Shown: positions 1 through 11,292 of the stretch, piece after piece | How positions within the stretch are numbered: the stretch's first letter is position 1 | Layout: the number at the start of each line of letters is the position of its first letter | IMG/VR virus record: IMGVR_UViG_2548876860_000007 | From: a virus | Lineage: Duplodnaviria > Heunggongvirae > Uroviricota > Caudoviricetes | DNA length: 11,292 nucleotides | Strand: one strand, 5' to 3' | Notes under the pieces: generated by a model | Told to the model about the DNA's origin: nothing | What the model saw: the letters and a program-made list of their open reading frames with translations, nothing else | Databases searched by the model: none | Program-made: the position numbers and the translations under genes

Positions 1-6793: not shown

Positions 6794-6819
6794 ACCCGCT
6801 TCGGCGGGTTTTGTTTTTT
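6794..6819 (+). terminator. Rho-independent terminator at the hok mRNA 3' end
   Basis: Stem ACCCGC ttcg GCGGGT (6794-6809) followed by TTTGTTTTTT (6810-6819). Lies just downstream of the fbi-like element. Confidence 0.6.
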
Positions 6820-6891
6820 CTGGTCGTTCTGGTTTACAATCCATCCGTCAGCCTGAACAACTGGCACCTGCTGCGCCAGCAGAGAAAACAG

Positions 6892-7170
6892 ATGGCGCAC
6901 GATACCAAATTTTACAATTCGGATAACTCTGCCGCCCCTGCCAGCAGGCACGGGCGGCGTTCTCATGCATTCAAATCTGACTGGTATCAGCACGACCCCT
7001 GCACCGAAGAACAGGCTGAATGGCTGATTCAGTATTACCGCAGGCGCGGATACGAGGTTAAGAAAGCCCTCAGTCTCGATTATCGTCACTGGATAATCTC
7101 CGTCAGGCTTCCTTACTCCGAACGCCCACCGCGTCCGTCCCGCACATTCCAGCAACGCATCTGGAGGTAA
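6892..7170 (+). CDS. Hypothetical basic protein (92 aa); position corresponds to rem in the Qin hokD-rem-ydfU arrangement (positional guess)
   Basis: First in-frame start (ATG 6892) downstream of the hok terminator within track ORF 6763..7170. Weak SD. Possible promoter TTGTTT(6811-6816) -18- TACAAT(6835-6840). Confidence 0.45.
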   Translation: MAHDTKFYNSDNSAAPASRHGRRSHAFKSDWYQHDPCTEEQAEWLIQYYRRRGYEVKKALSLDYRHWIISVRLPYSERPPRPSRTFQQRIWR

Positions 7171-7171
7171 C

Positions 7172-8221
7172 GTGCGGGTATTACTTCGACCTGTTCTGGT
7201 ACCGGAACTCGGGCTGGTGATCGTTAAGCCGGGCCGTGAATCCATGCCGGTATTCCACAATACCCGGTTACTGGTGGAGCCGGAACCGAAAAGCATGCGT
7301 AATCTGCCGTCCGGGGTCGTTCCCGCCGTTCGCCAGCCGCTGGTGGAAGACAAAACATTGCTGCCGTTTTTCAGTAACGCACGGGTAATTCGTGCTGCTG
7401 GTGGTGCTGGTGCATTGTCTGACTGGCTGTTGCGCCATATTAAATCCTGCCAGTGGCCACACGGCGATTATCATCACAGCGAAACCGTTATTCACCGATA
7501 TGGTACCGGCGCAATGGTGTTGTGCTGGCACTGCGACAACCAGCTGCGTGACCAGACATCCGAATCACTCGAGCAACTTGCTCATCAAAACCTGTCAGCA
7601 TGGATGATTGACGTCATCGGTCACGCAATAAGCGGTACGCAGGAGCGTGAATTATCTCTGGCTGAATTATCCTGGTGGGCGGTCCGCAATCAGCTGGCGG
7701 ACGCGCTACCGGAAGCGGTATTACGTCGCTCGCTGGGATTACCAGCGGAAAAAATCTGCTCGGTGTACCGCGAAAGCGACATCGTACCGGGAGAGCAGAC
7801 CGCCACCAGCATATTGAAACAGCGCACAAAAAATCTTGCACCGTTGCCTCACGCCCACCAGCAACAGAACCCACCACAGGAAAAGACGGTGGTCAGCATT
7901 GCCGTTGATCCTGAGTCTCCGGAATCTTTCATGAAACGACCTAAACGTCGCCGCTGGGTTAACGAGAAATACACACGCTGGGTGAAGACTCAGCCGTGTG
8001 CGTGTTGTGGTAAGCCAGCCGACGATCCCCATCACCTGATTGGTCATGGTCAGGGCGGAATGGGGACAAAATCTCACGATATTTTCACGCTACCGCTGTG
8101 TCGGGAGCATCACAACGAGCTTCATGCGGATCCGCTGGCGTTCGAAGAAAAGCATGGTTCCCAGATTGATTTAATTTTTCGTTTTCTTGATCACGCCTTT
8201 GCAACCGGCGTGCTCGGGTAA
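7172..8221 (+). CDS. DUF968/YdfU-like prophage protein (349 aa) with C-terminal Cys/His zinc-finger-like motif
   Basis: GTG 7172 with GGAGG SD (7163-7167). C-terminal motif ...QPCACCGKPADDPHHLIGHGQGG...LCREHHNELH... Gene order hok, small gene, this gene mirrors the Qin hokD-rem-ydfU arrangement as recalled. Confidence 0.7.
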   Translation: MRVLLRPVLVPELGLVIVKPGRESMPVFHNTRLLVEPEPKSMRNLPSGVVPAVRQPLVEDKTLLPFFSNARVIRAAGGAGALSDWLLRHIKSCQWPHGDYHHSETVIHRYGTGAMVLCWHCDNQLRDQTSESLEQLAHQNLSAWMIDVIGHAISGTQERELSLAELSWWAVRNQLADALPEAVLRRSLGLPAEKICSVYRESDIVPGEQTATSILKQRTKNLAPLPHAHQQQNPPQEKTVVSIAVDPESPESFMKRPKRRRWVNEKYTRWVKTQPCACCGKPADDPHHLIGHGQGGMGTKSHDIFTLPLCREHHNELHADPLAFEEKHGSQIDLIFRFLDHAFATGVLG

Positions 8222-8233
8222 AAGAGGTTACTG

Positions 8234-8605
8234 ATGCGTATAGAGTTTGTTTTGCTTTACCCGCCGACGGTGAACACCTACTGGCGACGTCGTGGCAGCA
8301 CATATTTTGTATCAAAAGCCGGTGAGCGTTATCGCCGTGATGTGGCGCTTATTGTTCGCCAGCAGCGGCTGAAATTAAGCCTGTCCGGAAGGCTGGCGAT
8401 AAAGATTATTGCCGAGCCACCGGATAAGCGCCGCCGTGACCTGGACAATATTCTGAAAGCACCGCTGGATGCACTGACGCATGCGGGGCTTCTCATAGAC
8501 GACGAGCAGTTTGATGAAATCAATATTGTGCGCGGTCAGCTCGTTCCTGGTGGGCGACTGGGCGTGAAGATTTGCGAAATCAGAGGTGATGGTAATGGGG
8601 CGTGA
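8234..8605 (+). CDS. rusA: RusA Holliday-junction resolvase (123 aa)
   Basis: N-terminus LLYPPTVNTYWRRRG and catalytic-region motif DKRRRDLDNILKAPLDALTHAGLLIDDEQ match the RusA family as recalled. AGAGG SD 8223-8227. Confidence 0.9.
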   Translation: MRIEFVLLYPPTVNTYWRRRGSTYFVSKAGERYRRDVALIVRQQRLKLSLSGRLAIKIIAEPPDKRRRDLDNILKAPLDALTHAGLLIDDEQFDEINIVRGQLVPGGRLGVKICEIRGDGNGA

Positions 8606-8945
8606 TATGTATGAGGTTTTAGATCGCTGGGGGGCATGGGCTGCAGCAGAAAATAGCGGTGTCGATTGGCAACCGATAGCAGCGGGCTTCAAGGGGCTTT
8701 TGCCACATGGCAAAAAGTCACGTCTCCAGTGTGATGATGATGAAGGCATCATGATAGACGGTTGTGTGGCTCGGTTGCGAAAGTATAAACCAGAGGAATA
8801 TGAGCTGCTCATAGCTCACTTTGTTATTGGTGTTTCTCTACGCTCAATCGCGAAGAAACGCAGGTGCTCAGATGGAACTATAAGAAAGGAGCTGCAAACT
8901 GCATTAGGCTTTATTGATGGATGTATATGCTTGATTCTATCATAA
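8595..8945 (+). CDS. Late-gene antiterminator Q, QuuD/phage-82-type (Phage_antitermQ family)
   Basis: MGRDMYEVLDRWGAWAAAENSGVDWQPIAAGFKGL...CDDDEGIMIDGCVARL... parallels the QuuD N-terminus as recalled. GAGGTG SD 8583-8588 favours ATG 8595; alternative starts at GTG 8586, ATG 8589 or ATG 8607. Overlaps the rusA stop. Confidence 0.8.
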   Translation: MGRDMYEVLDRWGAWAAAENSGVDWQPIAAGFKGLLPHGKKSRLQCDDDEGIMIDGCVARLRKYKPEEYELLIAHFVIGVSLRSIAKKRRCSDGTIRKELQTALGFIDGCICLILS

Positions 8946-8958
8946 GTTATGACTGTTA

Positions 8959-9345
8959 CTACTCGTTTGCTTGAGCTTTCGATTCGGCGTCAGATAAAGC
9001 ATCAATACGAATATTTATGTTTTTTAATAGCTTATTGTCTAGAACGATAAGACATTGGTTGTAGTGCGCAATTTGGTCTGGTGTTAGGTTAGGGTTGGCC
9101 AGGCAGTTCGTGATGAATTTTCTGGCCGTTTTTATTTCCCTTTTCATTCTTACATCATTAAGCGTAGGCAAACCTATGTAAGCGATAAGAAGAATTACCA
9201 CATGAGATAAGCCGACAGCAGCTCCAGGCGCCAATGATTTGAAGAAGGCTAATTGAGGAAGCCAGTCAAAAAGGAAATTCAATCCCGCAGTGATAAGGGT
9301 GGTAAACCATGCCTGCATTGCCAGGTAGGATTTAGTGTTCGCCAT
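8959..9345 (-). CDS. Predicted membrane protein (128 aa): two N-terminal TM helices plus charged C-terminal tail; third gene of the reverse operon
   Basis: ATG 9345..9343 directly abuts the upstream TGA (9348..9346). AGGAAGG SD. Hydrophobic stretches YLAMQAWFTTLITAGLNFLF and AAVGLSHVVILLIAYIGL. Stop lies 13 bp from the convergent Q stop. No family recognised. Confidence 0.7.
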   Translation of the reverse strand: MANTKSYLAMQAWFTTLITAGLNFLFDWLPQLAFFKSLAPGAAVGLSHVVILLIAYIGLPTLNDVRMKREIKTARKFITNCLANPNLTPDQIAHYNQCLIVLDNKLLKNINIRIDALSDAESKAQANE

Positions 9346-9591
9346 TCACCTTCCTGCACTTGCTTCGTTGCGAGTTTTGAGTTCGCGTAGCAGTAGCGCC
9401 AACTCTTCTGCGTCATTTTCGTTTCTAACGCTGACTTTCCTTTTAGCGGTTCTGCCTTCAGGATCGGTGTAGGTTAGTTCAATATACGCATTCGGCTTTA
9501 CCCAAACCAAGAACCTAAGCACAGCATATCTGACCGTCGCTGCGACAGCCATGAATACAGTGATGTAAAGCATAATGCTTAGGATTGACAT
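9346..9591 (-). CDS. Predicted small membrane protein (81 aa): one N-terminal TM helix plus charged C-terminal region; second gene of the reverse operon
   Basis: ATG 9591..9589 lies 3 nt after the upstream TAA (9597..9595). SILSIMLYITVFMAVAATVRYAVLRFLVWV hydrophobic segment. No family recognised. Confidence 0.7.
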   Translation of the reverse strand: MSILSIMLYITVFMAVAATVRYAVLRFLVWVKPNAYIELTYTDPEGRTAKRKVSVRNENDAEELALLLRELKTRNEASAGR

Positions 9592-9594
9592 GAT

Positions 9595-10473
9595 TTAAAG
9601 TAGTTTCCTATCTGCCGCCGCTCTGTGGCGTATAACCTTAGTAATACTATAGCGTGGTTTAGACAGCGCGCCATTTGTTTCTTTTGTTGTTTCTGTCAGT
9701 TCTACAACAAAAAGATCACCCTTACAGAATGCTGCTTGGTTGTGTTCAACCCGTTCAAGAAAAGCCTCATCTTTCATAGATGCGCTAACTTCTTCGCCAT
9801 TTGGCAGGATGATATCCCAGCTTTTTCCTTGCTTGAATCGAACATTAGCAAAATGTACATTAGCTTGGCGTGTCGTTACGTGCGTTTTCTCGACAAAGGT
9901 GGATTTTGCAGTTTTAAAACTTACTGCTTCAGCTTGCGTCACCCTGACTACCTTATGCTTCTGCTGTGAAACTGAGAACGTGGATGGTTTTTCAGTCTGC
10001 AGGGGTTTATAGATTAATTTATCCAGTTCTTTTCGGATGATTGGACTGGTTATTAATTTTTGAATGTCGTTACTGCATTTAACCTTCTCACCATCCACTT
10101 CGATTTCTGCTGTATCTTTTTGTTCATCGACGACAATGGAGCTGATTTTACGCCCTTTGAGCCATTCGATTATCCCGAGTACGCCACCTGCGGCAACTCC
10201 ACCACCTGCAACGAGGCCAAGGGCGTTAATAGTTTTTATGCTCCCCATCACAGCAACAAGCAAAGTAAATGAACCTTCTTTTGTTGCCTTGATGTTGACT
10301 TTCGGCTCTGCTGTTTCGCCATTAATTATTTTTTCGGCGTGTTCAATCAGGGCACTAAGAGAGGTTAAGGCTTCGCCTAATGTTTTCGCGTCGATCTGAT
10401 TATCTGCGTATGCCTCTCCACCGTAGGCAATTTCGATTTCTGTTATTGGCATGTTTTCGAGTTGCTGCGTCAT
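9595..10473 (-). CDS. Predicted membrane-anchored protein (292 aa from ATG 10473; 303 aa from GTG 10506) with glycine-zipper TM helix and ~190-aa C-terminal domain of unknown function; first gene of the reverse operon
   Basis: Track ORF 9595..10506. ATG 10473 preferred because AAGGA lies 8 nt upstream. Hydrophobic glycine-rich helix INALGLVAGGGVAAGGVLGII flanked by charged regions. No family recognised. Confidence 0.7.
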   Translation of the reverse strand: MTQQLENMPITEIEIAYGGEAYADNQIDAKTLGEALTSLSALIEHAEKIINGETAEPKVNIKATKEGSFTLLVAVMGSIKTINALGLVAGGGVAAGGVLGIIEWLKGRKISSIVVDEQKDTAEIEVDGEKVKCSNDIQKLITSPIIRKELDKLIYKPLQTEKPSTFSVSQQKHKVVRVTQAEAVSFKTAKSTFVEKTHVTTRQANVHFANVRFKQGKSWDIILPNGEEVSASMKDEAFLERVEHNQAAFCKGDLFVVELTETTKETNGALSKPRYSITKVIRHRAAADRKLL

Positions 10474-10518
10474 CAAAAGCATCCTTTGCGCAAGAGAAAT
10501 AGCCACAGGATACAGATA

Positions 10519-10548
10519 ATTATGAAAAAATCACTAACGCGTACGCAA
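10519..10548 (-). promoter_or_regulatory. Candidate sigma70 promoter of the reverse operon (TTGCGT -18- CATAAT on minus strand)
   Basis: Minus-strand -35 TTGCGT (10548..10543) and -10 CATAAT (10524..10519), about 45 nt upstream of ATG 10473. Confidence 0.35.
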
Positions 10549-10593
10549 AAACTATCTTAATCTGTTAAGAGTGGTCGCTTCGCCACACAGCTT

Positions 10594-10618
10594 AAACCCG
10601 CATCAAGCGGGTTTTTTT
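10594..10618 (+). terminator. Intrinsic terminator on the plus strand in the operon-to-tRNA spacer (possible displaced tR'-like element)
   Basis: Stem AAACCCGC atca AGCGGGTTT followed by a T7 run (10612-10618) on the plus strand. On the minus strand it lacks a U tract. Confidence 0.45.
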
Positions 10619-10700
10619 GTGCCACTTATCTCGGATAGACATGGTGAATGCGCTGGTGGAGGAGATAAGGGTGATTTTTAACCAGGTGATTTTTGAATGC

Positions 10701-10729
10701 TTGCAACATTGATTTCGTAACGTTATTAT
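10701..10729 (+). promoter_or_regulatory. Near-consensus sigma70 promoter directly upstream of the tRNA genes (TTGCAA -17- TATTAT)
   Basis: -35 TTGCAA 10701-10706, 17-bp spacer, -10 TATTAT 10724-10729. The tRNA 5' end at 10739 is about 10 nt downstream. Confidence 0.5.
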
Positions 10730-10738
10730 CCTGCGCCC

Positions 10739-10814
10739 GGCCCTTTAGCTCAGTGGTGAGAGCGAGCGACTCATAATCGCCAGGTCGCTGGTTCAAATCC
10801 AGCAAGGGCCACCA
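10739..10814 (+). tRNA. tRNA with CAT anticodon (Ile2 lysidine-type or Met), ileZ/ileX-like
   Basis: 76-nt cloverleaf folded by hand: acceptor GGCCCTT/AAGGGCC, D-arm GCTC...GAGC, anticodon loop CTCATAA, T-arm GCTGG TTCAAAT CCAGC, encoded CCA end. Confidence 0.9.
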
Positions 10815-10894
10815 ACCGCCACTAGCTCATCAGGAAAGAACGTCACCCTGTGCGAGATTCGGAGTCCCCGGTGGCGGTCCATTATCGGTATTCT

Positions 10895-10971
10895 GCGTTG
10901 TTAGCTCAGCCGGACAGAGCAATTGCCTTCTAAGCAATCGGTCACTGGTTCGAATCCAGTACAACGCACCA
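10895..10971 (+). tRNA. tRNA-Arg (anticodon TCT), argN/argO-like phage tRNA
   Basis: 77-nt cloverleaf: acceptor GCGTTGT/ACAACGC, anticodon stem ATTGC/GCAAT with loop CTTCTAA, T-arm ACTGG TTCGAAT CCAGT, encoded CCA. Confidence 0.9.
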
Positions 10972-10984
10972 CACTTATTTTCCA

Positions 10985-11008
10985 GGCTCGCTTCGGCGGG
11001 CCTTTTTT
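10985..11008 (+). terminator. Rho-independent terminator downstream of the tRNA pair
   Basis: Stem GGCTCGC ttcg GCGGGCC (UUCG loop) followed by TTTTTT (11003-11008). Confidence 0.6.
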
Positions 11009-11140
11009 GTATCTGCGCCACGCCCGGCGCATATCAACCACAGAGCCTTTCGGGGGGGAGCTTACGGAGTGGTCAGTGTGACTTTCTCTGTGGGCAGATC
11101 GCTCCCGGGCGTTGGCTCACCCACCCAAAGGAACGTCACG

Positions 11141-11278
11141 ATGTTTGGTATTTTTGGTAAAAAAGCCCGCCGAGCGGCAGTGGAAATTAAAAAGTTTGAG
11201 AAACGTGATCTGGCACAGGCGGTTATTAATGCTGCCTACCTGGTGGCCTGTGCAGATGGTGAATGTGAGGCTTCCTAG
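11141..11278 (+). CDS. Small ORF (45 aa) ending at an amber codon; possible N-terminal part of a TerB-like protein (tentative)
   Basis: ATG 11141 with AAGGA SD 8 nt upstream (MFGIFGKKARRAAVEIKKFEKRDLAQAVINAAYLVACADGECEAS). The ...LVACADGE... segment resembles the TerB-domain ADG motif. TAG at 11276-11278; the same frame continues KAKI... to the window edge. Confidence 0.35.
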   Translation: MFGIFGKKARRAAVEIKKFEKRDLAQAVINAAYLVACADGECEAS

Positions 11279-11292
11279 AAAGCGAAGATCGA

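Follow-up and report, generated by a model that had tools for sequence, protein, structure and literature searches.

The 11,292-nt stretch of viral DNA analyzed here (the window) carries a ~1.6-kb minus-strand cassette of three genes, A, B, and C, wedged between the Q antiterminator gene and a conserved promoter/terminator-like block. The cassette is a precise 1,573-bp insertion bounded by a TTATGA repeat and is a mobile, self-contained accessory module, not core late-region content. The slot that it occupies, between Q and the conserved Q-linked block, is a hypervariable cargo site in one lambdoid prophage lineage. A is already catalogued as a defence candidate; B and C, its small membrane partners, have been overlooked. 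We give roughly even odds to the proposal as a whole, in which A-B-C is a mobile operon that is expressed in the lysogen and acts against phages at the membrane, the anti-phage part being drawn from context. The features on which the analysis rests are as follows.

8595..8945, plus strand: Q antiterminator gene (PF06530 family; Pfam Phage_antitermQ, E 3.8e-45), left anchor of the slot
8947..8952, no strand: left TTATGA direct repeat, 6 bp, an insertion junction placed by comparison with the empty site
8953..10525, minus strand: inserted cassette, 1,573 bp including one repeat copy, with C, B, A, and a 5′ leader
8959..9345, minus strand: gene C, 128 aa (phrog_26468, E 1.3e-87; hydropathy peak 2.12)
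9346..9591, minus strand: gene B, 81 aa (phrog_27630, E 8e-57; hydropathy peak 2.18)
9595..10473, minus strand: gene A, 292 aa, PDC-S42 / NF053583 ("LAPAL") family
10519..10548, minus strand: candidate leftward cassette promoter, TTGCGT-18-CATAAT, from between-locus comparison by eye
10520..10525, no strand: right TTATGA direct repeat, from comparison with the empty site
10526..10620, plus strand: conserved non-coding block linked to this Q family, right anchor of the slot
10594..10614, plus strand: intrinsic terminator hairpin AAACCCGC...GCGGGTTT with T-run, from a terminator scan
10739..10971, plus strand: tRNA genes downstream of the block, anticodon CAU (Met per ARAGORN, Ile per PGAP) and Arg-UCU

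The insertion is defined by an empty site in strain MS20657 (L030), in a prophage whose Q gene is 95% identical to that of the window; the site aligns to window positions 8600-8952 and from there jumps to 10516-10617. The presence of an empty site beside so similar a Q gene, together with unrelated cargo in the same slot of relatives, identifies the cassette as accessory and not core. Comparison of the Q-tRNA interval across related prophages, as the preliminary description had suggested, thus shows the cassette to be an insertion, and the autonomy that had been ascribed to it is borne out by the empty site, by the swapped cargo, and by the occurrence of the trio in non-lambdoid elements. The Q family of the window, whose product is annotated by PGAP as WP_000532208.1, is carried by 276 of 5,426 E. 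coli genomes, and the full cassette was found in 37 of 5,426 complete E. coli genomes, from human and animal isolates. A search of a phage collection did not find the cassette and returned one distant Vibrio phage match to A; a scan of genome contigs gave three loci. Across the prophages sampled for this Q family, the slot holds at least eight cargo types, nearly always in reverse orientation. These include a DUF262 protein with a HEPN partner (PADLOC NsnA / PD-T4-2_A match, 5.6e-46), a PADLOC PDC-S60 match (1.2e-94), two variants of PADLOC PDC-M53, an ArtAB-like toxin in strain MS20657, and at least three types without any match. The fixed P2 and P4 hotspots (Rousset et al. 2022) similarly hold interchangeable, often reverse-oriented defence cargo, and the Q-to-block slot behaves alike, although those hotspots belong to another phage type and have other anchors than Q and a linked promoter/terminator-like block. 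In the literature searched, we found no description of the Q-to-block slot as a defence hotspot. The hotspot and defence-island association of the cassette is no more than suggestive, the same slot also holding the ArtAB-like toxin.

Recomputation returned the same three minus-strand ORFs as described before (10473..9595, 9591..9346, and 9345..8959), with junctions of 3 nt between A and B and 0 nt between B and C, and the same 13 bp between the stop codons of the convergent Q and C genes (the stop codon of Q extends to 8945, and that of C occupies positions from 8959 on). A Shine-Dalgarno-like motif precedes each of the three starts. The cassette is AT-richer than its surroundings, as had been thought, with a GC content of 43.3% (8959-10506) versus 52.8% (6763-8945) and 52.2% (10600-11292) in the flanks. 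It is the sole reverse block inside the rightward gene train but not in the whole window, where the ORFs at 604-1023 and 186-338 (DUF1391) also run leftward. A hok/sok module is present elsewhere in the window. All three products match PHROG families (E 1e-57 to 1e-94), and these matches, with homologues of the same order and sizes in 12 independent contexts, mark A, B, and C on sequence grounds as genuine genes and not chance ORFs. Rfam gave no match within the cassette or the conserved non-coding block.

Just one non-coding element remains associated with this Q family, and it is located across the cargo from Q. In all eight sampled prophages of the family, the block at 10526..10620 is found beyond the cargo at 83-91% identity, and we regard it as a candidate late promoter or Q-utilisation site with leader and terminator, which would act as pR′/qut. 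This placement agrees with the earlier remark that no room is left for a late promoter right after Q. A possible late promoter in the 3′ end of Q (8914-8943) was rejected in favor of the conserved block, because a hit of this kind is expected by chance in such a scan and because the site occurs in the window and its closest relative alone, being absent from six other Q-family loci. The hairpin at 10594..10614 is contained in a segment (10565-10625) that folds at -20 kcal/mol; across five loci, its stem is conserved and its loop varies. It is a candidate tR′ and also a mosaic joint to a different phage lineage, homology to 606R7/PPompW-type phages beginning at 10594.

Leftward transcription of the cassette would probably begin at a promoter on the right-hand margin of the slot, and a promoter so placed would allow expression in the lysogen and be opposed by rightward phage transcription on induction. 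The promoter that the preliminary description had assigned to the cassette did not emerge from a strict consensus scan, which found none on the minus strand upstream of A, but between-locus comparison yields a candidate with a -35 element TTGCGT (10548-10543), an 18-nt spacer, and a -10 element CATAAT (10524-10519). At most of the other cargo loci examined, TTGCGT is followed after 17-18 nt by a -10-like TACAAT, TATAAT, TATACT, TATGCT, or TAAACT. By eye, locus L032 has a weaker -10-like TATTTT behind the shared TTGCGT, loci L033 and L036 have no convincing -10-like hexamer near it, and the empty site has just CATAAC. The mechanical ORF of A starts at a GTG at 10506, and the ATG at 10473 gives the 292-aa protein; the predicted transcript start near 10512 favors the ATG. 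The terminator scan and folding returned no minus-strand terminator 3′ of C, which counts against reading the genes as a lysogen operon.

Protein A belongs to a large family that has already been flagged as a defence candidate. It matches the PADLOC PDC-S42 model PDLC05015 over its full length (E 3.3e-53; profiles PDLC05015-17), residues 22-299 of its 303-aa form aligning to profile positions 4-294 of 302, and PDC-S42 (Payne et al., bioRxiv 10.1101/2024.01.29.577857) is likewise matched by 142 of 142 diverse relatives tested. Against NCBIfam NF053583, named "LAPAL motif-containing putative phage structural protein," A scores 225.3 bits (cutoff 60). The family comprises ~2,900 clusters at 50% identity and ranges over Enterobacterales, Orbales (bee-gut Gilliamella), Psychromonas, and environmental metagenomes. 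The term "undescribed," applied earlier to the cassette, is therefore too strong for A, which is present in PADLOC-DB, NCBIfam NF053583, and PHROGs. We found no characterized homologue of any of the cassette proteins. Nor did the databases and literature searched yield a solved structural relative or an enzymatic domain for the family, a catalytic motif among the conserved residues of A, or papers on PDC-S42, LAPAL, DUF7946, or the protein accessions. By construction, PDC families were drawn from genes located inside BREX, DISARM, or type I RM loci (bioRxiv 10.1101/2024.01.29.577857); none of the 12 contexts that we examined is a locus of this kind.

A is predicted with high confidence (pLDDT 93) to be a compact globular protein, with an N-terminal alpha/beta domain, a Gly/Ala/Ser-rich stretch, and a C-terminal beta-rich half containing an OB-like barrel. 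The Gly/Ala/Ser-rich stretch (residues 70-105) is moderately hydrophobic and conserved family-wide. The model makes it improbable that A is integral to the membrane, and the hydrophobic segment could merely belong to the protein core or an interface, which counts against membrane action. The earlier assignment of all three products to the membrane accordingly stands for B and C, with their hydrophobic peaks, and not for A. Two weak family matches, of A or its relatives, were considered. EACC1 (PF19953) matches residues 81-140 with 15.6 bits against a gathering threshold of 23.6, 5 of 142 relatives match it at E<1, and no peptidase gene adjoins A in any context; we rejected membership and retained the analogy. 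DUF7946 (PF25678) matches 58 of 142 relatives weakly over the N-terminal ~180 residues (best E 2e-8), the relatives examined falling below its 27-bit threshold and the A of the window giving no match; these matches are consistent but below threshold, and they are uninformative, DUF7946 being a DUF for which we found no literature.

B begins with a hydrophobic helix, followed by a conserved K/F-P ... D-x-x-G beta-hairpin and a short helix. C has a strong hydrophobic peak at residues 41-59 in the hydropathy scan, a weaker stretch at residues ~9-34 that was read by eye and lies below the scan threshold, and ends in a charged, helical tail. In both proteins, the hydrophobic helices are succeeded by positive charges, so by the positive-inside rule their soluble parts would be cytoplasmic. 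C has no match in Pfam, PADLOC, or the PDB, and B has no PADLOC model; among PADLOC models, only PDC-S42 matches the trio, through A, and no Rst model matches A, B, or C. As a candidate paralogue of the central unit of A, B was rejected: hhalign placed B 19-58 on A 93-128 in the expected register but not significantly, with a probability of 2.5%. The comparison of C with A gave nothing. In three RefSeq records inspected, B has no CDS annotation between C and A.

The association of the three genes extends well beyond the window. Even where A has diverged to 27-35% identity, the genes retain their order, their sizes, and junctions that are tight or overlap; the carriers are lambdoid and Mu-like phages, integrative islands, a small plasmid, and a chromosomal islet. 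PADLOC lists PDC-S42 as a candidate of one gene, whereas here B homologues (79-84 aa) come right after A in 12 of 12 contexts, and C homologues (117-135 aa) come after B wherever the contig reaches that far; B and C evolve faster than A. An E. coli prophage of another lineage has the trio in its nin region, oriented like the early genes. In an Orbaceae prophage, the trio lies just upstream of putative lysis genes on the same strand (judged by their translations, these encode a membrane protein, a transglycosylase-like product, and a spanin-like product), and in a Mu-like phage it lies between gpG and the protease/scaffold gene, in the direction of the head genes. It also occurs in an Enterobacter serine-recombinase island, on a ~6-kb MobA plasmid contig, and in a chromosomal islet between core genes where just a Mor remnant is left. 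In one island, the trio homologue adjoins a complete AbiEi/AbiEii pair. The proposed anti-phage role is circumstantial: A matches PDC-S42, the slot holds known or candidate defence genes, and one homologue lies beside AbiE. No homology to a characterized non-defence module was found by computation, and the trio does not belong to the conserved core of the late region, in keeping with the preliminary description.

We propose that the likeliest role of the cassette is to protect the lysogen against phages. A would be a non-enzymatic cytoplasmic sensor and regulator with OB-like beta-barrel domains and a conserved glycine-rich hydrophobic segment, and B and C, as small inner-membrane proteins with cytoplasmic soluble parts, would form the membrane-acting part. 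Upon infection, an A-B-C assembly would compromise the inner membrane, so that the infection is aborted or a membrane-dependent step is blocked. Lambda RexA/RexB is a prophage-encoded and lysogen-expressed pair of a ~280-aa cytoplasmic protein and a small inner-membrane partner, whose target is thought to be the membrane potential. Its logic is like that proposed for A-B-C, but the two systems have no sequence or fold similarity and differ in genomic position, and the trio has two small membrane proteins of one to two helices each in place of the single 4-TM RexB.

Two further comparisons bear on this proposal. EACC1, a hydrophobic helix with a small/glycine patch followed by beta-strands, is a segment of latent membrane activity carried by a protein without enzymatic function (Kaur et al. 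2020, PMC7159879; Evans et al. 2025, bioRxiv 10.1101/2025.11.14.688446). The sub-threshold match to A falls precisely on its corresponding part, residues 81-140; in contrast to EACC1/caspase modules, A is three times larger and the protease neighbour is absent in every context. The "HP + 4TMs" cassette of the P4 satellite hotspot (Rousset et al. 2022, PMC9122126, Table S2B, pFR87), which is listed there among "additional tested systems" and not among the validated ones, has like A-B-C a soluble protein paired with membrane protein in a phage or satellite cargo hotspot, and the ~75-aa N-terminal domain of A recurs in its "HP" (hhalign probability 85%, E 6e-6). The remainder of that soluble protein is unrelated to A, and its partner is a single 4-TM protein and not B plus C. 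Rst_3HP of the P2 hotspot (Rousset 2022) appears unrelated, with proteins of ~230-370 aa by eye, far longer than B and C; it was set apart from the trio by printed sizes (Table S2A) and PADLOC matches. A more far-reaching version of the proposal, which we advance tentatively and consider unlikely, would make A-B-C an unrecognized, widespread class of non-enzymatic abortive infection, in which a soluble OB-fold sensor with a latent glycine-rich membrane segment and two obligate small inner-membrane partners collapses the membrane once phage is sensed, housed in an undescribed lambdoid "Q-to-late-promoter" hotspot. By analogy, such a class would be a protease-independent counterpart of gasdermin/EACC1 logic.

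Protection of the lysogen need not involve cell death. B and C with docked A might block genome entry or an early membrane step in a Sie/Imm-like manner, as two small inner-membrane proteins without an enzymatic domain, a prophage location, presumed expression in the lysogen, and wide carriage of the trio by temperate phages would suggest. Such exclusion nonetheless seems distinctly unlikely, because hydropathy and charge predict hardly any periplasmic exposure of B and C, because A, the largest and most conserved component, is predicted to be cytoplasmic with OB-like domains and would fit intracellular sensing better than a passive block, and because the trio also occurs on plasmids, in chromosomal islets, and beside an abortive-infection system. 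Small hydrophobic proteins are common toxins, and B and/or C could be toxic and neutralized by A or by the other small protein, so that loss of the cassette would be penalized and the cassette would persist, with or without an anti-phage effect. The compact, tightly coupled operon, its presence on the ~6-kb MobA plasmid contig and survival in the islet with the Mor remnant, and hok/sok in the same window are all compatible with addiction of this kind. We consider it improbable, given that typical antitoxins are much smaller and less conserved than A, that B and C evolve faster than A, and that Pfam and PADLOC yield no match to a toxin-antitoxin family. There is a slim prospect that the module serves lysogenic conversion unrelated to phages by altering envelope physiology, stress tolerance, or virulence. 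The Q-to-lysis interval does carry toxins and other conversion genes, the ArtAB-like toxin of MS20657 lies in this very slot, and the cassette is found in human and animal E. coli isolates; the spread of the family across Enterobacterales, Orbales, Psychromonas, and metagenomes argues against host-niche-specific virulence, and neither a secretion signal nor a known virulence domain (Pfam) was found.

The least probable role is one in the phage's own cycle, whether in lysis timing (holin/antiholin-like), morphogenesis, or structure: the NCBIfam name of A and the co-orientation of the trio with head genes in the Mu-like phage and with putative lysis genes in the Orbaceae prophage would also fit it, but the trio of the window opposes the late operon and is missing from a close relative whose Q region otherwise matches, the other E. 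coli prophage lineage has it in the early nin region, it also occurs without phage genes (plasmid, islets), Pfam and PHROG give no holin or structural family match, and the Mu G-I position is an accessory-gene slot, which harbours anti-CRISPR loci in Pseudomonas Mu-like phages. With respect to lysis in particular, neither Pfam nor PHROG annotates A, B, or C as holin, endolysin, or spanin, the lysis genes of the window prophage are downstream on the other strand, and only the Orbaceae trio adjoins putative lysis genes. Context likewise speaks against a virion structural role of A, namely the opposed late genes here and the early-region, plasmid, and phage-gene-free islet locations elsewhere.

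The arrangement in the window shows that cargo can sit between Q and its apparent cognate late control region, the conserved Q-linked block, and the Q-to-block slot offers a well-delimited site for mining further systems. The overlooked 81-aa B illustrates how gaps in small-ORF annotation distort defence catalogues. If the trio is a defence system, a single-gene candidate family of ~2,900 clusters would become a three-component, membrane-linked system.

The genes A, B and C form a mobile three-gene operon inserted in a cargo slot where defence genes, both known and candidate, abound. ORF calls place them on the minus strand exactly at the positions given in the preliminary description:

A: 10473..9595, minus strand, 292 aa (mechanical ORF start, GTG at 10506)
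B: 9591..9346, minus strand, 81 aa
C: 9345..8959, minus strand, 128 aa

The packing is likewise as first described, with 3 nt between A and B and the start of C abutting the stop of B, and a purine-rich ribosome-binding motif lies 5′ of every start. All three are real genes: each product matches a PHROG family (E 1e-57 or better), and the gene order is preserved among homologues from many unrelated genomes. B carries no annotation in the three RefSeq records inspected. The cassette converges on the plus-strand antiterminator gene Q (8595..8945), with 13 bp between the end of the Q stop and the stop of C, and its suspected AT-richness is borne out by a GC content of 43.3% versus 52–53% in both flanks. 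It had been described as the only block of the window transcribed against the phage gene train; leftward ORFs also occur at 186–338 (DUF1391) and 604–1023, so minus-strand coding in the window is not confined to the cassette. The window also contains a hok/sok type I toxin-antitoxin locus at 6400–6724 (Rfam sok, 114.9 bits, at 6400–6574; Hok-family ORF within 6512–6724).

Comparison of the Q-to-tRNA interval across related prophages shows that the cassette is a discrete insertion. The prophage of strain MS20657 has a Q 95% identical to that of the window and lacks the cassette, and this empty site aligns with window positions 8600–8952 and then straight to 10516–10617, which defines an insert of 1,573 bp bounded by TTATGA (8947–8952 and 10520–10525). 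The full cassette is present at ≥99% identity in 37 of 5,426 complete E. coli genomes, and in three records inspected it adjoins the same Q allele within differing prophage backbones. In strain 20.1 (L041) the Q-cassette-tRNA stretch is identical to that of the window; the nin region of that prophage holds a Dcm methylase and an NgoMIV-family restriction enzyme (L041, 4818–6828), so that this prophage type has cargo at a second site as well.

In the sampled prophages, a non-coding block of ~95 bp (10526–10620) is in every case found beyond the sequence that follows Q; its identity is 83–91% in every sampled member of this Q family, which 276 genomes carry. Because no other non-coding element is conserved together with this Q and the block is closed by a strong plus-strand terminator hairpin (10594–10614), we infer that it is the late promoter or Q-utilization region, with leader and tR′. 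A candidate late promoter in the 3′ end of Q (8914–8943) was rejected as not conserved in the Q family and within chance expectation. A mosaic joint lies at the hairpin (10594–10620): the left side matches prophages of the same Q family, and from 10594 rightward the similarity is to phages whose Q is of another kind (PF06323 type), such as vB_EcoM-606R7 and PPompW prophages. Just 3′ of the hairpin is a Chi site, GCTGGTGG (10653–10660), invariant in 5 of 5 aligned lambdoid loci amid diverging sequence; a 36-aa RefSeq "antiterminator" ORF (10571–10681) spanning both features is probably spurious. Farther 3′ are two tRNA genes (10739–10971; anticodon CAU, Ile per PGAP, and Arg-UCU) and, from 11069 onward, a TerB-family gene that is interrupted by an internal stop and marked in RefSeq as a pseudogene.

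At the block edge, a minus-strand TTGCGT lies 17–18 nt from a −10-like hexamer, CATAAT (10524–10519), and the same arrangement and spacing recur in most other reverse-cargo loci of the Q family, the hexamers having been picked by eye; L032 has only a weak hexamer (TATTTT), L033 and L036 no convincing −10, and the empty site a poorer hexamer (CATAAC). The pair is a plausible promoter for leftward transcription of the cargo. Transcripts from it would begin near 10512, and this predicted position favours the ATG at 10473 over the upstream GTG as the start of A. A terminator scan and folding found no minus-strand terminator after C, and transcription of the cassette may therefore continue antisense into Q. 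A GC-rich hairpin resembling a bidirectional terminator follows the Q stop at the convergent junction in the cargo-bearing relatives L032, L033 and L034, and is absent from the window.

The slot between Q and the block is hypervariable among the sampled prophages.

Cargo of the slot (PDC, PADLOC phage-defence candidate families: untested candidates picked because relatives of theirs are embedded in known defence loci)
This cassette (A-B-C), reverse
Dcm methylase plus reverse DUF262/HEPN pair; the DUF262 protein matches PADLOC NsnA (5.6e-46) and PD-T4-2_A
Metallophosphoesterase of 1,047 aa, reverse; PDC-S60 (1.2e-94)
Two-gene PDC-M53 in two variants, reverse
427-aa protein, L032 5556–6839, reverse; no PADLOC match
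Three-gene set led by TIGR04255, L033 5369–7096, reverse; no PADLOC match
NdpA-like pair (382 aa and 408 aa), L035 5336–7707, reverse; no PADLOC match

Directly 3′ of the block in MS20657, outside this interval, is a forward ArtAB-like toxin pair (L030, 5577–6863), a scabin-related ADP-ribosyltransferase and a subtilase-type B subunit with which the late operon opens.

Beyond this slot, A homologues (27–62% identity) are followed by a B of 79–84 aa and a C of 117–135 aa, and the junctions are tight or overlap. In all these contexts the B and C proteins are truly homologous, and they diverge faster than A.

Other contexts of the trio
Second E. coli prophage lineage, nin region, same strand as the early genes
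Enterobacter island with serine recombinase and VapE-like gene
Orbaceae and Gilliamella prophages; Tatumella
Chromosomal islet between core genes, with a Mor remnant only
MobA plasmid contig of ~6 kb
Psychromonas island adjoining a complete AbiEi/AbiEii pair and an integrase
Mu-like phages, between gpG (Phage_tail_S) and the protease/scaffold gene (L039 2248–5608; L038 18–3847)

The position in Mu-like phages is an accessory-gene slot; in L038 it also holds a reverse-oriented HSDR_N-domain protein.

All three products had been described as membrane proteins, which fits B and C, each with a hydrophobic helix or peak; A is unlikely to be an integral membrane protein. Its AlphaFold2 model (142-sequence alignment; pLDDT 93, pTM 0.86) is confident and globular, with an N-terminal alpha/beta domain and a beta-rich C-terminal half, and the hydrophobic stretch folds as strand-helix-Gly-loop-helix. 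The A family is large: clustering at 50% identity yields 2,917 clusters, almost all with proteins of 280–320 aa, and A matches the candidate family PDC-S42, as do 142 of 142 diverse members tested. A also matches NCBIfam NF053583, whose "structural protein" label probably reflects the Mu-like context; the other contexts of the trio speak against a structural role. DUF7946 matches weakly over the N-terminal half of A relatives. A weak Pfam EACC1 match, spanning the hydrophobic stretch and the next hairpin, was set aside as below threshold, not reproduced family-wide and never adjacent to a protease. The soluble protein of the "HP + 4TMs" cassette of the P4 hotspot has the N-terminal domain of A (~75 aa; hhalign probability 85%). 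Rst_3HP, a validated three-gene system, appears unrelated, since its size pattern differs and PADLOC Rst models match none of A, B and C. B has a single N-terminal hydrophobic helix followed by a conserved hairpin and helix. C has one strong hydrophobic peak at 41–59 (hydropathy scan), a weaker N-terminal stretch picked by eye and a charged helical tail after the hydrophobic part. Positive charges after the hydrophobic helices in both suggest that their soluble parts are cytoplasmic. No family match for B or C emerged from searches that included Pfam and PADLOC.

We infer that the cassette protects the lysogen against other phages, with A as a putative cytoplasmic sensor and regulator and B and C as the part that would act on the membrane. 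Exclusion of phage entry without cell death is an unlikely alternative, and an addiction module of toxin-antitoxin type somewhat less likely again; a conversion function unrelated to phages is improbable, and a function in the phage cycle itself more doubtful still.

The module had been put forward as undescribed, which does not hold for A, already catalogued as a candidate. New here are the obligate A-B-C architecture, the exact insertion together with the matching empty site, and the recognition of the Q-to-block slot as a hotspot rich in defence genes; the literature searched describes none of these. The cargo sets of L032, L033 and L035 in this slot are further unexplored candidates.

Follow-up and report, generated by a model that had tools for sequence, protein, structure and literature searches.

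The window analysed here, that is the whole 11,292-nucleotide stretch of DNA, comes from a lambdoid prophage of E. coli, and its positions 8900–10620 match E. coli 2013C-3264 and strain 20.1 at 100% identity. On the plus strand, immunity and replication genes are followed by a DUF968 gene, rusA (8234–8605) and an antiterminator Q gene (8586–8945) identified by a Pfam Phage_antitermQ match (E 3.8e-45) and by PGAP annotation. Three minus-strand open reading frames, here designated genes A, B and C, come next, with gene C convergent with the Q gene across a gap of 13 nt, and tRNA genes are located at 10739–10814 and 10895–10971. Translation of gene A (9595–10473, minus strand) from the ATG at 10473, where PGAP and the homologues also place the start, gives a protein of 292 aa, while its open frame reaches a GTG at 10506 (303 aa). 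The TAA stop of the 303-aa ORF is followed by ATC and then by the gene B ATG, a gap of 3 nt. At the B/C junction (...GGAAGGTGA|ATGGCG) the TGA stop directly abuts the next ATG, the back-to-back arrangement described in an earlier note on this DNA.

Gene B (9346–9591, minus strand) encodes an 81-aa protein with a single N-terminal transmembrane (TM) helix and a short charged beta-hairpin/helix tail, and its hydropathy profile contains one strong hydrophobic stretch at residues 1–31 with Kyte-Doolittle values of up to 2.18. Gene C (8959–9345, minus strand) encodes a 128-aa protein in which two hydrophobic helices form a hairpin, ahead of a charged helical tail of approximately 65 aa. A strong hydrophobic segment at about residues 41–59 (Kyte-Doolittle 2.1) is preceded by a weaker one at about 8–28, and the AlphaFold2 model (pLDDT 77) has four helices, of which 2–28 and 30–57 form the hairpin and the remaining two are long and charged. 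Charge counts indicated that both proteins have charged C-termini. The one-TM and two-TM architectures with charged C-termini that the earlier note had ascribed to these ORFs are thus borne out, the second gene C segment being the weaker and the pair being modelled as a hairpin. Basic residues follow the hydrophobic segments of both proteins, and on the positive-inside rule the tails of B and C are therefore predicted to be cytoplasmic.

Genes B and C are real, conserved genes. Comparison of E. coli and Salmonella sequences gave dN/dS values of 0.091 for B and 0.096 for C (dS 1.0–1.6), and of 0.036 for A, where synonymous sites are near saturation (dS about 1.8); all three genes are under purifying selection. 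Both small proteins match function-unknown PHROG families from end to end, gene B phrog_27630 (E 8e-57) and gene C phrog_26468 (E 1e-87). The gene C family is small: among 1.84 billion representatives it accounts for 16 clusters at the 50% identity level, and its members are 126–135 aa long save for fragments. A Foldseek search of the gene C model against the PDB gave no match, a sequence search of solved structures with A and C profiles returned nothing meaningful, and no match to C was found by tblastn among 50,697 phage records. Megablast of the region against phages gave matches confined to its tRNA and backbone parts. Gene B is often missed by PGAP in several genomes even though the ORF is intact.

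To place the three genes in context, gene A homologues were gathered from GTDB genomes, IMG/VR, assemblies, phage records and plasmids; a scan of genome contigs contributed four loci, and most contexts came from IMG/VR, searches of encoding contigs and annotated collections. In every proteobacterial locus with enough sequence, B and then C lie downstream of A on the same strand. All three genes are intact across 21 divergent lineages in which the identity of A to the E. coli protein ranges from 89% down to 24%, with sizes of 284–309 aa for A, 79–89 aa for B (single TM) and 121–161 aa for C, the C counterparts combining a pair of hydrophobic segments with a tail that is helical and charged. Tiny intergenic gaps or overlaps of 1–4 nt separate or join the genes in the other lineages. 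Identities between pairs of lineages are correlated among A, B and C (Spearman 0.80–0.81, 210 pairs), indicating joint inheritance of the three genes, with faster divergence of B and C than of A. These data establish A-B-C as one tightly coupled operon.

Carriers of the triad are prophages of lambdoid, Mu-like and P2-like type, an element resembling an autolykivirus, an integrative island and, in Pseudomonas, megaplasmids of about 370–500 kb. In Serratia it is located at the end of the tail cluster of a P2-like prophage, in Vibrio it adjoins the integrase of a 14-kb autolykivirus-like element, and in Enterobacter it sits on an island that also carries a VapE-like gene and serine recombinases. 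In Pseudomonas bohemica and Gilliamella it is placed directly 3' of a prophage repressor gene, LexA-like in the former. No lysis genes are annotated near the triad on the Enterobacter island or the Pseudomonas megaplasmids. In the Gram-positive phages A2 and Bbif-1 gene A is apparently alone, with no small TM ORF following Lactobacillus phage A2 ORF19 and a solo homologue in the lysogeny region of Bbif-1, suggesting that A may not need membrane partners.

In the E. coli prophage the triad is a discrete insertion, against the direction of late transcription, in a cargo slot bounded by Q and the late terminator. An empty site was found in a sister prophage, that of E. coli Combat2C1, whose Q gene is 95% identical and in which the sequence corresponding to window position 8952 is joined straight to that at 10526, running from the Q stop through GTTATGA directly into AAAAATCACTAACGCG... 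The inserted cassette, or moron, thus defined spans 1,573 bp (8953–10525) and carries A, B and C, ending 6 nt past the gene C stop and 52 nt upstream of the gene A start. Direct repeats read from the sequence, GTTATGA (8946–8952) and ATTATGA (10519–10525), lie at its left and right ends. The full cassette is present at 99% identity or more in approximately 37 of 5,426 complete E. coli genomes. In sister prophages toxin or defence genes occupy the same slot downstream of Q: an ADP-ribosyltransferase AB5 toxin in Combat2C1, and a cytosine methyltransferase, a reverse-oriented HEPN-like nuclease and a DUF262 gene in strain SCU-387. In related phages the slot between Q and the lysis genes carries Shiga toxin. 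A reverse-oriented defence gene that interrupts a Q-controlled operon has a precedent in phi80 tai (PMC11364771).

Immediately beyond the cassette lies a conserved backbone leader of about 85 nt (10526–10614, plus strand), which ends in a plus-strand intrinsic terminator (10594–10614) detected by terminator scan. This leader adjoins Q in the empty site of Combat2C1, and it retains 85–90% identity between E. coli and Salmonella despite the gene A dS noted above. A promoter-like element, TTGATG and TATCAT separated by 18 nt (8914–8943), lies inside the end of Q and is a candidate PR'. Judged from sequence, this element and the leader are probably the late promoter with its short terminated leader (tR'), comparable to the PR'/6S/tR' arrangement of lambda. 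If so, Q-modified transcription would cross the whole cassette antisense. A promoter scan found no consensus-grade sigma-70 promoter for the cassette itself. The only candidate, TTGCGT and CATAAT separated by 18 nt on the minus strand, has its -35 element within the leader, straddles the insertion junction and agrees with the consensus at 8 of 12 positions, which is below the scan threshold, so that expression of the cassette in lysogens is an assumption.

Phage holins (e.g. class II S21-type) are likewise small, with one or two TM helices and a C-terminus that is charged and cytoplasmic, and on hydropathy, charge and the gene C model B and C fit this description of a small TM protein with a charged C-terminus. 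They might accordingly be considered a lysis-timing pair, holin/antiholin or pinholin-like, for the prophage's own lysis. No endolysin or spanin gene was found within the window, as previously noted, and in the 100%-identical genome stretch of the matching E. coli prophage the lysis genes, encoding a class II holin, RrrD lysozyme and Rz, lie outside the window approximately 3.8 kb past gene A. These are on the plus strand while B and C are on the minus strand, so the earlier statement that the orientation of the pair opposes the late operon is correct. Prophages with their own canonical lysis genes, including a recognised holin, were found in five contexts (the matching E. coli prophage, Salmonella, two Morganella and Gilliamella), and in the E. 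coli, Salmonella and two Morganella prophages the triad is always antiparallel to the holin/endolysin genes. A point in favour of a lysis role comes from Gilliamella and Orbaceae Mu-like prophages, where the triad is on the same strand as, and just upstream of, the lysis cassette. The same-strand half of the finding that the earlier note had held would count against its view, holin-family HMM matches together with a same-strand lysis operon in related phages, is therefore seen in these prophages, but the holin match is not to B or C: the Gilliamella holin (Holin_2-3, E 3e-37) is the next gene, separate from both, and the SLT endolysin and Rz1-like LysC of Gilliamella/Orbaceae are likewise separate genes. 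Late-operon placement within a lysis cassette is thus absent in E. coli, Salmonella and Morganella, and in Gilliamella takes the form of adjacency to a distinct holin.

The holin-family HMM search proposed in the earlier note gave no match for B or C with Pfam, PHROG, NCBIfam or PADLOC holin models, nor for 10–11 divergent relatives of each, which matched no Pfam holin model even at E values of up to 1. Unlike holins, B and C fall outside the holin families, are mostly without endolysin linkage and are always linked to a gp29-like gene of about 290 aa (described below), and C has a 65-aa helical tail. The triad is also present where no lysis genes are annotated nearby, or at a distance from such genes, across the Enterobacter, Serratia, Vibrio, Pseudomonas megaplasmid and P. 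bohemica loci. A role in lysis timing is very unlikely on this evidence, in agreement with the earlier view that B and C are unlikely to be a holin/antiholin pair belonging to the phage itself; as holins they were rejected because no HMM match was found in B, C or their relatives and because separate lysis cassettes are present. The alternative put forward at the time, that they are membrane effectors or anchors of the reverse operon, is supported by every test made, among them their invariable coupling to gene A and a sequence divergence that tracks that of A.

Gene A matches the PADLOC PDC-S42 model PDLC05015 (E 3.3e-53, residues 22–299). The link of gene A to a known defence family was absent from the earlier note. 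The same model matches Lactobacillus phage A2 ORF19 (E 7e-77) and Bifidobacterium Bbif-1, Vibrio and Pseudomonas proteins, as well as gp29 of mycobacteriophage MichelleMyBell (E 1.6e-16). Comparison of the gene A alignment profile with gp29 by hhalign gave a probability of 97.1% (E 6.3e-11) over 267 columns, nearly full length, with aligned motifs that include KEGSF/KPGSF, PL/APLAD, a Trp in the C-terminal domain, D-x-x-F-L-x-R-V and V-x-x-H-R. Foldseek with the gene A model returned a cluster-N mycobacteriophage protein (E 5e-9), and a Vibrio homologue, followed by genes for 83-aa and 161-aa proteins, has been labelled 'MMB_gp29_gp30__gp29' by its depositors. By profile and model comparison, then, gene A is a remote homologue of gp29 and a member of the gp29/PDC-S42 family.

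Gene A also matches NCBIfam NF053583, 'LAPAL motif-containing putative phage structural protein' (E 1e-66), and the family is frequent in prophages, from which it could be supposed that A, B and C form a virion- or morphogenesis-associated set. Against this, the cassette occupies regions of lysogeny or cargo genes and often runs antiparallel to structural operons, is carried by non-phage plasmids and islands, and is absent from sister prophages with a 95%-identical Q gene. No structural-protein fold match was found, and a structural role is extremely improbable.

The AlphaFold2 model of gene A (pLDDT 82, pTM 0.70) comprises an N-terminal alpha/beta domain, a Gly-rich hydrophobic stretch, a middle domain and an OB-like C-terminal barrel, the last five-stranded with an inserted helix. 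The Gly-rich hydrophobic segment is conserved (LGLVAGGGVAAGGVLGIIEWL followed by KGRK; about residues 92–116 of the 303-aa frame; Kyte-Doolittle 1.97) and is modelled with low confidence. Together with the strands that follow, it coincides with a region that weakly matches Pfam EACC1 (PF19953), to which gene A scores 15.5 bits against a gathering score of 23.6. Weak EACC1 matches at about residues 90–150 were obtained for 5 of 20 family members (best E 0.0011), all below the gathering score. Neither A nor 20 relatives matched DUF4747.

In MichelleMyBell (KF986246) the 310-aa gp29 is succeeded by the 67-aa gp30, which has two TM segments, and the pair sits between the lysis genes and the integrase. 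[quoted passage not shown] Prophages of MichelleMyBell and Phrann are described as cutting the plating of phage Tweety by 4–5 orders of magnitude (PMC8549241). Profiles of B and C had no detectable homology to gp30 (hhalign probability below 1%), so the membrane partner is analogous and not demonstrably the same.

Since the large gene is related to an anti-phage defence protein, B and C are most likely membrane subunits of a prophage-carried defence system. More specifically, although with considerable room for doubt, they are probably inner-membrane subunits of the mobile A-B-C cassette, acting as partners in a gp29-type abortive-infection or exclusion module. The cassette would be expressed from the prophage in lysogens, and A, with its conserved Gly-rich hydrophobic segment and OB-like C-terminal domain, would be tethered at the inner membrane and/or restrained by B and C via their cytoplasmic tails. 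Infection by a heterotypic phage would trigger the complex, the membrane or energy state would be compromised and the infection aborted, following a logic like that proposed for lambda RexAB and Sbash gp30/31. As variants of this scheme, B and C may form a pore controlled by A, or may act on a toxic A as its anchor or antidote. Once the prophage itself enters lytic growth, transcription from the Q side would traverse the cassette antisense and could silence it.

All three proteins have hydrophobic segments, and the cassette is prophage-borne in lysogeny or cargo regions. An inner-membrane complex of A, B and C might thus instead block entry, stopping phage DNA from crossing the membrane while the cell survives, as do the exclusion proteins P22 SieA and T4 Imm. 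Single membrane proteins of cluster-N prophages have in fact been reported to exclude DNA injection (PMC6426606). The homologous MichelleMyBell system is nevertheless described in that same paper as abortive-infection-like, with adsorption and injection going ahead, and gp29 is called toxic (PMC11856565). The large OB-like domain of A, cytoplasmic in this model, would also suit a sensor better than a plug, and superinfection exclusion at the point of entry is an unlikely account of the cassette.

The reported toxicity of gp29 (PMC11856565) could also point towards an addiction or stabilisation module, toxin-antitoxin-like and serving the mobile element, in which A or the small proteins would be toxic and their partners would neutralise them. 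Carriage on megaplasmids and integrative islands, beyond prophages, and the strict co-inheritance of three genes would suit a toxin with its antidote. The sole relative to have been studied experimentally gives phage defence, however (PMC8549241, PMC6426606), and the family was itself picked up through its embedding in defence systems; toxin-antitoxin and abortive-infection roles can, moreover, coexist. Addiction is accordingly judged to be quite unlikely as the explanation.

A further elaboration of the abortive-infection reading, which we advance tentatively and regard as doubtful, is that A-B-C is a distinct three-component membrane death-effector, with an EACC1-like, Gly-rich pore-forming core and an OB-like sensor both in A, which B and C would restrain and position, and with self-protection of the prophage by antisense late transcription. 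Were this true, gp29/gp30, PDC-S42 and the solo A2 ORF19 and Bbif-1 proteins would be one widespread but so far unrecognised defence family with lineage-specific membrane partners.

The gene A family is already known as a defence candidate and its distant mycobacteriophage relative has been validated. A literature search found no description of an obligatory link, in Proteobacteria, between gene A and two small membrane proteins dedicated to it, of the homology between PDC-S42 and gp29 or of the insertion architecture in lambdoid prophages, and no paper on PDC-S42, the LAPAL motif or the two WP accessions; the supplements of the PDC paper contained no useful S42 entry. If confirmed, the proposal for B and C would turn a 'single-gene' PDC-S42 candidate into a defined three-gene proteobacterial system, supplying its two missing components, one of which is routinely omitted from annotations, and the homology tie to a validated mycobacteriophage defence would open the mechanism to E. 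coli genetics. It would also offer a clear-cut case of a defence moron occupying the lambdoid slot between Q and the lysis genes, in an orientation that suggests self-silencing in lytic growth, and would correct the probably misleading database name 'putative phage structural protein'.

One of the closest known systems is PADLOC PDC-S42 (Payne et al.), of which gene A is a clear family member. The PDC systems are 145 candidates picked because their homologues occur inside BREX, DISARM or type I RM loci (bioRxiv 10.1101/2024.01.29.577857). Whereas PDC-S42 is catalogued as a single-gene candidate, a three-gene operon was present in every proteobacterial locus examined, and B and C matched no PADLOC model. 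The resemblance of A to the EACC1 pore-forming effectors (PF19953; bioRxiv 10.1101/2025.11.14.688446) consists of weak sub-threshold matches and is a lead only; it differs in that those effectors have an associated protease, while no protease gene was found in or beside the cassette at any locus examined.

Lambda RexA/RexB and Sbash gp30/gp31 each pair a cytoplasmic sensor with a small membrane channel and abort infection by depolarisation. Like the triad, they combine a protein of roughly 280–300 aa with one or more small membrane proteins in one prophage operon, and the position of the triad directly 3' of a repressor gene at some loci is a further likeness (PMC6426596). There is no kinship in sequence or domains, so the comparison is one of 'works like' only: B has one TM segment and C two, compared with four in RexB and gp31, and A is without DUF4747.

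Another of the closest known systems is gp29/gp30 of MichelleMyBell (DefenseFinder 'MMB_gp29_gp30'). The two differ in that the triad has two small proteins, one with a single TM segment and the other with two and a long helical tail, in place of one 67-aa protein with two TM segments, and in that it occurs in proteobacterial, not actinobacterial, hosts. The cassette also runs antiparallel to the late operon in lambdoid phages. The large subunits are nevertheless homologous and both match PDLC05015, small TM protein(s) are encoded directly 3' of each, and both modules occupy a prophage cargo region next to the lysis genes.

Gene A (window 9595-10473), which encodes the 292-aa protein of the A-B-C cassette, is named 'LAPAL motif-containing putative phage structural protein' by NCBIfam/PGAP. 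This name is probably misleading. The family to which A belongs (gp29/PDC-S42) shares homology with the defence protein gp29, and its members are also encoded on plasmids and non-phage islands. Matches to the Pfam family EACC1, a pore-forming defence effector (bioRxiv 10.1101/2025.11.14.688446), were obtained at approximately residues 90-150 of A (window about 10057-10239) for 5 of 20 family members, and matches to DUF7946 in the N-terminal domain for 9 of 20, all below the gathering score. Homologues were also identified in temperate phages of Gram-positive hosts, namely Lactobacillus phage A2 (ORF19), Bifidobacterium phages Bbif-1 and PMBT6 and Listeria phage vB_LmoS_188. In both of the phages examined (A2, L054, and Bbif-1, L057) the homologue is apparently solo and lies within the lysin-to-integrase or lysogeny region, and no small membrane ORFs were found 3' of A2 ORF19.

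The 81-aa gene B was missed by PGAP or gene callers in several genomes, its ORF being intact and conserved (window 9346-9591; 12447-12695, 3279-3527 and 7745-8000 in compared loci L001, L014 and L016, respectively). In the Enterobacter hormaechei island (L009-L012) the A-B-C triad is always preceded by a divergent gene (6747-7499) whose 250-aa product carries a tRNA_anti-like OB-fold domain, whereas the remaining cargo is variable. A functional link between the triad and this neighbour is possible.

The window also encodes a HokD-type type I toxin ORF (6512-6724) in the nin-like region. As in Stx phages, the late terminator is closely followed by a tRNA with a CAT anticodon (10739-10814), assigned as tRNA-Met by ARAGORN but as tRNA-Ile (ileZ-type) by PGAP and in related Stx-phage records. 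A TerB/TciA-like gene 3' of the tRNAs (11069-11292) contains an internal stop and is a pseudogene in the RefSeq record. The slot 3' of Q carries other cargo in the sister prophages: a C5 methyltransferase, a HEPN-like nuclease encoded in reverse orientation and a DUF262 gene in E. coli SCU-387 (L059), and an ArtAB-like ADP-ribosyltransferase AB5 toxin, located before the holins, in E. coli Combat2C1 (L060).

The A-B-C cassette is flanked by a 7-bp direct repeat, (G/A)TTATGA (window 8946-8952 and 10519-10525), and contains no recombinase gene. The uninterrupted insertion site is present in the Combat2C1 prophage (L060, 3346-3440), whose Q gene is 95% identical. A promoter-like element (TTGATG, 18 nt, TATCAT; window 8914-8943) is located at the 3' end of Q and is now separated by the cassette from a conserved 85-nt leader (10526-10614) with an intrinsic terminator (10594-10614). 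Late transcription from such an arrangement would cross A-B-C in the antisense direction, as the promoter-like element and terminated leader together look like the PR'/6S/tR' unit of lambda.

Follow-up and report, generated by a model that had tools for sequence, protein, structure and literature searches.

RexA and RexB of phage lambda are expressed in the lysogen, and their activation leads to loss of membrane potential. PDC-S42 is a single-gene phage defence candidate, listed as untested by the authors of the PDC series, whose members were picked out inside BREX, DISARM and type I RM loci (Payne et al., bioRxiv 10.1101/2024.01.29.577857). EACC1 (PF19953) is a stand-alone protein of about 110 aa, which is soluble until activated and then makes membrane pores; its partner, a caspase-like protease, switches it on by cutting it (Kaur et al. 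2020, PMC7159879; Evans et al. 2025, bioRxiv 10.1101/2025.11.14.688446).

The stretch of DNA analysed here, referred to as the window, comprises 11,292 nucleotides of a lambdoid prophage. It carries three tightly packed ORFs on the minus strand, and the one for a 292-aa protein, at 9595..10473 (-), is the largest of them, as an earlier note on this DNA had it. The products of the other two, of 81 and 128 aa, are referred to as partner 1 and partner 2. The likeness to RexA/RexB is one of logic only, in that a cytoplasmic protein of about 280 aa is combined with one or more small membrane proteins and encoded by a prophage; it is no claim of membership. The likeness to PDC-S42 is closer and is treated below, followed by the layout which the large protein has in common with EACC1.

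Family membership of the large protein

The large protein was matched by the PADLOC profile of PDC-S42 (PDLC05015) with E=3.3e-53 and 179 bits, over profile positions 4-294 of 302 and residues 22-299 of a 303-aa form of the protein. The fit is almost end to end, and both have the same architecture of about 300 aa. The difference lies in the setting. While PDC-S42 is defined as a single gene in or near a defence system, the gene here belongs to a prophage. Two conserved genes for small membrane proteins, outside the PADLOC definition, come after it and make up a three-gene operon with it, and no defence system was called in the window. The NCBIfam equivalog NF053583 gave 225.3 bits against a cutoff of 60, covering profile positions 2-291 of 292, and PHROG 3243 matched with E=2.7e-94. 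NF053583 is named "LAPAL motif-containing putative phage structural protein", and RefSeq gives the identical protein that name. The literal LAPAL motif is absent from the window protein, which has LGEAL at the aligned residues 32-36; LAPAL was read only in distant members (e.g., P0132, P0140, and P0164). As for the "structural" part of the label, nothing was found in support of such a role for the window protein.

The family is large and uniform. At E<=1e-3 we recorded 2926 cluster representatives (clusters at 50% identity), nearly all of 280-320 aa, with one architecture of about 290-300 aa throughout. A search for other architectures with the N-terminal profile returned only the same length class and shorter proteins on short contigs. 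The family is related to Pfam DUF7946 (PF25678), a domain without assigned function, which had matches in 58 of 142 family members at E<=10. The window protein itself had no match at E<=1 and did not reach the gathering threshold of 27 bits. Two relatives passed this threshold: P0060, from a three-gene locus, with 27.8 bits over residues 9-160, and P0124 with 30 bits, over residues 13-79 only. From these spans DUF7946 would correspond to the N-terminal two thirds of the protein, hydrophobic segment included. Literature searches for PDC-S42, the LAPAL motif, DUF7946, the RefSeq accession and the PHROG number returned nothing, and the supplements of two defence-discovery preprints had no entry for the family. 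The family is widespread and already catalogued as candidate anti-phage; its three-gene form appears undescribed.

Operon organisation and genomic settings

Translation of the large gene likely starts at the ATG at 10473, because a ribosome-binding site, AAGGA, is found 8 nt ahead of it (10482-10486), the PHROG profile starts there, and RefSeq annotates the same 879-bp CDS. A start at the GTG at 10506, which gives the 303-aa form, lacks a ribosome-binding site and was dropped. Upstream of the operon no promoter was detected by a consensus scan; a possible weak promoter, below the threshold of that scan, was seen by eye at 10519..10548 (-) as TTGCGT and CATAAT separated by 18 nt. The GC content of the operon is 0.41-0.45, compared to 0.52-0.55 in the flanks.

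Partner 1 (81 aa, 9346..9591 (-)) follows directly downstream of the large gene, as it does in every three-gene locus examined, and matches PHROG 27630 with E=8e-57. Its TM helix is N-terminal, and the short part that follows at the C-terminus is of strand-turn-strand-helix type. The layout reads hydrophobic helix, W, basic residues, beta-hairpin, and helix; the Kyte-Doolittle value of the helix is 2.18 and its Hessa sum -0.62. Partner 2 (128 aa, 8959..9345 (-)), in which one or two hydrophobic helices (residues ~8-30 and ~41-60) precede a C-terminal half that is helical and charged, reaches a Kyte-Doolittle value of 2.12 at residues 41-59, matches PHROG 26468 with E=1.3e-87, and is the conserved third gene of the three-gene loci. 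Both partners thus contain strong hydrophobic segments (2.1-2.2 in a 19-residue window), and neither had a match in Pfam above the curated cutoff. The gaps between the three ORFs are 3 nt and 0 nt, and both partners are translationally coupled to the large gene. In about 30 loci, which belong to lambdoid and Mu-like prophages, a Vibrio prophage element and genomic islands, the three genes stay together, even where the large protein is down to about 30% identity. The proposal of the earlier note that the two small TM proteins are partners of the large one is supported by this conservation. Other relatives are single genes.

The operon has Q on one side and the tRNA/lysis region on the other, and its strand is not that of Q and the late genes. 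The site between Q and the lysis genes is where Shiga-toxin phages carry stx, and a position next to lysis genes is a classic one for accessory genes, lambda bor being an example. In Mu-like and BcepMu-like prophages the family gene likewise adjoins the lysis cassette, and in Lactobacillus phage A2 its neighbours are lysin and integrase. In a Methylobacter Mu-like prophage it closes the early region, directly ahead of Mor, and in the Vibrio prophage element it adjoins the integrase. Further settings include an integrase island that splits a Mg-chelatase gene, a position adjoining an N6_Mtase/Eco57I enzyme, and one near an Mrr nuclease. The distribution is patchy: the whole cassette was found in 37 of 5426 complete E. 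coli genomes, and closely related prophages without it exist. Related prophages carry their own full set of holin, endolysin, and spanin. A search of a genome collection for related loci returned three loci.

The hydrophobic segment, predicted fold and likeness to EACC1

The earlier note had described the large protein as a single long hydrophobic helix of glycine-zipper type between an acidic N-terminal segment of about 65 aa and a lysine/threonine-rich C-terminal domain. The composition of both flanks agrees with our counts. Residues 1-70 contain 12 D/E against 5 K/R, although the N-terminal part in fact extends over 81 residues. Residues 106-292 contain 23 K and 15 T, with K+R at 33 against D+E at 25, and the region is lysine-rich.

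An AlphaFold2 model of the large protein (mean pLDDT 82) places an N-terminal alpha/beta module, to which the Gly/Ala-rich hydrophobic helix belongs, a beta-hairpin, and a C-terminal OB-like barrel, in this order, in one confident assembly (pTM 0.74). A solved structural homologue of the model was not found. The N-terminal part (residues 10-76, 10246..10446 (-)) is predicted with strands at 10-18, 58-63, and 70-76 and a long helix at 29-51; the helix carries an IDAxxLGxxL motif, and an invariant KEGSF loop belongs to the same part. In the family alignment I27, D28, A29, L32, G33, E66, G67, S68, and F69 are invariant, and the DUF7946 match of the relatives begins in this part. Directly after the hydrophobic segment there is a WLKGRK motif (residues 104-109, 10147..10164 (-)), where the family columns hold W in 64, L in 110, G in 110, R in 115, and K in 104 of the 175 members. 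It is followed by a beta-hairpin and helices (residues 112-158, 10000..10140 (-)), with strands predicted at 112-116, 121-126, and 129-134 and helices at 135-141 and 144-158. Past the segment the invariant residues are C133, L140, R147, and P157. The OB-like barrel (residues 195-285, 9619..9891 (-)) is predicted with five strands and one helix, and is followed by a basic RHRAA tail.

The Gly/Ala-rich hydrophobic segment itself, INALGLVAGGGVAAGGVLGII (residues 82-102, 10168..10230 (-)), contains 8 Gly. Its hydrophobicity is borderline. The Kyte-Doolittle value over 19 residues is 1.97, where 1.6 is the usual cutoff for transmembrane grade, and the uncharged run extends to 22 residues, while a simple Hessa-scale sum of +1.84 kcal/mol is unfavourable. 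In the family, represented by 175 segments, the median Kyte-Doolittle value is 1.65 with many orthologues below 1.6, and the Hessa sum is favourable in one segment and unfavourable in the other 174. The segments consist of 22% G, 16% A, 12% L, and about 9% D/E/K/R, and in several relatives K, R, or E stands within the hydrophobic segment. Orthologues from three-gene loci often lack a segment of transmembrane grade (e.g., L031, L029, L046, and L049), whereas their partners always have one. A hydrophobic segment is thus present where the earlier note had seen it, but the single helix is not reproduced by the model, in which a helix at 79-85 is followed by coil at 86-97, with pLDDT below 50 at 91-95, and a second helix at 98-105.

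The strict glycine-zipper pattern GxxxGxxxG occurs once, at G92-G96-G100. It would turn up in 17% of shuffled versions of the segment, and the motif alone amounts to no more than the composition yields. The relaxed pattern [GAS]xxxGxxx[GAS] was found in 91 of the 175 family members where about 48 were expected, which indicates that some small-residue periodicity is conserved in the family. G86 is nearly invariant (169 of 175), and position 96 is G in 100 of 175. The glycine-rich stretch resembles a concealed membrane-active helix more than it does a lasting anchor in the membrane.

For a latent helix of this sort EACC1 is a precedent, its change from soluble protein to pore-former having been shown by experiment. 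In both proteins a hydrophobic helix patched with small residues is followed by W-L-basic and then by a beta-hairpin, and the predicted order of strands (E) and helices (H) is E-H-E-E-H-E-E-H, comprising residues 10-158 of the window protein. The window protein differs by 140 extra C-terminal residues with the OB-like domain, and by its membrane-protein partners of 81 and 128 aa in place of the protease partner of EACC1. No protease-like product was evident in the ORF listing of the window, from which some ORFs were scanned against Pfam. The Pfam EACC1 profile aligned with the window protein at 15.6 bits and E=0.016 (residues 81-140 to profile positions 42-102), short of its gathering threshold of 23.6 bits. 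Among the Pfam matches of the family it ranked second in frequency, with 5 of 142 members. Alignment of the family by hhalign with KrEACC1, taken alone or as an alignment of eight close sequences, was colinear and not significant (E=0.25-0.42); the WLKGRK motif was there placed, again not significantly, against WLQRRQ of KrEACC1. When the proteins were split into pre-helix, helix, and post-helix parts, the expected pairings gave P=0.08-0.27. Controls in wrong register or wrong pairing scored equally or better, e.g., the post-helix part of partner 1 against the pre-helix part of the family with P=0.003. Because the wrong pairings were as good or better, we dropped the claim that the large protein or partner 1 is a sequence homologue of EACC1, and we no longer treat partner 1 as paralogous to the central region of the large protein. 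Homology to EACC1 is not established by sequence statistics. The structural link between the two is an indirect one: in the BFVD, the entry A0A8S5T657 was the best match of the window model (E=4e-11) and the second best of the EACC1 model (E=8.8e-3).

By analogy, the large protein might be sensor and pore in one, an EACC1-like latent pore module fused to an OB-fold sensor, which would take the place of the partner protease, with ligand binding replacing proteolysis as the means of releasing the glycine-rich helix. The 81-aa partner would then co-assemble by strand pairing into a mixed membrane ring. We regard this as quite doubtful. If true, the EACC1 principle would reach beyond the protease-coupled systems of Actinobacteria and include modules of enterobacterial prophages that have no protease, and if the relation is real, latent pore-formers of the EACC1 kind could be triggered without a protease. 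The more general suggestion of the earlier note, that the protein is a sensor or pore-forming effector, is reasonable and gains some support from the EACC1-like layout.

Possible roles of the operon

Our tentative reading, to which we give somewhat less than an even chance, is that the operon serves the lysogen as a module for exclusion or abortive infection, with the membrane as its site of action. It would be a horizontally acquired accessory ("moron") operon of the lambdoid prophage with the large gene first. Its transcription runs opposite to that of the late genes, so that expression in the lysogen is probable. The large protein would be cytoplasmic and at most peripherally or conditionally membrane-active. 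At rest the small-residue-rich segment would be packed on or tethered to the soluble fold. Recognition of a component of the infecting phage, nucleic acid or protein, by the OB-like C-terminal domain would free the segment and the adjoining strands, and these would assemble with the 81-aa and 128-aa proteins, or alone in the single-gene relatives. The lesion that such an assembly makes in the membrane would depolarise or permeabilise the cell, and either the superinfecting phage would be excluded or the infection would be abortive. Consistent with this are a segment that is not a robust TM helix but is largely uncharged and rich in small residues (G 22%, A 16%), the PDC-S42 family match, the accessory positions, the patchy distribution, the low GC of the operon, the coupling of the trio, the EACC1-like layout, and the OB-like domain. 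Against it, sequence statistics do not back homology to EACC1, the scan detected no promoter, the gene has the direction of the early operon in some Mu-like prophages and would also fit the lytic cycle of the phage, and a protease, the activation route of EACC1, is absent from the operon.

The large protein could instead be a permanent single-pass protein of the inner membrane, with its N-terminal domain outside, its C-terminal domain inside, and an oligomerising glycine-zipper helix, in a standing complex with the partners. Such a complex could, e.g., block the entry of superinfecting-phage DNA at the inner membrane, like exclusion proteins of the Sie or Imm type. The Kyte-Doolittle value and the uncharged run of the segment agree with this, as do the KGRK after the segment and the acidic N-terminal part, which fit the positive-inside rule, the enriched small-xxx-small periodicity, and two membrane-protein partners whose charged parts are predicted to face one side. 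The model, however, has no helix through 86-97 and folds the whole chain together, the Hessa sum is unfavourable for this segment and for nearly all relatives, orthologues from three-gene loci lack a TM-grade segment, and some relatives carry charged residues inside it. In addition, there is no signal peptide, and a folded domain of 80 residues would need to cross the membrane. We therefore hold a bitopic complex to be rather unlikely, and a soluble domain on each side of a TM helix, as the earlier note had it, was not borne out. Of the two outcomes that the earlier note had named as refuting it, a hydrophobic segment buried in a soluble fold is borne out in part, and a match to a known soluble enzyme family was not found. 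The location by the lysis genes also admits a role in the cycle of the phage itself, in lysis timing or holin control, with the large protein as regulator of a holin- or antiholin-like 128-aa protein. The module adjoins the lysis cassette in lambdoid, Mu-like, and BcepMu-like phages and in Lactobacillus A2, it is co-oriented with the adjoining phage genes in Mu-like phages, and partner 2 resembles many holins in its one or two TM helices and in the charged tail at its C-terminus. What makes this distinctly improbable is the orientation against Q and the late genes, the occurrence outside phages (in the integrase island, by the methyltransferase/restriction-type enzyme, and near Mrr), and the presence in less than 1% of E. 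coli genomes, closely related prophages managing without the operon, and the complete lysis set that related prophages have of their own. The lysis-adjacent position is, as noted for bor, also an accessory-gene site.

The position just before Mor in the Methylobacter prophage and the OB-like fold would suit an early counter-defence or host-takeover protein, whose OB-like domain binds host nucleic acid or a defence protein and whose membrane partners are incidental. The orientation in the window is against early and late transcription alike, the coupling to two membrane proteins is conserved, and the PADLOC family was defined from genes inside host defence loci, all of which make this a very improbable role. 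A structural protein of the virion has the curated name of NF053583 in its favour. In every phage examined the gene is outside the head and tail modules, here it is on the opposite strand, it occurs in non-phage islands too, and no structural protein was matched in PHROGs, Pfam, PDB, or BFVD; we consider this role extremely unlikely.

For prophage biology, the operon is one more type of cargo at the accessory site between Q and the lysis genes. Should it prove to work in exclusion or abortive infection, a family of about 2900 clusters that databases label "hypothetical", "structural", or "untested candidate" would have its first function and anatomy. The single-gene entry of the catalogue would then miss two small partner genes, one of which, that of partner 1, is unannotated in the RefSeq record NZ_CP135706.1.

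Operon and its place in the prophage

The window belongs to a lambdoid prophage of E. coli, of which it is the early-right region. The left part of the window carries, in order, repressor and cro-like genes, replication genes, the Hok toxin, DUF968 and RusA; the toxin ORF, of the Hok/Gef type I family (6512-6724, plus strand; Pfam 3e-23), lies inside the early region of the prophage. Three minus-strand ORFs are placed between a complete Q antiterminator gene (8586-8945; Pfam Phage_antitermQ, 3.8e-45) and the genes for tRNA-Met(CAT) and tRNA-Arg(TCT) (10739-10971, plus strand), which stand to the right of the cassette. The stop codons of Q and of the 128-aa gene face each other at a distance of 13 nt (8945-8959).

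The largest ORF, at 9595-10473, proved to be real, as an AAGGA ribosome-binding site, the PHROG profile start and the RefSeq CDS agree. The AAGGA lies 8 nt 5' of the ATG at 10473, where both the profile match and the RefSeq CDS WP_000193722.1 begin. A longer form of 303 aa starting with GTG has no ribosome-binding site and was rejected. The 81-aa ORF (9346-9591, minus strand) begins 3 nt past the stop of the large gene, and the 128-aa ORF (8959-9345, minus strand) directly past the stop of the 81-aa ORF. The three genes are translationally coupled. The 81-aa ORF has its own PHROG, 27630; it is unannotated in RefSeq NZ_CP135706.1, though the same cassette is found there at 99.8% identity.

The GC content of the three ORFs and the upstream spacer (8751-10750) is 0.41-0.45, versus 0.52-0.55 in the preceding prophage genes, which is consistent with recent acquisition of the operon from a source of lower GC. 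Of 5426 complete E. coli genomes only 37 have the full cassette, and a DNA-level search did not find it in records of isolated phages. RefSeq genomes with nearly the same stretch were 99.8-100% identical over a 1.8-kb query, and their holin, endolysin and head genes come after the tRNAs. In the otherwise near-identical TUM1880 prophage four other tRNAs (Ile, Lys, Thr and Gly) follow the cassette (10840-11149 of its locus, L001), so the right-hand limit of the shared cassette is near 10700. On that side of the cassette a 36-codon ORF (10571-10681), labelled "antiterminator" in RefSeq and without a Pfam match, is overlapped by a strong hairpin-plus-T-run (10594-10614, plus strand). This region may be what is left of another Q gene, or else the late terminator, and would then mark a mosaic joint.

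Protein family and distribution of the trio

The large protein of 292 aa was assigned to PADLOC PDC-S42 (E=3.3e-53), to NCBIfam NF053583, "LAPAL motif-containing putative phage structural protein" (225 bits, cutoff 60), and to PHROG 3243 of unknown function (E=2.7e-94), with no Pfam match above cutoff. PDC systems are 145 candidates for phage defence, chosen for their embedding in loci of BREX, DISARM or type I RM (Payne et al., bioRxiv 10.1101/2024.01.29.577857). The family is named already as a catalogue entry without function, and our literature search found no mention of the large protein or of its family names. DUF7946 was matched by 58 of 142 relatives, two of which, P0060 (residues 9-160) and P0124 (13-79), passed its cutoff. 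Among 1.84 billion cluster representatives, a search with the family profile gave 2926 relatives at E<=1e-3, and nearly all of the best 150 were 280-320 aa long. The N-terminal 160 residues as query returned the same length class, with the addition of shorter proteins from short contigs only; the architecture of the family is therefore uniform.

Partner genes of matching size and shape lie directly downstream even where identity of the large protein has dropped to about 30%, and the position, size and TM layout of the 81-aa ORF were kept in all three-gene loci examined. The trio is found in all lambdoid loci, in BcepMu-like prophages of Orbaceae and Gilliamella, in a Mu-like phage that has a GH108 endolysin, in a Vinavirales prophage element of Vibrio, in an integrase island of Photobacterium and in a locus adjoining an N6_Mtase/Eco57I enzyme. 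The integrase island (L049 8001-16870; Photobacterium leiognathi CP131601.1) splits a Mg-chelatase (ComM-like) gene, and three of its ORFs (781, 803 and 176 aa), which lack Pfam matches, are possibly further defence cargo. Single-gene relatives were ORF19 of Lactobacillus phage A2, with endolysin on one side and integrase on the other, a gene directly before Mor in a Methylobacter Mu-like prophage, one near an Mrr nuclease in Collimonas, and one on a contig with an IS1595 transposase. Across these unrelated temperate phages and islands the positions are those of accessory genes.

Hydrophobic segment

The acidic N-terminal part and the lysine-rich C-terminal part of 187 residues are as the earlier note described them, except that the former has 81 residues and not about 65. 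Between them it had placed a single long hydrophobic helix (residues 82-102, INALGLVAGGGVAAGGVLGII). AlphaFold2, run with a 24-sequence alignment (mean pLDDT 82, pTM 0.74), instead built two short helices (79-85 and 98-105) around a coil at 86-97, with pLDDT below 50 at 91-95. Hydrophobicity of the segment is borderline: the Kyte-Doolittle value is 1.97 (19-residue window), and the simple Hessa-scale sum of +1.84 kcal/mol is unfavourable for insertion.

In the aligned region of 175 family members the median hydrophobicity was 1.65 and only 24 reached 1.9; the Hessa sum was favourable in a single member, and the longest uncharged run was shorter than 19 residues in 60. In some relatives the segment is interrupted by K, R or E. 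Orthologues in the three-gene layout often lack any segment of at least 1.6 (L029, L031, L046 of the Vibrio element and L049), while both their partners always have strong TM helices. As for the proposed glycine zipper, richness in small residues and some periodicity are conserved in the family: G 22%, A 16%, S+T 15% and only about 9% charged residues, a nearly invariant G86, and small-xxx-G-xxx-small at about twice the expectation from composition, counted among related and thus not independent members. The strict GxxxGxxxG motif occurs once, as would be given by 17% of segment shuffles. We take the segment to be a semi-hydrophobic element that is conserved, forms a helix and has one face of small residues, and probably not a conserved constitutive membrane anchor.

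Predicted fold and possible role

Fold matches comprised ferredoxin-like alpha/beta proteins (ribosomal protein S6, aIF2-alpha C-terminal domain) and OB folds (SSB, PriB, RPA, tRNA-synthetase N-domains), and further matches in BFVD were uncharacterised phage proteins and OB-fold factors. Residues 195-285 are predicted as three strands, helix and two strands, which is the OB order, and the OB matches would belong to this OB-like C-terminal domain. Residues 10-158 are predicted as strand, helix, two strands, hydrophobic helix region, two to three strands and helix. The AlphaFold2 order of Ktedonobacter EACC1 (KrEACC1; sequence from the supplement of Evans et al., 2025), E-H-E-E-H-E-E-H, is the same. 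EACC1 is reported to be a soluble autoinhibited monomer, and to form membrane pores once the protease strips its N-terminal part (Evans et al., 2025, bioRxiv 10.1101/2025.11.14.688446). It was the best Pfam match of the large protein, below cutoff (E=0.016, residues 81-140 to profile positions 42-102), and the second commonest in the family, yet in only 5 of 142 members. BFVD A0A8S5T657 was the best match of the large-protein model (E=4e-11) and the second-best of the EACC1 model (E=8.8e-3). Profile-profile comparison of the family was colinear over the whole EACC1 but not significant (E=0.25-0.4), and when the proteins were split into parts, pairings that were wrong by design did at least as well as the expected ones. 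The likeness is therefore in layout and possibly in mechanism, and membership in EACC1 is not established by sequence. The 81-aa partner and the toxic C-terminal EACC1 fragment (KrEACC1 50-114) have a common layout of hydrophobic helix, W, basic residues, "LTY..PEG" strand-turn-strand and amphipathic helix; controls scored as well as this pair (E=0.17), which leaves an unexplained resemblance only. Unlike EACC1, the operon has no defining protease partner. No earlier description appears to exist of the conserved three-gene form, of the EACC1-like layout or of evidence against a constitutive TM anchor.

We tentatively favour a membrane-directed exclusion or abortive-infection module, in which the C-terminal domain would let the large protein detect an infecting phage; the protein would then engage the membrane via the glycine-rich segment, jointly with the two small proteins. 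By the positive-inside rule the C-terminal parts of all three would face the cytoplasm. A permanent bitopic membrane protein, as drawn in the earlier note, is unlikely. The recurrent siting beside lysis genes would suit a part in controlling lysis by the phage itself, which we consider rather improbable, and an early counter-defence protein is a poor candidate. The NCBIfam name makes the large protein a component of the virion, a reading that is very improbable indeed.

The three-gene operon is a good target for experiment. Q and the late genes are on the other strand, from which we infer that the operon is expressed in the lysogen. A promoter scan upstream of the operon found none, and the sole candidate, weak and read by eye, lies at 10519-10548.

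What the first reader, a model, noticed from the sequence alone, without database searches (positions are those of the whole stretch)
10507..10738. Spacer between reverse operon and tRNA genes carries a minus-strand promoter and a plus-strand terminator: possible displaced late-control elements
Seen in sequence: a minus-strand TTGCGT -18- CATAAT promoter candidate (10548..10519) faces the operon. About 50 bp away, a strong plus-strand hairpin plus T7 run (10594-10618) would stop rightward transcription. A near-consensus plus-strand promoter (10701-10729) then drives the tRNAs. Established knowledge: in lambdoid phages the late promoter PR' and terminator tR' sit immediately after Q. Here Q is followed after 13 bp by the end of the convergent operon. 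Inference: either the cassette inserted between Q and its target promoter, or this prophage's late control is disrupted. Rightward late transcription would also run antisense through the cassette.
Basis: partly seen in the sequence, partly recalled or inferred. Interest (0 to 1): 0.55.

Follow-up and report, generated by a model that had tools for sequence, protein, structure and literature searches.

The report
Displaced prophage late promoter-terminator switch
The spacer holds the ordinary late-gene switch of a lambda-like prophage (late promoter, docking site for the Q antiterminator, and terminator), separated from gene Q by a 1.6-kb backwards-facing accessory cassette, which is the usual layout for this Q family.

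Summary
The key element was missed. Window 10524-10618 (+) is the late-control module (PR', Q box, tR') of the Q gene at 8595-8945, a Q21/Q933W-family protein (PF06530).

- **Layout:** A-tract, palindromic box CTAACGCGTACGCAAAAA, -10 TAATCT (10558-63), start at A10570, invariant GTTAAGAGTGGT, then the hairpin plus T7.
- **Conservation:** the block follows Q relatives in 81 of the 91 loci examined, from more than 20 enterobacterial genera, and occurs in 3702 of 5426 complete E. coli genomes.
- **Start site:** published mapping in Sakai Sp5 and K-12 DLP12 falls on the homologous A.
- **Q box:** its sequence covaries with four residues of Q's sigma4-like helix-turn-helix.
- **Terminator:** phages with lambda-type or 82-type Q share only the hairpin and what follows it.
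- **Cargo:** in 74 of 82 loci, variable cargo lies between Q and the block. It is almost all on the minus strand and is often a defence system.
- **tRNA promoter:** the 10701-10729 promoter is a separate tRNA promoter.

Late control is displaced, not disrupted. Late transcription does not cross the cassette. This is a new member of a known kind.

The parts
8595..8945 (+). Q antiterminator gene (116 aa), Q21/Q933W family
   Evidence: PF06530 at 3.5e-45, profile positions 2-112 of 118. Weak ECF sigma region-4 matches over residues 41-107. Distant match to the Q21 structures 6P18 and 6JNX. RefSeq names it 'antiterminator Q family protein'.
8959..10473 (-). Reverse-oriented three-gene cargo cassette: 128 aa, 81 aa and 292 aa
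   Evidence: ORFs. RefSeq CDS in the identical region of strain 20.1. The 292-aa protein matches PADLOC PDC-S42 at 3e-53 and NCBIfam LAPAL_fam at 9e-67. Loci with the same Q type carry different cargo at this position.
10519..10548 (-). Leftward cargo promoter: -35 TTGCGT (10548-10543), 18-nt spacer, -10 CATAAT (10524-10519); predicted start near 10512
   Evidence: Sequence. The -35 is invariant in class-1 loci. TAnnnT lies 16-18 nt away in 40 of 71 cargo-bearing loci against 1 of 8 cargo-less loci; background 5.7%. No transcript mapping was done.
10525..10530 (+). A-tract at -45 to -40 of PR' (UP-element-like)
   Evidence: A is 70-84% conserved at motif-relative positions -37 to -34 across 80 distinct loci. 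Its function is inferred.
10534..10551 (+). Q box, the putative Q-binding element: CTAACGCGTACGCAAAAA, palindromic core GCGTACGC at 10539-10546
   Evidence: 97-99% conserved. Box classes: GCGTACGC and GCGGWCCGC across the surveyed loci; ACGTACGT in DLP12; ACGATCGT in Sp5. The two main classes track Q clades. The only four Q alignment columns that separate them are L82 and D93-G94-T95, all in the helix-turn-helix. Binding was not tested.
10558..10563 (+). PR' -10 hexamer TAATCT
   Evidence: TAnnnT is 97-99% conserved at this position in 80 distinct loci. Mapped starts in Sp5 and DLP12 lie 7 nt downstream of the homologous hexamer.
10570..10570 (+). Predicted PR' transcription start (A)
   Evidence: Assigned by homology. 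In Sakai, the dRNA-seq start, the 258-nt length to the last U of the terminator, and the GU|AUU cleavage at +173 all fit L094 position 846. In K-12, the Cappable-seq start at 576452 equals the position I predicted before looking it up.
10564..10575 (+). Invariant start-spanning element GTTAAGAGTGGT; candidate sigma-dependent pause element AAGAGT at 10568-10573
   Evidence: 96-100% conserved across all Q-box classes. Phage 21 has TAAGCTG annotated as its pause element. The role here is inferred and the geometry differs from phage 21.
10594..10618 (+). tR' intrinsic terminator: hairpin AAACCCGC/GCGGGTTT plus T7, at +25 to +49
   Evidence: In 59 of 82 loci a hairpin with a T run ends 42-59 nt after the predicted start, and the hairpin sequences differ between loci. 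The same hairpin follows a lambda-type PR' (AACGATGGG) in phage Evi and an 82-type Q in PPompW.
10701..10729 (+). Separate tRNA promoter: TTGCAA, 17 nt, TATTAT
   Evidence: The stretch 10716-10760 (its -10, then the start of the tRNA) is 97.8% identical in Stx2 phage Stx2_95, and Sakai Sp5 has TTGCAG, 17 nt, TATTAT at the same place. A primary start driving the tRNAs was mapped there in Sp5.
10739..10971 (+). tRNA-Ile2 (CAT; ARAGORN calls it Met) at 10739-10814 and tRNA-Arg (TCT) at 10895-10971
10984..11009 (+). Second intrinsic terminator, after the tRNAs
   Evidence: 8 pairs, 6 G-C, followed by T6.

Best explanation
Window 10524-10618 (+) is the Q-dependent late-control module of this prophage.

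**The late promoter.** PR' is a sigma-70 promoter with a -10 at 10558-63 and a start at A10570. It has an upstream A-tract and a poor -35.

**The Q box.** The -35 and spacer region is occupied by a palindromic box that the Q protein encoded at 8595-8945 recognises through its sigma4-like helix-turn-helix.

**Without Q.** RNA polymerase makes an RNA of about 49 nt and stops at the hairpin plus T7 (10594-10618). Any read-through stops after the tRNAs, at 10984-11009.

**With Q.** After induction, Q docks at the box, loads onto the promoter-proximal polymerase and makes it resistant to terminators. The polymerase then reads through tR', the tRNAs and the second terminator into the lysis and structural genes.

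**The cargo.** Q acts in trans on DNA, so a cargo cassette can sit between Q and PR'. The cassette faces leftward and has its own promoter, whose -35 (TTGCGT) lies inside the Q box.

**The tRNA promoter.** The promoter at 10701-10729 makes the tRNAs independently of Q.

**Shown:** the sequence anatomy, its conservation, its linkage to Q, and start sites mapped in homologues.
**Inferred:** Q binding to the box, pausing, terminator efficiency, and activity of the leftward promoter.
For: 1. **Linkage to Q despite variable cargo.** The block is conserved after Q in phages whose intervening cassettes are unrelated. It is found in 81 of the 91 loci examined (80 from the genome scan and 11 fetched earlier), across many genera. 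It follows Q directly in 7-8 loci.
2. **Promoter signature.** The conservation pattern is that of a -10 element: T, A and the final T at 97-99%.
3. **Mapped starts in homologues.** In Sakai Sp5, the reported PR' start, the 258-nt transcript length and the RNase E site at +173 all fit the homologous A. In K-12 DLP12, the Cappable-seq start at 576452 is exactly the position I predicted beforehand.
4. **Q-box covariation.** Box classes follow Q clades. The only fully discriminating Q residues (L82, D93, G94, T95) lie in the helix-turn-helix.
5. **Precedent in phage 21.** Phage 21, from the same Pfam family, is annotated with a Q-binding element between -35 and -10, a pause element beginning at +2, a terminator ending near +50, and then tRNAs.
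6. **Conserved terminator position.** A hairpin with a T run ends 42-59 nt after the start in 59 of 82 loci, with different stem sequences.
7. **Mosaic joint at the terminator.** Phages with lambda-family or 82-family Q share only the hairpin and downstream sequence, and each has its own PR' upstream.
8. **Late genes downstream.** Holin, lysozyme and terminase genes follow in the identical genome.
Against: - There are no transcript or binding data for this locus or for a class-1 (GCGTACGC) box.
- The -35 is poor (AACGCG or TAACGC), so a consensus scan does not find the promoter.
- No clear -10-like pause element lies downstream of +1. The candidate AAGAGT spans -2 to +4, which differs from phage lambda and phage 21.
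- The box is an inverted repeat, whereas the Q21 binding element is a direct repeat.
- In Sp5 the homologous first hairpin is at least partly read through without Q, because a 258-nt RNA ends at a second terminator.
- The K-12 start is weak (strength 1.7). No K-12 3' end was found in one Term-seq supplement.
Confidence: 0.85

Rival explanations
1. The hairpin is only an insulator or terminator between the cassette and the tRNA operon. The true late promoter is the near-consensus one at 10701-10729, or late control is lost.
For: The 10701-10729 promoter has the best consensus match in the spacer. It lies directly upstream of genes that precede the late region.
Against: - Its predicted start lies about 3 nt before the tRNA, which leaves no room for a Q-loading site.
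- There is no terminator between it and the tRNAs.
- The same promoter occurs downstream of tR' in phages from all three Q families, so it cannot be specific to one Q.
- In Sp5 it was mapped as a separate tRNA promoter, distinct from PR'.
- Mapped PR' starts fall in the upstream block.
Confidence: 0.04
2. The conserved box is the operator of the leftward cargo promoter, bound by some other repressor. It is not a Q-binding element.
For: The box contains the -35 of the leftward promoter and is palindromic, like a typical operator.
Against: - The box is present and conserved in loci with no cargo and no leftward -10.
- Cargo content varies while the box does not.
- Box classes covary with residues of Q's helix-turn-helix.
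- No other regulator is consistently linked to the box.
Confidence: 0.07
3. The short PR'-to-hairpin transcript is primarily a trans-acting regulatory small RNA, like StxS. Its strong conservation would then reflect an RNA function.
For: The prematurely terminated PR' RNA of Sp5 gives the Hfq-binding sRNA StxS. The predicted 49-nt RNA has a 5' hairpin and a terminator with a U tail.
Against: - The functional 74-nt StxS comes from a region that is absent here.
- The most conserved bases lie at and upstream of the start, so the conservation is at the DNA level.
- There is no Rfam match.
- This reading is compatible with the main explanation and does not replace it.
Confidence: 0.1
4. The module is an inert remnant in a defective prophage. 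The sequence is intact but no longer used.
For: A neighbouring TerB-family gene is a pseudogene. DLP12, which carries a homologous block, is cryptic.
Against: - Q is full length.
- The block matches the family consensus at every highly conserved position.
- Lysis and terminase genes follow in the identical genome.
- Inducibility cannot be decided from sequence.
Confidence: 0.15

Closest known systems
Phage 21 late regulatory region (PR'21, Q-binding element, pause element, tR'), as annotated in OL657228 from Yin et al. 2019 and Guo et al. 1991
   Same: - Q belongs to the same Pfam family, PF06530.
- The Q site lies in the -35 to -10 interval.
- A TAAG motif sits at the start site.
- The terminator ends about 50 nt after the start.
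- tRNA genes follow, then the lysis genes.
   Different: - Q21 is 162 aa and only distantly similar (E = 0.002).
- Its binding element is a direct repeat of two 8-bp sites, while this one is a palindrome.
- PR'21 has a consensus -35 and a weak -10, the opposite of this promoter.
- Its pause element lies at +2 to +8. Here the TAAGAGT motif spans -3 to +4.
- In phage 21, Q abuts PR'.
PR' and StxS region of Stx phages Sp5 and Sp15 (Q933W; Sy, Lan and Tree 2020, PMC7547250)
   Same: - The block is homologous: A-tract, palindromic box, TAnnnT, GATAAGAGTGG, hairpin plus T7.
- The PR' start is mapped on the homologous A.
- A tRNA promoter and ileZ/arg tRNA genes lie downstream.
   Different: - The box sequence is TTTACGATCGTAAA.
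- Q is 144 aa (about 44% identity in my alignment) and directly abuts the block.
- A 258-nt RNA continues to a second terminator and yields StxS. That region is absent from the window.
E. coli K-12 DLP12: quuD, nmpC (reverse), essD
   Same: - The architecture is the same: Q, then reverse-oriented cargo, then the block, then the lysis genes.
- The Cappable-seq start falls on the homologous A.
   Different: - The cargo is a porin gene interrupted by IS5.
- The box is TTTACGTACGTAAA.
- There are no tRNA genes.
- The prophage is cryptic.
Phage lambda PR', qut, tR' (6S RNA)
   Same: The logic is the same: a late promoter, a Q site within the promoter, early termination without Q, and Q-modified polymerase reading through. 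Phage Evi, which has a lambda-family Q and the AACGATGGG pause element, uses the same terminator and tRNA region as the window.
   Different: - The Q family is unrelated (PF03589).
- The terminated RNA is 194 nt (from my own knowledge).
- The pause element lies at +1 to +6.
- Q is adjacent to PR'.

Membership tests
Q-dependent late antitermination cassette, Q21/Q933W family | Q protein of Pfam PF06530 | tested here: met
   3.5e-45, profile positions 2-112 of 118. Q933W, QuuD and Q21 match the same model.
Q-dependent late antitermination cassette, Q21/Q933W family | Sigma-70 late promoter (PR') downstream of Q | tested here: met
   Met by homology. TAnnnT is 97-99% conserved. Starts in Sp5 and DLP12 are mapped 7 nt downstream of the homologous hexamer. 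This locus itself was not mapped.
Q-dependent late antitermination cassette, Q21/Q933W family | Q-binding element at the promoter, specific to the cognate Q | tested here: inconclusive
   The conserved box covaries with residues of Q's helix-turn-helix. Binding cannot be tested with these tools. The box is a palindrome, not a direct repeat as in Q21.
Q-dependent late antitermination cassette, Q21/Q933W family | Sigma-dependent pause element (-10-like) in the initially transcribed region | tested here: inconclusive
   No conserved TAnnnT lies downstream of +1. The only candidate, AAGAGT, spans -2 to +4, just 9 bp after the -10.
Q-dependent late antitermination cassette, Q21/Q933W family | Intrinsic terminator shortly downstream of PR', ahead of the late genes | tested here: met
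   Hairpin plus T7 at +25 to +49. Conserved in position in 59 of 82 loci. Late genes lie downstream. Efficiency is unknown.
Q-dependent late antitermination cassette, Q21/Q933W family | Q gene immediately followed by the PR' unit (canonical layout) | tested here: not met
   1.6 kb of reverse-oriented cargo lies between them. The same is true in 74 of 82 relatives, so adjacency does not define this clade.
StxS small RNA | Homologue of the 74-nt 3' part of the Sp5 PR' transcript | tested here: not met
   The Sp5 region L094 897-1110 has no significant match in the window.
Any Rfam family in 10507-10738 | Covariance-model match | tested here: not met
   Only the tRNAs and sok reach threshold. Nothing in the spacer has E <= 1 apart from a chance microRNA-model hit.

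The most novel reading that the evidence does not exclude
The Q box is the shared core of two back-to-back promoters. The gap between Q and PR' is a widespread hotspot for accessory and defence cargo expressed in the lysogen. When Q docks on the box it covers the -35 of the leftward cargo promoter while it arms rightward late transcription. One protein and one site would then switch the prophage from defending the host to lysing it. A further possibility is that Q, with its sigma4-like fold, substitutes for sigma region 4 at this -35-poor promoter, and so activates PR' as well as antiterminating.
Probability: 0.2. Interest if true: 0.6.

Novelty: new member of a known kind. Interest (0 to 1): 0.35.

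Why it matters
- **Annotation.** RefSeq leaves this block unannotated, or overlays it with a doubtful 36-aa 'antiterminator' CDS. Yet it occurs in about two thirds of complete E. coli genomes. A defined -10, start, Q box and terminator allow late promoters to be placed in thousands of prophages, including Stx phages where PR' drives toxin expression.
- **Testable Q-site specificity.** The box-to-helix-turn-helix covariation predicts which Q residues set target specificity in the largest and least studied branch of the Q21/Q933W family. The prediction can be tested directly.
- **Cargo hotspot.** The interval between Q and PR' is a predictable place to look for prophage-borne defence systems. 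Kiwa, PD-Lambda-5 and several PADLOC candidate families were found there.

Tried and rejected
- **TATCTT (10553-58) as the -10.** I first took this as the -10, with a start near 10565 and TAAGAGT as a pause element at +2 to +8, by analogy with phage 21. I rejected it because that hexamer is only 59-78% conserved and is absent in Sp5 and DLP12. Both mapped starts fall 5 nt further downstream.
- **TGnTAAGAG as an extended -10.** Rejected. It lacks the T at position -7, and it would put the Sp5 start about 7 nt too far downstream to fit the 258-nt transcript and the +173 cleavage site.
- **An RNA stem between G[AT]TAAG and CTTA[AT]C.** The pairing covaries, but the 5' arm lies upstream of the start. 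I left this unexplained.
- **Rfam.** Searches gave nothing in the spacer.
- **K-12 3' ends.** The Term-seq supplement of Adams et al. 2021 had no entry near the DLP12 hairpin.
- **Unavailable data.** The Thomason 2015 paper and the Sy 2020 supplements are not held.
- **Small ORFs.** The 36-aa and 31-aa ORFs in the spacer match no family.
- **Literature on the hotspot.** Searches for a described Q-to-PR' defence hotspot found no direct statement.

Full report
**Context.** The window is the early-right to late junction of an E. coli lambdoid prophage. Positions 8200-11292 are 100% identical to strain 20.1 (NZ_AP027170). The gene order is ydaS/ydaT-like genes, replication genes, DUF1627, hok/sok, DUF968, rusA and Q. 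Q (8595-8945, 116 aa) is a full-length member of PF06530, the Q21/Q933W family. Yin et al. name the family that way. Thirteen bp after the Q stop codon, a three-gene minus-strand cassette ends (8959-10473). Its largest protein matches PADLOC candidate PDC-S42 and NCBIfam LAPAL_fam. The spacer 10507-10738 follows, then tRNA-Ile2(CAT), tRNA-Arg(TCT) and a terminator. In the identical genome the lysis and terminase genes come next.

**Checking the observation.** The hairpin is a good intrinsic terminator: 8 pairs, a T7 run, and -12.2 kcal/mol with z = -3.8. The minus-strand promoter matches only 8 of 12 consensus positions. The window holds 78 sites of that quality, so it needs outside support.

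**A conserved block linked to Q.**
- Phages with the closest Q proteins (73-92% identity) include Stx1_499, Stx2a_1447, mEp460_4F5, 569R4, SfII and Klebsiella phage phi9.1. All have a reverse-oriented cassette after Q, and the cassettes differ from one another.
- The only DNA they share with the window downstream of Q is about 10514-10623.
- In Stx2_95 (Q 57% identical) the same block follows the Q stop directly.
- A scan of one genome per species with a Q alignment returned 80 loci from more than 20 enterobacterial genera.
- Together with 11 loci fetched earlier, 81 of 91 loci have the block downstream of Q, giving 80 distinct sequences. Adding Sakai Sp5 makes the 82 loci used in the later counts.
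- A blastn search finds the block in 3702 of 5426 complete E. coli genomes.

**Anatomy from conservation.** In window coordinates:
- an A-tract at 10525-30;
- the box CTAACGCGTACGCAAAAA at 10534-51, with core positions 97-99% conserved;
- five poorly conserved bases;
- a hexamer TAnnnT at 10558-63, with only T, A and the last T at 97-99%, which is the signature of a -10 element;
- GTTAAGAGTGGT at 10564-75, 96-100% conserved;
- a short hairpin;
- a G+C-rich hairpin with a T run.

In 59 of 82 loci a hairpin with a T run ends 42-59 nt after the predicted start. The stems have different sequences, so the structure is kept while the sequence is not.

**Where transcription starts.** Two published data sets cover homologous blocks.
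- *Sakai Sp5.* Here Q933W abuts the block. Sy et al. report the PR' start, a 258-nt transcript to the tR' 3' end, and RNase E cleavage in GU|AUU at +173. All three fit only if the start is L094 position 846, the A in GATAAG-A-GTGG. The transcript then ends on the last U of the second terminator's U run (1103), and GU|AUU lies at 1017-1021.
- *K-12 DLP12.* The layout is quuD, reverse nmpC, block, essD. I predicted the start at NC_000913.3 577,229, which is U00096.2 576,452. The Cappable-seq table of Ettwiller et al. lists a start at exactly 576452 (+). The 777-bp coordinate shift is checked by the neighbouring listed start at 576081, which lands 7 nt after a TATTAT hexamer.

By homology, the window's PR' has its -10 at TAATCT (10558-63) and starts at A10570. 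The consensus scan misses it because the -35 is poor.

**The box as the Q site.** The box has two main classes among the surveyed loci: GCGTACGC in 60 loci and GCGGWCCGC in 17. DLP12 has ACGTACGT and Sp5 has ACGATCGT. All loci whose Q is at least 59% identical to the window's Q have GCGTACGC. Across the Q alignment, only four columns separate the two main classes without exception: L82/K, D93/E, G94/K-or-R, and T95/L-Q-A-N. All four lie in SLRSIAKKRRCSDGTIRKEL. That segment aligns to the region-4 helix-turn-helix of ECF sigma factors, and Q21 uses the equivalent motif to bind DNA. This is the pattern expected for a protein and its site evolving together. The box sits at -36 to -19. The phage 21 record annotates the Q21-binding element in the comparable interval, -27 to -12. 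Binding itself is inferred.

**The hairpin as tR'.** Phage Evi has a lambda-family Q (PF03589). Prophage PPompW has an 82-family Q (PF06323). Both share the window's sequence only from the hairpin onward. Upstream, Evi has a lambda-like PR' with the AACGATGGG pause element. So the mosaic joint between Q-plus-PR' modules lies at the terminator, as expected if this hairpin is the common late terminator. One caution applies. In Sp5 the homologous hairpin does not stop all transcripts, because the 258-nt StxS precursor passes it. In the window the next terminator lies after the tRNAs.

**The leftward promoter and the cargo.**
- In 74 of 82 loci, cargo of 0.3-2.9 kb lies between Q and the block. 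Its ORFs total 101.7 kb on the minus strand and 2.8 kb on the plus strand.
- A TAnnnT hexamer lies 16-18 nt from it (17 nt in 35 cases) in 40 of 71 cargo-bearing loci and in 1 of 8 cargo-less loci. The background rate is 5.7%.
- The leftward promoter is therefore real in the comparative sense and belongs to the cargo.
- Of 21 cargo proteins tested, the hits include KwaB (Kiwa), PD-Lambda-5_A, an NsnB/AriA-like ATPase, PDC-S20, PDC-S49, PDC-M68A and PDC-S42.

**The tRNA promoter.** The stretch 10716-10760, which holds its -10 and the start of the tRNA, is 97.8% identical in Stx2 phage Stx2_95, and Sakai Sp5 has TTGCAG, 17 nt, TATTAT at the same place. Sy et al. mapped a separate primary start there that drives the tRNAs.

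**Mechanism.** Without Q, PR' makes a short RNA that ends at tR'. With Q, polymerase leaving PR' becomes resistant to terminators and reads into the late genes. Q acts in trans on DNA, so cargo between Q and PR' is tolerated. The cargo faces away from PR', so late transcription never crosses it.

Two things remain open: how pausing is achieved, and what the invariant GTTAAGAGTGGT does. The only -10-like candidate for a pause element, AAGAGT, lies just 9 bp after the promoter's -10. An inverted repeat, G[AT]TAAG with CTTA[AT]C, covaries across loci but straddles the start site.

**Verdict.** This is an ordinary Q-dependent late-control module, a new member of a known kind. The alternative that late control is disrupted is not supported. 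The remark that late transcription runs antisense through the cassette is wrong.

Noticed in passing
window 8946-10533; loci L005-L093 between the Q stop and the Q box: The interval between Q and PR' is a hotspot for variable, almost entirely minus-strand cargo (74 of 82 loci). The cargo includes Kiwa (KwaB), PD-Lambda-5, an NsnB/AriA-like ATPase, PDC-S20, PDC-S49, PDC-M68A, PDC-S42, and nmpC in DLP12.
   Followed up: partly
window 10564-10569 and 10591-10596: The inverted repeat G[AT]TAAG / CTTA[AT]C covaries across loci (T..A 36, A..T 16, A..C 11; L026 has TTAGG/CCTAA). Its 5' arm lies upstream of the mapped start, so it cannot be part of the PR' RNA. Unexplained.
   Followed up: partly
window 10571-10681 (+): RefSeq annotates a 36-aa 'antiterminator' CDS here in related genomes. 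It begins at +2 of the PR' RNA and runs through the terminator. It matches no Pfam or NCBIfam model. Probably not a gene.
   Followed up: partly
window 8945-8959: Only 13 bp separate the convergent Q gene and the cassette, with no inverted repeat or terminator between them. Cargo transcripts may run antisense into Q, and early read-through may run antisense into the cargo.
   Followed up: partly
L094 870-896 (Sakai Sp5), homologous to window 10594-10618: Sp5 has this hairpin plus T7 about 50 nt after PR'. The published 258-nt StxS precursor nevertheless reads through it to a second terminator. The first terminator is not discussed in the parts of the paper I read.
   Followed up: no
window 6400-6574 (+): A hok/sok-type toxin-antitoxin locus: Rfam sok RF01794, 114.9 bits.
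   Followed up: no
window 11069-11278 (+): A TerB-family (tciA-like) ORF ends at an in-frame TAG. RefSeq marks it as a pseudogene with an internal stop in the identical genome.
   Followed up: no
window 10739-10814: ARAGORN calls this tRNA-Met (CAT). RefSeq and the Sakai annotation treat the homologue as tRNA-Ile (ileZ type, CAT anticodon).
   Followed up: no
window 4292-6792: The window is mosaic relative to strain 20.1. That strain carries QueH and an NgoMIV-type restriction-modification system where the window has different genes and hok/sok.
   Followed up: no
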